Positions 1 through 64,000 of a DNA stretch of 64,000 nt are shown here, in pieces (the first letter of the stretch is position 1; every line of letters begins with the position of its first letter). Below the pieces are notes generated by a model. The model had not been told where the DNA came from. It made no database searches and saw only the letters and a list, made by a program, of their open reading frames with translations. This DNA is from Rhynchobatus australiae (lineage: Eukaryota). Both the position numbers and the translations under genes were made by a program. The DNA lies in NCBI GenBank assembly GCA_034780895.1, contig JAUZTB010000064.1:64355405-64419404 (forward strand). Reading direction: 5' to 3'.

Positions 1-197
1 TTCCCGCCGCTGCCTGTAAGGAGTTTGTACGTTCTCCCGTGTCTGCGTGGGTTTCCTCTGGGTGCTCTGGTTTCCTCTTGCATTCTAAAGACATATGGGT
101 AGGTTAATTTGGGGTTTAGAATGGGCGGCGTGGACTCGTTGGGCCAGTAGGGCCTGTTACCGCGCTGTAAATAAAATTTTTAAAAAATTTAAAAAAA
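1..197 (+). mobile_element. V-SINE (HE1-like), cut by the window edge
   Basis: V-domain-like text GAGTTTGTACGTTCTCCCGTGTCTGCGTGGGTTTCCTCTGGGTGCTCTGGTTTCCTC followed by an A/T-rich tail. Confidence 0.8.
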
Positions 198-626
198 GTT
201 CTCCTCTCATCCAGAGCTGGTGTCAGGCTGGCCAGTGCTATCCAAGGATTCAAAGCTAGTAGGATGTCTTCAGTACATGTGTGACTAACGACCTAATGCC
301 ACTAAATAATAGCACCAAGAATGAACAGGAAAGATGAGGTAGCCAAGGATGGATTCTTTGGGCATACCAGATAGCTATTTTGTGATTAGTTTTTCATTTC
401 AATGTGCATAAACTCTTTTACTACAACACACTCTATGCCATATGCTTCAGTAGATTTTTCTGGAATCCTGAAAAGGCATATCTGTGTTCAATAAATAATG
501 CAACTTTAAAGTTTCTCACATTCACTTTGTCATATTTACTGCCAGTTTACAGTAGTACAAATGTACCTACTCAAACATAAAAGACAAATCAGGAAAAGAA
601 GTCAGTACATTTATTGGATCACTAAC

Positions 627-804
627 CACTTTTTTCTGTCCATCATATTGGACTGATGTGCCCAGCTTCTATCCAGAGACCCAGTCTTCATTTCATTCTT
701 CATTTCATCTTGAACACCGGGTAGTTGGTTTCTCTGAAGGTCAAGGAATAGAGGAAGTTCTTGTGCATTCTGAGATCTGTCTGAAAAAACTGGGGAACCT
801 GCAG
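627..804 (-). CDS. LIMCH1: LIMCH1 exon U (AAGSPVFSDRSQNAQ...KTGSLDRSWAHQSNMMDRKK), preceding the LIM-domain exons
   Basis: Resembles recalled '[21 protein letters not shown]'. Acceptor TTCATTTCAG|. Tandem donors GTG/GTTAGT (exon ends at 630 or 627). Confidence 0.85.
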
Positions 805-2592
805 CTGAAATGAACACAAAATGCAGGTTTTAGTATATGACAAGAGAGATCTATGAATTAGTCGGCATGTTAACGTTCCTATTCTGAAGAAGCAAAGTTA
901 TTTAATCTCAATTAAATGAAACAAAAAACACTACATTATCGTATTTATAAGTAGAGCAGTTTTATTTAAACAACCATTTTCAGGACTGGGTGTTCTTTTG
1001 CAGTACTGCAGCATTGTCAAAAACTTAAATGCAGCTCTCTCATGAATACATTAGAGTATTGGACAATCAACTCAAAAGACTGGCAGTTCAAGTTTCACCA
1101 TGGCATATAGTGAAAATGTGCAGATTTATGAACTGGTTCCATACTTTATGCTTAAATGTCAACGTACGCTTAAGTGGCCTGACAAGATTGAAAACAATAA
1201 GATTAGGAAATTATCAGATCAGGGTTAAATTCTGTCCTCATCAATCTTATAAAATTCTCTTCACTATATCTTGTTCAGTGAAGTAGGTTTTTTTATACAG
1301 CATCTCAGAGCTGGTGAAATCAGGAGATGGAGAAGGTTAAAGGGCTGAAGGAATGCAGTTGACTGAGAAAGATAAATTATCACAGCCTTTTAAGTCTGAA
1401 GATATGGGGTCTTTCAATAATAAATGGAAAAGCATAGATTTAGATGTCATACCNNNNNNNNNNNNNNNNNNNNNNNNNNNNNNNNNNNNNNNNNNNNNNN
1501 NNNNNNNNNNNNNNNNNNNNNNNNNNNNNNNNNNNNNNNNNNNNNNNNNNNNNNNNNNNNNNNNNNNNNNNNNNNNNNNNNNNNNNNNNNNNNNNNNNNN
1601 NNNNNNNNNNNNNNNNNNNNNNNNNNNNNNNNNNNNNNNNNNNNNNNNNNNNNNNNNNNNNNNNNNNNNNNNNNNNNNNNNNNNNNNNNNNNNNTTAATT
1701 CTTGTCAGTTTTTATAGAGCAAAATTCTCAACCTCAGTTTGGGAAGAAGAAATAAATAGTGTGATTCTTGGCCTTAAAGAGATGGGAAGTAAATCCACTT
1801 TGCTCTTTCATTCCTCCTAGTGGCAGGCTTAAGAAGAACATGAGAGACTCCGAGCAGATTTGCTGTAAATTCAATGGAACCAAATTTTGGCATTAGAATA
1901 TGATACTCTGTCATGTGTTTAGTGCATGTAATTAGAAGCAAGTTTATCCTCCCAATTTCTTAACTAAAACCTTTGAAATAATGAAAATACCTAATTGGCT
2001 CAATTTTTCAGTTCCAATGTATATATTTTTTAAAAATTGCAAACATTTTTGCAACATACAACTCCCAAAGCAAAATAAGCTTCTCACAGATAAATAAATT
2101 CCATTCTCATAGACATTATCAATTTCATTGGCACAAATGCATTTCTAAAATGCATTTCAAAATGTGAACCAAGATTACTAACTTTTATCATGCCTCAAGA
2201 TGAGAGTTTTTATTTTATATGCTGTTGATAAACAAATAATAATAAGCTTTGAGATTCAGACTACCAGTAATTACATCTAACTATATCCTTTATCTATATC
2301 TTTTATTCTATNNNNNNNNNNNNNNNNNNNNNNNNNNNNNNNNNNNNNNNNNNNNNNNNNNNNNNNNNNNNNNNNNNNNNNNNNNNNNNNNNNNNNNNNN
2401 NNNNNNNNNNNTCAGACATTTCTATGTAATTGTGTCAAAAATGCTGTATAGTGTGAATAGTTCTTTGTGCAAATTAGTTTGTCCACATGTTCTTTCACCA
2501 TGCACCACAGATGAAAAAATGAACTGGCAAAAGCAGAAAAGTTAAACAGTAAAAGTTAGTCACACTTTTATAAGCATGTGCACGTATGCACG

Positions 2593-2626
2593 CACACACA
2601 CAAACACACACACACACACACACACA
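2593..2626. repeat. (CA)n microsatellite
   Basis: Read directly from the sequence. Confidence 0.95.
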
Positions 2627-4027
2627 AAGAAAGAATTATACCATAAAAAAACAATCTAAACATATTGGCTCAATGTGTTTGTATAGTCCCATCAGGGTTT
2701 AATTTCCTACTGCTGAACAAAGATAACATATTCACGTAATACCTCTTTGCTACACTAGTTGTTTTTAAAGCCATTAACCTGTTAAGTTAAAAAACACTTG
2801 AAAATCTGATTGTGCATTCCTATACACCCGGGGGGCAGTGGTCTCAGGGACTGTATCCTACCACAGGTTAAATCACAGGTTGTTTGTCCAGAGCAGAATC
2901 ACTTTGAGCAATATTTTCTGCTGGGAAAATGGAATTCATTCTTTTATTTGAAAGTGAACAGTGAAACCATACTGATATTTTACAATAAGCTGTATACATT
3001 GTTTGATAAAGTAGATGCACATGTACTAATGATTGTCAATTAGTTAACAGAAGATTAATATATTTGCATATGGTATCCTTAGTTATTCTACAAGGGTTAT
3101 TTTGAGAACTTGGCCCACAAACGATAGCAATGATGGTTATAAATCAACATGAGCACATTTGAGTTCTGTCCAGATGAGGGTCTATGAACATCAATCATCA
3201 CAGGCAAACTGTAAACCTCCAAAAGACCCAGTTAATTTTCAACTATTTGGCAGAAAGAAAGTGTAATAGAAATGTGTCCTCTAGTCATTGTGCCAAACAT
3301 ATTATGCTGCTTCTCTCCTCCTCTCACCCCACCCCATCTGATAGGGTGACCCAACAAACACCTTGCTACTGTTTTGCAGTCCTTACCCAACAAGTTCTTC
3401 AGCGTCACCAAACTACCTACCCTGTGGACACCATCCCACCTCTTACCAAACTTACTCTCTGACTACCANNNNNNNNNNNNNNNNNNNNNNNNNNNNNNNN
3501 NNNNNCTTCCTTTTCATCCATCAATTGGTTCTGACACCACTGAACATCCCTTTCCTCTCCATACATCCAGGCCACCCTTTGTACCCTGAACCTTAATCTC
3601 CAATGATACCCCATACCCAGCGGCTGATTTACTCAATTTTTCTTCAGGCTCTTTGCCAAAGGAAAATCTTTGAATACGCTAGGTCCTTTCAGTTGTGCAG
3701 ACACTACTGAATGTCTCTGCTTTTCATTAACTGATTAATTGATGCACATTTACCCTTGCTCACCAAGATCTAAGCAGTTTTCCTCAACATTCTATTTTGG
3801 ATTGTGTCCCAAAGACTCTTGAAATATCAAAGGAGGAAATGCCTAAAAATTAAGCACTTAATCTACTAGTGTGCAGTGCACCAATGATTAATGACATCAA
3901 AATTATTAAATGTTATAAAACTTAATATGCCTCTATTAGCATTAACAGGAAATAATCTATACTATAATTACTGTTCAGATCCACAGGTATCAGGGGTTGT
4001 GAAACTTATTATTTCATTCATACATAC

Positions 4028-4254
4028 TTTAGCTCTTCAGATTCCAGTTGTTTGGTGTCCTGCCAGTGCCATTTCTCCAATCTGTTTGTCCCAGCTTCAT
4101 CCCAATTTTCCTCTTGTCTATTCTCATCCTTTGAGCTCCGTTCTTCTGCTTGATTCTGTGTTGATCTCTGGTTTGTTTCCTGATAGTTTTGTTGTTCTTC
4201 AGCTGGTACTCCTCCCTCATCACCTCTCTGACAACTGTCTATTTCTACCATCTG
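4028..4254 (-). CDS. LIMCH1: LIMCH1 exon S (QMVEIDSCQRG...WQDTKQLESEELK), phase 0 to 2; NAGNAG acceptor
   Basis: E/Q-rich open frame with acceptor TAG|CAG| and donor AA|GTATGT. Confidence 0.82.
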
Positions 4255-4839
4255 CTAATTGAACACAAATTGAGATATATTTTAACATTCATTTTTTGAT
4301 GGCTTCTGTTTTGACATAATGTCACACCATATCAAATAGCACTGTTGCTTGTTGATGCTTTCCAAAGAAATGACCATTTGGCGTCACTGGAAGATTTAAA
4401 CTTTCACCCTTGATTGAAAACAAAAACTGAAGATTTTCAGAAATCTGAACCATCGAGCAGAAAATGCTGCAAATGATGAGCAGCTCAGTCAGCACCAATG
4501 AAAGAACAGTCCAGTTAACCTATCAGAACTACCTTCTGCCTTCATCAGAATCCCACTGAATAAAACTGTGCACTCAAACCCTCTGCAAATCCATCATTTG
4601 AGCAGTTTGAGATGAATCACCTCAGTATGCATAGAAGCACTGCTAAAAGACTCAGCCATCCACCAGTGAGTTACTACAACTCTGGCAGATATCAGATTTA
4701 CACATATTAGTGGGGTTGCTGGTGATGAAGCTGATCCTTGTGGCCATCTTAGGTTTCATTATAACTGATTAAGAAAAACAGCAAACACAGAGTAGGATCC
4801 ACTATATAATGGCAACATCATAGATCATCACTCATGTTA

Positions 4840-5202
4840 ATACACCATAGAAAGCATCCTATCTGGATGCATCATGGCTTGGTATGGCAACTGCTCTGCC
4901 CAGGACCACAAGAAACTGCNNNNNNNNNNNNNNNNNNNNNNNNNNNNNNNNNNNNNNNNNNNNNNNNNNNNNNNNNNNNNNNNNNNNNNNNNNNNNNNNN
5001 NNNNNNNNNNNNNNNNNNNTTTCTCTGTAGCTGTGACTCTTTACTCTGTACTGTTATTATTTTTACTTGTACTACTTCCATGCACTCTGTACTAAATCAA
5101 TGTAACTGCACTGTGCAATGAATTGACCTGTATGATCGGTATGCAAGACAAGTTTTTCACTGTACCTTGGTACAATTGACAATAATAAACCAATACCAAT
5201 AT
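4840..5202 (+). mobile_element. Rex1/Babar-type LINE 3' end (gapped)
   Basis: MAWYGNCSAQDHKKL. The tail is the reverse complement of the 45268 copy. Confidence 0.8.
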
Positions 5203-5632
5203 CACAATTGCTTTCCCTAAGGTTATATTTTCTCTCATTGACATGATAAATAGAGTGGGATAATTTCCAGAGTTTGCAAGTTGATGAATACATTTAAAAT
5301 TTGCTGCTGATGTACAATCTCATTTGGTAATCCGGCAGATTAAAGCCAATCTTGGAATTGCCATGTGCTGGAAGAACATTATAGGATGTAAAACAAATTG
5401 TCCCCCTGCCTCTGCAGTTAAAAGTTTTAAAACTACAAGTTAAAAGTTTTAATAACTTGTCTTTAAGATTAAGAGGAAATATTATAAAATATTAATAGAC
5501 AAGTTGCACATACCCCCAAAACAATGTACTCAGGTGACCATAATGGATAGGGAGGTTTTTTTCTGCTGACCGAAACATTGCAAGGATATTTAGAATGATA
5601 TATACAGAACTTAAATATTCCAACAGACTTAC

Positions 5633-5800
5633 ATTTTGCTCCTGCGAGTCCACCTGCTTGATCCCCTCACCCGTGACTTCAGTGGACTCAGAATTCCTAA
5701 TTTCCTCTGTTTTTGAGACGGAGAGCCATTCAGAGGGAAGTTGGACAGGCACTGATCGTGGAGTCAGTGGAGTCACTGTTTCTTGAATGATTTTACGCTC
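5633..5800 (-). CDS. LIMCH1: LIMCH1 exon R (ERKIIQETVTPLTPRS...DSQEQN), phase 0-0
   Basis: Matches recalled 'ERKIIEDTVVP'. Acceptor GCAG|, donor |GTAAGT. Confidence 0.93.
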
Positions 5801-6564
5801 CTGCACATAATTGGAGATGAGTGAAGCACAGTTGCACATATTTCTAGCTGAAGAATTTAACATTCTTCTAACAATTCAATATGATTTTCAGTTCAGACAA
5901 GAACTGCAAAGGTTTTAAAAATAATTAGTTGTAGAAGAACATTCTGTAATATTCATGTACTCTTAGGCTCAGTTGGTATCTGTATTACATTGGTAAATAA
6001 ATTGTCCTCTACAGTACAGACAAAACATTACCACTATTTTTACTTTTTGAATCTGTCATTGGATCCTGAAAACTATCCAAGGAAGCCCATTTTCCCTTTT
6101 CATCTGAAGGTATTACTTATTCTGGGGATTTGTTCACAAGAACTATTTTCCACTACCTTCTTAAAGTGACATTTCTCAGGTGCCACTCCTTATTTTAAAT
6201 GTCAGGATTATTTGCCCACCTTCAAAATGCTAATGCTGTGGGATCCTCTTGAACTCACATTCCTAAAGAGGCCACTGGAGAGTAAAGAAGAACAGGTACC
6301 TTGACATTTTTTCCCCTTCTCTCTAAACCAGTGGGATAGTTTCCTAATGATACTACCCACTCACATGCAATCATTGACTTTAACCTCTACCAACAACAAA
6401 ACATTTGACCCTCTTTGCTCTGTGTCACAACATCCACCCNNNNNNGAAGTACAGGTCATTGATCATATAAGCAACAGAATCACACACAAAAAAACATTTT
6501 TTGCTTAAAATAAAGTGACCTTTAAATTGTCAACTGTATCACAATAATCTGATTTTTCTCTTAC

Positions 6565-6657
6565 CTCTTCATGATACCTACGTTCTTCTTCCTCAACCTC
6601 TCTTTGTGCTTTTTCCCATTCCTGACGTAGTTTCTCATGCTCCCTTCTGTACCTCTC
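6565..6657 (-). CDS. LIMCH1: LIMCH1 exon Q, coiled coil ([31 protein letters not shown])
   Basis: Matches recalled '[31 protein letters not shown]'. Acceptor ACAG|, donor GAG|GTAAGA. Confidence 0.96.
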
Positions 6658-9600
6658 CTGTCAATGAATGAAACACTTGTGTCACTTTGCCAGACAAGCA
6701 AGGAAGTGGTTAACTAGTATTCTCTCCTCTTAAAGGCTCATGATTTTGTCTTTATTGGTAAAAATTAATTATTATTCTCTTTACTGCTTGAAATTAAATT
6801 AATGTAAATCTTATTATCCCAGTAACTACATTAAGCACTTCAGTACAAGCCCAGTTGGACATGATGCTAAATTTATTAAAATATCATTAGCTTAAATGAG
6901 AAGATTTTATTGCTACCACCAAACTTGAAACACATTATATATAAAATATACTTACAAGCTCTAGTCCAGCCTAAAATAAGTCAAATGCCCAGAAAATATT
7001 TCAGATCAACATTCACACAACTTTGTAAATGAAGAGTCAAAAAATATCAGAACAAATGTTAAGAACCCTATGTAAAAGTGCTTATATGACACTTAATCAT
7101 AATGCATTTATCTTCTCACTCATAGCTACACATATATCAGGAATTTAGATCAACTGGTAATGAGCATACCATTCTCATCAAACCACATGCATATCTTAAA
7201 ATCAATACTTAATATCCATTGGCTTAGTAGAGCTTCATGACCACAATCAGCATTATTGATTCGGTAAGTTGAAGTCCTAAATACATGGCTGTTAGTAATC
7301 TGCCTGCCACATACATAAAAGGAATCCATGCCCAAGAACTGTTAGAGAGGAATTATGCAGTGTAGTTTATTTGAATCTGCTCTAGGTGAACACTGATGTC
7401 TTTGGACATGTCTGGTCGGGATTTCCCTACAGTTGCAATAGGGAACTTCCTTTATGTAAAGACAAGTAGGGAAACTCACATTTAACACTTGAAATGCCAA
7501 TCTTATACTGAAAATACTGCATCAAATTTGCACTGGCAATGTCATAAATTCAAGACATAGATTCCATACCAGCTGAATCATATTTGTTTGACTCCTCTAT
7601 TCAGCATAGCAACATGATATTTTAACTTGATAATGCAGTTTCACTTACATAAACTTTAGAGACAGACAAGTGCCTTGGATATCAATGTATGTAATGCTGT
7701 GCTCTGTACCATATCTAATGCAGGTTCTAACCTCTATGAGCAGTTAGATTTAACTGAATTAAAAACTGTATATCCAGGGAACCAGACTGCCTGATTACTG
7801 TTTTATTCCCCTAGAAGCTTTGATGACTTCTACACTGTTAGAGAAAGACATAGTTGAAGTATGCCAATGTCCTTTATACATAAAAATTCAATGGATGAAG
7901 TACCTCACTGCGATAAAATTGGAGATTCTACATTCATAGAGAGAGATGGAGAATTAGCAGATTTTGCAGGCAGCAAAATGGTATTATTTTTTTCTTCCAA
8001 GTTGCTTCAGCCCTCCTAAGGTGAATAACAGCTATCTTCGGTGCATGAGCTGGTCAAAATTCATATGCAAGGCCAAGTCAATAAGCACTGCAGCCAGGTC
8101 TACATCTGTCTTCAGACATTGATGAGTTTCTATACACAAGTACAAACTTTGCTCAACTTGTCCTTCTCCCAGGATGTTTATGATAACTGCAGCACTTCAT
8201 CTCACATCAGCTAATACTGTGCTGTGATCTGTACCATACCTACATTTTAACATTGTTTTAACTTTCATGAGTGGCTAGATTTAATTATATTTAAGATTGT
8301 ATATCCAGGGAACCAGAATGCCTCATTGCTGTTGAGGTTNNNNNNNNNNNNNNNNNNNNNNNNNNNNNNNNNNNNNNNNNNNNNNNNNNNNNNNNNNNNN
8401 NNNNNNNNNNNNNNNNNNNNNNNNNNNNNNNNNNNNNNNNNNNNNNNNNNNNNNNNNNNNNNNNNNNNNNNNNNNNNNNTTTTACCTCATCTCTTAACTG
8501 TCTTTCTTCCAGGGATCCTAAACCTGAGAAGACCGACTTGCAAATTGAACATTTTTAAAAGCCATTTTTGACTTTGAAATAATAGATTCTCATTACTGTC
8601 CTAACAGAGTCAATTGTTAACCTCTTCAGAGCCAACACCTCTCAAACATAATTCCAAATACAGACTGCTGCAAGACACTTTGGGGTTTATATATTCAGGT
8701 GACAAATCGAGCACAGTGATATTTTTAAGTAACTAACCCTCAGGGAATTCACAGCTAAGTCCAGCAAATTATATCCATTTCAAGTTACCATGAGAAGGTG
8801 ATGATGGGCACTTTCTTGAACCACTCAAGATTTTCATTGTATTTTTTTTTATTATGTTGAGCCTGGCTAATTCAAAGGCCAGTTAAGAGATAACTTGCCA
8901 ATTTCATTCAAATTCGGTTTATATAATGACCAATGGATATTTGTAGTACACAGTGACAAAATTTGGATTCAAGCAACTAGGTGAAAGTTTGGAAGGCAGG
9001 GATCAACTGCTCTTAACTAGTTAATTCCATTTTCTCTGCTCTTCCAAGCATTTTCCTTACTGCAATGATCAGTAAAGTTTTAGCACAATAGTTCATGCTG
9101 TTCTTAAGGATGTCACCTTGTCAGTTGAACATTGAGTAATTACTCATTTCATGTAAACTTATGCAAGTCAGTTCATTTACACAACCAATTAAAATAATTC
9201 AGCAAAAGCTCTCTTTTATTGTTGACAACGTCCAGTATCATTACTCCTTGCTGCAGTGAGTTAGTAAGAGCGGCAGCACACAGCTATTTACATAGCAGCT
9301 GTGGATATCATGAAAAGCATGCTTTGTCATCTGGCTGTATGGATTAGATGATTTAATAAATTGCACTGTGCCCAATATCATACTGTCCAGGGCACGTTTT
9401 ATGAAATATTAAACAAAAGTGAACATAACTTGACAGATGAAAACATATTTTTTGTGAAGTGGTCAAAAACTGGGGTCAAGTGTAAAATCACAATTTCCAT
9501 CACCCAATATTGTGCTGGGCAAACACTTGCATATTTTTCCCAGTGAAGCAGTATTACCAGCCACCTTTTAGAAAATTAATTATTCTTTTTAATAGTTTAC

Positions 9601-10479
9601 TTTTACATGCATTTATAAGGACAATTAATCACTGCAGCAGTCAGCAAATTACATTTAACACTAAAGATTTGCACTTATGTGCAAGTATGGATTTGTACTA
9701 ATCAAACATTATTACAGGAGTACAACAGTTTTTAAAATAACAACTAAATCAAATTAAATGTATTAATAAAGGAAAATTACTTTTGTTTTTACATATTGCT
9801 CCTTTTCCCCACTGTACTGAGTTACTAATCACATTTATAGCTAACATTCGCACCTATCTAGGTGACAGACCAGTCCAGCAGACAGTGAAAACTATCATGA
9901 ACAGTTATAAAATATTGAAGTTGTTCAATATTTTCCTTATCTTGTTTCCTTGGCTACTTTTCACTTCTTGATAGAATCCAGTGTATGTGACACTTGATCC
10001 CAAGGGGATCAAAAGTTTGAATACTGGTCAAAACTGACATTCCAATTCAAGTTACCTAGTTAAGTGCAATTTGGCAATATTCCTGGGAAATCTAATCTTA
10101 AAGAGGTCACTGGAGAAGATTAACTGGATCAAGTAAGTTCATGATTACAATTTTAATTCAGCAAAATTTGTACCAATCCTATTTTTGAAAATATATTACA
10201 TTACAGTAATTTGCTCCCTGCTGTAGCAATCCCGAAAGCCTTTTCTGCTTCAGAGTTTCATGCCTCCAATATGCTTAGCAGGCCACTGATGCTCTGCTTT
10301 CCCTTCATTATTGTCTCCTGGTTGGCTAATCAGAACCATCCTTGTGAGAAAGAAAGCATGAAGGATTAGTGCAAAGAGCCTTAATTGAGGGTGGACTGCA
10401 TCTATGCAAGCCTACATGGCAAGCCGCAGCAGAACATGCACTTTGTAGCAGAGGGTCAATGCAAGTTACGTTAATGTAC

Positions 10480-10593
10480 CTGGAGCAAGCGTTCCTGCTC
10501 TTTCTGCCATCTTTCCTGTCGCTTGCGTTCTTCCTCTGGGTCCCAATACCAGCGATCAAAATGCTTAGGGAGATTTAAAGATGCAACTGGGAT
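10480..10593 (-). CDS. LIMCH1: LIMCH1 exon P ([38 protein letters not shown])
   Basis: Matches recalled '[24 protein letters not shown]'. Acceptor GTTAG|, donor CAG|GTACAT. Confidence 0.95.
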
Positions 10594-11239
10594 CTAACAA
10601 TCCACATCAAGAAAGAGTAGTGTGACAGATTGATGTTACTTCATGATTTGAGAAATTTCAATTAAGCTGATGGTTCCAGTTAGTAAGAGTAATAATGACA
10701 GATTTTGAAGAAGGTAAACAGAATTCTAAGGATTCAGTCAGTTCACTTTAAAAATGAGTAGCTTGTTAGATAGGAACGATATTAACAGATGATTATACCA
10801 ATGAAAGATTTTAGCCAATGCACCCATGGTCATTTGCGATTGCTATAGTTTAATCTACCTTGTCATACAATTATCCTTATGGGATGTAGTAAGAAAAGAC
10901 AAAAACAGCTTGAGTGCCTATAATCCATATGTTTTTCTCCAGCTTTTGTCTTTGAACAGTCTGAGAGAAAGGGATAGGGATCAGAGATGTTCCACTTGAA
11001 TGCGCCAGGAGGCAGCAAAGAGCAAAAAACAAAGCTCATTCAATGACTTTCCTTCTACACCTCTGGTGACACAGTTATTCTATGCATGGTGTCACCCCAC
11101 ACTTAGATTAGNNNNNNNNNNNNNNNNNNNNNNNNNNNNNNNNNNNNNNNNNNNNNNNNNNNNNNNNNNNNNNNNNNNNNNNNNNNNNNNNNNNNNNNNN
11201 NNNNNNNNNNNCACCCCACACTTAGATTAGGATTAGATT

Positions 11240-12600
11240 ATATCTGAAAACACATTCTTCATAAAAGCCATTTAGCTCCATACCAGTGCTCCATTCAAAC
11301 CACACATTTTAAATACCTCTTCCCCTTCTATTTGAGAACTTTTCCATTCATCTCTTCCTCATATTAATCTCCATCTAAATGTTTAAACGTTAACTGCTTC
11401 AAACATTCTACATGGCACTAGCTTCCACATCACTAATCCCCATTGATCTCTATGAAGAATTCCTTTAACATTTTTTTACTTAATTTTTTTTGTGGCCATT
11501 TTAATTTTATACCTACTTTTTTTGGCCTTGCTCACATACAAAATCTATTCCTAGATATCGTCCATTCGATCCTTTGCTAATTTGAAAGACCTTCATCAGG
11601 TCTCCTCTGAACTAGAGAAAAGTGCCACAGCATGCTTAATATCTCCTTAATTCAATAACATCCTTATAAATCATTCATGCACTTCGACCAGTGCCTCAAT
11701 ATGTTTTTTTGTGGCATGGAGACTGAAACAGGATTACAAAGGTGGTCCAGCCAAGGTTCTATATAAATTTTACAATGCCTCCTGTTTTCATGCTGTTGTA
11801 CTCCTCTAGAAATGAGCTCAGTTATAGGTTCAAGCTTGATTACCTTATATTGCTGCTTCAATGATTTTTGTGTCTGTATTCTGATATTCCTTTGCTCCAC
11901 TATACCATTTAGGTCCTTGCCTTCAAATGGCCTCCTGATTTCACCTACCAAAATGAATTCTCACACTTCACTATACTGAATTTCATTTGTTTTATACACA
12001 TCCTTAGTGAAGGCCTGCTCTTCCACTATGGTACAGCTTGTCACAATAATAATTATATACCCTGATTTAGTATACTCTAGAAAGTTTGATACCAAATCAC
12101 CAACAAGGAAAAGTCCATATCAAGTAAGTTTTGATAAAGCAGCAATCCAAGCAAGACACCAATTCCTATCTTCTACCCATCTACCATGTGTCTTGTCCTC
12201 TAACCTATTTTCTGCTTTGTAGTCATTCTGCAAACCAATGCACTACCTAAATTCTAACCACTGACCTTCNNNNNNNNNNNNNNNNNNNNNNNNNNNNNNN
12301 NNNNNNNNNNNNNNNNNNNNNNNNNNNNNNNNNNNNNNNNNNNNNNTCTATGTTACCTGTTTCTTCTTGAAAGAATCCAACCAAAGTGCTTGATCACAAA
12401 CTTCTTAAGAATTCCACATTACTTTTAAAATTAATGTTTTTTTTATCTATGGATGCTTTGTTGTTTCACCTTCATGTTTTTGTTCAGTAACTAGTCTATA
12501 ATTCCCTGGAATTATTCCATTTCCATTTTTGAAAACAGTAATCACAGTTGTCATTCACCAGTACTGTTTATCTTTATGCAGTTTTCTTTTCTAATAAATG
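11240..12600 (-). mobile_element. Old CR1 LINE fragment
   Basis: Degenerate RT C-terminal similarity, including the complement of an 'RGDLMKVFQI'-like segment near 11580-11610. Confidence 0.6.
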
Positions 12601-12823
12601 TAATACGATGTCAATCCCTGCTGCTCCGCCTCCTGCATAGTGAAGAATTATTGTTGAGGCTTCAAATACTACTTCACAAAACTAGTGTTAAAAATTTCAG
12701 AATTCAAACATGAAATGACAATATGAATGATTTGTTTGAAAGATAACATTCCCCTGTGTGAAAATGACTTGCCTGAACAATGCACTGTGATTTGGATCTC
12801 ATATATGGGTCCCTTGCTTACCA

Positions 12824-13015
12824 CCTTGTGCCCACCCCGCCTCCCCTCTTTCGTCTACCCGTTTTTGCTCTGTTTCCCCCCCCCACCCCATATATTGGGC
12901 TTCCCCTTTTCCCATCTTCAGTCCTGAAGAAGGGTCCTGACCCAAAACATTGACCATCTGCTTTTCTCCATGGATGCTGCCTGACCTGTTGAGTTCCTCC
13001 AGCATCTTGTTGTTT
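12824..13015 (+). mobile_element. Penelope-like pLTR copy
   Basis: Highly similar to 56375-56560 and contains GTCCTGAAGAAGGGTCCTGACCCAAAACATTGAC. Confidence 0.75.
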
Positions 13016-14597
13016 ATTCCCTTGCTCATCATTTGAGCTTCTAATGAACATCATGGAATTTATTTATAAAACACCCTTGAGCATCCAAACAAAAACGGCC
13101 CAGAAATTGTTGTATGGTAGGAACTGTGTAGAATATTTAACCCACTCCATTTCAATTTCTGCTCTGCCTGATGACTGATGTGCAAAGAGTAGAGAGTTAC
13201 AACTTTCGTCTAAGTTTCAGAACCGTAAGTCCACTGTAGAACAATTTCAATTAGTTTTTGTTTGACAGGAGACATTTCTTGATTGTCTCAGAATTTCTCA
13301 CCTTAGCATGAAGCAGCAATTGCTACAGATTGTAATCAAAATTTAACCCTTTCCTCATTTTTTCTTTGTTATGGAGAATTTTCCAATTCCACCCAATGGT
13401 GCTTACTATTTTAAGAATGATGTTGGATACACGCAGCGTTAAGTATCATAACAGTGATATTAATATTACCATGCTATTGAAGTGCATTTAGAATACTTAA
13501 ATACAGTTGTTTGTTGAAACATCAGCTTCAAAGGAAAGCACTTAATTTCTGATGTCTGGCCAATTCTCTATAATTATAGGTAGAACACCAACTTCAAATG
13601 CCATCTGAAAAATGTTGACTAGCTGAAGAAAATCAGATTGGGAACAAGTAGTATATCATATTCAATTTCACTTTTTATTTAAGATTTTCCAGGATAGTTC
13701 CAAATTATTACTTCCCATATTCCTGCTAGGTCTGGTACCCAGGCAGGCCCACGTGCCAAATGGCTCAGTGTGCAAAGTGTCCAGCTTCCAAACTCTGAAA
13801 ATGGCTGAGAAATGTAAATGAGGCTCAATCTTGAAAGTGGTTCATGCCTCCCAACCTTAGCCTTGGATAATCAATAGGTTAAATGGGACCATCCTCATTT
13901 TCACACATATGTTACAGATACAGATTTTCTGGAGTGCAAGATATATTGAGGTTAAAATGTATCATAATTTCAAAGACAAAATTCACAGAATTAAAACACT
14001 TTAATCAGAGTGGTAAAGAATCCACCTAAGCAATAGAGATAATTTCTAAAATTGGGGATTGATATATGCACCATGTCAGAACTGAAGCCATCTATTATTA
14101 ATTGAACATGTACCATAACACATAAGATTTAATGCATTGCACAGTAGAATAATGAGGTACGATTTTCATACAGTGTCCAATTAGCAAGGACTTCTAAAAG
14201 AGTTATCAATCCAAGGCCAGCAGATTCCCCACTGATAAAAAAAAGGGTAATCCCAAAGGGTCTGCTCTGAGCATCCAGAGACTCACCTGTGATATGTTGG
14301 ATGGGACTGGTCTGTGGTACATCAAGAGCTAAAAAAAGTTGATGAAGATATTGCACAAATGATAAATGCTCACCATTGTTCAAATTTATTTGAAGACCTC
14401 ACTTAAAAGATTGCCATGTAACTCAATTTTTTTGAAGCTTTAAGTTGACATTACTGATCATCTTTAAAGGATGTTATTGTTCAAAATGCTCTTAGTAAAA
14501 TTGTTCCACTTTTCAAAAATAAAGCTCTCTATTAACTGACTGTTTCTCTTTCATGGCAACTCCATATTACACAGAAAATAAAATATCATATACTTAC

Positions 14598-14626
14598 ATT
14601 CATATTTTCACTGTTTTCTACTTCCG
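14598..14626 (-). CDS. LIMCH1: LIMCH1 29-nt microexon O (AEVENSENMN), phase 1 to 0
   Basis: Acceptor TCTTTATCTTTCAG|, donor |GTAAGT. Needed to convert phase 1 to phase 0 for the next exon. Confidence 0.85.
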
Positions 14627-16519
14627 CTGAAAGATAAAGAGATGCTTATTATAAAGGAATAACAATCATGGGAGTTTCCACTTGTCTATGAAGGAATCCA
14701 ACAGGCACGGAACAGCAATAAGATGGATACTGATTTTCTAATTAGTTAATGAGTGCATTTCTTCTAATACGTTGGTGAACAACAAGAATAATTAATGCAA
14801 TTAAGAATGAAGAGTCAAGCCAGGGAAGATTATTTTGGAATTGTCAGCTGTCTGCAGCAATGTCAGATGTAGTGTGTAATTTTGGAGCTCGCAACCAACA
14901 GTAGAGGAACATTTCTTTTATTAATATTACTGACACACAAAAAACTTGCATTTAACACAGTGCTTTTTAAAAAGTTGGTACTTCCTTAAGCTCTGGGCAG
15001 ACAATGAGCACATTTGACCTTTCTATTGTTGAAACTTTGGCTACCAATTTGCACACAGCATGGCCCCACAAAATAAAACAAAACAAATTTGCACATCAGA
15101 GAAAGCCATGTGTTTCGCTCATTAATTCTTGGAATCATTGATAGACAGGTGGAAATCTAGGCTGAAATTAAAGGATATCATGACCAGTTAATTGAACATG
15201 AGCCACCACCAGCAAAAATGATTTCTAGGTATGACAACAAAACAGAGAGTGATGGTATAGGGAAGAACTGGAATTTAGTATCAAAAATTGATGCCCAGAA
15301 GCTACTAAATTAGGCAACTTTAGTTTACAGGCTTGGACTGCAGAGAATTCTGTGCACTAACACCATGCTCTGTGATTCTGTTACTTTATTATTTTGCCAC
15401 CTGAAATAGGAAAACAGGCAAATTAGTAGGGAAAAGACATGGAAAACCCAGTCTGCAACATGCATAGTTGCCAAACCTACCAATTTTATATACCATGTTC
15501 TGTGGACACTAAGACTTGTATGGTAGATAAAGACAAATAATATTACTGTAAATCCGAAATCTACAGAAATGTATGCAATGATAACCAGAAGAAATAGTTA
15601 CAATGGTGAGTTGTGTCACCTTGTCCATAACTGTACGGGACGAGACTGAATTTTGCTAACATTGATGCTCAGTATTTATTAGCAAAGGCTATTTCTGAAA
15701 TTCCTGACTTGCATTAGATCTCAATCAGAACCTAGGTTCTTAGTAGGCTTTGAATACCAAGAAATACAGGAGTGTTTCTGGTGCAAGTCTAAAGGGATAT
15801 TGTACTGTAACAGTGATGCCATTTTTTGATAAAAGCACATTTAATGCAATCACCACTTTTAGAATATGACATACTGGNNNNNNNNNNNNNNNNNNNNNNN
15901 NNNNNNNNNNNNNNNNNNNNNNNNNNNNNNNNNNNNNNNNNNNNNNNNNNNNNNNNNNNNNNNNNNNNNNNNNNNNNTTAGAATATGACATACTGGATAT
16001 AATAAACATAAGAGGTGTGGCTTAAATTGCAGTGGTCAAATTTAAAATAAGTTACAGTAAGAGGAATTAAAGTGCTGACACTGTGTCCCTATCCTCTTGT
16101 ATTTTTTTATACATCTTACATAGTATGCAATGTAAAATGTTTCAATGTAAAAAGTTCAATGTGCAAAAGTTTTAGCCTATTTCAACACGGTTTCTAATGA
16201 TGGGAAAGGCACTTTGTTTACTAAAATGTAGCTCTATTCAGAGGTCATCAATCCAGAATATTTTATTCTAGTGACAGAATTTATAAAAAGTTACTTTAAT
16301 TCTTACATATTGGCATTACTGCTAAAATAAAATCTGAACACATAGTTTAAGAGGCTGCTTTTTCCCATATTGGTATGCATTGGCAACTATGCAGGAGATA
16401 ATGAGAAAGGTAAATCTAGGAAAGCGGGAGATGAATGTGACTCGTGACCATCAGTGCGTCTCAAGGCACTCCCGGGTATATGAAGCAATACAGGGGACAT
16501 TACTAAGCATGGCTTTTAC

Positions 16520-16594
16520 CTGGCTGTGAGAAAAACTCTGAGCGTCGCCAAGAGTTCCGAACTGTAACCGGAACACTGGCAGAATTAGCTGGCT
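16520..16594 (-). CDS. LIMCH1: LIMCH1 75-nt cassette exon N (EPANSASVPVTVRNSWRRSEFFSQP), phase 1-1
   Basis: Long pyrimidine tract plus CTTAG|, donor CAG|GTAAAA. Resembles a recalled human alternative segment 'ASVPLRVQNSWRRSQFFSQS'. Confidence 0.88.
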
Positions 16595-18744
16595 CTAAGA
16601 GTGGGTAGCAGAACAAAATGAAAGAAGAAACAGAAATCATAAGAAAATGTCTGACAACAAAACTATATTAGACGTGTATTTAACTTACAAGAATAGTTTT
16701 GTTTCAGATTACAGTAACAAACTTATATAAAGATGCATCAATAATGGGGTAGATTCTTTGGTCAGTGGTAAGCTGGCTGCTTTCAGAACTAAGTTCATGC
16801 TTACCTACTGTGATTTCCCTGACATTGGCTTGTGAGGGATGCTGGCACAATGTGCAGGGCCTCACTGCTCCTCAATGTGATGGCATGGAGGGGTGGACAG
16901 AGGGGCAGAACAAGCCATGCCCACAGAATAGAGAAAAATTTGACTGCCATCCAAGTCATGTTCCCTGGCTTATCAGGAATTGTCAAAGTTGTCAAACACT
17001 TGAAACAGTCCGAATGTTGTTTCTGAATATCTCAAGACATTTAAAAGACATTCAGAAACACTCAGTACCCAAGAAAATGATTAAAAACTTTCAATATATA
17101 AAATATTTCAGAAAAACTAAAATATTTAAATATACTTTTAAAAAATAGAGCAATCAAATAAAATGAAAATATCTAAAATAAACTAGAACTTACTTTAGTC
17201 TCTCATAGCTGTGCCCATCAATGAAATGAATGGGGAAGCACTCCTTTTGCTAAATTTGCGCACTTAAGCAGATTCTCCATCATAAATAGGGGAATTATCT
17301 AGTGCAGTGTCAGAGTGTATTTGGATAAAATGGGGCAAACCTCTGATCACAACTTCAGGGCTACTGCTTTCGCGTGGAAATCTCGAAGTTGCTCACAATT
17401 ACACAAGGAAGTGTCAGCAGTTACAAAAGTTAAAGCCAAAGCTTGCCCACAAAACCTGGGAGTGTGGGAGATGAACTGGTTTCATCATGCGAGCTTATTC
17501 TCAAGTGTGACTGAAACCCAAGAAAGACTTCCATTCATACCACCTTTCACAACTTCAAGATGTCCAAGATATTTTGCGGATAATTATTTTTGGAGTGTAG
17601 TCATTATCGTAATTCAGCAGTCAATCTGTGCACAGCAAGCACTGACAAGTGTAATGCAAAAATGATTAGAAACTTGAAGGATAAATATTGCGAAGAATAG
17701 CCTCTCATTCATTTACATTCACCTTTGAGAGGAAACAACACTGTGTTAGATTGCCATCTTGATTTTTGAGGAAGGAGACTGCTGCAGACATTGCAACATG
17801 TATTTGTATNNNNNNNNNNAAAGTCCACATGAAGAGCTATCAGTTAAATTCAAAGCCCTGTGGATTCAAGGGAGGAAATGTAAATAGCTAAAGGTTAGAA
17901 AACTGATTTTATTGGAAGAATATATTAAACAGGGGGAATACCAAGTAGGGCATCCCTGTGTTTCCTGTTAGAACCAACACCAGTTCTAATTTATATCAAG
18001 TCTTGGATTCAGAAACTCAGTGAAAACTGGACAAAATTTCCAGATGAAACAAAACTTGGAAGAAGCTTCTCAGAAAGAGCAATAATTTAAACAAAATACC
18101 TAAGGGGATAGAACAAAAGATAAAGGAAGGAAACATGGTTCATGCACAAAAGTTGTGTTGAAATACCAAGAGATGAAGTCAAAAGAAACCTCAAGAGTCT
18201 TAATAGGTCCAGTGTTTAACTTGTAAAATTAATACAAATTGACAAAGCTTATTTGAATTCCCCAGCCAAAACAAAACACTGAGTTCAACAGAACTTGTGA
18301 TCAGACTGTACCCACGGTTAATGTGCTTAGCTTTAGTCACAGAGCAACAAAGATAGCTTTTAGGCACCAAAGATACTGCAGGGATTAGTGAGGAAAATTA
18401 ACTGTAATGTCAACAGTCTGTATTACAAGGGAAATTGGAGAAATTTGAGCTAATAAGTATAGAAAGGAGGTATCTGAATGCAACAGTGACTGCTAGGGGT
18501 GTTCAGCAAGTCTTAATGGAAGCAGAGGGTGGCATGTGAGGTATTGAAGGCCAAAACTTCCCTTCTGGGGCCCAAAGGCCGCACCTAAAATACAACTGTG
18601 GTCTTGATGCACTGGACATTGATTTGCTCACATTCAAAAATAAAGGGTCCTCTGCCTGTAGGTTCAAATGCAAAATAGTTAAAATCTGACTGGGTAAGTA
18701 ATCTAGTCATTTTAACAGTACATTTCCTGGTCTCATCCTGGTGG

Positions 18745-19115
18745 TTAGAGTGGCTCAGTAGTCAATGTTGCTGCCTCACAACTCCAGAGACCCAGGTATG
18801 ATCCAGACTCTGAGTACTTTCCATGCAGTGTTGGCACATTCTCCCTGTGACTGCTTGGGTTTCCTCCAGGAGCTCTGGTTTCCTCCCACATCCCAAAGAG
18901 GTGTGAATCAGTTAATGGGCTACCATAATTTACCCTTTAGTGCAGGTTAACAGCAAAAAAAAAATCAATAGAGAAGTTGACGGCCATGGGTGAGAGAGAA
19001 TAAGTTGCAGGATACAAGGAAAAGTAGGACAGCAAAATAAGGGGAGGGCTAAAGGGATAGTTCCTCAGGGAGCCGACACAGATCCAAAGGGCCAAATGGC
19101 TCCCTTCTGTGTCAT
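18745..19115 (+). mobile_element. V-SINE with tRNA-derived head
   Basis: A-box-like GTGGCTCAGTAG, degenerate B-box, then V-domain TTCTCCCTGTGACTGCTTGGGTTTCCTCC. Confidence 0.75.
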
Positions 19116-19689
19116 TATAAGTATATAATATTCTTATCTCAACCATAATTCTTCACCATTATACTAATATTACAATGAACTCTCCATTTTTTCAGCATTA
19201 TTTTTCCCACACAATTATTATACATAATTTTCATTAGGTTGTCACTTTAGATTACTGAAAATTTCTCACAGCAGTGAAGAGTGAAAAAGAAAAGCGCAAG
19301 TGGCAATAAGAGAGATAAAGGAGTGGTAGAGTTTCACGAATAAAGAAGGGAGAGAGATGTGTGGTAGAACGACATAAGGAGAAAGCTCCAGAAGGCAGGA
19401 GCACATTGACTATCAATGGTAGGGCAGAAAGAATGGGCTGAAATGCTAAGGGAGCAGAGTATGCTTCCTGACACACACAATTGTTGAGGTGACTCATATA
19501 GGAAGAGAAAGACCACAGACGGAAAAATGAGAAATCAAATCGTAATAGAATAGATTTGGGAGCCAATGGAGTAATGTTAATCTGATGAACAAATTGAGTC
19601 AGGTCAGAGATTGAGATTAACATGCCTGGAGCCTCAGATGCTGTAATTGGAACTGCCTTCAAGAATGAAGACAAATCTTTAGGCAAAGA

Positions 19690-20940
19690 GCTGCTTCCCT
19701 AAATGCAACGTGGATTTCATCCATCTAAAGAAAGGATGGACATGATCTGTACCATGCAAAAACTCAAAAGAAAAATGCAGGCAGCAGCATGAACATGGCT
19801 TCTTTTGAGCGTATCAGAGCCTTTGACTCTTGCAATCAGACAGGACTGTGGTTAATCTACCTTACATTTTGCCATCCTCAGAAATTTGTTCCACTTCTAT
19901 GCCTGCTACACAGTGGCATGCGAACTTTGATTCTGCCTGATGGGTCCACCACAAACCCAAATACATTGCAGACTGGGGTCAAGCAAGACTGTGTCATAGC
20001 TCCAATCCTTTGCTCAATCTTTCTCACTATAATATTGCATCTGATCTCCAACAGGCTTCCCGCCGGAGTGAAATTAATCTAAAGGATGAATGAGAAACTT
20101 CACCCCACATCACAGCACTCCAGATGTCCAGAAACAAGAACACTCCAATCAGAGTCATTGAGTTGCAGAATGCAGACAGCATTTGCATATATGCACGTTA
20201 GTAGGCTGTACCCTGAGTCAGCATCTTCTCCTTCCCCAAAGCATTGGCTTTACGTTTAACATTTGCAAAACAAAGGCCCCTTTTCCAAACTGCCCTCATT
20301 GTATAAAATTAATCCCCAAAAGTAAAGTCCATGATGCAACCTGGACAACACAGAGTACTTTCCACACACAAGGAGTTAACTCTCGGCAAGGGCAGCCGTC
20401 GATGATGAAATCAACTACCACTTCCACATTCTTGGCTGTCCAAGGAAGAGTGTTTGAAGATGAAGATCTCAAACTCAATACAAAGCTTATGATCTGTCCA
20501 ACAGTAGTACACCCTCCTGTACTTTTCAGAGACACAGACAACTTACAGTAAGTTTCTCAAAGCACTGGAGAGGTTGAACCAATGTGGTCTCTGCAAAACT
20601 ATCTAAATCCACTTGGAGGATGAGCAAACCAATGTAAACATCCTCTCCCAGACCACCTTCAAGGTTCCAGTTATACATAGCTGGCTCCATTATGTGACTG
20701 CATTGTTCACATGCCAAAACTAAAAAAAAATAACTTTACTCCATAATCTGTCATAGCAACAGGTCACCAGGAGGACAAGATTCAAGAATGTTCTCAAAGT
20801 CTCCTTGAAAGAACATAACATCCCACCAATCATGGGAATTCCTAGCCCATAACTGCTCAAAACAGAAGCAGCAGCTGGAATGGTGTTGAGAACCTTGAAT
20901 CTCTTCATTGGGAATACGTGGAAACCCAGATTAATTGGCA
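19690..20940 (+). mobile_element. RTE-clade LINE remnant
   Basis: TGVKQDCVIAPILCSIFL (RTE consensus GVKQGCVxAPxLF) and RVFEDEDLKLNTKLM, with many frameshifts. Confidence 0.82.
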
Positions 20941-22489
20941 GAAGGAAAATTAAATACAAAACTTAATACAGAATCAATACAAAATGTCTTTCAGATCTAA
21001 TTATATTTTATGCATTTTAAATGAACCATTCATGCACTATCATTTCTTCCATAACTCTGGATGACTATTATGTATCAATGTGACCAGAGAGTGACATTGT
21101 TCTACATTATGGCTGGAGAAAGAAATTGTAGTTATAATAACAATTGCCACATAAATGAAGATCCTACACATTTCTGTTGACATAAAGATTGGACAGTGTA
21201 TTGTTGCAACCAATTTAATTGCAAGAGCAGATGAACTTCATCTTTTCTGATAACACCATTGTTCTAATATTTATGACATAAATTTTTCATTGCTTTCTTA
21301 TAATTGTTTCCAAAATGTAATTCCAATGGTAGGTTTGGTGCAATATATCTAGAAGCCTTTGTGTCTGCATCCATGAATAATTTAAAACTGTATGCTTCCA
21401 AGGTTCTGATGGTTACTTTATATGTATCAGGTATGACATATCTAATTCCCATTCACACCTCTTGTCCGTGTATATTCTCAAGGCTACCCATTAGTTGTTA
21501 CACATAACCAATCTAACTCAGATTGAAAAATATAATAAAAATGGAAATTGGGTAGAGTTGGTCCATCAGGGTGACAGGTTTTCGACAGCTTGTTCANNNN
21601 NNNNNNNNNNNNNNNNNNNNNNNNNNNNNNNNNNNNNNNNNNNNNNNNNNNNNNNNNNNNNNNNNNNNNNNNNNNNNNNNNNNNNNNNNNNNNNNNCCCC
21701 ACCCCTCCAACTAACCACCCACCTGTCTGTTAAACACCTTCAGTCTCACCTGTGGCAGAGTCTGCAAATCCCACAATGGCCTCATCAACCAATTCTGAAC
21801 CCACAGAACAGGAATGGAAGCAAGTCATCCTTGATCCTGAGGGACTACCTAAAAGAAGAACCATAATTGGAATATCATTCTTTTACTGGATAAAAACAGT
21901 TGTTGTTTGCTGATCCTATCACTATTTTCTGATTATTGAGTAACTAGACCTAATAAGAGATCCAGTGGTAGATCATCATTTGATTTTGTACTGGATGGCC
22001 TTATCACAATCCTTGATTTGTCAACTAATTTTTACACGGAAAAGACTTGGAAAACATTTATTTCAAAGCAAAACTTTTTCCACACAAGCTCACAAAACAT
22101 AATGAGATGAAAGCTGGTTGAGATGCTAAGAAGCCAAACATTGAGATTGTTTCCCCAAACACTCAAAAACTAAGTAATTTATCATGGCATCATGTCATGG
22201 CTGTTAATAAACTCTCAATACCTTTGGTTTGAGAGTTCCTTGTTTCTGGGTGTCAACAACAGGTATCAGGCACAGGTCCACCCTTCAGGTTGTGAACAGA
22301 GGGGAATAAAGAACACTTCTGTTCCACTCACTACCATCAACTGTTCCCAATAACTAGAAATCTAGATGAGCTTTCTTAAATATAGAAGTTGTGGCAGAGG
22401 ATGGAGACAAAAAAACAGTTTGGGTTAAATCCAAATCCTAGCTCTCGATCTGTAGCGATACATCATGGGCACATTAGTAGTATCTAAAG

Positions 22490-22910
22490 GAGGCGCTGCC
22501 TCAAGAAGGTAACATTCATCATCAAAGATTCCCACCATCTGGGCCATGCCATCTTTTTGCAGTTACCATCGGGCAGGAGGAACAGAAGCCTTAAGTCCCA
22601 CACCACCAGGTTCAAGAACAGCTACTTCCTTTCAACCATTTGGTTCGTGAACCAACCGGCAGAACCCAATGACCACTACAATTTAGCAACATTATGACCA
22701 CTCTGATCACTTTGCACTAAAATGGACTTTGTTTTTTTTTGACTAATTGTGCTTTTCCTTGTAAAAACAGTGTATAATTTATGCTTAATTTATGTTTTTC
22801 TTGTGAACGCTGCTTATATGATGCTATGTGTCTGTGATGCTGCTGCAAGTTTTTCATTGCACTTGTGCATACATGTACTTGTGCATATGAAAATAAACTT
22901 GACTTTGACT
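22490..22910 (+). mobile_element. Rex1/Babar-type LINE 3' end (different subfamily)
   Basis: CATCAAAGATTCCCACCATCTGGGCCATGCC...TCGGGCAGGAGG...CACCAGGTTCAAGAACAGCTACTTCC, with a GACTTT tail. Confidence 0.75.
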
Positions 22911-23885
22911 TAGTCCTGTAGGTTACAGCTCCTCATTCATCCAGATACAATTTTATTGTGATGCAAGTTTATGCCTCCATTGCTCATTCGGGCAGAGGGT
23001 TCAGGAGTTCACCAATGATAAAAGGTTTTCTCATTTCCCTGCTAAACATTATACAAAGTAACTTTAATCTATGTCCCCTAGTTATTCACATCTCTGCCAA
23101 CAAGGTCCTCCTTGTTCAAACTGTTTTCCTCAGTCTGCTTTGTTCCAAAACAAACAAATGCATTTAGGTAGCTGTCTTTCAATTTTTCCATGTATCTTAT
23201 CTTTTAAATTCATCAACAATCCTAATTAGTTCAAAATATCTCAAAAGGACTTCCTTTTGACACCATACCTAAAGGTGGCCTTATGCCCAAAGGTAGCTTA
23301 ATTTTTGGACCCGTTTCAAATTTTTATAGCATCCTTCTCTTTTAACGCTTTTTAAAAATTTCATTTTTTTAACATTTATGAAGGAACTGACTGCTATGCC
23401 CAATCAAGCAGGAAAATCCCTTTCCATATTTCATGAAAAGGCATTCACAATTATTTAAATTCAGGTTTCTCCAAAGTGGTGAACTGACACAGCTTACTTT
23501 TTGTTTTAAAATGTATTCAGCTATATTAATTAAACTTTACCAATATTTAACACTTAAATATAACATTTATTTAAACAAAATGTTGAGAAACAATTAAGTG
23601 CAATAGGTTGAAGCTCTCAAAGTAAATAACTCACCTGAGGGACACGGCTCTACCTATAGTGCAATATGTTTAAAACTAGTGTCAAAGACTGTTGAACATT
23701 GAACTTCATGTAATATGCATTTAAAATTCTGTATTGTGGTACCATGGGATTTTATGCACATAATTTTGCTTACAAGTTGTCACATTTTCAGTTAGAATGC
23801 CGAAGAAAACACATATTAGCTANNNNNNNNNNNNNNNNNNNNNNNNNNNNNTGTGTACAGGTGTGTCCTTTATTTGATGTCTCAC

Positions 23886-24012
23886 CTTGCTGATTAATAG
23901 CATCATCATGCTGACTGTTCTCTGCTGCCTCTTCCTTCACTTGATTTATCCTCTGATCTGAATCCAACACATCTCCTGTTTTGTCCTGATGAGGTGTCAC
24001 TGATTTTAATCC
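23886..24012 (-). CDS. LIMCH1: LIMCH1 exon M (GLKSVTPHQDK...HDDAINQQ), phase 0 to 1
   Basis: Acceptor AAACAG|, donor AAG|GTGAGA. The phase links exon L to the downstream phase-1 exons. Confidence 0.8.
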
Positions 24013-24324
24013 CTGTTTTGTGTTAAAACACAATATGGATCTTGTAACACCACAAATATTAAACTGTATCAGATAGAATTACAATTTACTTAAGTTCACG
24101 CACTTAGCTGAAGAGTTAAGCATGCCATGGGCTCCTAGTCTGGTGATACAGCCTTACCCTAATTTTTGTTTACAAACTGCTTCAATACTTTGATCTCAAA
24201 GCTTTCAGAAAACTGAAAACTCTGATTTAGCATTATGACAAAAACATTGCAATTAAACAACAAATTGTAAAAATAGAGAAAATGCAACTTATTATATTTC
24301 ATAATGGTTTAAAGAAAAGCTTAC

Positions 24325-24486
24325 TTCTTGTTCAAGCTGCTCTTGGGTGCTGTTATTTGATTCCTCACTCTTGGGTGTTAGGCAGGCTTCATCTGTGGTT
24401 ATTATTTTGGCATCAGTGTCTCTTATGTCCAACTCAACATTGTCTGACAGGGTAACATGTTCAGTTGAAGTTTCCAGGTCCCTGTG
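24325..24486 (-). CDS. LIMCH1: LIMCH1 exon L (HRDLETSTEHVTL...QEQLEQE), phase 0-0
   Basis: Acidic open frame with donor GAA|GTAAGC. The only phase-compatible acceptor is GATCAG|CAC. The region is poorly conserved. Confidence 0.75.
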
Positions 24487-26289
24487 CTGATCTTCTTCAT
24501 ATTTTGCAATGGAATACAAGACAATAGAGTGAATTTTATCTCTCAGTGCAAACAAATACTTTCTAAAGGAACATAATCAGAAGTAGGTCATTCGGCCCTA
24601 GATGTTGTTCCTTCATTGTAATAGTAATTAGTGGACTAATAAATAATTTCAGTGATCAATCATGAGGCTCCAATTTCAGCTGAGTCTTAACTGTCCTCAA
24701 TAATTATTCTCCCAACCCACAGAATGAAGTACATCCAGCATAGGAGAAACAATTTCCAGGTGTTGGGCAGCATTGACAGCAATCAAAGTAAACTTCATCA
24801 CCCTCAGAACACAAGACAGTACATGGAGTAGAAGAGCAAAAGGTTTAAAGCTGAGAACTGATGCAAGAGGGAGCAACATATGAAACAATAAAAAGGAGTG
24901 AAGGAACTGAAAGTACATCGGGCATCATTTCCTTGATCATATAAATATTAAAATTAGCTACATCCCACATGTTGCTAATCCCATTATTGCATTTCTAGAA
25001 TTTTCTTGGTGACAGCTCATGGGACAGACTTCTCACACCAGTTGATGACTTCCTTTTAGTCTCCAAGGAGGCTGTTATTCTCGTTATGAGGCTGATGTGC
25101 CATCATTGGCAGAGGCTGGTGGGTGGTTGAAGATTCTCCCGTAGTCTTCTGGGAAAGGATCAGGGGTTCTGGACTAGATTGCAGGCTTGAGGCAATGTGG
25201 CTGAGGCGACCAGGAGAGAGGGAAGGGTGGTGACTGGCAATCGGAGGGCAGCCAATCGGCAGTGGTCAACAGCTGTCCCAAACTGGCAGAGAGAGCAGCC
25301 AGCAGCTGGAGAATAGTTGGGGTGCATGGGGCTTGAGTGAGGAAGAGAGAGCAGGAGAATTATGATGCAAAGGACAGGGGAAGGATACAAGAAGGAAGTG
25401 GGAGGGAGCTGATAGAGATAGGGACTTGGAGGGGGTGGGGGTGGGCAGACTAAAGGAGGGGATACTAAGGAAGAAAGGATCTGAGTGAGGATGGGTTTGC
25501 CGAGAAAGAGGGCATGGGCAAAACTGTGTGCACGTGTGCTCAAGAATGTGTGTGCTAGGTCTGTGCATCAGAGTCTGGTCTCCAGTTGCCTTGAATTTCC
25601 TTGCAATTAAGCCAAGACATTGCTCTGTCTAGACTTTGTGGTAGTTAGTCTGCAATGCCCACCACACATTAAAGGATTCGCAGACAGGCATCGTCCACTT
25701 CTTAGAAACAAAGTGGAATTATGTCATCCTTGACTCTAAGTGACTGTCTGAGAAGATTCTTATCAGTTCCTGGCATTTCACTGGATTCCCAGAGGATCAG
25801 GGATGGGGAAAAGAACCAGCTCTGCAAATGACAAGTTAGATCTTCTAAAACAATTTCACCCAGCATTTTTACAGAATCTTGCCTCTGCACATTGATGAGA
25901 GTATCAAACCATGGTGCTATGTTAAATGCCATTAAGCTTCTCATTAGCAAGTCCACTGAGAATAGAAAATTTCTGAAAAGTTCTGTTGTACGATAAGGTA
26001 GAGGGCGAGCCTTATGTACAAGTGTCTTAAATGAGCAGCGCACCTTCTTGACCTGCATCTTTCATCATCTCTTTCTCTAGCTCGTTGCAGACGGATTTAT
26101 GATCAGATTCATCCTTGATGCTTGGCTGCTGAGTGGTGGTAATGCCCATTGTGATCTCAGTTTGTTCCTCCTATAGGATAAAGAAGCCATGGGTAAACAT
26201 CATGCAGTGAACATTTCCAACATGATAGAGCCTAACCACCTTTCTTTGACATTTAAAGACATTTCCTTTTCCAAAGCCCATGTCGTTAA

Positions 26290-26870
26290 ATCCTGGGTGT
26301 TGCCAGTAATCAAAATTTTAAACTGAACTAGTCACATAAATCCTGTGACCACAAGAGCAGGTTGGAGGAGAGGTACCTTGCAGCATATGATTCACTCCTG
26401 ACACCCTTAAGCCTTTACAGAATCAATAATGCACAAGTCAGGATTGTGATGGAATACTCTCCACTTGTCTGAATGAGTGTTGCTACAATACTCTCAAGAA
26501 GTTTGGCACTAACCAGGACAAAGCAGTCAGCTTGATTGGCACCATGTCTACTACTAGCACCATCAATAAAATGCGCTGCAGTTACTTGCTCTGGCTACAC
26601 TGACAAAGCCTTCTAAACCTGTGACGTCTACCACCATGAGGGGTGAGAGCAGCAGGCCCTTGGGAACACCCATTTCTCATTAAGCCACCAGCAGGTTTCC
26701 CTTCAAATTGCATGGCAGCTTGGAAATATATCACGGTTTTTCCATTGTCACTCGGTCTAAATCCTGGAAAACTACAATAGTACCCTGCAGTACCTATCCC
26801 AGAAGGATTGCAACAATTCAAGTAGGCTTCTCAAGGGCATTAAGGGGTGCACAAACAATGCTGGCCTTGC
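26290..26870 (+). mobile_element. Old non-LTR LINE 3' fragment (CR1/L2 group); related fragment at about 43640-43990
   Basis: Encodes an MEYSPLV...LKKFGTNQDKAVSLIG-like segment. Both copies share AGCAGCAGG...GGGAAC. Confidence 0.55.
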
Positions 26871-27467
26871 TGATGGGCCTGGTCCTGTGGGAGGAGTTGT
26901 GCCCACTTACCTGTGGGAATGGTTCCTGACAAATCAAGTGAGTGGTGGCAGGGTTGGGCTAGGCAGACCCAGGACCAAAGGCACTTGCTGCTTCTCCTCC
27001 TGGGGAACCTTCTGAAAATAACTTACTTGTCTCCTCTATCTCTAGTGCTGCATTGTGTCTGTATCCCATACCGAGAGCAGCTCTAGTCACTGGCCTCACG
27101 CTTTGATGTTATCATGTGAAGTCATTCAACCCTGACTCTTGCACCTTTGTAAGGCTGACACCTCCTGGGGACATGTTACTATATGTCCATGGGAGGTCAA
27201 TATCAGTGAACGGAAGCAAGGCTTCAAGGCAATGGCCAAGGTACTGCCTCTATTTCAAACAAATTCTGTGCTCATTAGGCTAATTATTCACAACTTAAAA
27301 GAAAAAGTGACAATGATTTAACGAACATAACTATCATAACCCAGAAACCTGTAAATACTATTTTCAAGAATAGCCTTTTTTAGCAATCCTGTTGTAAAAC
27401 AAGCACTAGCAGTGCAGTAGCACACTAGCATGAGAATCAGGTTAATGAATGGAGATGGTCTACTTAC

Positions 27468-27707
27468 TTGCTCTGTGTTTTCAGTCTGTGGATTGTTTAT
27501 GGGAGAAGGAACAGCCTGCTCGAGTCTGGGCACATGATCGTTGTTATCTGTCTGTAACTGTAATGGGGAATCGTCCACTCTTGCCACACCTTCAAACATC
27601 TGCGATTGGGTGAGCAATGGGGCCAGTACTGGAGACGTGGACTCATTCTCTTCCTCTCTGGTAAATGTTGGGCTGGTCTCTCCATTCATTTTAATCTTTC
27701 CATCTTT
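27468..27707 (-). CDS. LIMCH1: LIMCH1 exon K (KDGKIKMNGET...[20 protein letters not shown]...NTEQ), phase 0-0
   Basis: Matches recalled 'DGKVSVNGET...[20 protein letters not shown]'. Acceptor GCAG|, donor |GTAAGT. Confidence 0.94.
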
Positions 27708-27929
27708 CTGCATTAACATTTATACATGCATAAAACAATTCAGATCAGATGCTTTTTCCTCAGTTATAAACAAAAATAAAGATTTTAAAAAGTCATCATG
27801 TTGGAAAATAACATCCTAATCTTCAGATAACGCTCCTGGGTACACAGGATATAACTCAGGACATGCATTAAGATGGTGGTACAAGATATAGTTGTTCATA
27901 AATTCCTCCCCTACGTTGAGGACAGAACA

Positions 27930-28245
27930 ATAGCACAGTGGATAGTACTGCACTTACAGCTCTAGCGACCTGGGTTTGATCCTGACCACCAGTGCTGTAT
28001 GTATGGAATCTGTACATTTTCCCTGTGACCATGTGGATTTTTCCTAGGCACTCAATGTTTCCACTCACATCCCAAAGGCATGCTGGTTAATAAGTTAATT
28101 GGTTACTGTAAATTACCCCTAATGTAGGTGTGAGAATTGGGGGAGTTGATGCATGTGCAAGAGAGTAAATTACTGAGACATGTGAGGAAATGGGATTAGT
28201 CTGGGAGCTAGTACAGACTTGATGAGTCAAATAGCCTCCTTCATA
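27930..28245 (+). mobile_element. V-SINE
   Basis: tRNA-like head (GGGTTTGATCC) and V-domain, similar to the 18745 copy. Confidence 0.72.
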
Positions 28246-29210
28246 GAATCATAGAACAGTACAGTACGATACAGGCCCTTCGGCCCACCATGTTGTGCTG
28301 ACATTTAAACCTCATCTAATACTATCCAACCCCTTCCTCCCACATATCCCTCTATTTTAAATTCCTCCATGTGCTTACCGAGCAATCTCTTGAATTTGAC
28401 CACTGTACCTGCCTCCACCACCACCCCAGGCAATGCATTCCATGCTCCAACCACTCTGGGTAAAAAACCTTCCTCTGATATCTCCCTTGAACTTCCCACC
28501 CATTAGTTTAGAGCCATGCCCTCAAGCATTGAGCACTGGTGCCCTGGGAAAGAGGCGCTGGCTGTCTACTCCATCTATTCCTCTTAATATTTTGTACACC
28601 TCTATCATGTCTCCTCTCATCCTCCTCCTCTCCAAAGAGTAAAGNNNNNNNNNNNNNNNNNNNNNNNNNNNNNNNNNNNNNNNNNNNNNNNNNNNNNNNN
28701 NNNNNNNNNNNNNNNNNNNNNNNNNNNNNNNNNNNNNNNNNNNNACTACCCAGAATCCTGCCATTAACTTTGTACTCCACCTTGGAGTTTGTCCTTCCAA
28801 AGTGTACCACCTCACACTTCTGCGGATTGAACTCCATCTGCCACTTCTCAGCCCAGCTCTGCATCCTATCAAAGTCCCTCTGGATCTTTGACAATCCTCC
28901 ACACTATCCACACCACCAACTTTTGTGTCATCTGCAAATGTGCCAATCCACCCTTCTACCCCCTCATCCAATCATTAATAAAAATCATGAAAAGCAGAGA
29001 TCCTTGTGGGACACCGCTAGTCATAGCCCTCCAATCTGAATGCACTCCTTCCACCCCAACCGTCTGCTTTCTACAGGCAAGCCAATTCTGAATCCACATG
29101 GCCAAGCCTCACTGGATCCCATGCCCTCTGACCTTCTGAAGGAGCCTACCAGTGGAACCTTGTTAAATGCCTTACTAAAATCCATGTAGACCACATCTAC
29201 TGCACTATCC
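28246..29210 (-). mobile_element. CR1 LINE 3' portion (RT C-terminus, frameshifted)
   Basis: ORFs contain FADDTKVGG, WAEKWQMEFNPQKCEVVHFGR and LERRRMRGDMIEVYKILRG. Confidence 0.92.
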
Positions 29211-30400
29211 TTCTATATTGTAAGAAAATATACAATTTTCTCAATTCACTAAATAGTAGTAGCTGCACACTCTGTTTCTGAAATATGGTTCCATTGACAT
29301 TAACCTCATCAACTTGGTTTCAATGACCAGACAACCATAACATCTCTTTTTATTGCACTAGTGCATAAATATGCGGCTCAATTTCATGAATAACTGTCAC
29401 GGGTTTAAATAACTAACACAGATTAAACCCTGCTGCATCTTTAAGAGTGATTCTTTGTGGTTGGAGCTAGTAATATTCTTGACGCACAGGCAAGAGCAGA
29501 TGCACTGATTTTCAGATCTGGCTATGGCGGCATTGGTGGACAAGATGCTGAGGAGGTCCGAGGCCTTCTAATACTGTAGTTAGAAAGTCCTCCAGTGAAA
29601 AAGCGGAGCAGTATTGGGAATTTCATGCCCATGTTAGATCCTGAAAGAGCAACCCAATTAATCCCACTCTGCTGCTTCCCATCAAGTTCTCATCGAATTG
29701 GGATTGGAATTGGAATTGGGATTTGCTGTTGGACCATGGTCCGGGTGCAGACATCCACTTGGGAACTGTCTCCCAGACCTCGGAGGTGGCTAAGGGCAGC
29801 CCAGGGCTTCTGTCAGCACTAATGGCTGTCCACACTGACTGAACAGCTTTGACAGCCAGCCACAAGGTGCCCCAGGCCCACCAGCTGACAAAGGGGTCAC
29901 CGACATTCACAAACATTTAGAAACATTCGGGATCCGTGAAAATATTAAAAATAATGATTAAAAGAACTTTATAAAACCTTTGAAATTAAAAGACTGAAAA
30001 CATAATGACATGGGCTGGATCATGCTTACCCATGACAGGCAGGTCCATGGAGAACTAGCGACTGCGCCCTATTTGTGGGCTAGCTCTTCTCTGACTTCAG
30101 CACCTGTGCATTGCAGCATGCAAGCCAGACCACTTAAACTAACTAAAAATAAAAAAGCTAGCTCAAATTAAAATACCTTTCCCTCGGCAGCTGATTTCTC
30201 CTATTCAGTTCAATGGGTAGCACACATTTATAAAGAAAGAGTTTACTTATTGGTTACACCGAGAAGAAAAAGGCCATTTTCTCCGTGGATTAGTTGGTTT
30301 TGGCTCTATTTATTAACTACCTTTATGTAATGGAGAGACTGACATCTGACCAGGGTTAGTACATTAAAAAAGATCAAAGACTATGACTTCAACATCTTAC

Positions 30401-30812
30401 CTTAAATGATTTCAGCACTGTATGTGAATCTTTTGGTTGCGAATAAGGCTTAGGGGTCAACACAGGCACTGCCTTGGGGGCAACAGTTTTGACTGGGGAT
30501 GTGACTGCTGCAGAGAAGTGACTCTGGGCTTGGCTGCTGGGAGTGATCACTGCTTCAACAGTCGCAGTATATTTTTGGATTGNNNNNNNNNNNNNNNNNN
30601 NNNNNNNNNNNNNNNNNNGTTCTCTTGTTGGTGAGCATGGAGAATCTGAATCCACTGACTGACTTCTCTCCAGAAATTTTGGCATCTCCAGGTTTTCAAG
30701 AACAGCTTCGCTGATTATAAATCTCTGTGAATACTTCTTCAAAATTTCTTCAGCTTCTTCTGGAGTCCTTGCTCTTTTATATGCCTCTTGGAGTGCTTTT
30801 TCTCTGGATTCC
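30401..30812 (-). CDS. LIMCH1: LIMCH1 exon J ([24 protein letters not shown]...[10 protein letters not shown]...[26 protein letters not shown]); contains 36 N
   Basis: Strong match to recalled LIMCH1. Acceptor CTCAG|, donor AAG|GTAAGA, phase 2 to 0. The frame is kept across the N run. Confidence 0.96.
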
Positions 30813-32356
30813 CTGAGATTCAAAAATATAGCCAAATTTCAGAATCAGCTTATATGTATCAAATGAAACAGGTCACTTTCTTAATCTTACATTTTTGCCT
30901 AAACCAGCCAGCTGGATTGTGGTCGGTTTGGATTCTATGAATTGTTTTCATCCCATTTATTTAACTCTCTATGTGCTAATGCTTTCGTCTAGAAGTTTCC
31001 TCTCTCATTATCCAGCAGGAAAAAATTGCGGCAGGTACTGCGCCGGTAAAACAATCCCTTGATATTACAGTTCAGTGATTGGAGTAATGCAGTATACAGC
31101 ACAAAAACAGGCCCTTCAGTCCCCAAGACTATACCGAGCATCAACCACCCATCTGCACTGATTCTACCTGAATCCCAGTCTTCATTCTCCCCAAATTCTC
31201 ATCAACTGCCCCCCCCCCCACAAGTCCTATGACTCATCTTCACACTAGGAGAAATTTACAGTAGCCACTTCACCTACAAAACCATTGAGATTATATGATA
31301 AAGGTGCTGCACGGAAAAATGAGTCTGGCAGAGGCCGTTAGTAACACCTTGATGTGCCCATGGGCACTTCTTACTGACTTTTTTTTAAATTCTACACTTA
31401 GACTATAAAGATAAATTCAACTGCTTGGACCAGGCTTTATAGTGTTTTAGATCAAGTTCATGTCCAGATGATTCCAAAGTCCACAATGTTGTAAAATTTT
31501 TCTAGCTGGAGTAAGTGGCGTATAAAATAATGCATGCAGGAATGGCTGAATACTACTGTTACTTAACATGCATCTTATAGTCAAGGTATTACTCACAGTA
31601 TTACTTTTACTTCTTTTTCAGTTCTGTTTTCCAAACTTTTTTTGATTTTGGTTCAAATTTCAAAATGGTATAATCAAGTATACTCAAGTGAGGTGTTTGA
31701 AGGTGGATTTTGACTTCCAAGTGGTCAGCTCCAAAAAATGTTGAATATTACCCTATGTACTACTCACATTGAACAGACAATGCATCAGGTACTCCTGTGC
31801 AGGGGGGGGGGGGAGGTGCGTGAAAACAGGGGGCAGAAATCCACATCCAGGATTTGGTGAGCAATCACTGGGAATGCCAACCTTTCTCAAACGAAGAAGT
31901 AACCATGGCCTATTTACCCACGAAAAATAATCTGAACTTTCATTTCTTTTGGCTTCCAGTTTTTATTAATGCCAATGCAAACCTACCAGAAGGCCATTAC
32001 AAAGCAACAGGTCTAAAGCCTACAAGGATATTGTACAACAAATCCTATCTTATTATGGGTGTCCGTGCCACCCAGTGGTTTGCACTGGGAAGCACAAGGT
32101 TGCACTTTGGTTTTAGCTCTGTTGATTGACTGTTTCTGATGGGCAGAAGAGGGTTATGTCTCCCTTTACCAGTGGACCAAGTCATGGTAATTTTATTGGT
32201 AACAAAATTCCTAGGATGTAAAAACTATTATGCAGACTTAAAAAAAATCAACTGGTTTGCAGGAACTGGCTGAAAGAAAAGGTTTTCTTGCATATTGAAG
32301 GTAAGGAGGCAAGGTAACTGGTAATCCTTTAAGGCCATAGAGAATAAGAATAAAGG

Positions 32357-32357
<1 letters not shown>

Positions 32358-32392
<35 letters not shown>
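32358..32392. repeat. (CA)n microsatellite
   Basis: Read directly from the sequence. Confidence 0.97.
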
Positions 32393-32394
<2 letters not shown>

Positions 32395-33064
32395 AATTAG
32401 TGGGAGATCAATGATGCACTTTAATTACTAATCAAAATTCAATGATATAGAATTGATGATGTTATCTGAGGACTTCCAATGTTAACGGAAGTAGGATGGG
32501 ATTGAGGGTAAATAATCATTAAAGCTGTTTATTGAGCACTTATAAAATCATAATTAACTCAGCTTCCAAGTTTAACCTTGGCTGGCCCAGTGTTGCAGGC
32601 TGTCATAAGCCCAAGAGCAAATGAGAGATGGGGAGAGCTCTTTGGAGAAGTGAGTGTCTCAACAGTAGTGCCAGGGTTCAGGAGAAATAGGAATGCTTTT
32701 TCCCATCCCCCACACATCCCTATCCAGTAAACTACGTGGCCTTAGACTGATGCATTGCAGATTAACTCCATCTTGGACCTCTCAAACTGGGCTGGGTCTA
32801 GGATCAAACAATCAAACCTGGAGGCCACCTAATGAGGAGACCACACGGTCAAAATGACTGGAAAGTCAAGCACCGTGTGTTCAGAACTGAATGACACTCT
32901 GAGAAACCCAAACTTTGTGAATAGAACTCTCCCCTGCTGCTCCTCCCCATATGGTCATCAAACCTGAGCCAGACTAGACCAAAACAACAGTATCATGCAA
33001 ACACATCTCACAATGACTGACAAAAATCGTCAGGTTGGGGCAAATTTGTCTCCAAACAACATAC

Positions 33065-33222
33065 TTTTCTTCCACGATTTCTTTATAGGTTTTAATGCTC
33101 CTCCGTCTTTCTGACTGACTGTGTTCCCCACTCATTATTTTTTCCACAATATCTCTCTCCTCTTTGCGTTTGATCAGATCTTGCGATGCACTCCTTCTCC
33201 TGTTCTTCCAGCGAGCCAGATC
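33065..33222 (-). CDS. LIMCH1: LIMCH1 exon I ([23 protein letters not shown]...[15 protein letters not shown])
   Basis: Strong match to recalled LIMCH1 DUF4757 sequence. Acceptor ACAG|, donor |GTATGT, phase 0 to 2. Confidence 0.96.
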
Positions 33223-35090
33223 CTGTATATAAAAGAAAAAAATCACATTTTCCTTCACAGTGTAATGTCTGTAATTTAACGTCAGTCCCTTGTGGCAGAA
33301 ACAATCAGTTGCTTTTACACTAGCTCCTTCATTTTCAAAAAAAAGTGACAAGGCTCTTTGCAGGGCTATTGGATCTTGGGCCGGAAGTCCTTCTGTTCTG
33401 GGAAAGGTGTGTTAAATTGGTGCTGCAAAGGTCCTGTGACAGGTTTATGCAAAGTCAACCATCCCGAGCAGTGTAATTCTATCCCTCAGAAGGTCCAAGA
33501 CATCATGTACAGTGGACTAGATCCATGGACCAAATCCCTTCTTTCATGAGAGAAGAGGGAAAATCAGATACGTCACTAACTGCTGGGGTGGATGGTTAGT
33601 AGACGGACTGGGGTTGGAGGGGTGGTGTTAGAATGGAGAGAATTTTGCCTAAAATTGTGGGAGGAAGGGGGCTGGGAGCATCAATGGTTGGCCATGAAAG
33701 ATGGAGCAATATTGCTGGTCAGCCTTTCAGAGATGCAGTAGTACTAGTGGTCAGGCATTGGGGGTAAGGGCTGAAATGTTTAAAGAATGTAGAGGGAAAA
33801 TGCTGGCAGAGTTCTGATTAAAAAGAATGATGCCAAAGGGAGCATAAAGCAGCTGAGCCTAGAATTGACAGAGGTATGAATTGGGGAAGGAGACGCAGGT
33901 GATGGGGGTTTAATTGGTGACACGAGGGGCAAGGCTGAAAGTAATGAGATGCAGGAGGAAAGTGCTGAAATAGAAATGTGAGAGGATAGTGCCTCAGCTT
34001 GTAGATTAGGAATGGGAAAGACCAGGATCAAAGGATGCAGGAAATTAAGGAGGGGAAAAACTCATCAGCATCTTTGGTTGGGAGGTACAGAATTGGAAAG
34101 AGGGATTTAAGCATGTCCTTGTCTTTAGATGAGGCTGTTGGCTATCTGCTACATGGTCATTTGCCTCCTCCTTTACTAGGGGCCTGCCAACACTAGGTAA
34201 GCAGGTTTGACTTCAGAATGTCTTTCAGAGTTAGCACTGAGCAACAATAGCAGGGTGGGATTTCGGGGAGGGAGGGAGGGAGGGGAAGAGAGGAGGAGAG
34301 CATAAAACCCACCCAGCCACTAATTCAGCACTGTTTCTGTCATCTTATCCCAATATCCTTTAAAATAAATACAGGGCAATGTTATTGCAAGTCTGTCTGC
34401 AGTGCAGCCACTTGAAACCACAGACACAATCTCCATGGACTTTTTTTTTAAAAAATAACAAAAATAATGTAACAATAGGTGGCTTACTTTTATAGGTTGG
34501 CAGCATTACCTTGGCTGATTCACCTGTGCAAGCCTCTATGCAAGGTAGCAAAGACTATTGCAATTTAATGTATATTGCTCACTGATATCTGTAAAATAGT
34601 TTGCTCCTATTGTTTTCCCTGGACACTGGTGCATAAATACTGATTTGTTCCTTTGAAATGCTTACTGCCACTATTTTGGCAGAAGCATTAATCTAAGCAA
34701 ATTCGGCAAGCAATGCACAAAACATCCAGGGCAAGAATTTACTCCCAATAATGTGCGTCCTGTGTTCACCACTGAGCTCCAAATACAGTGGGTACAACTT
34801 AAAACATTACTTCAAACTATCTAACAAGACAATGGCAGGTAGTATCAATCACTTTCATAAGACGGAGGAGATAATGATGGGGTTCGTCAGTTCCTGTCTT
34901 TGTCTTTCCACACTGCCTTTTGGTACCAGATGAGTAGTAGCCAGCACCAAGGTGCAGAGCAGGAGATAACAGCCAAGGCAAGTGTTTGACTTTAGTGAGG
35001 AGTTAGGGTGGGTAGAAATAAGAGACTGGGGAGATGGCTGGGAGATGCAGATGGAGTGCAATGGCAAATGGTTTCAGTTTTAGAGCTTAC

Positions 35091-35217
35091 ATCTTGCCAT
35101 TTGTCCTGGTCTTCACGAAGCCGACTGTGGACTTTGTGTAGCTCCTCATGGCGTGCTTTACTGTGGGGCTGTACTGAATTGTCATCTTCTGGCCTCATGT
35201 CATTCATACTGACGCTT
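35091..35217 (-). CDS. LIMCH1: LIMCH1 exon H (SVSMNDMRPEDDNSVQPHSKARHEELHKVHSRLREDQDKWQD), DUF4757 region
   Basis: Matches recalled '[24 protein letters not shown]...EEDDKWQD'. Acceptor CTGCAG|, donor |GTAAGC, phase 2 to 0. Confidence 0.95.
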
Positions 35218-37984
35218 CTGCAGAGCAAGTTAAAGAAGATGTAAGAATGCATTTATTTTTCACAATTAGTGTGTAATACTTACTGTACATTCCTCTTCCA
35301 CAAGGGGGTGCTAGAATTCATTAAATACAATTTCATTCATCTTTTTCTCATGAGTAATATTCACTTCACCCATGGGTAAATTAATGTGTAAAGCCAAAGT
35401 GCACGATTTCCACAATAATCAATCAGAAGGACAAGTTCACTGTCACCACTTGACAGTTTCTACAATATTACACGGTTAAAGATCCAAGTAGATTTTTGAA
35501 CAATTTACTTGGATCTGTAATTTAGTTCACGGGACTAAAAGCAAATAGCAATTTATAATTTTCAAAAATTGCTGGAATTGGGAAACATTCCTCTGATTTC
35601 ATGACACATAGTTTTAGATTATGTAAACTGTCACGTGAATATTGACCTGAACAGGACACTTAGTCATGAGGTTGGAACATTTTCAGTTCACTTCCCCTAA
35701 ATGAAAAACTGAGAGCTTTGCTACATTCAAGATTTTGATAAAACCGCAAAGTTTACATTTTTGGGATTCATAATGCATTATTATAACTAAGGTGTTTTAT
35801 TTTACCATTATAATATCAAAATAATAAATCACATTGTAAAAAGGAAAGATTCTACTGAGAAAAATGCAGAACTGTGGCTTGGGATCCCATTCAAAACCTG
35901 GATTATCATGAAGGATGTTCCTGGAAAGGAATTACATCCGAAACAAAAGAACAGTCCACAAAGCAGTTATACAACTTTATCCCCAACCTGACTTCTCTGA
36001 TGTTTCCAGTTAAAAACAGATGGGTAATATTTTAATGCTCAAAGCATTTCTTCTCATTATGTGATGTGATTTATGATTTGGGAGGAGATGTCCAACTGGA
36101 AAACTGCAAGTTGGTTTGGCCTCAATTCGTTCATAAAGGTTAAAACAACAATGGGAATTGATCAAGCATAACTTTTTGCACTGAATCTGTTAAAAGGAAG
36201 TGAAATATTGCAAGCCAAGCAGTATAATAAAATATGAAACAACACAAAATAAGCCAAAAAGTGTCATTCAGCACCCAAGAGACAAGTTTATTTTCATGCA
36301 ATCCACATAACCTGTGCAATGTTTAACAGAACACAGCCATCAAGCGAGCCAACGCATAGCGACAACTTCCAATCTGCATTAAATCAGTTGTTACACAACA
36401 TTTGGAGTAACTAAGAAAGGAAGGAAGCATTATCTTTTAAAGTACTCATAGGTTCATGCCATGCATGCCTTACATCAGACAAATGATAATAATTATGATT
36501 AGTATCCATATGATGTGAAAGCAATAGTATGGAAAATATATTTGTTCAATGAGTCAGTCATAGAGTCAAAACCTGGGCTTTTGGCCTAACTTATCCACGC
36601 TGACTTTGTTGCCCTGTGAGCTAGTCCCATCTGCCCACATTTGGCCCATAGCCCTCGAAACCTCTCCTATCCATGTATTTATTGAGATGGCTTTTAAATG
36701 TTGCTAATGTGCCCACCTCAATCACTTCTTCTGGCAGCTCATTCCAAATACGCACCACCCTTTGCGTTCATGTGGCTTGAAGGGGTTTATTACAAATTCA
36801 ACGAATTCACTGATTGATATTTATTTCATTTCTTTTAAAAGTAAAGCTACTTTGTGAAATGTGACAGCTAATGTATATTAAAGACATGTGTAGTTATCAG
36901 TCATATTTTAAGTAGCCCGAGACTCAAACATTGGATATCCGAAGCTAATATGCTGAGCAATCTGATAACTACCATGAAAGCTGACAGGTTTTTCTGCAAA
37001 TCTACTCTTTCCAATCACCCACAATTCCATTCATTTTCTTTCTTCACTGAACTGCTTTATTTGGGAAGTCATTAATAAACTAAACTTCAAGTTTATTCTT
37101 TAAACCTCAGTGATTCCCCCTCTGCTCTCCCCAATGAAGATGTCATTCTCCATCTCTTGCATTTAACTATTGTAGTTCTAATTGCTTAAGACTTCAAAAT
37201 CAAATCCACAATATCTGTAGAGTATAACGTACAGGAAGTAAGCCATGCAACTCAGATAATGTTATTAAGCACAAGCTTGATTGTTCTCAGATAACCCCCT
37301 AAGCAACATCACACACGTTTTATAAGATCTCCTCCAACACCATTGGCAATTTAAGATTTTCTCTTGCACTGCATACTACTGTCATCTCATCATGCCCCTC
37401 ATCAGCTTTTGTGGTTCCAAATGAACTACTTTCATTTGCAGTTAAAACCTAATGCGTTCTTGCTCATAGCAGACCATGCAGGTGCTGTGTGTATTTCATT
37501 TGCTTTGATTTCAGGTCAACAATGCTTTAAAGGGTACCTAGCTTGCATCAACTACAACTCCCATTATCATTTCGAATTCTTTGCCTGAATAATGTTTCCA
37601 TCTGCTCTTCGAGAACAACAGCTGGAATGGAGTTACTTCTTTATTGGGTAATGCACAGTATTCAGCCACAGTGAATTCCTTGCATACAGAATGAATGCGC
37701 AGCCTGTGACCCTCTCAACTCTATGACTCCATTCTACACCCAATGACTAGAAGGACAAATACCCTAGCATCAATCTTTATCACTTAAAAACTCTTATTAA
37801 AGTTCAGTTTGCCTGTTGGCTTGTGGCACATGCCCCACATCACAATACTTCCTATAAGATGCCCTTTCCCATTCATCAATTTTACCTACTCCTTTTCTAT
37901 TGATTTGGGCTCCAAACACTCTGCTCATGCAAAACAGCAACTCTAGTATTTTATAGTTTTGCATTCTGTTCATGAGTCCCTTTT

Positions 37985-38190
37985 CTGCTTCGGGAGACAC
38001 AAAATGCAGAATGGGTGATCGCTGGCAGACATGTACCTGGCTCCAACTTTCTCATCACCCCCCCCCACCTCTGATCTGCCCTTTCTTCCTACACAGATCC
38101 AATGAAATCACTGGAAGCTTCAGGTACAGCACCTAAATTTTACACCAAGCACATTAAAGTCTTCCAAAACAACACCAAGTTCAACGCTTT
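37985..38190 (+). mobile_element. Degenerate Penelope GIY-YIG fragment
   Basis: GGAGACACAAAATGCAGAATGGGTGATCGC translates as GDTKCRMGDR, resembling Penelope GETKRRLGDRF. Confidence 0.5.
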
Positions 38191-39579
38191 GGGCATTAAT
38201 TCCACTATTCAGATTTACATTACTGCTACACCCAACTTTTGATTCTTCATTTATAAACCTACAAGAAGACTCATAATTAGTACAGAGAAATTATGTATCC
38301 AACTATAATCATTTCTTCAACATTTAAAAGAAATGTTTTTACTGGGCCAGATTTGGCTGGCCTGGTACCTGGTCCGTAGTTCACCCACTACTTACCTGAC
38401 CTGGATTAGGAGCCAGTGTATGACTAGCCCAGAGCACCCCAGACGTGGTGAGGGCAGTGGGCATGACCCAGGTGAGGAAGCCCCCACCCTGAAGACACGC
38501 CCTGCGCCCAAAGCCCCACCCCCTGATAAACAGTTTTTGTAACTCACTAGAAATGCAAACAATGAAAATTATTCATGTAAAGCAACATAATTAAAGAAAG
38601 TAGCTTCCCTGCCCCCTTTACCTCCTAATGTGGAGGAAGTACACTGAAAAATTCAATCAGTCTGTAAGCCTGCCACTCCTGCGCTTGACAACACATGCTG
38701 GCAAGTCCCGGACTTTCTCATTTCTACCGGTCCCAGAATGCACATTATTGATCTTTTCTTAACTACAATTTTTTTTTCTGACTTCTTGGTATTTGCTGAT
38801 TGATACAATTACGTTTAAAAGATATTTGGACAGGTACGAGAATAGAGAGATATGGGCCAGTGCAGGCAAATGGGACTAGCTCAGGAATACACCTAGCTTG
38901 GACATTGGGCCGCAGGGCCTGCTTCTGTGTTGTATTTCTCTATGAGTCATATTGTCATGCCCTTTGGTTCCCTGTGTCCATACAGACCACCATGCACCAA
39001 TCTATGCTAATCCCATGTCCCAGCACTTGATCTTCCAGGCCATTGCGTTGCAAGTGCTCATCTGAATACTCTCACGGGAATATTTGTCTCCATCATCCCA
39101 TTAGGCAGTGAGTTCCTGGTTTTAACCACCCGCTGACTGAATAAAATTGCATAAATCCTCTCCATATCGTCTACCACTTACCTTAAAAATGTGCCTCACA
39201 GTCAGGGGAAAAATTTCTCATGATCTACCCATCTATCCCCCTCAAAATTGGTTTCAGTTCAGTCATGATTTTTTTGTTGTTTTAGGAGCATAATAATTAG
39301 TTAATAAGATTAAAATTGATTCAAAACAACATGCTCAAAATGTCACTCTTAAATGTAATGCTTTAATTGCTTGATACATGTACATACAGTACATTATTCT
39401 CAGGCAGAATGAATGGAATGCATGCACTCCAGGATTCAGGATACAACATCATCAAATTAACGTGAACTTAGGATCAAGGACATTGTGATGAGACTGATTC
39501 AAAGGCTGGGCAACATTAAGTGTATATGAGTGGACAAGGTTTAATTATCACATCATTGAAAAAATATATCGAAAATATA

Positions 39580-40010
39580 AGGAACAGGCCCTTCGTCCAC
39601 CAACGTCTGCACTGACCATAATGCCAAATTAAACTAATCTCATCTGCATGCACATACCTCCATTCCCTGCCTGTTCACAAGTCTGTCTAAATGCCTCTTA
39701 AACACCACAATCGTATCTCCTTCTACTATCTCTGTCCCCTGGCAGCGTGATCCAAACACCTACTACTCTCTGCATAACAAACTTGTCTCGCAAATCTCTT
39801 TTAAACTTTCCCCCTTCATCTTAAGCCTATGCCCTCCAGTATTTGACATTTCTACCTTGGGAAAAAGACTTTGATTAGCTACCTTGTCAATGCCTCTCAT
39901 AATTTTACATACTTCTTTCAGATCACCTCTCAGCCTCCAAAGCACCAGAGAAAACAGTCCAAGTTTGTCTCCAAAGTCTCATCGTCCCTCTTATAGTGTG
40001 GTGACCAGAC
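39580..40010 (-). mobile_element. CR1 LINE 3' fragment
   Basis: ORF with RLRGDLKEVCKIMRGIDKV...GHRLK. Confidence 0.85.
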
Positions 40011-41771
40011 ACGGAATACTCCCATTCCTCTATTAGTTGTCAGCTATCACAGGAGTTGAATAGATTAAATTCTGAAGTCCTGCTCGTTAATTAAACATCC
40101 CATCTGTGCTAGGGTTTTATTTTAAAGATTCATTTTCATGCTGCCTGCTCTTATTTTGGGAGGAATTTCTTGATTACCTAGTGAAATTGTAAATGTAGTT
40201 GTAAAATCTATAATAGTAACCTCAAATTCTTACATTCCTGTTTTGCATTTTTGCTAAATAATGTANNNNNNNNNNTACTCATTGTTACATTTTATTGCCA
40301 GCTGTTTATTATAACATTTGTAAAATTATTTTAGGTATTTTGGTTGGGGAACATCTGAAAGCACTTTGCTGAGTACTTGGACTAGGAGACAGGAAAGAAC
40401 CAAGAAACCAAAGGCTTGCTTAAGGAAAATAGGACAGAGGTATAAGATACTTCCTTTTTCTGTTTTGTTAATTTTTTTGGATATGGTGTCAAATTCACTT
40501 CCAGTCATTTTAAAGCAAACACCAATAAATGGTATTCCAGATCATACCGGTCCAAGCTGAACAGTTATTCTTCCTGAGTGTCACCTTTTCATTTAGCTCT
40601 ATTGTGATTTAACACTTTGTCAATGTATTCGTTCTTGAGCTGATCCATTCCCCTGGCAGATTCATGCTGTGCTTTGAATATTTCATTGAAACATACATGA
40701 AGATGTAAGCAGCGACTTTCTATGATACTGGCAAAAGCTCAAAGCTTCAAATTCAATTTAACTTGAAGTTAACTATGAACATCAAATAATATGTTGGCAT
40801 GTAAAATATCATTAACCAAATTCACATGCAACAGCAGAGAAAAATAATTGGTCAAGAAATGTGCTTTTATGGACTAGTCCCCATATTCCAAAACCTTACC
40901 TTTACACTGATGCTCTCTTTCACCATCCACTCTTCCACTATCCATCCCCTTGCACTTCCAACCACAAGGTAAACAACAATTATTTTCTTATATACAGCAC
41001 AATAAGCTTGTGCTGGCTTTTTAGTGGAGCCATCCAATTAGTTCCATTCCTCTATGCTTTTCTCCTGACCCTGAAAATTAATCCTTTTATCAAGTACATA
41101 TATAATTCTGTTTTGAAAGTTTTGCACTGGATTATTGAGAACATATTTTATTTCATATTTGGCAAGATGTAAATTTGAAACAGAAAACATGTTTCATTTG
41201 TGTGGGAGTTAAATAAACCCAGCCAAGGAACTAGAAAGCAATCCAGATACTTGTGTCCCTAGTTGTACCCCTCCCACCAACATAACTACATTTTAATTGC
41301 ATCTCCTCCCCACCCTGTCAAAACCCACCCCTAACCCTGCCTGCCTTCTAGAGTACTCTGTTTTCATTATGAAAATAAATTGCTGTTATACTTAATAATT
41401 CCACATACTACAGCAATTGATTTAGAAAGTGTTCTGCATAGGTTTTTTAATATGTGGATATGGAGAATACACATGGACATTTGTTTCACAATGACCTAAC
41501 GGCAACTGGCACTCATTACGATCTCCAATTTGCAAATATCATTCCTGATTCCATTCTCTTTAAATCTGGTTTAGTTTTTATGAGTGTAATTTCACCTGTT
41601 TCTTATACAAAGGGTTGCTGTCAGTAAGCCCAGCTGCATGTTGCTACATATAGTCAAAGTAGTTAATCATGCACGCCTAGACAAACACATTATTCTTGGT
41701 GGTTTAGTAAGCAATTGTGAATATGATCAAGCCATGCAATTCCTTATTTTTAAATTCAAGGTACCACTTAC

Positions 41772-41807
41772 CCTGTATCATCAGACAGGGCTGCTGTAGG
41801 ACTGTAT
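41772..41807 (-). CDS. LIMCH1: LIMCH1 36-nt microexon G (YSPTAALSDDTG), phase 2-2
   Basis: Acceptor GGTCTTGTAG|, consensus donor GG|GTAAGT. Corresponds to recalled human 'YGPRTPVSDDAE'. Confidence 0.88.
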
Positions 41808-44759
41808 CTACAAGACCAAATATAAAGAACACACAAAATATTTACAATAAAACATGAGAAACATCAAAGTGCATAAGATTGAGGTTTTCAAAAATCCACA
41901 ATGATAATTTCCTTCTGGAACAGGTATGTAATGATATAACTGATCACTGGTACAGAGAAACATCAGTTCCTAGGCAATTGGTTCCTGACATTTCTAATTC
42001 ACAATTTATTACAATTTACAATGACATTCAATTAATAAAAATAGCCTAATTATTGTATTATTTACCAAATAAAACTAAAGGAAACATCTAAGATATTTTC
42101 CTATATTTCTTTTGCTGGGAACAACTACGCTTAATTAGAGACAGAAACATCTTCAGAAGTCCGGATAAGTCCCAAAGTTTCTCCAAATGTTAATATCAGC
42201 CAATTGGTAACTCTCAAAGAAGTCTCTCGTGCTTTACGTCAGCTTTTCCTGCCCAATCTACCTATTCAATAACACCAAAGCTATTTTTAAACAAGTTTTC
42301 TCCCTTTTCATCCCGAATAATACAAGTTGGAGATTAAATTATTGTTCATTCAGTGGTTTAAGACCAGTTTCAAATGTTGGTTTACTGGCCAAATGGATGA
42401 CAACATTCCTTAGAATGACAAACCCTGGCTGATGTATCATGTACAACAATTGGAAAGCAAAAATAAGCTCCGTTGAATAACATACCGGTCAGATGTTTCT
42501 GGAATCCAGCAAACCCAACCAAGCAACCAAAACAGTTATAAGACTGAAAACCTTAACTTTGTTACTTTCCCCACAGCAACACTTCCAGCACTTTTTTGTT
42601 TTCATTACATTGGAACACAATTCCATTTGACAGCAGAATGAATGGACCACATAATACAAGAAAGAGTATTGGAAATTTACTTGCAAGGATATACGTATTT
42701 CAGACATATCGCTATGGACTTTAGGGAAAGATACAAACCAAAGAGGAAAGAAATGTTGGAGGACTGGCCATCCTTGGCCAAGTAGATGGTTTCAAAAAGT
42801 AATTTAATAATATTCACTCTGCTGTGGGACATGAGGGGTGTCAGGACAGGAAAAACAAATGAATTAAAATATTTGTTCATTGATGTATACTACCTGTTAT
42901 GGCTCATTAAATCTTGAACACAGAAGTCAAACCTCATTTATATTTAATTAGCGCAAATATTCATTTACTATTGCGTTATGGATTTATTTTACACATCTCC
43001 AAAAGTTAACTTATAAATATATTTCATAATCCTAATATTTCAAGAATCCCAGATACACCAACAATTAAACGAAGTAGATCAGATAAAACTGAAACCCTTG
43101 GGTTTTATTTCCAAAGGCCCATTTCAAATTGTTTGACTAAATTCAGAAAATTAAGATATAGCTACTTTAGAGAAAACAATACATTATTAATGTATAATAT
43201 TTCAGAATTTAGGGAAGAGTTAAATAAGTTAATTTACAGAAAGAGTCAATTTAAAATGTGTAACATCAATCTGAACATTTCTGGGAAAGTTGATAAAAAT
43301 TAGACTTACAATCTGGTTATTATTACTGGAACTTTCACATCAACCACTGTAGTCATTGCACTTCTAGATCTTTCTAATGTTGTACACAGCAAAGTAATGA
43401 ATGACTTAAATTACAACAAAGATATTCCTTACAAATATTGAAAATACCAGATCCCGCTGGAATGATTCAGCAATAACCAAATAAGTAAAACAAACAAATG
43501 GAAAGTGCAAAACAGAGAGCCCTATATTTAATACATCCAATTTCAGTGCTTGCATTCAAAATATTTGTTATGGAAACTTTTCTAATATCACAAAACAATA
43601 AAGTATGAATTCAATAAATTAAATTCATAGCTACCACATATGAAGTCATGAAGTTGCATAAGCCAGTACAATGCAACCAGCTTGCTTGCCATCCCATCCA
43701 CCACCTTAAATGTTCACTCTCTCCACCACTGTGATGTGTAACAGAGCTACACGTCACACTACAGCAATTTGTCAAGGTTTCCTTAGCAGCAATTTCCAAA
43801 CTCACACCTTCTATCAGTATTAGAAGAACAGAAGCAGCAGGCACATGGGAACCTGTCCTCATCATCACACATCGCCCTGATTTGGAAATATATCACCTCA
43901 CTTCACTGTGGGTTCAAAATCGAACTTACTGTACAACCATACCTTCTCGGTGATTCTGAAAGGCAGCTCACCACCAGCTTTTCATGGCCATTCAGTGAAT
44001 GTATAATTAAAGAATTACAGCCTTAAAACCCAATCTTAGAAAATAAATGCACCTGAATCAAAACATTTCCTTTTTTTGGAATTCTACCTGGTCACATTCC
44101 CTTTCAGCACATTGCATTTAAATGTCTCTATAAATAACATATCCCCTATGAATAAGCCATTTGCTCTGTCAGGTGATTTTAGCTCACACCTGTGACCTAC
44201 TATTTATCTAAAGTACAAATGTGTTCCACTGATATGCCTATTATCTCTAAACATGAAATAGTATGTGCGATTACCAATCTCTCATAATTCATTACTATGT
44301 TTTATGTTCATAAATTATAATTAGATCTGTTATAGGAACTTTACTCTGAAATCTCCTATTTGTAGCGTTAGAACATAAGCAGCAATCTCCTTAGCAGCTG
44401 TTAGTAAAGGGATCTTTTTTAAATGGCGTAACATCAGATTAATGATTCCATGCAATGAAAATCTCAACAGTTCTAGGACAAATCATAGTCCCACCTCCAC
44501 ATCAATTGTGTGTTAAGACTTAACAAGCTACCATATCAACAAATGGATTTCTACTGTCATCAAAAGGACATAAAACAAGTTTCAACAAAGCAATTCAACA
44601 GCCAAGGTGGCACACAGACCAAGACAAAGTTAAACAAGTGTTAAGTGCTATTTGTTTCAATGTTGGCATTCCTATGCGACTAATTAGATGGCTTTAAGTG
44701 CATTTCAGACTCTAGAACCACAGCAAACTGTCAGTCCATAAACAAAACAAATAGCTCAC

Positions 44760-45098
44760 GTCCACAGAGTTTCATCCTCAGATTTTCTTCTTTTCTTTAC
44801 TTCCTGCTCAGTTCCTTTATTAATTCCACTCAATGTCTGGCCTCGCTGTGAACTGGGGACTGGGAGAAATTTATTAAAGGCAGCGCTGCTCTGTTTGGAC
44901 GTGGCTCTTATCCGCCGACTCATCATGTCATCTTTCTCTACATCTGGGCATCTCTCGTCTTCGTTTTCAGCTTCCTCACTGGAATCCTGAAGGCTTTCGT
45001 TTATAGTTACAGTGTGGGCAACCAGGACAGGAGATGGGGTCCTTCGAAAATACTCAGCTGTGCAAATATCACTAAGGAAAGTTTCTTCAGGTTTACAG
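44760..45098 (-). CDS. LIMCH1: LIMCH1 cassette exon F (CKPEE...PDVEKDDMMSRR...FNKFLPVP...ETLW), 339 nt, phase 2-2
   Basis: Resembles recalled 'KDDMMARR...NQFLPVP'. Acceptor CTCTTCTTCCATAG|, donor AC|GTGAGC. Confidence 0.9.
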
Positions 45099-45267
45099 CT
45101 ATGGAAGAAGAGGTAAATTAGGCAAAGAAGGAAAGAACCAACTAATAGAAAGCAAGGTAACAACACGATTTACAGGATGGTTAGATATGACACAAAATTA
45201 TCATTTCACATTTACAATTGATCATTTTAAAGCTTCTGAAAAAAAACCTGAAAATATTACAGTTTTG

Positions 45268-45680
45268 TTGGTATTGGTATATTATTGTCACTTGTACTGA
45301 GGTACAGTGAAAAACTTGTCTTGCATACCATTCGTACAGATCAANNNNNNNNNNNNNNNNNNNNNNNNNNNNNNNNNNNNNNNNNNNNNNNNNNNNNNNN
45401 NNNNNNNNNNNNNNNNNNNNNNNNNNNNNNNNNNNNNNNNNNNNNNNNNNNNNNNNNNNNNNNNNNNNNNNNNNNNNNNNNNNNNNNNNNNNNNNNNNNN
45501 NNNNNNNNNNNNNNNNNNNNAATAGTCTTATCACAGTGGGGTAGAAGCTGTCCTTGAGCCTGGTGGTATGTGCCCTCAGGCTCCTGTATCTTCTACCCGA
45601 TGGAAGAGGAGAGAAGAGACAGTGACCTGGGTGGGTGGGGTCTTTGATTATGCTGGCTGCTTCACCAAGGCAGCGAGAGC
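45268..45680 (-). mobile_element. Rex1/Babar-type LINE 3' end
   Basis: RCLGEAASIIKDPTHPGHCLFSPLPSGRRYRSLRAHTTRLKDSFYP. Confidence 0.85.
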
Positions 45681-46579
45681 TAAAGGCAGAGGAGGGGAAG
45701 CTGGTTTCCGTGGAAGTATTTTGGAAGCTTGGGTTGAAAAGGAGTCCAGTAGTCGCAGCAGCTACCTGTCTCTGATGACAGTGGGCTCTGGGTTCAGCAC
45801 CACCTACATCTGCATCCATTGCACACAAGCAAATCTTCAGGAGATTGGCTGTGCTGCAGATCCACCTGAAGACCAATGTGTTTAGACAAGCCTGAACAGA
45901 TGGGAACCTGCTGGCAGTGTCAGTTCCCACTGCCATGTCTTAAAGGGCAGCTTCTACTCAGAGGTTGACCACAATCCCAAGACCTTCAGGATCACATCCA
46001 ATGCTTCCACCCATGCAGCTGAGTGTCGGGCGGTGGGGGAGGTGGCCGCCGGACACAGCAGTGTTCTTTTCTGACAACACTTCCTGACGGGCTGGCTGTG
46101 TTCCCGACAGAGCTCACCTGTCCCGGGTGCTTAAAGGAGCCCCTATCCACATGAAGTTTGAGACCAGGAACAAGCCACATAGCCACCCTGCTGTTGCACC
46201 TGAAACCAACAACCACCTGGAACCACACCCTCCACCAGGCACTGCTGCTGCCCAGAGTCAACCTGGAGGCCTCGGGGCCCATTGAACTTGGCAGAGTCAG
46301 ACAATGCAGCGCAGGGCTTCTCTCCCCTCTCCTAATTCCCCCCATAACACAGTAAATCAGGTGCTGGTTATCAGTTGACGATATTAAATAGGATTTTACT
46401 GCTGAAAGCCATGCTTAGCTTTAGCTACAGCTAGCCAGGTTGGGTAAATGCAGTAATGGAATGGAAGGCTGAGCTGCTGGCTATAGAATATAAGCACTTG
46501 TTATAGCACCTCTTCTAGGCCAAGAGTAGCAGCAGCAGTACACTTTTGGTCCCTCATATAAGGGCCTTCCTTTGATCAT

Positions 46580-46755
46580 TTGTAGCTTCTTTGTAGACAC
46601 AAGAGACTGCAGATGCTGGAATGTGAAGCAACAAATAATCTGCTGGAGGAACTCAACTGTTCCTGATGCAGGGTTTTGACCTGAAATGTTGACAATTCCT
46701 TTTCTCCCACTGATGCTGCTCGACCTGCTCTGTTCCTCTAGCAGATTGTTTATCG
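46580..46755. mobile_element. Penelope-like pLTR with an inverted partial copy
   Basis: AATCTGCTGGAGGAAC (about 46637) is nearly complementary to GTTCCTCTAGCAGATT (about 46732). Central CTGATGCAGGGTTTTGACCTGAAATGTTGAC. Confidence 0.7.
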
Positions 46756-47929
46756 CTTCTTTGCACTCTGGCCCTTCCAAAGGGTCCCCAGCTGTGGCCT
46801 CCTGCCCAGCAGCATGTCAATTTTGTCCAACCCCTGGACAGGAACTGTAAGAAAAATTACTCATGTCCAGTCATTAAATTCAGCAGGGCCACTAGAAACC
46901 CAGCCCTGCCAGATTTCCCCAACTACCAAGCTCCCCTGCTGCATAAATATTAGGCCCATAAGTCTTTTGCATCTTCTGTAAAAGACAGTAGTGTCTGATC
47001 TCCTGCCAGAGCATAATTTTCTTTGAAACTGACCAGTTCCAATGAGCCTCAGTACAGAAAGGATGCAGAAACAGAGGGAAACGCAGCACAAAAGCAGCAG
47101 GAGAAAACACAAACAAAAACTCATGAAGGATTAATGAGGGAAAGTTAGGAAAGAAACTCATGGTGGTCTAAATTTGCTGTGTATTTTCTTTGCAGGAATA
47201 TGACTGGTTTAATTGAACAGAGGTTGGACTATTCCACGGTGCTCCACTGTCACACTCAGTTCTCAATGCAAGAGAAATATTTTTATTATTATCTAGAATG
47301 TGTTTGAGGTTAGTAGACGTTATGTAACTACAAATGCAATTCAGTTACATGGAGACTTGCTGATTGATTGCGCAAGTATTACTTTCCTACTCCTGTACTG
47401 CACTGTTATACCATTCTTCTCTAGCCAAGTCTATGTTATTCTTAGCTTCATATTATGAAAATTCAATTTTTACTAAGTTACCGTGTGGAGAATTATTGGC
47501 TGGAAATTCTTGTTGTTAGTCTTAGATTATTTAGACTGATACTAATATTTTCCTGGAACTGCAATACTTCATCCTAATAGGTATACAGTGAAAACAGAAA
47601 AGAGGCAAACAAAGTTGTGCAAAGATTCCTACAAATATTCCTTAAAACAACAAGATGGACAAAATGATGCAAACCCCCAGTGCAATTCTGCTTACTGTAA
47701 GTATACACTCATATTAGAAATGCCTGTTTACTAGTAGTACCATATGGATATTGCCACATTGTAGAACACATCACCAATGGCAAATGTACTAGCATGTAGC
47801 CAATGAGTTGTGAAAGATAAAATTGTGTTCTGGAACAACTCACCAGTGGGGTGAAAGGTTTGTTCATCTGGACCAACTGTGAAAAAAATCCATTGTTATA
47901 GGAAAAGTTTACAGTTATTCCTTTAAATG

Positions 47930-48342
47930 TCAGCTGCAGCTCAGCTGATAGCACTCTTATCTCTGAGTCAGAACATTGTGGATTCAAGTCCCATTCCAAG
48001 GGTTTGGGCACAAAAGTTAGTGTAATCTTGAGGGGATGCTGTGCGGTTGGAGCTGTTTCCTTCTGAATGAGACTTTTGAAGACTGGTTTGCCCTCTAACA
48101 TAGATGTAAAAGACCAATGGTACTTTCTCAAAAGACGGCGGGAGATTTATGTTGGTGTCCAGGCCAATACTTTTTCCATAATCAATGTTATAACAGATTA
48201 TCTGGTCATTTTCACATTGGTATTATTGGGAGCTTGATGTGAACAAATTGGCTCCACATTTCCTACATTTCTACTGACTGCGCTTCAAATGTAGTTCATT
48301 GGCTGTAAAGCACTCTGAGACCGCCTGAGATATGAAAGGGAT
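47930..48342 (+). mobile_element. DeuSINE (SacSINE1-like); older partial minus-strand copies at about 17490-17760 and 14935-15070
   Basis: tRNA-like head (GCAGCTCAGCTGATAGCAC...GGATTCAAGTCCCA), Deu-domain-like core (GATGTAAAAGACCAATGG...CAGATTATCTGGTCATT) and typical tail (TTCATTGGCTGTAAAGC). Confidence 0.72.
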
Positions 48343-48344
48343 TA

Positions 48345-48628
48345 TAAGCTATCTTTATTAGTCACAAGTACATTGAAACACACAGTGAAATGCAGCTTTG
48401 CATAGAATGTTCTGGGGGCAAGTATCACCACGCTTCCGGCGCCAACATAGTATGCCCACAACTTCCTAACCTGTACGTCTTTGGAATGTGGGAGGAAACT
48501 GGAGCAGCTGGAGGAAACCCACACAGTCACGTGGAGAATGTATAAACTCCTTACAGACAGCGGCCAGAATTGAACCTGGGTCACTGGCGCTGTAATAGTG
48601 TTACGCTAACCGCTATGCTACCGCGCCT
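48345..48628 (-). mobile_element. V-SINE
   Basis: Reverse complement of the V-domain and head (GGTTCAATTC), similar to the copy at 1-197. Confidence 0.78.
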
Positions 48629-48949
48629 GCCCATAAAAGCAAGGACTTCTAGTTCTTTCTTTCAGTCTTTGCTGGTTAGGCTGGTCCTCACCAAGAACCA
48701 ATGGGTGGGGCACATATGGTACATTTCCTGCCTGCTGGTCCATAAGGTGGAAATACTGACCTAAGAGAAACAGAGAATGTGAACCAAGGCTAATTTACTC
48801 TCCTTTTAATATCATCCAATTAATTGGTATTGAGACTAAAGAAATGGGGTTTCTAGACCCAATTCAGCAACAAACTGAAATCAGCCTCCTTAGAGGAGAC
48901 ATTTGGTTGCTTTGCATTTGCAGGACATCAGGAATCTCTCTAGACACAT

Positions 48950-49900
48950 GCTCAAAAGGCATTGGTGATGATAATCATCACTAAGTTGCTGCCTGCCTTC
49001 CACTTCTTCCACCTCCTGCTCTATTGCTGGCAGGTAGGATTGAATCCTAATTAATGGGAGATTGCTTTGCAATCAGTAGATCACCACGAATCTTGAGGCT
49101 CACTCTGCTGCACTCTGTCTCCTCTAGAGTGGTCCAGGCAGTGGACTTCATTGCTTGAGTACATGAAAGGAATAGTTTATCACACTGCATGAGGCAGCAA
49201 GGCATTCTGTCATTCATTATATGAATGTTACCCTCAAAAGCATGATTTGCATACCAGAGGTAAGAGCCATGTTTCTAGTCTTTCTCACACTGGCCCCCAC
49301 CCTTTCATTTGTAGTGAAGACAGATATACTGACGGTGAGGCCGAGTAATTGCAAATGAAAGCATCATTGCCACCTCTAGGGTATCAGGTACTGAACTGTC
49401 TGATCAAATAATCTATTGGTCATAGAGGGAATGAAACATCTGAGAGTTGACATATAGTGTCTGCTATCGCTCACCAAGTGGAAGACCATATTTCTGGTGA
49501 AGCCATGTGCTTGCTCCACTTGCCGCTTCCTTTCAAGAGATAATGAAATGTATTCAACTTTCTTGGAATAGAAAGTTTCTCTAACTTCCCTTATACATAA
49601 AAGTGTGCGATGTTGCAAATTTCCCCTACTCCAGGCTGAAAGGTGCTTGCTGCTTTCAAGTTCATTACTGCTGTGAGTGCCAGTGGTAAAAAAATCCTCA
49701 AAGGATCTGCAGTTGTGGCGGGATCATGTGACATTCGTCATTGAGAATGATCTCAGTGAAGGGGAGCTGTCTCATACATTTTTCTTTACTGAGAGGAACA
49801 TTGTTCACTGAAAACCGTGTGTGGATATAGCCCTTTGCCCAGAGCTCTTCTCCCACTCCTCCTCCTCCTCCCTTGCCCTATGAGTGCCTTCTGTTTGTTC
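48950..49900 (-). mobile_element. Decayed PIF/Harbinger (HARBI1-like) DDE transposase
   Basis: Collinear frameshifted remnants: GRRALGKGLYPHTVFSE, TAVMNLKAASTFQPGVGEICNI, CIREVRETFYSKK..YI, QVEQAHGF, DAFI, VLKQ..HCLDHSRG, RFVVI, then an acidic tail. Confidence 0.78.
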
Positions 49901-51590
49901 TCCTGGTTGTGCTGCATTCCAATGCCTCTTAAAGTAGTGAGCAATTAGTTATTGCTTGAAGTTCAAACAAACTCTTACAGCTCCTGACATAATACTCCCT
50001 GTAGACTTCAGATAAATTGAAGAAGTCTAGAAGCANNNNNNNNNNNNNNNNNNNNNNNNNNNNNNNNNNNNNNNNNNNNNNNNNNNNNNNNNNNNNNNNN
50101 NNNNNNNNNNNNNNNNNNNNNNNNNNNNNNNNNNNTAAATTGAAGAAGTCTAGAAGCACCAAATGCTTATTGAATTGAAACACGTTCTGTAGAAATCAAT
50201 CAGCAATTGATTTCAAGTACTTGATGATCCCCTTGAACATGACAAGTGGGGATAGAGGATGGTAAGGGGAGTGGCAGGGCAGGGTGGCGAGTGCAGGATT
50301 TGTGTTCCTTCCTGAGGCTGAATGCTTGATCTTCCATTTGAGGTTAATACCACTATTAAGTGATTCATTAAACTGCAGCTTGCTGGTAATGGTTTCAAGT
50401 CAGTATTGCATGTGAATTAGCATCGTGATCTGTTGACTCTGCACACACTGAATGCATGTGCTAATGCTCTTCCTTATAATCTGGCCAGAGTAACCTATGC
50501 AACGAAAGTGCACATAGGCATTGGAAATAAACCAATAACCATTGAGCCTGAACAGAGGGCACCTCTCGGATGAATTTTGCAGCAATTACCTCTAAGTTTA
50601 GTGAAGGAAATGATTGCTAGGCTGATGTTGTTTTCCTTGGGCAAATGGACACTGAGAGGAGAATTAATTGAGGCATAGGTATCCAGAAAGTCAAGGTGCA
50701 CCTTAACAAGTGCACTAAATGGTCATTGTAAAGTATTGTCAACATCCATTTTGGACATAGACCCATCGCCCAAATGAGTGGCACGTGAGACCCACAGTCT
50801 GAAGAGGAGATGCACCTTGTGTTGGACGGAAAGTCCAGTGTGTTACCAAGGCTAAGTGGGGTGTCTAATGGGCAGAGAGAGCCAGTGGGCATAGTCCCAA
50901 TCAGGATCAGGCAGTCAGGCTAGCTATCACGTGATGGGCTGAGGTCTGGAGGTGAGTTGGGGGAGGTGCGTTGTTGGGTTAGTAATCATGTAAATGCCAG
51001 GAGGGAGCCAGGAGGTATGACTGCCATCAGCCATCAGAGGTCAGAATGGCCTTACTGTCCCAGCAGAGAAACACGTACCTGACAACCCCAAAATTCCAAA
51101 TGGTATCAAACTAATCAGTGCAAATTAGCATCCTGAGCCAACATTTCCCATTATTCATAAACATATTACCAAACTTACAAATAGTGTAATGTAACAAATG
51201 TATCCAAATTATATTGCAAGAAAAAGAAAAACACAGCTCAGGAAACTAAATTGGAAACAGGAACACTTGTGCAGACTCTAGTGAAGTGGTTAGCACTTAT
51301 AACCGGCAGTGTAAATGGGTTGTGTAACAATATCTGGGCTGCAGCGTAGCCCATTTTTATTTTATGTTACTTTTGAAAAACACATTGAACAAATTATATT
51401 GTGGAAGCATGAAGTCTCCATATAACAAAACTACTTACAAAGCTGGAATTAGTGAACGAAGAGCCGATCACACGATGAGTGGCCTCAAGCCATGTGTTAA
51501 AAGAATCATGCTTATCAGGCTCAAGTCCACATGCTCAAGTGCTCAAGCATGCTCTCAGTCCAGACCAGCTGCAAGGAAGGCAAAATGTAC

Positions 51591-51977
51591 CTGATCTCAT
51601 TTTGGGAGGCAAGAATTACCTCACTCCCTGCAGAGATTTGGGATTTATCTCCCATTGCACCATCTTGTGAGTTGAGGATAACCGCTGAAGATACAGAGGG
51701 TAAGAGATGGCAGGTATAGGCTTTGATGGTGCAACTATCTGGCTCTTCTTCTGACTCACTGCATTGGCCAGCCCTGCTGATGCTTAACTTCTCCCAACGC
51801 TGCTGATCTATCTCCGTCACTGGGCCAAAATGCACAAAGCGCTGGTAGTTGGGTGAAGCACCCTTACTGCTTCTTGCCCTACGATAGGCAAGGTCATCTT
51901 GAGCTGCTTTTCTTACTTCAGTTCCAGAATTTGGCTTCACCTCAGAAATATTTCTAATTGGCTTGGAAGATTCCTCA
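51591..51977 (-). CDS. LIMCH1: LIMCH1 cassette exon E (EESSKP...QDDLAYRRAR...QRFVHFGPVTEIDQQRWEKLSIS...NEI), phase 2-2; alternative in-frame acceptor starting at 52010
   Basis: Resembles recalled 'DDFANRKAR...QKFVHFGPVTELDQQKWKRLSI'. Donor AG|GTACAT. The acceptor choice is uncertain. Confidence 0.88.
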
Positions 51978-52299
51978 CTTGACGAAGTTATAGAGAATGG
52001 AGAAAGATGACTGTTAGAAGCAGGCAACATTGAATTCATTAATCCCTGAACTATCATTGGTTAAAAGAGGAAGATACTCTAGTCACAAGCAATTTACTAC
52101 CAAAAATAACTATCTATCCAGCCTTCTCAACCATCTCTAGGTAAGTTGCTTTTTAGCTACACAGTTAACAAAATAAAAATGTGCAGAATTGGAGGTAACC
52201 TTTTGGCTTGGTTAGGAAGTAGGATATGGATAATAGGTATCATGGGTTTGCACAAATATTGGCAGACTGTGACTAGTGAAGATCTCAGGGATCTGTAAA

Positions 52300-53130
52300 A
52301 TATTTTTCCCTGTGCTTATAAATGACTTGATGAGGGAATAGAAAGCAATATGTCCAGGGTTATTAATGATACTGATTGGGTGATAAATATTGTAAGCTGG
52401 ACCAAACTGTTGCAGAGACATATTAATAGATCAAGTGAGTGATCAAAACTGGCAGGTGGAGTTCATTGTGGGAAAGTGTGAAATCATCATTTTCAAAGTA
52501 TTTTCTAAATGGTGAGAAGGTTTATATAGTAGATGAGCAGAAAATTAAAGCATTAATATCTGTAAAATCTAATGAACTAAAACCTCAGGAGGGCTGGAAT
52601 ACAATGGGTTGGAAGTTCAGAGCTCTGGCTATCTCCTATCTCCTGTCATGCAGTCAGCTCTGGGCACTGCAACTTAGGAGGACACACTGCCTTTGGAAGA
52701 AATATGGCATGGGTTAACTCGAATGATACTAAAAGGGTTAAATTATGAGCACAAATTAACAGACTATACATGAGTACCGAAGATTGAGGGTTGATATAAT
52801 TGAGATGCTTAGGATGCATTTGTTGGGGTTGATTTGGAGAAACTAATTCCTCTGGTGGAAGAGTCCAAGAATGTATAAAATTAAAATCAGAACTGAGTCA
52901 TACAGAGCTGATGTCAGGAAACAATTCTTCAGCAGAAACGGTAGTGGAAATCTGACAATGGCTAAGAGCTATAAAGGCTGGGTCATACAATGATTTCAAA
53001 ACTGAGAGTGAAATTTTGTTAGCTGTTGCGATTTATGGAAACATGGAGAGAGTTAAGAAGCAAATTTACAATGATGGTCAAACAGGCTTGAGTAGCTGAA
53101 CTGCCTCCTCCTGTTGCCATATCCCTACAT
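52300..53130 (+). mobile_element. Degenerate CR1 LINE fragment
   Basis: Remnants of the WQMEFN/KCE, QLWA and RLRxDIIE motifs. Confidence 0.7.
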
Positions 53131-54696
53131 TAGCTGGCTGTTATGTTGTTTTTTCTACCAGCACATTGCCTTAACCAATGCTTTAACATTAAATCTTTCA
53201 GATCTGCACATCAAGAATACAACTGCAACAAAATCCAATGTAGTCCAGAGTTAAGCAGAAATGGAAGTTAAGTGTTGCTGCCAAGGGTCAGAAAATAGAT
53301 CAGTGCACACCAGCCGTGTGTCACTTCAAAGGTGAGAAGAAAAGAGAGGAAATTAGGAAGAGATTGATGGTGAATAATTCTACTCCATTTCCTAATGGCA
53401 AGCACAACAATGATAAACACAGAGGACTGCTGGAGGTCAACAATCTGCCCTCTTGTTTAAAATGGTACACTGCTCTGGGGAGNNNNNNNNNNNNNNNNNN
53501 NNNNNNNNNNNNNNNNNNNNNNNNNNNNNNNNNNNNNNNNNNNNNNNNNNNNNNNNNNNNNNNNNNNNNNNNNNNNNNNNNNCTGGGGAGACCAGCAAGA
53601 AAACAAACTTTGACAAAACACCTCCAGAAACACATGCCTATTTCTGTATGGGTAAATGAGATTTATTTAGAAAGAGTAAATATAGGTATGAGGTATGTGC
53701 CCTTTCAGTAACATTGACAAAGGCAGGAATTTTATTCTACTAGATAACAGTTGTGCTTATCATTGAAGCAGACTAGTGTGAAGTAATACTGGAGGGTTAT
53801 ATTTTTAAGGATAAAAGGGTATTCATCCATAATTAGGTTGTTTGACTGCCTGAATTAACCAGAACAATATTTGCATTTCAGGAGCCATCCATGTGGAGGA
53901 ATGCAGTGATTACTACCATTGGGATCACTTCATAGGCTACCTGCTTAAGAAAAATTACAAAGAGAAAGTTAATGGTTCATGATCATTGAATTGTTGTTGG
54001 TACTTTAGGGCTATCAGGCTGAATACAGAGTAACATGGCTTAGTCTCTTCCCCAACAGTTCATCAGAGCACTTCTATTACGATGGGGAAACTTTTACTTC
54101 ACACAGCCACGTGTTTCTGCCTCTCCAACACAACCAACTCATTAACAACCAGTTCTGTTATGTTATTCCTCTATGGATACTAAACAGTTGGGAACGGCCC
54201 TGTTTATTTCATTTTGTATCTTTAAAACCAGTATTAAAAGAGCAAAGTGATGTAAACCTTCGATGTGGTTAAAATGAAACAGATTCCAAACAAAACATTA
54301 ATCAGCAGGAACAGTCCCCCATCGGTGACTGGGTTTGGAAGCAGATAACTGTTTTTTTATTAAAAGAAGGCTCAGTGATCCTTGAAGAAATGCTTTAGGT
54401 TAAACAACATAATATGTGGTAGAGTTTATGCAATGCTTTGTTACTTTAAATTATGGACAATTTGTTGATGTCAACATCACACTAATCATTATTGCTAGAT
54501 TTAATATGGTCATATTAAAACTAAAAACATGTATTAGAAGTAGCTGAGTCTTTGTACAGGTAATTATTATTTTTTAATATGTAATTTCATGTTTCTAATT
54601 AGATTAAAAAAATAATGTAACACTCAATAGCTCAATAATATGAAAAAATACAAAACAAGTACAACTACAACAACAGAGTGGGAGATTGGTAACAAC

Positions 54697-54954
54697 CTGG
54701 TATCAGTGGAAAGCTTGAGCCTCTCCCATATTTCCATATCAGCTGATGTGATAGAGGGATGAATGAAGGTGTGAGGCTCTTGCCGATTGGTAAAGCCAAC
54801 CAGGGCCTTTCGCCGAGCCAGATCATCGCGTTCTATATCTGGGCTTTTCACCGGCTCGTTGTCTTTGTGCCCGTTCTTTTGCTGTGACTTCAGCATCACG
54901 CCTGCTTCCTGAGGGATAATAACTTCACTCTCTGCAGCCTGAGTATGACTTTTG
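54697..54954 (-). CDS. LIMCH1: LIMCH1 cassette exon D (SKSHTQ...PDIERDDLARRK...ITSADMEIWERLKLSTDT), 258 nt, phase 2-2
   Basis: Resembles recalled 'PDLHKDDLAQQR...ITEADLETWERLKVS'. Acceptor TTGTTCAG|, weak donor AG|GTTGTT. Confidence 0.87.
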
Positions 54955-55214
54955 CTGAACAATTGCACACAAGTCAAGGAGGGGGTAAAAAAACACAGAA
55001 AAACAGTGAGAAGGCAGAAAACAAATAGATAAGTGAAATTTCAAGGTGCGCACCAGTTTCTAGTATGTTAGATTGGGAACACAGAGGTTGTTAGTTGTAG
55101 AATATTGGAAATGAAATCATATGAAGTTGGATAACTGCTGAGGTTGAGAGGGTTGAGAGCTTCAAGTTACAAGGAGGGAACATCACCAATAGCTTGTTCT
55201 GTCCAACCATGTAG

Positions 55215-55660
55215 ACACCAGGGCCAAAAAAGCTCACCAGCACCTCTACTTCCTCAGGAGGCTGAAGAAATATGGCATATCCCTTTTGACCCTCACCAAT
55301 TTTTATCGATGCACCATAGAAAGCATCCTATCTGGATACATTATGGCTTGGTATGGCAACTGCTGTGCCCATGACCACAAGAAACTGCAGAGAGTTGTGG
55401 ACACAGCTCATCACATCATGAACACCAGCCTCCCCTCCATGGGCTCTATCTATACTTCTCGCTGCCTTGGTAAAGCAGCCGCATAATCAAAGACCCCACC
55501 CACCCTGAACGTTCTCTCTTCACCGACCCCCCCCCCCCCCCCACAGCCCATTGGGCAGAAGATACAAAAGCCTGAAAGCATGTACCACCAGGCTCAAGGA
55601 CAGCTTCTATCCTGCTGTTACAAGACTCCTGAATCTACCTTGTTATGACCTTGCACCTTA
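55215..55660 (+). mobile_element. Rex1/Babar-type LINE 3' end (DUF1891-like)
   Basis: TLTNFYRCTIESILSGYIMAWYGNC...KKLQRVV. Confidence 0.85.
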
Positions 55661-55689
55661 GTGATACTATTGACACTACTAGGTGACTG

Positions 55690-55968
55690 TATCGCAGAAC
55701 AACTGCACTTACAGAGAAAGTGTAGTACAGGCAGACAATAAGGTGCAAGGTCATAACAAGGTAGATTGTGAGCTCAAGAGTCCATCTTATTGTACTATGG
55801 AACCATTCAGTAGTCTTATTACAGCAGGATAGAAGCTGTCCTTGAGCCTAGTGGTACATGCTTTCAGGGTTTTGTATCTTCTGCCCGATAGGTCGAGGGG
55901 GTGGTCATAAGAGAATATCCAGGGTGGGTGGGGTCTTTGATTATGCTGGCTGATTTACCAAGGCAGCA
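55690..55968 (-). mobile_element. Rex1/Babar-type LINE 3' end, inverted relative to the adjacent copy
   Basis: Reverse complement of 55476-55634 plus 3' UTR. Confidence 0.85.
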
Positions 55969-55969
55969 A

Positions 55970-56568
55970 GAAGCTTGCCAGTCACTTCAACTCCTCATCA
56001 CAAATATGTCAGTCCTCAGCCTCCTCCACTGCCTGGAGAAGTCCAAGCNNNNNNNNNNNNNNNNNNNNNNNNNNNNNNNNNNNNNNNNNNNNNNNNNNNN
56101 NNNNNNNNNNNNNNNNNNNNNNNNNNNNNNNNNNNNNNNNNNNNNNNNNNNNNNNNNNNNNNNNNNNNNNNNNNNNNNNNNNNNNNNNNNNNNNNNNNNN
56201 NNNNNNNNNNNNNNNNNNNNNNNNNNNNNNNNNNNNNNNNNNNNNNNNNNNNNNNNNNNNNNNNNNNNNNNNNNNNNNNNNNNNNNNNNNNNNNNNNNNN
56301 NNNNNNNNNNNNNNNNNNNNNNNNNNNNNNNNNNNNNNNNNNNNNNNNNNNNNNNNNNNNNNNNNNNNNNNNCCCCTTGTGCCCACCCCGCCTCCCCTCT
56401 TTTGTCCACCTATCATTGCTCTGCTTTTCCCTCCTACATATTGGGCTTCCCCTTTTCCTATCTTCGGTCCTGAAGAAGAGTCCTGATCCGAAACATTGAC
56501 CGCCTGCTTTTCTCCATGGATGCTGCCTGGCTCACTGAGTTCCTCCAGCATCATTGCGTTTTTCATCA
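55970..56568 (+). mobile_element. Penelope-like element 3' part: GIY-YIG C-terminal remnant plus pLTR with hammerhead core
   Basis: ASHFNS...NMSVLSLLHC remnant before the gap. After the gap, a pLTR with CTGAAGA...GAAA that is highly similar to 12824-13010. Confidence 0.75.
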
Positions 56569-56742
56569 CAATGGGCTGAATGGCCTTCTACGTCATAAGG
56601 AAATGTAAAGTATGAAAATTACATTCCAATTAAGTTTTATATGGGCAGCACAGAGAAATAATGGCACTATGCAAAATATCTGGGCCACTGGCTTACTTCA
56701 GGCAGGCAGCAGGTGGAATGCACCCACTGACAAACCTATTAC

Positions 56743-56802
56743 CTCAAAAAAAGGAGTAGATCTTCCTTGAGAACCTTTTCACATTGCAAATTGACCTGCT
56801 GT
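56743..56802 (-). CDS. LIMCH1: Candidate 60-nt LIMCH1 cassette exon C' (QQVNLQCEKVLKEDLLLFL), phase 2-2
   Basis: Acceptor TTCACTTTCTAACCACAG|, donor GAG|GTAATA. Length is divisible by 3, open, and in the same phase as its neighbours. No homology recalled. Confidence 0.5.
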
Positions 56803-56902
56803 CTGTGGTTAGAAAGTGAATAGGACAGTAAAAAGTAGTAAGCTAAATATATAATATACAGTATATGTATATATATTGGTTTGTAGGTGACTAAAGGCAC
56901 AC

Positions 56903-57211
56903 CTCTCCATTTTCTGCTCTTGTCTTTGTGAAGCTCCATTAGCTCTACATGAGGAATGCTTGATACTCGCCCAGAGCTCTCTATCCTTCTTTGTGCACGG
57001 TCTGGCTAAGAACTGATTGACCACTGCCTTGGGCTTGCACTGATGGAGCTGAGCCTTCCTCAGAGCGAAGTCATCTTTCTCAAGATCTGGAACTTTCTGT
57101 TCCTCCTCCTCGGACTCGGAATCGTCCTGATAGCTCATTAAAAATGTATTCTCCCTTCGGAGGATGATATCTGGACTGGTTTGCCCACTGCTTTCTTGCT
57201 GTTGTTTTTGT
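56903..57211 (-). CDS. LIMCH1: LIMCH1 cassette exon C (QKQQQ...DIILRRENTFL...PDLEKDDFALRK...KME), 309 nt, phase 2-2
   Basis: Open frame overlapping ORF 56809..57138. Resembles recalled 'DIVLRKENSFL...PDLEKDDFAARR'. Acceptor CCTCTGTGGTAG|, donor AG|GTGTGC. Confidence 0.9.
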
Positions 57212-59879
57212 CTACCACAGAGGTAAAAGGTTGTGAATATTTGTCATCTAAAAGAACGAAAAGCATTTTACAGCAAGGCAAAGAGTCTGTGCCATTAACA
57301 TCACTCACTAATCAAGAAGCCCAACCGTCAGTATTATAAAAGATTTTTCTTCGTCATGCCATTTTCCACAAACAGTCCTCTACAATTTTAACTCCACTTT
57401 CATGCTCAAGTGTTTTGTGGCACTGTACCACGACAAGCTTGGTTTTCCAAGATGCTGCAGCATTGCTGGTGCCTTGCACAGAGAGCAATTTAGAAAGTAT
57501 ATCACCAGTGATTTTCTGTCTTTGGCTTCCAGTTGAGCACCAGCAATTTCTTTTATTTGACAAGCTGTTTTCTGTCCATGGAATGCCACAAAATCTTGGA
57601 AAATTTTACTCCCGAGTTTCTTAGGACTCTTCAACGTTTGTTATGCAACTCACGGCTAAAACAAATTGTTAGGGTCTTGGTAATAGATGATGCAACCACT
57701 GATAACAGTTAGTGTCAATCAGTTAGAATTATACTAACTACATACAGGAATTCATTTCCCCACAACTGTTAATGAAATGCAGCCATCTGTCAATGTGATA
57801 AAGCACATGTGCTGCAATATACAAGGTATAGTTCAGTATCACCACAGGCTGAATCGTAGGGCACATCTGTGAACAAATGGTCCTTGAAATCTGATCTCAT
57901 CCAACAAAAGATAGGCAGGAGACAGGGTGATACTACATGTGTCTGTTCTTGGGAGCACAGGGACAATGACATTGATGTTTCATAATAATAAGGAAGGTGT
58001 TCAGCTTGTGTTACTAATTGAGGAGTAGGGTTGGGTGAGTGTGAGTAGGTGGGAAATTGTTGTCTCCAAATACCATTCAAACCCTTTCAGAACCTTTTAA
58101 AGGGATGGTACCCTGTGGCTGGAAACTGCAGAGAAATTTCAGAAACAGGATGGAGAGAGATTGAAAGTCTTCAGATGCTGTGCTGAGGAATGAGTCAAGA
58201 CAGTGGATAGGAGGAGTGAAATCCCTTATCCCACTGCAACTATCTCCCCACCCTGTCCCACAACCTCACCACCACTATCTCTTCCTGGCAGTACAAAGGC
58301 AAACCTCTACTAATTGTTGGAGAGTGTCACAGAAATGGTTAACAGCAGGAGCTGAACCATTGAGACATGTCTGCAATGCTAAAAATGTTTTAATTAACCT
58401 CAGCAGATTGTTAAGCTCAGACCAATGCTCAGACTTCGGGCTCACTTGCTCACCTTTATCTTCTACAATCATCATACTTCCACATGTACATTCCTACTCC
58501 AATATTGATATCTTGATTGTTGACCACACTGCAAATCTTTGCAGGTCCCTCCCCATACAGCCAAGGTTGTTTCCCTGAGCCCCTTCTCAAAACAATACCA
58601 TGGCGGTTTCTTACAAGAGAAGGAAGCGATGTCTCTCTCTCTCTCTCACAGACAGAAGAGAGAAGCTGGTTGGGAGTGCATGCCTTTGTTGGAAATGACA
58701 TGCAGGTTGTCTTTGGGGTTTAACCTCTTTCTCCTTGCCTATTTACATCTCATCCTATACGACCTGCATTACAAACTGTTGCTACTTTCACCATTGGATA
58801 ATGCAAGAAGAAAAGGGTAGTTTTCCTGTAGATGTGGTGGTCACTAAGATTGCCAAAGTACCAACTTTACAGGATAGGCTAAAAGAGAAGTTGTCATGTG
58901 GCAAGTCAGTAGCTACATGTGCAGAAGAAAGATGATAGGATGCCTCAATTGCCAGTTCCCAAAGACAAAAACATGTACTAGCTCTGTTACAAATGGTAAG
59001 AAGAGACTTCAAGAGCCCAAGCTACTGAGGAAGGTGGAGGGTAATTGATCAAGAAATTCTAGGTACATAGGGTGGCCTGCCAGCAAACTTAGTGCAGGAA
59101 AGAGCTCACTTCTAACTTTTCTTGTTCTGTCATGCAAAGCATAGCAACCATCCTGTCCATTGTGGGACATGGTCAGCTCCACAGACAGGACTATGATGAT
59201 CACAGAGCCTCTGCTGACAGCCCAGACAAGTTTTTGCCCAGCTATGCTTGGCTCCTAGGTCCAAAGTCAGACTCACTGGAAAACTCAACTGTAATGGAAA
59301 TAAACTGAAATAGCCCAGCACCAGCGCAAAGCTGTCCCCACAAGCAAGTATCCATGTGAAAGAGCTCAGAATATATACAACAAATGGCCTAGAAACATTA
59401 ATAAGCAGTTTATGAGTATTTAACTGTGACTAACCCAGATGGAATGGATAAGTCCTTTGAACAGAGCAGTTATTGACATCATTTGTATGGTGATTTTATC
59501 ATTAAAAAAATCAGATGCAGAGAGAGAGTTCAATGTCAAAAAAAGGCCCTATAAGAAACACAGCATCCTTATTTAAATACAACTTATATCAAACCAATCT
59601 AGTTTAGTACTTATGGCACAGAATAAACATGTGCATACGAGCACTACCACCACCTGGACCCTAAGGTGCCCATTGTATCCCTGTAATACAGGTGCAGCAC
59701 CATCAACTTTCAAGGTCCTAAAAACAGAGGAACTCCATTACTATTACTTTGTAAAAGATTTGTAGTTAATTTGCATATATAAATAATGCATAGAGAATAA
59801 CATATACTTGCTGGTACAAAGATTAATGTCCCTGAAAATTGAGTAAGGCTTGTCACAATACATGTGTTGACACTTTTAG

Positions 59880-60410
59880 GATGAAAGAATTCAAGAATCT
59901 GTGTAAACTATTGGTTCCCTTATTTAAGGAAGGATTTTAATGTTAGATGCAGTTCAGAGAAGACTTATTAATCAATATTTGGAGTGAACAGGTTGACTTA
60001 TGAGGAAGGATTGGATAGGCTATGTATGTACCTGCTAAGACTAGTGAAGGGTGGCTTCATTGAAACAACAAGATCACTTAGGATCTTGACAGGGTGGATG
60101 CAGAGAGATCAACTTGCGTCACTTCTAAAACTAAAGGGTAGGCCACTGACTACAGAGATAGCGATTTTTCTTTTAGATAGTCTTAATCCTTTGGAACTCT
60201 CTTCTTCAGAGGACGGTGGGAGCAGAGGCTATGATTATTTTAAGGCAGTGGTAGATACATTCTTGTTAAGCAAGAGGGGAACGGTTACAGTGGGTAGTCA
60301 GAAATGGGGAGCTGAGGTTGCAATCAGATCATCCACAACCTTATTAAAGGCAGACTGGGTTTGAGAGGCCGAGTGGTCGACCCTTGCTCCTAATTTGTAT
60401 GTTCGTATGT
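59880..60410 (+). mobile_element. Degenerate CR1 LINE 3' fragment
   Basis: Remnants of VQRR, LTYEEGLDRL and GGFIET motifs with a short-repeat tail (TATGTTCGTATGTT). Confidence 0.75.
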
Positions 60411-61550
60411 TCACACTACAGATTACTCTTTGGGATAGTTTCCAACTTTGTGATCCTGTGGAGAGTCATGTGTACCTGGATGTTTGAAACAAATCTGGTC
60501 AGATGGTGCTCAGCAATATCCTGAACATGGAACATCTATCCCAAAATCCCAAATGAACTCCCTACAGATGAAGCTCCATATGAGCATGAAGTTTACAAAG
60601 TTATCCTTCATATATAATAAATGAATATCTGCTGTTCATTTATGTGACAGCACCTTATTCCTCTCTGTTTATTTTGTAATGCATGTTTAGTTTCACTAAA
60701 GGCAATTTTCTGAATTCCTGTCTGCAAACCCATTCATTGGGAACATACTTTGGGAATCTGAGCACGTAAACTACACCCCCTCATTAATTTCCATGATTAT
60801 CATTTCCAATATGTGTCTTTGTGGCACAGTTCAGGGCCAGGAGGGAGAATGTGTACAAAATCCCTGTCATCTCCTGGACATGCCAAACCAAAATGTGCTA
60901 TTAAAGTGTATTTATTAATTGGTGATAGGGTTATGTTGCTATATCCGCAGAAATAAAAAAAAATCAATACTTCTATCGAACTGTTGGTTGTCTAGTGATA
61001 TCATGCCAAGATGAGTAAGCCTGCTCTGTAATCTTTGGATAAGTACAAAGCAGTGTCTTCAGTACAATCTACTGTGATTGAAGTATTCACACAGCATGTT
61101 ATTGAGCAAACTTGAATACAGTCATGCAGAAAATATTGCTTGATGTGTGTATGATGAATATGTCCAAAAATACAAAGCCAAATGAGTATCAGCCAGCATA
61201 CTGGGGTTACACACACACATTCCTCAGCCTCCTCACTTATTCCTATTATACCATGTCGAAGTCAATGATTCAAAATCATTACCTTAAAATTACCATTCGA
61301 TAACAAAATCTTTAAGGTGAATTTTCAATTTTTAAAAATTTTAAAAATATTTTAACTAATTGTCTTCAAATTTCATTAGATTGAGATCTACTAGTGGCGA
61401 ACTTAGTATTTCTCAGAAAGCTGTAATTTAATGACTAGTTATGGTTTACAAAATTCTCGAAGAACACCATGGTATAATAATAAAGCCCACTAAGCTAACA
61501 CATCATGCCTTTACTTCATCTCTATGAGAGCTCTACACCACACTGCTGAC

Positions 61551-61871
61551 CTGCGATATCTCTCAGATGCTGGCATGACTGTGATACCAGCTTTCTGAAT
61601 TCTTTTCAACTTCTTCACTTCTTCTTCATCTTTCCCCTCCCATCTTGTACTTTCTTTGGATGCTCTGTGCCCAGGGTCTTCTGCCAGACAAGCTTGTAAC
61701 TGGTTCTTGAGGCCACCAGCATCCTCAGCAGGAGCCAGTTCAAACTTTACTGCTGGCTTGGAATCATTAATCGCTTGAGATTTGGAAAATGTAGATGATG
61801 ACTCAGCAGAATCTTCACCCTGAGAGGATTCTTCACTGCGTTCTTCTTGTATAGGCTCAGGATGACTATGA
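61551..61871 (-). CDS. LIMCH1: LIMCH1 cassette exon B (SHSHPEPIQEE...KRIQKAGITVMPASERYR), 321 nt, phase 2-2
   Basis: Hand-translated and open throughout (no ATG, so absent from the ORF track). Resembles recalled long-isoform LIMCH1 'KRLEQAGIKVMPAAQRF'. Tandem acceptors TAG|TCATAG|, donor AG|GTCAGC. Confidence 0.88.
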
Positions 61872-62652
61872 CTATCGAGTTATACAAGATATATTAAGGG
61901 CAAAAATGCAATGGACTTTAATCACTTAATTTACATTATAAGTTACAGATTATCATAAACCATTTATATCAACAAATTTTATTCTTGATATCATTTGAGA
62001 TCATGACCTGTTATCCCAGATGTCAGCAGCCAACAGGGATGAACTCTTATATAATTATGATAGCAGCCAACTGAAGCCTAGCCAGAGCAGGAATTCCAAA
62101 ATGCTAAACCATGCAACCCAAATTTCTAACTTTTAAGTTGAAGGCAGATCTGTTTCACCAAATCTGAATAAAGATCAAATCCATCTCTTTGAAGGACAAC
62201 AGGCCANNNNNNNNNNTGTTATTTGGGAATTTTTCTCAAAAAAGCTGGGCCATGCTGAATACATCTAAACCTGTAACAATAAAATTCATTTGGCAGACTG
62301 ACACAAATTTACCACACAGTTCAACCATTTCCAAGTGCAGTCACATCAATTTCTGCCTTGCAGTTAAGAATTCATGAATGTGGCAAAGAACAATTTTCAG
62401 TGGGGGAAATATACACATGAGTGTTGTCTGCTTGTCAGTCACTAGAATAAACTGTTAAGATTTGTGAGATGACACAGTTTAGGAAGAGTATTTTGTGAAC
62501 CATTTCCATCAACTTGCAATCACTCAAAATATCAACAAGCTTAATGGAATCATATTAAAGTAGCACCATCAATGAACATCTGTTGGGGTTTTATGAATGT
62601 TACTTAATACCTGTAATTCATACAACATAATCTAATGATGTCAGTTACCCAC

Positions 62653-62905
62653 CTAAAAGGGCGTTCTGCTCCTACAGGTGAGGTGGTGTTGCTCCAACTC
62701 TTTCGGTAATTTTCTCCTCGCTCTGCTCGCTTTTTTCGGAGAGGTGCTGGCATGTAAGCTGTATGATTGTGCTTGTTGGGTAGATATTGGTTAAAAGGCA
62801 AGGATGATTTTGGTTCATTATAGGAAGATCGTCTGACTGACATGTCGTCTCGCTTTACATCAGGTGTCTTCTGTGTCACATCTGATTCAGAATCACTACC
62901 ACGAC
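62653..62905 (-). CDS. LIMCH1: LIMCH1 coding exon A ([26 protein letters not shown]...FNQYLPNK...[11 protein letters not shown]...ERPF), phase 1 to 2
   Basis: Translation closely matches recalled human LIMCH1 ([25 protein letters not shown]...[26 protein letters not shown]). Acceptor TTCCAAAAG|GT, donor AG|GTGGGT. Confidence 0.95.
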
Positions 62906-64000
62906 CTTTTGGAATACCCAAAAAAAAAGACATCAGCAATTGACCCATCACTTTGCTGTGACACATTTCAGCAATGCTTAAATGAAATTAGAAACCAGTG
63001 GATCCAAAAATCTAATCTGCCTCCTTTCAGACTCTAGCTAATTAAGCCCGATGATTGATACAATTTGTCCCCACTCACATTCTGTCCATTAAATATTGAA
63101 CCAACCTGAAATTTTTCTTTTTTTCTGGCTCTCTAAGAAGTGGCAAAAAAATGCCATCAGGAAGGATGGCAATCATTACTTCATAATAAAGGCTAATTAA
63201 ATGTATTCATCTCAGTTTCATTTTGCCTTTATCTCTTTGTAGGAAATTTCCTGGTCTTCTTCTAACAACTGCTCCTAACAACCCACTGGAAACCACAGTG
63301 GGAGGGCAGTCATATGCAAAGACTCAGGCCCTCTTCCTCCACAGTGCAGCACATTGCATCACTGGACCTTGACCAAGATGCTAGATAATGCAGTATTTCC
63401 TGATAAAACATTTGTTATGTACTTCTGAAGTCACAGGTGCATTCCATAATTTTTCTTGGTACTATTTCTTAAATCTATACTAACAAATAAATACAAAACC
63501 ATCCCTTCTAACATTAGGAATGTGCAGAGACTTATCAGGACTGCAAAATTTTAGTTATTAAGATTATATTCTTTTGATTTTTCTGCCTCCATTTGGACAG
63601 AGAAAGATGGCAGTCGATTTAATAAAGGTTTATAAAATGTAAAAAGCACAAGTAAATTGAAGGAACTATTTCCCAAAATGAGAGGCCAGGAATCAGGGAG
63701 CACAGAATAGCAGAAGGATTTGCCTGGGCGTTTTCGAGAGAGTGTATTGTGGTAGTCTTGAATTCATGGCCTGAAAGATTGGAAGAGCTAGAAATGCACA
63801 GCATATTTAAAAAGCACTTGGATATGCATCAGTAATTTCTTTGAAATCACAGAACTTTTGGGACAAAGTAATTCAATCCATTGTGTTTAGGCTGGTTAAA
63901 GTATTATCTCCAAAGCACAGTAGTTATGGCACTCCACAGGTAAAGGGATGATCAATGTTTTGGGTTGAGATCCTGCATCAGGACTGAGAGTGTAGAGGAA

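What the first reader, a model, noticed from the sequence alone, without database searches (positions are those of the whole stretch)
44760..62905. One repeated protein module per exon: the LIMCH1 insert looks like a tandem exon-duplication array
Seen: five exons each encode one copy of a shared motif. [134 protein letters not shown]. The consensus is about PDxx[KR]DD[MLF]xxR[RK]-x(9-12)-F[LIV]x(1-3)P, extended in C, D and E by Txx[D]xxxWxx[LI]. C, D, E and F are symmetric phase 2-2 exons. Inference: this is a repeat domain, which I do not know as a named family, that arose by exon duplication. Splicing could then tune its copy number from 1 to 5, and so the valency for a partner such as myosin II or actin.
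Basis: partly seen in the sequence, partly recalled or inferred. Interest (0 to 1): 0.75.

Follow-up and report, generated by a model that had tools for sequence, protein, structure and literature searches.

The report
Hidden repeat in LIMCH1 muscle exons
The optional exons of the cytoskeletal scaffold gene LIMCH1, described in mice as a muscle-specific stretch with no recognisable domains, carry four extra copies of a conserved short motif that is also repeated in the sister gene LMO7 and in jawless fish, and splicing them in likely multiplies a docking site for a partner that is still unidentified.

Summary
The repeat is real. The window holds LIMCH1 of a ray-like cartilaginous fish. Exons A, C, D, E and F each encode a copy of a ~45-residue two-part motif. 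Copy A is the start of Pfam DUF4757, and the cassette exons split that domain. The motif is far better conserved than its flanks, is repeated in LMO7, hagfish and lamprey, and has duplicated again in paddlefish, teleosts and Xenopus. It is predicted disordered with short helices, so it is a linear-motif array, not a folded domain. Corrections: the spacer is 13-14 residues, not 9-12; exon B has no copy; exon A is phase 1-2; phase symmetry alone proves nothing. The myosin II idea is weakened because the published essential myosin-binding residues (WQ-WK) lie outside the repeat, and mouse muscle includes the exons together rather than one at a time. No paper found describes the repeat; the mouse knockout paper calls the insert domain-less. 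This scan noted the same repeat earlier in cat LMO7 (e1-8042806). The partner is unknown. A conserved PP1-type docking motif in copy E is a lead.

The parts
62653..62905 (-). Exon A, present in all isoforms examined, phase 1-2; repeat copy A = Pfam DUF4757 positions 1-54
   Evidence: joined to B in a contig of a related species
61551..61865 (-). Exon B, cassette, phase 2-2; no repeat copy; carries its own conserved predicted helix near its end
56903..57211 (-). Exon C, cassette, phase 2-2; repeat copy C with both halves and the upstream SPD-I-I-L-R element
   Evidence: its junctions were not seen in the laid contigs
54697..54954 (-). Exon D, cassette, phase 2-2; repeat copy D with both halves; the unit duplicated again in ray-finned fish
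51591..51977 (-). Exon E, cassette, phase 2-2; divergent copy E; second half strongly conserved
51827..51841 (-). RVxF-like (PP1-docking type) pentapeptide inside copy E; predicted only
   Evidence: pattern kept in 96 of 96 stored proteins that hold copy E (many are isoforms); RVxF definition is recalled
44760..45098 (-). Exon F, cassette, phase 2-2; repeat copy F (first half plus FLP, no W helix)
41772..41807 (-). Exon G0, 36 nt, phase 2-2; the frame resumes here after the insert
35091..35217 (-). Exon G; DUF4757 positions 75-116; first half of the WQ-WK myosin II-binding helix
33065..33222 (-). Exon H; DUF4757 positions 116-167; second half of the WQ-WK helix

Best explanation
The LIMCH1 cassette exons C-F hold four extra copies of the motif that opens DUF4757, likely made by old tandem duplication, and including them likely turns one docking site into several for a partner at the muscle-cell cortex. 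Shown: five copies, exon borders, conservation, the same repeat in LMO7 and jawless fish, and further copies in several lineages. Predicted: each copy is disordered, with a first short helix (PDxE[KR]DD-hydrophobic-xx-R[RK]) and, in C, D and E, a second one (F...[TS]xxDxxxWxxL). Inferred: (1) each half folds on binding; (2) inclusion raises avidity for that partner and puts 536 residues between copy A and the WQ-WK myosin helix, with copy F now preceding that helix; (3) this accounts for the published shift of the long isoform to the sarcolemma; (4) in adult muscle it works mainly as an on/off switch (1 versus 5-6 copies), with intermediate forms as minor products. The partner is most likely a component of cortical actomyosin; I put myosin II heavy chain at about 25%.
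For: Repeat statistics. Identity of window residues to 36 non-cartilaginous-fish orthologues: core 0.59 (48 positions), second half 0.52 (58), flanks 0.20 (325); p 7e-11 and 1e-8, positions treated as independent. Copies group by position across species, not by species; A, LMO7 copy 1 and lamprey copy 1 form a branch at 99/93 (class labels were set by sequence pattern, so partly circular). Paddlefish has three 90-residue units 98-99% alike whose ends match exon D's ends; several teleost-type proteins have two diverged D copies; both Xenopus species have two F copies. Hagfish has 4 first-half copies; lamprey has 3 plus 5 more with only the W half. LMO7 has up to 6. Model of a gecko orthologue: mean pLDDT 43, only short helices, three of five on repeat halves. 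Spliced D-E-F and A-B contigs in a related species. Mouse: six exons, 454 residues, muscle-specific; deletion weakens muscle and moves LIMCH1 off the sarcolemma (PMC10052820).
Against: No binding is shown for any copy. The copies have diverged into position-specific types, each conserved separately, which fits specialised roles as well as simple valency. A and E are not detectably similar pairwise. The mouse deletion also removes exon B's own conserved block and copy E's RVxF-like site, so the phenotype need not come from the repeat. Exon A's phase and the placing of the SPD-V-I-x-R element in the exon before A mean the first duplication was not a plain copy of exon A. The near-identical paddlefish triplet may be an assembly error, and I saw no genomic exon structure for those species.
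Confidence: 0.55

Rival explanations
1. One reading: each copy binds myosin II (or actin) directly, and splicing tunes valency stepwise from 1 to 5.
For: Copy A lies in the DUF4757 fragment that is sufficient to co-precipitate NMIIA/B (10.1101/2021.05.12.443820); LIMCH1's N-terminal coil binds the NM-IIA head (PMC5391182). The W half resembles the second half of the WQ-WK helix: that window ranked 1st or 2nd of about 1200 in 9 of 9 related proteins. Annotated cartilaginous-fish isoforms carry 1 copy (33 of 69), 2 (9), 3 (2), 4 (9) or 5 (16).
Against: Mutating WQ alone or WQ-WK abolishes activity, and those residues are in exons G/H, not in the repeat. The W half has T/S where the essential first W is, and with the pattern-fixed columns removed 18% of 49 comparable windows from the charged C-terminal part score as well. 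Mouse inclusion is coordinated. The isoform counts are predicted gene models, not full-length reads.
Confidence: 0.25
2. The insert is a signalling scaffold whose copies have specialised: copy E recruits protein phosphatase 1 through an RVxF site, and the basic and acidic blocks are kinase sites; valency is secondary.
For: [RK]xVxF is kept in 96 of 96 stored copy-E proteins, changes falling on the two free positions, even in a stingray whose copy-E first half has decayed. Copy types are separately conserved. Phosphorylation next to the myosin-binding helix regulates Lmo7 (10.64898/2026.01.24.701484).
Against: The residues after the pentapeptide are equally conserved, so it may be part of a longer site; it is in one copy only; RVxF patterns are common (own knowledge); no paper holds LIMCH1 with RVxF.
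Confidence: 0.2
3. The insert acts mainly as a spacer that breaks DUF4757 and lowers non-muscle myosin II binding in mature muscle; the repeats act within the molecule or between LIMCH1 molecules.
For: The insert falls inside DUF4757; the Lmo7 paper notes that DUF4757 is disrupted in some splice variants.
Against: A spacer does not need motifs conserved from hagfish to mammals or repeated re-duplication; the model shows no packing between copies (low confidence).
Confidence: 0.15
4. The similarity is chance or compositional bias in charged disordered sequence.
For: Only three columns are invariant; A-E is not significant.
Against: Composition-keeping shuffles are beaten; a profile finds untrained LMO7 copies at E 3e-9 and 3e-8 among 4398 frames; the 150 listed hits of 221 among 1.84 billion proteins all match LIMCH1 or LMO7 best.
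Confidence: 0.02

Closest known systems
[quoted passage not shown]
   Same: Copy A is profile positions 1-54; in several LMO7 proteins the last copy stands in for the start of the profile, and a paper notes DUF4757 in two regions of human LMO7 (PMC8657913).
   Different: Pfam treats it as one domain; copies C-F do not match it. The WQ-WK core is not repeated.
Muscle-specific mLIMCH1 insert (Penna et al. 2023, PMC10052820)
   Same: Same position and kind of in-frame cassette block: 5 exons and 536 residues here, 6 exons and 454 residues in mouse, 7 and 544 in human.
   Different: The paper describes it as disordered with no identifiable domains; the repeat is not mentioned in the passages and Discussion I read. 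Muscle specificity was not tested in this fish.
Splice-regulated tandem motif arrays of muscle scaffolds (titin PEVK, nebulin repeats, Xin repeats; recalled)
   Same: Short, largely disordered units in tandem, often exon-encoded, with copy number changed by splicing or duplication.
   Different: No sequence match; few copies, long unrelated linkers, position-specific divergence, partner unknown.
LMO7 insert repeat
   Same: Same motif, up to six copies in the same place in the paralogue.
   Different: Only copy 1 is clearly one-to-one with LIMCH1, and LMO7 has more than one copy in one exon.

Membership tests
LIMCH1 orthologue | Best matches are LIMCH1 with CH, DUF4757 and LIM but no PDZ; colinear exons | tested here: met
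   the LMO7 paralogue lies on another contig. The CH-coding exons lie outside the window and were not examined.
DUF4757 (PF15949) | Match above the Pfam cut-off | tested here: met
   exons A, G and H score 53.8, 46.5 and 77.6 bits against a cut-off of 27
DUF4757 (PF15949) | Copies C-F match the profile on their own | tested here: not met
   0 of 4 matched at E up to 1
Tandem exon-duplication array | Homologous unit in neighbouring exons | tested here: met
Tandem exon-duplication array | Symmetric, equal intron phases in all units | tested here: inconclusive
   C-F are 2-2, but so are repeat-less B and G0, and A is 1-2
Tandem exon-duplication array | Duplicated unit coincides with exon borders | tested here: inconclusive
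   paddlefish 90-residue unit matches exon D's ends at protein level, genome not seen; LMO7 has two copies in one frame
Folded repeat domain | Stable fold per unit or stacked units | tested here: not met
   pLDDT under 50 for 743 of 851 residues, only short helices; no solved relative
Myosin II-binding motif (WQ-WK) | Both tryptophans with WQ first | tested here: not met
   the W half has T/S at the first W
Myosin II-binding motif (WQ-WK) | Binds the myosin II head | not testable with these tools
   needs a binding assay
PP1 RVxF docking motif | [RK]x[VI]x[FW] in a disordered region, conserved | tested here: met
   pattern definition recalled
PP1 RVxF docking motif | Binds PP1 | not tested
   the single complex job went to myosin

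The most novel reading that the evidence does not exclude
LIMCH1 and LMO7 carry an undescribed vertebrate-wide binding motif whose copy number is a splice-set dial. The W-helix half is a stand-alone myosin-contacting unit descended from the WQ-WK helix (expanded to seven copies in lamprey), so the muscle isoform is a multivalent myosin II cross-linker that also brings PP1 through copy E. Loss of these sites would explain the weakness in exon-deleted mice and part of myotonic dystrophy mis-splicing.
Probability: 0.15. Interest if true: 0.8.

Novelty: new member of a known kind. Interest (0 to 1): 0.5.

Why it matters
The mouse knockout shows that this insert is needed for normal muscle force and calcium release and that it is mis-spliced in myotonic dystrophy, but its authors had no functional element to test and named its interactors as future work (PMC10052820). 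The repeat supplies exact residues to mutate and peptides to fish with, and applies to LMO7 as well. It is a useful handle on an open question rather than a new kind of system.

Tried and rejected
Complex prediction of copy D (stingray orthologue P0012 555-604) with a sawfish myosin-9 head (P0402 4-782): score 0.00, verdict 'no answer', alignments not used, peptides untested by the tool; no evidence either way. ESM Atlas with copy D: three unnamed or unrelated clusters at 0.92 with low recognition; discarded. PDB profile search: only ribonuclease at E 0.17 or worse; chance. Run search: no RNA holder listed on record; of 4 runs laid, only X2 gave spliced contigs. Splicing-factor words (YGCY, TGCATG, ACTAAY, TCTT) around cassette exons: no enrichment over other exons. 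Conservation in 10 cartilaginous fish topped out at 0.7, probably because some rows were cut wrongly; not used. One-to-one matching of LIMCH1 and LMO7 copies beyond copy 1: not resolved. Homology of the W half with the WQ-WK helix: inconclusive. A recalled likeness of the first half to the N-terminus of caldesmon was not tested. Invertebrate orthologues were not obtained; 71 weaker profile hits were not visible. Friedberg 2009, on splicing of CH-LIM proteins, is not held and could mention the repeat. No supplements were read.
Full report
Identity. The minus strand of the window encodes LIMCH1 of a ray-like cartilaginous fish: exon A's best relatives are shark and ray LIMCH1 proteins, and full-length relatives map exon by exon across the window. 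The paralogue LMO7 lies on another contig.

Observation. Exon borders with AG/GT ends give A as phase 1-2 and B, C, D, E, F and G0 as phase 2-2; the insert B-F is 1608 nt, 536 residues, and the frame from A to H is open. In run X2, a related species about 87% alike whose RNA status is a guess, one contig joins D-E-F at exactly these borders and another joins A-B; exon C's junctions were not seen, and the other 3 runs laid gave no exon joints among the rows shown. Six of 10 copy pairs beat all 1000 shuffles, three were reached by 3-12 shuffles and A-E is not significant; none of 26 control pairs beat all shuffles.

Anatomy. Copy A is DUF4757 positions 1-54, exons G and H supply positions 75-167, and the insert splits the domain; C-F do not match Pfam. 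The unit has a first half (PDxE[KR]DD-hydrophobic-xx-R[RK], usually after an acidic run) and a second half (F...[TS]xxDxxxWxxL) in C, D and E. An upstream SPD-[IV]-[IV]-x-R element precedes copy C inside its exon but precedes copy A from the previous exon, so the first duplication was not a plain copy of exon A. A model of a gecko orthologue is disordered (743 of 851 residues under pLDDT 50) with five short helices: two in exon B's block and three on repeat halves.

Conservation and history. LMO7 in this genome has at least four copies, two in one uninterrupted frame beside an assembly gap, and up to six in other vertebrates. Hagfish has four first-half copies; lamprey has three, plus five that keep only the W half, so the halves can be multiplied separately. 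Paddlefish has three 90-residue D units 98-99% alike with exon D's ends, several teleost-type proteins have two diverged D copies, and both Xenopus species have two F copies. The triplet could be an assembly error; the diverged pairs are unlikely to be. Copies group by position across species (labels partly circular); only copy 1 is one-to-one between LIMCH1 and LMO7. A profile search of 1.84 billion representatives gave 221 hits; the 150 listed all match LIMCH1 (124) or LMO7 (26) best, and 28 of 31 scanned carry DUF4757.

Splicing. Among 69 cartilaginous-fish proteins, 33 have one copy, 9 two, 2 three, 9 four and 16 five; these are predicted models. In mouse the six exons are included together in adult skeletal muscle (PMC10052820), so an on/off switch is better supported than a graded dial. 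Tissue specificity was not tested in this fish.

Mechanism. Best reading (0.55): a duplicated linear docking motif whose inclusion raises avidity for a cortical partner and lengthens DUF4757, fitting the published sarcolemmal location of the long isoform and the weakness after exon deletion. Binding, partner and avidity are inferred. Myosin II is the natural guess because copy A lies in the fragment that binds it, but the residues shown to be required are WQ-WK in exons G/H. The W half resembles the second part of that helix, yet lacks the first W and scores no better than 18% of comparable windows in a less circular test. Copy E keeps an RVxF-like pentapeptide in 96 of 96 stored proteins, a lead for PP1 docking; the RVxF definition is recalled.

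Literature. Eight searches found no description of the repeat. Seen: PMC10052820 (passages and Discussion), 10.1101/2021.05.12.443820 (passages and section 9), 10.64898/2026.01.24.701484 (passages and section 11), and passages of PMC5391182, PMC8657913, PMC3305314, PMC5839775 and PMC13607784. No whole text or supplement was read, Friedberg 2009 was not held, and subscription papers are mostly outside the library. PMC10052820 calls the insert disordered with no identifiable domains; PMC8657913 notes DUF4757 twice in LMO7 without calling it a repeat. This scan recorded the same repeat in cat LMO7; that is not independent evidence.

Verdict. A real, old and apparently unpublished motif array in a known spliced region of a known gene, of a kind familiar from muscle scaffolds. 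It makes an open question testable, but its partner is unknown. Interest 0.5.

Noticed in passing
window 61630-61551 (-), end of exon B: A separate conserved block (K-L-x-R-[IL]-[QE]-x-A-G-I-x-V-[ML]-P-A) is the most confidently predicted helix of the insert; found across LIMCH1 and in 0 of 11 LMO7/lamprey proteins checked. No Pfam match.
   Followed up: partly
window 61871 and 61865 (-): Exon B has two AG acceptors 6 nt apart, both in frame; the X2 contig and a stingray protein fit 61865.
   Followed up: partly
P0168 (lamprey), residues 273-710: Seven W-helix units, five without the first half, more alike to each other than the jawed-vertebrate copies are; a second lamprey model shows a short isoform with one of them.
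   Followed up: partly
L004:2033-1150 (-), LMO7 locus on G000:C11: A large LMO7 exon with at least two repeat copies runs into a 296-base N stretch; further copies may be hidden there.
   Followed up: no
window 41772-41807 (-): 36-nt exon G0 has two TGCATG words within 250 nt downstream (background 0.15 per 250 nt); it may be separately regulated.
   Followed up: no
window 45121-45741, 48226-48846, 55057-56919: Intronic stretches with very high depth in all four runs, that is, common interspersed repeats.
   Followed up: no
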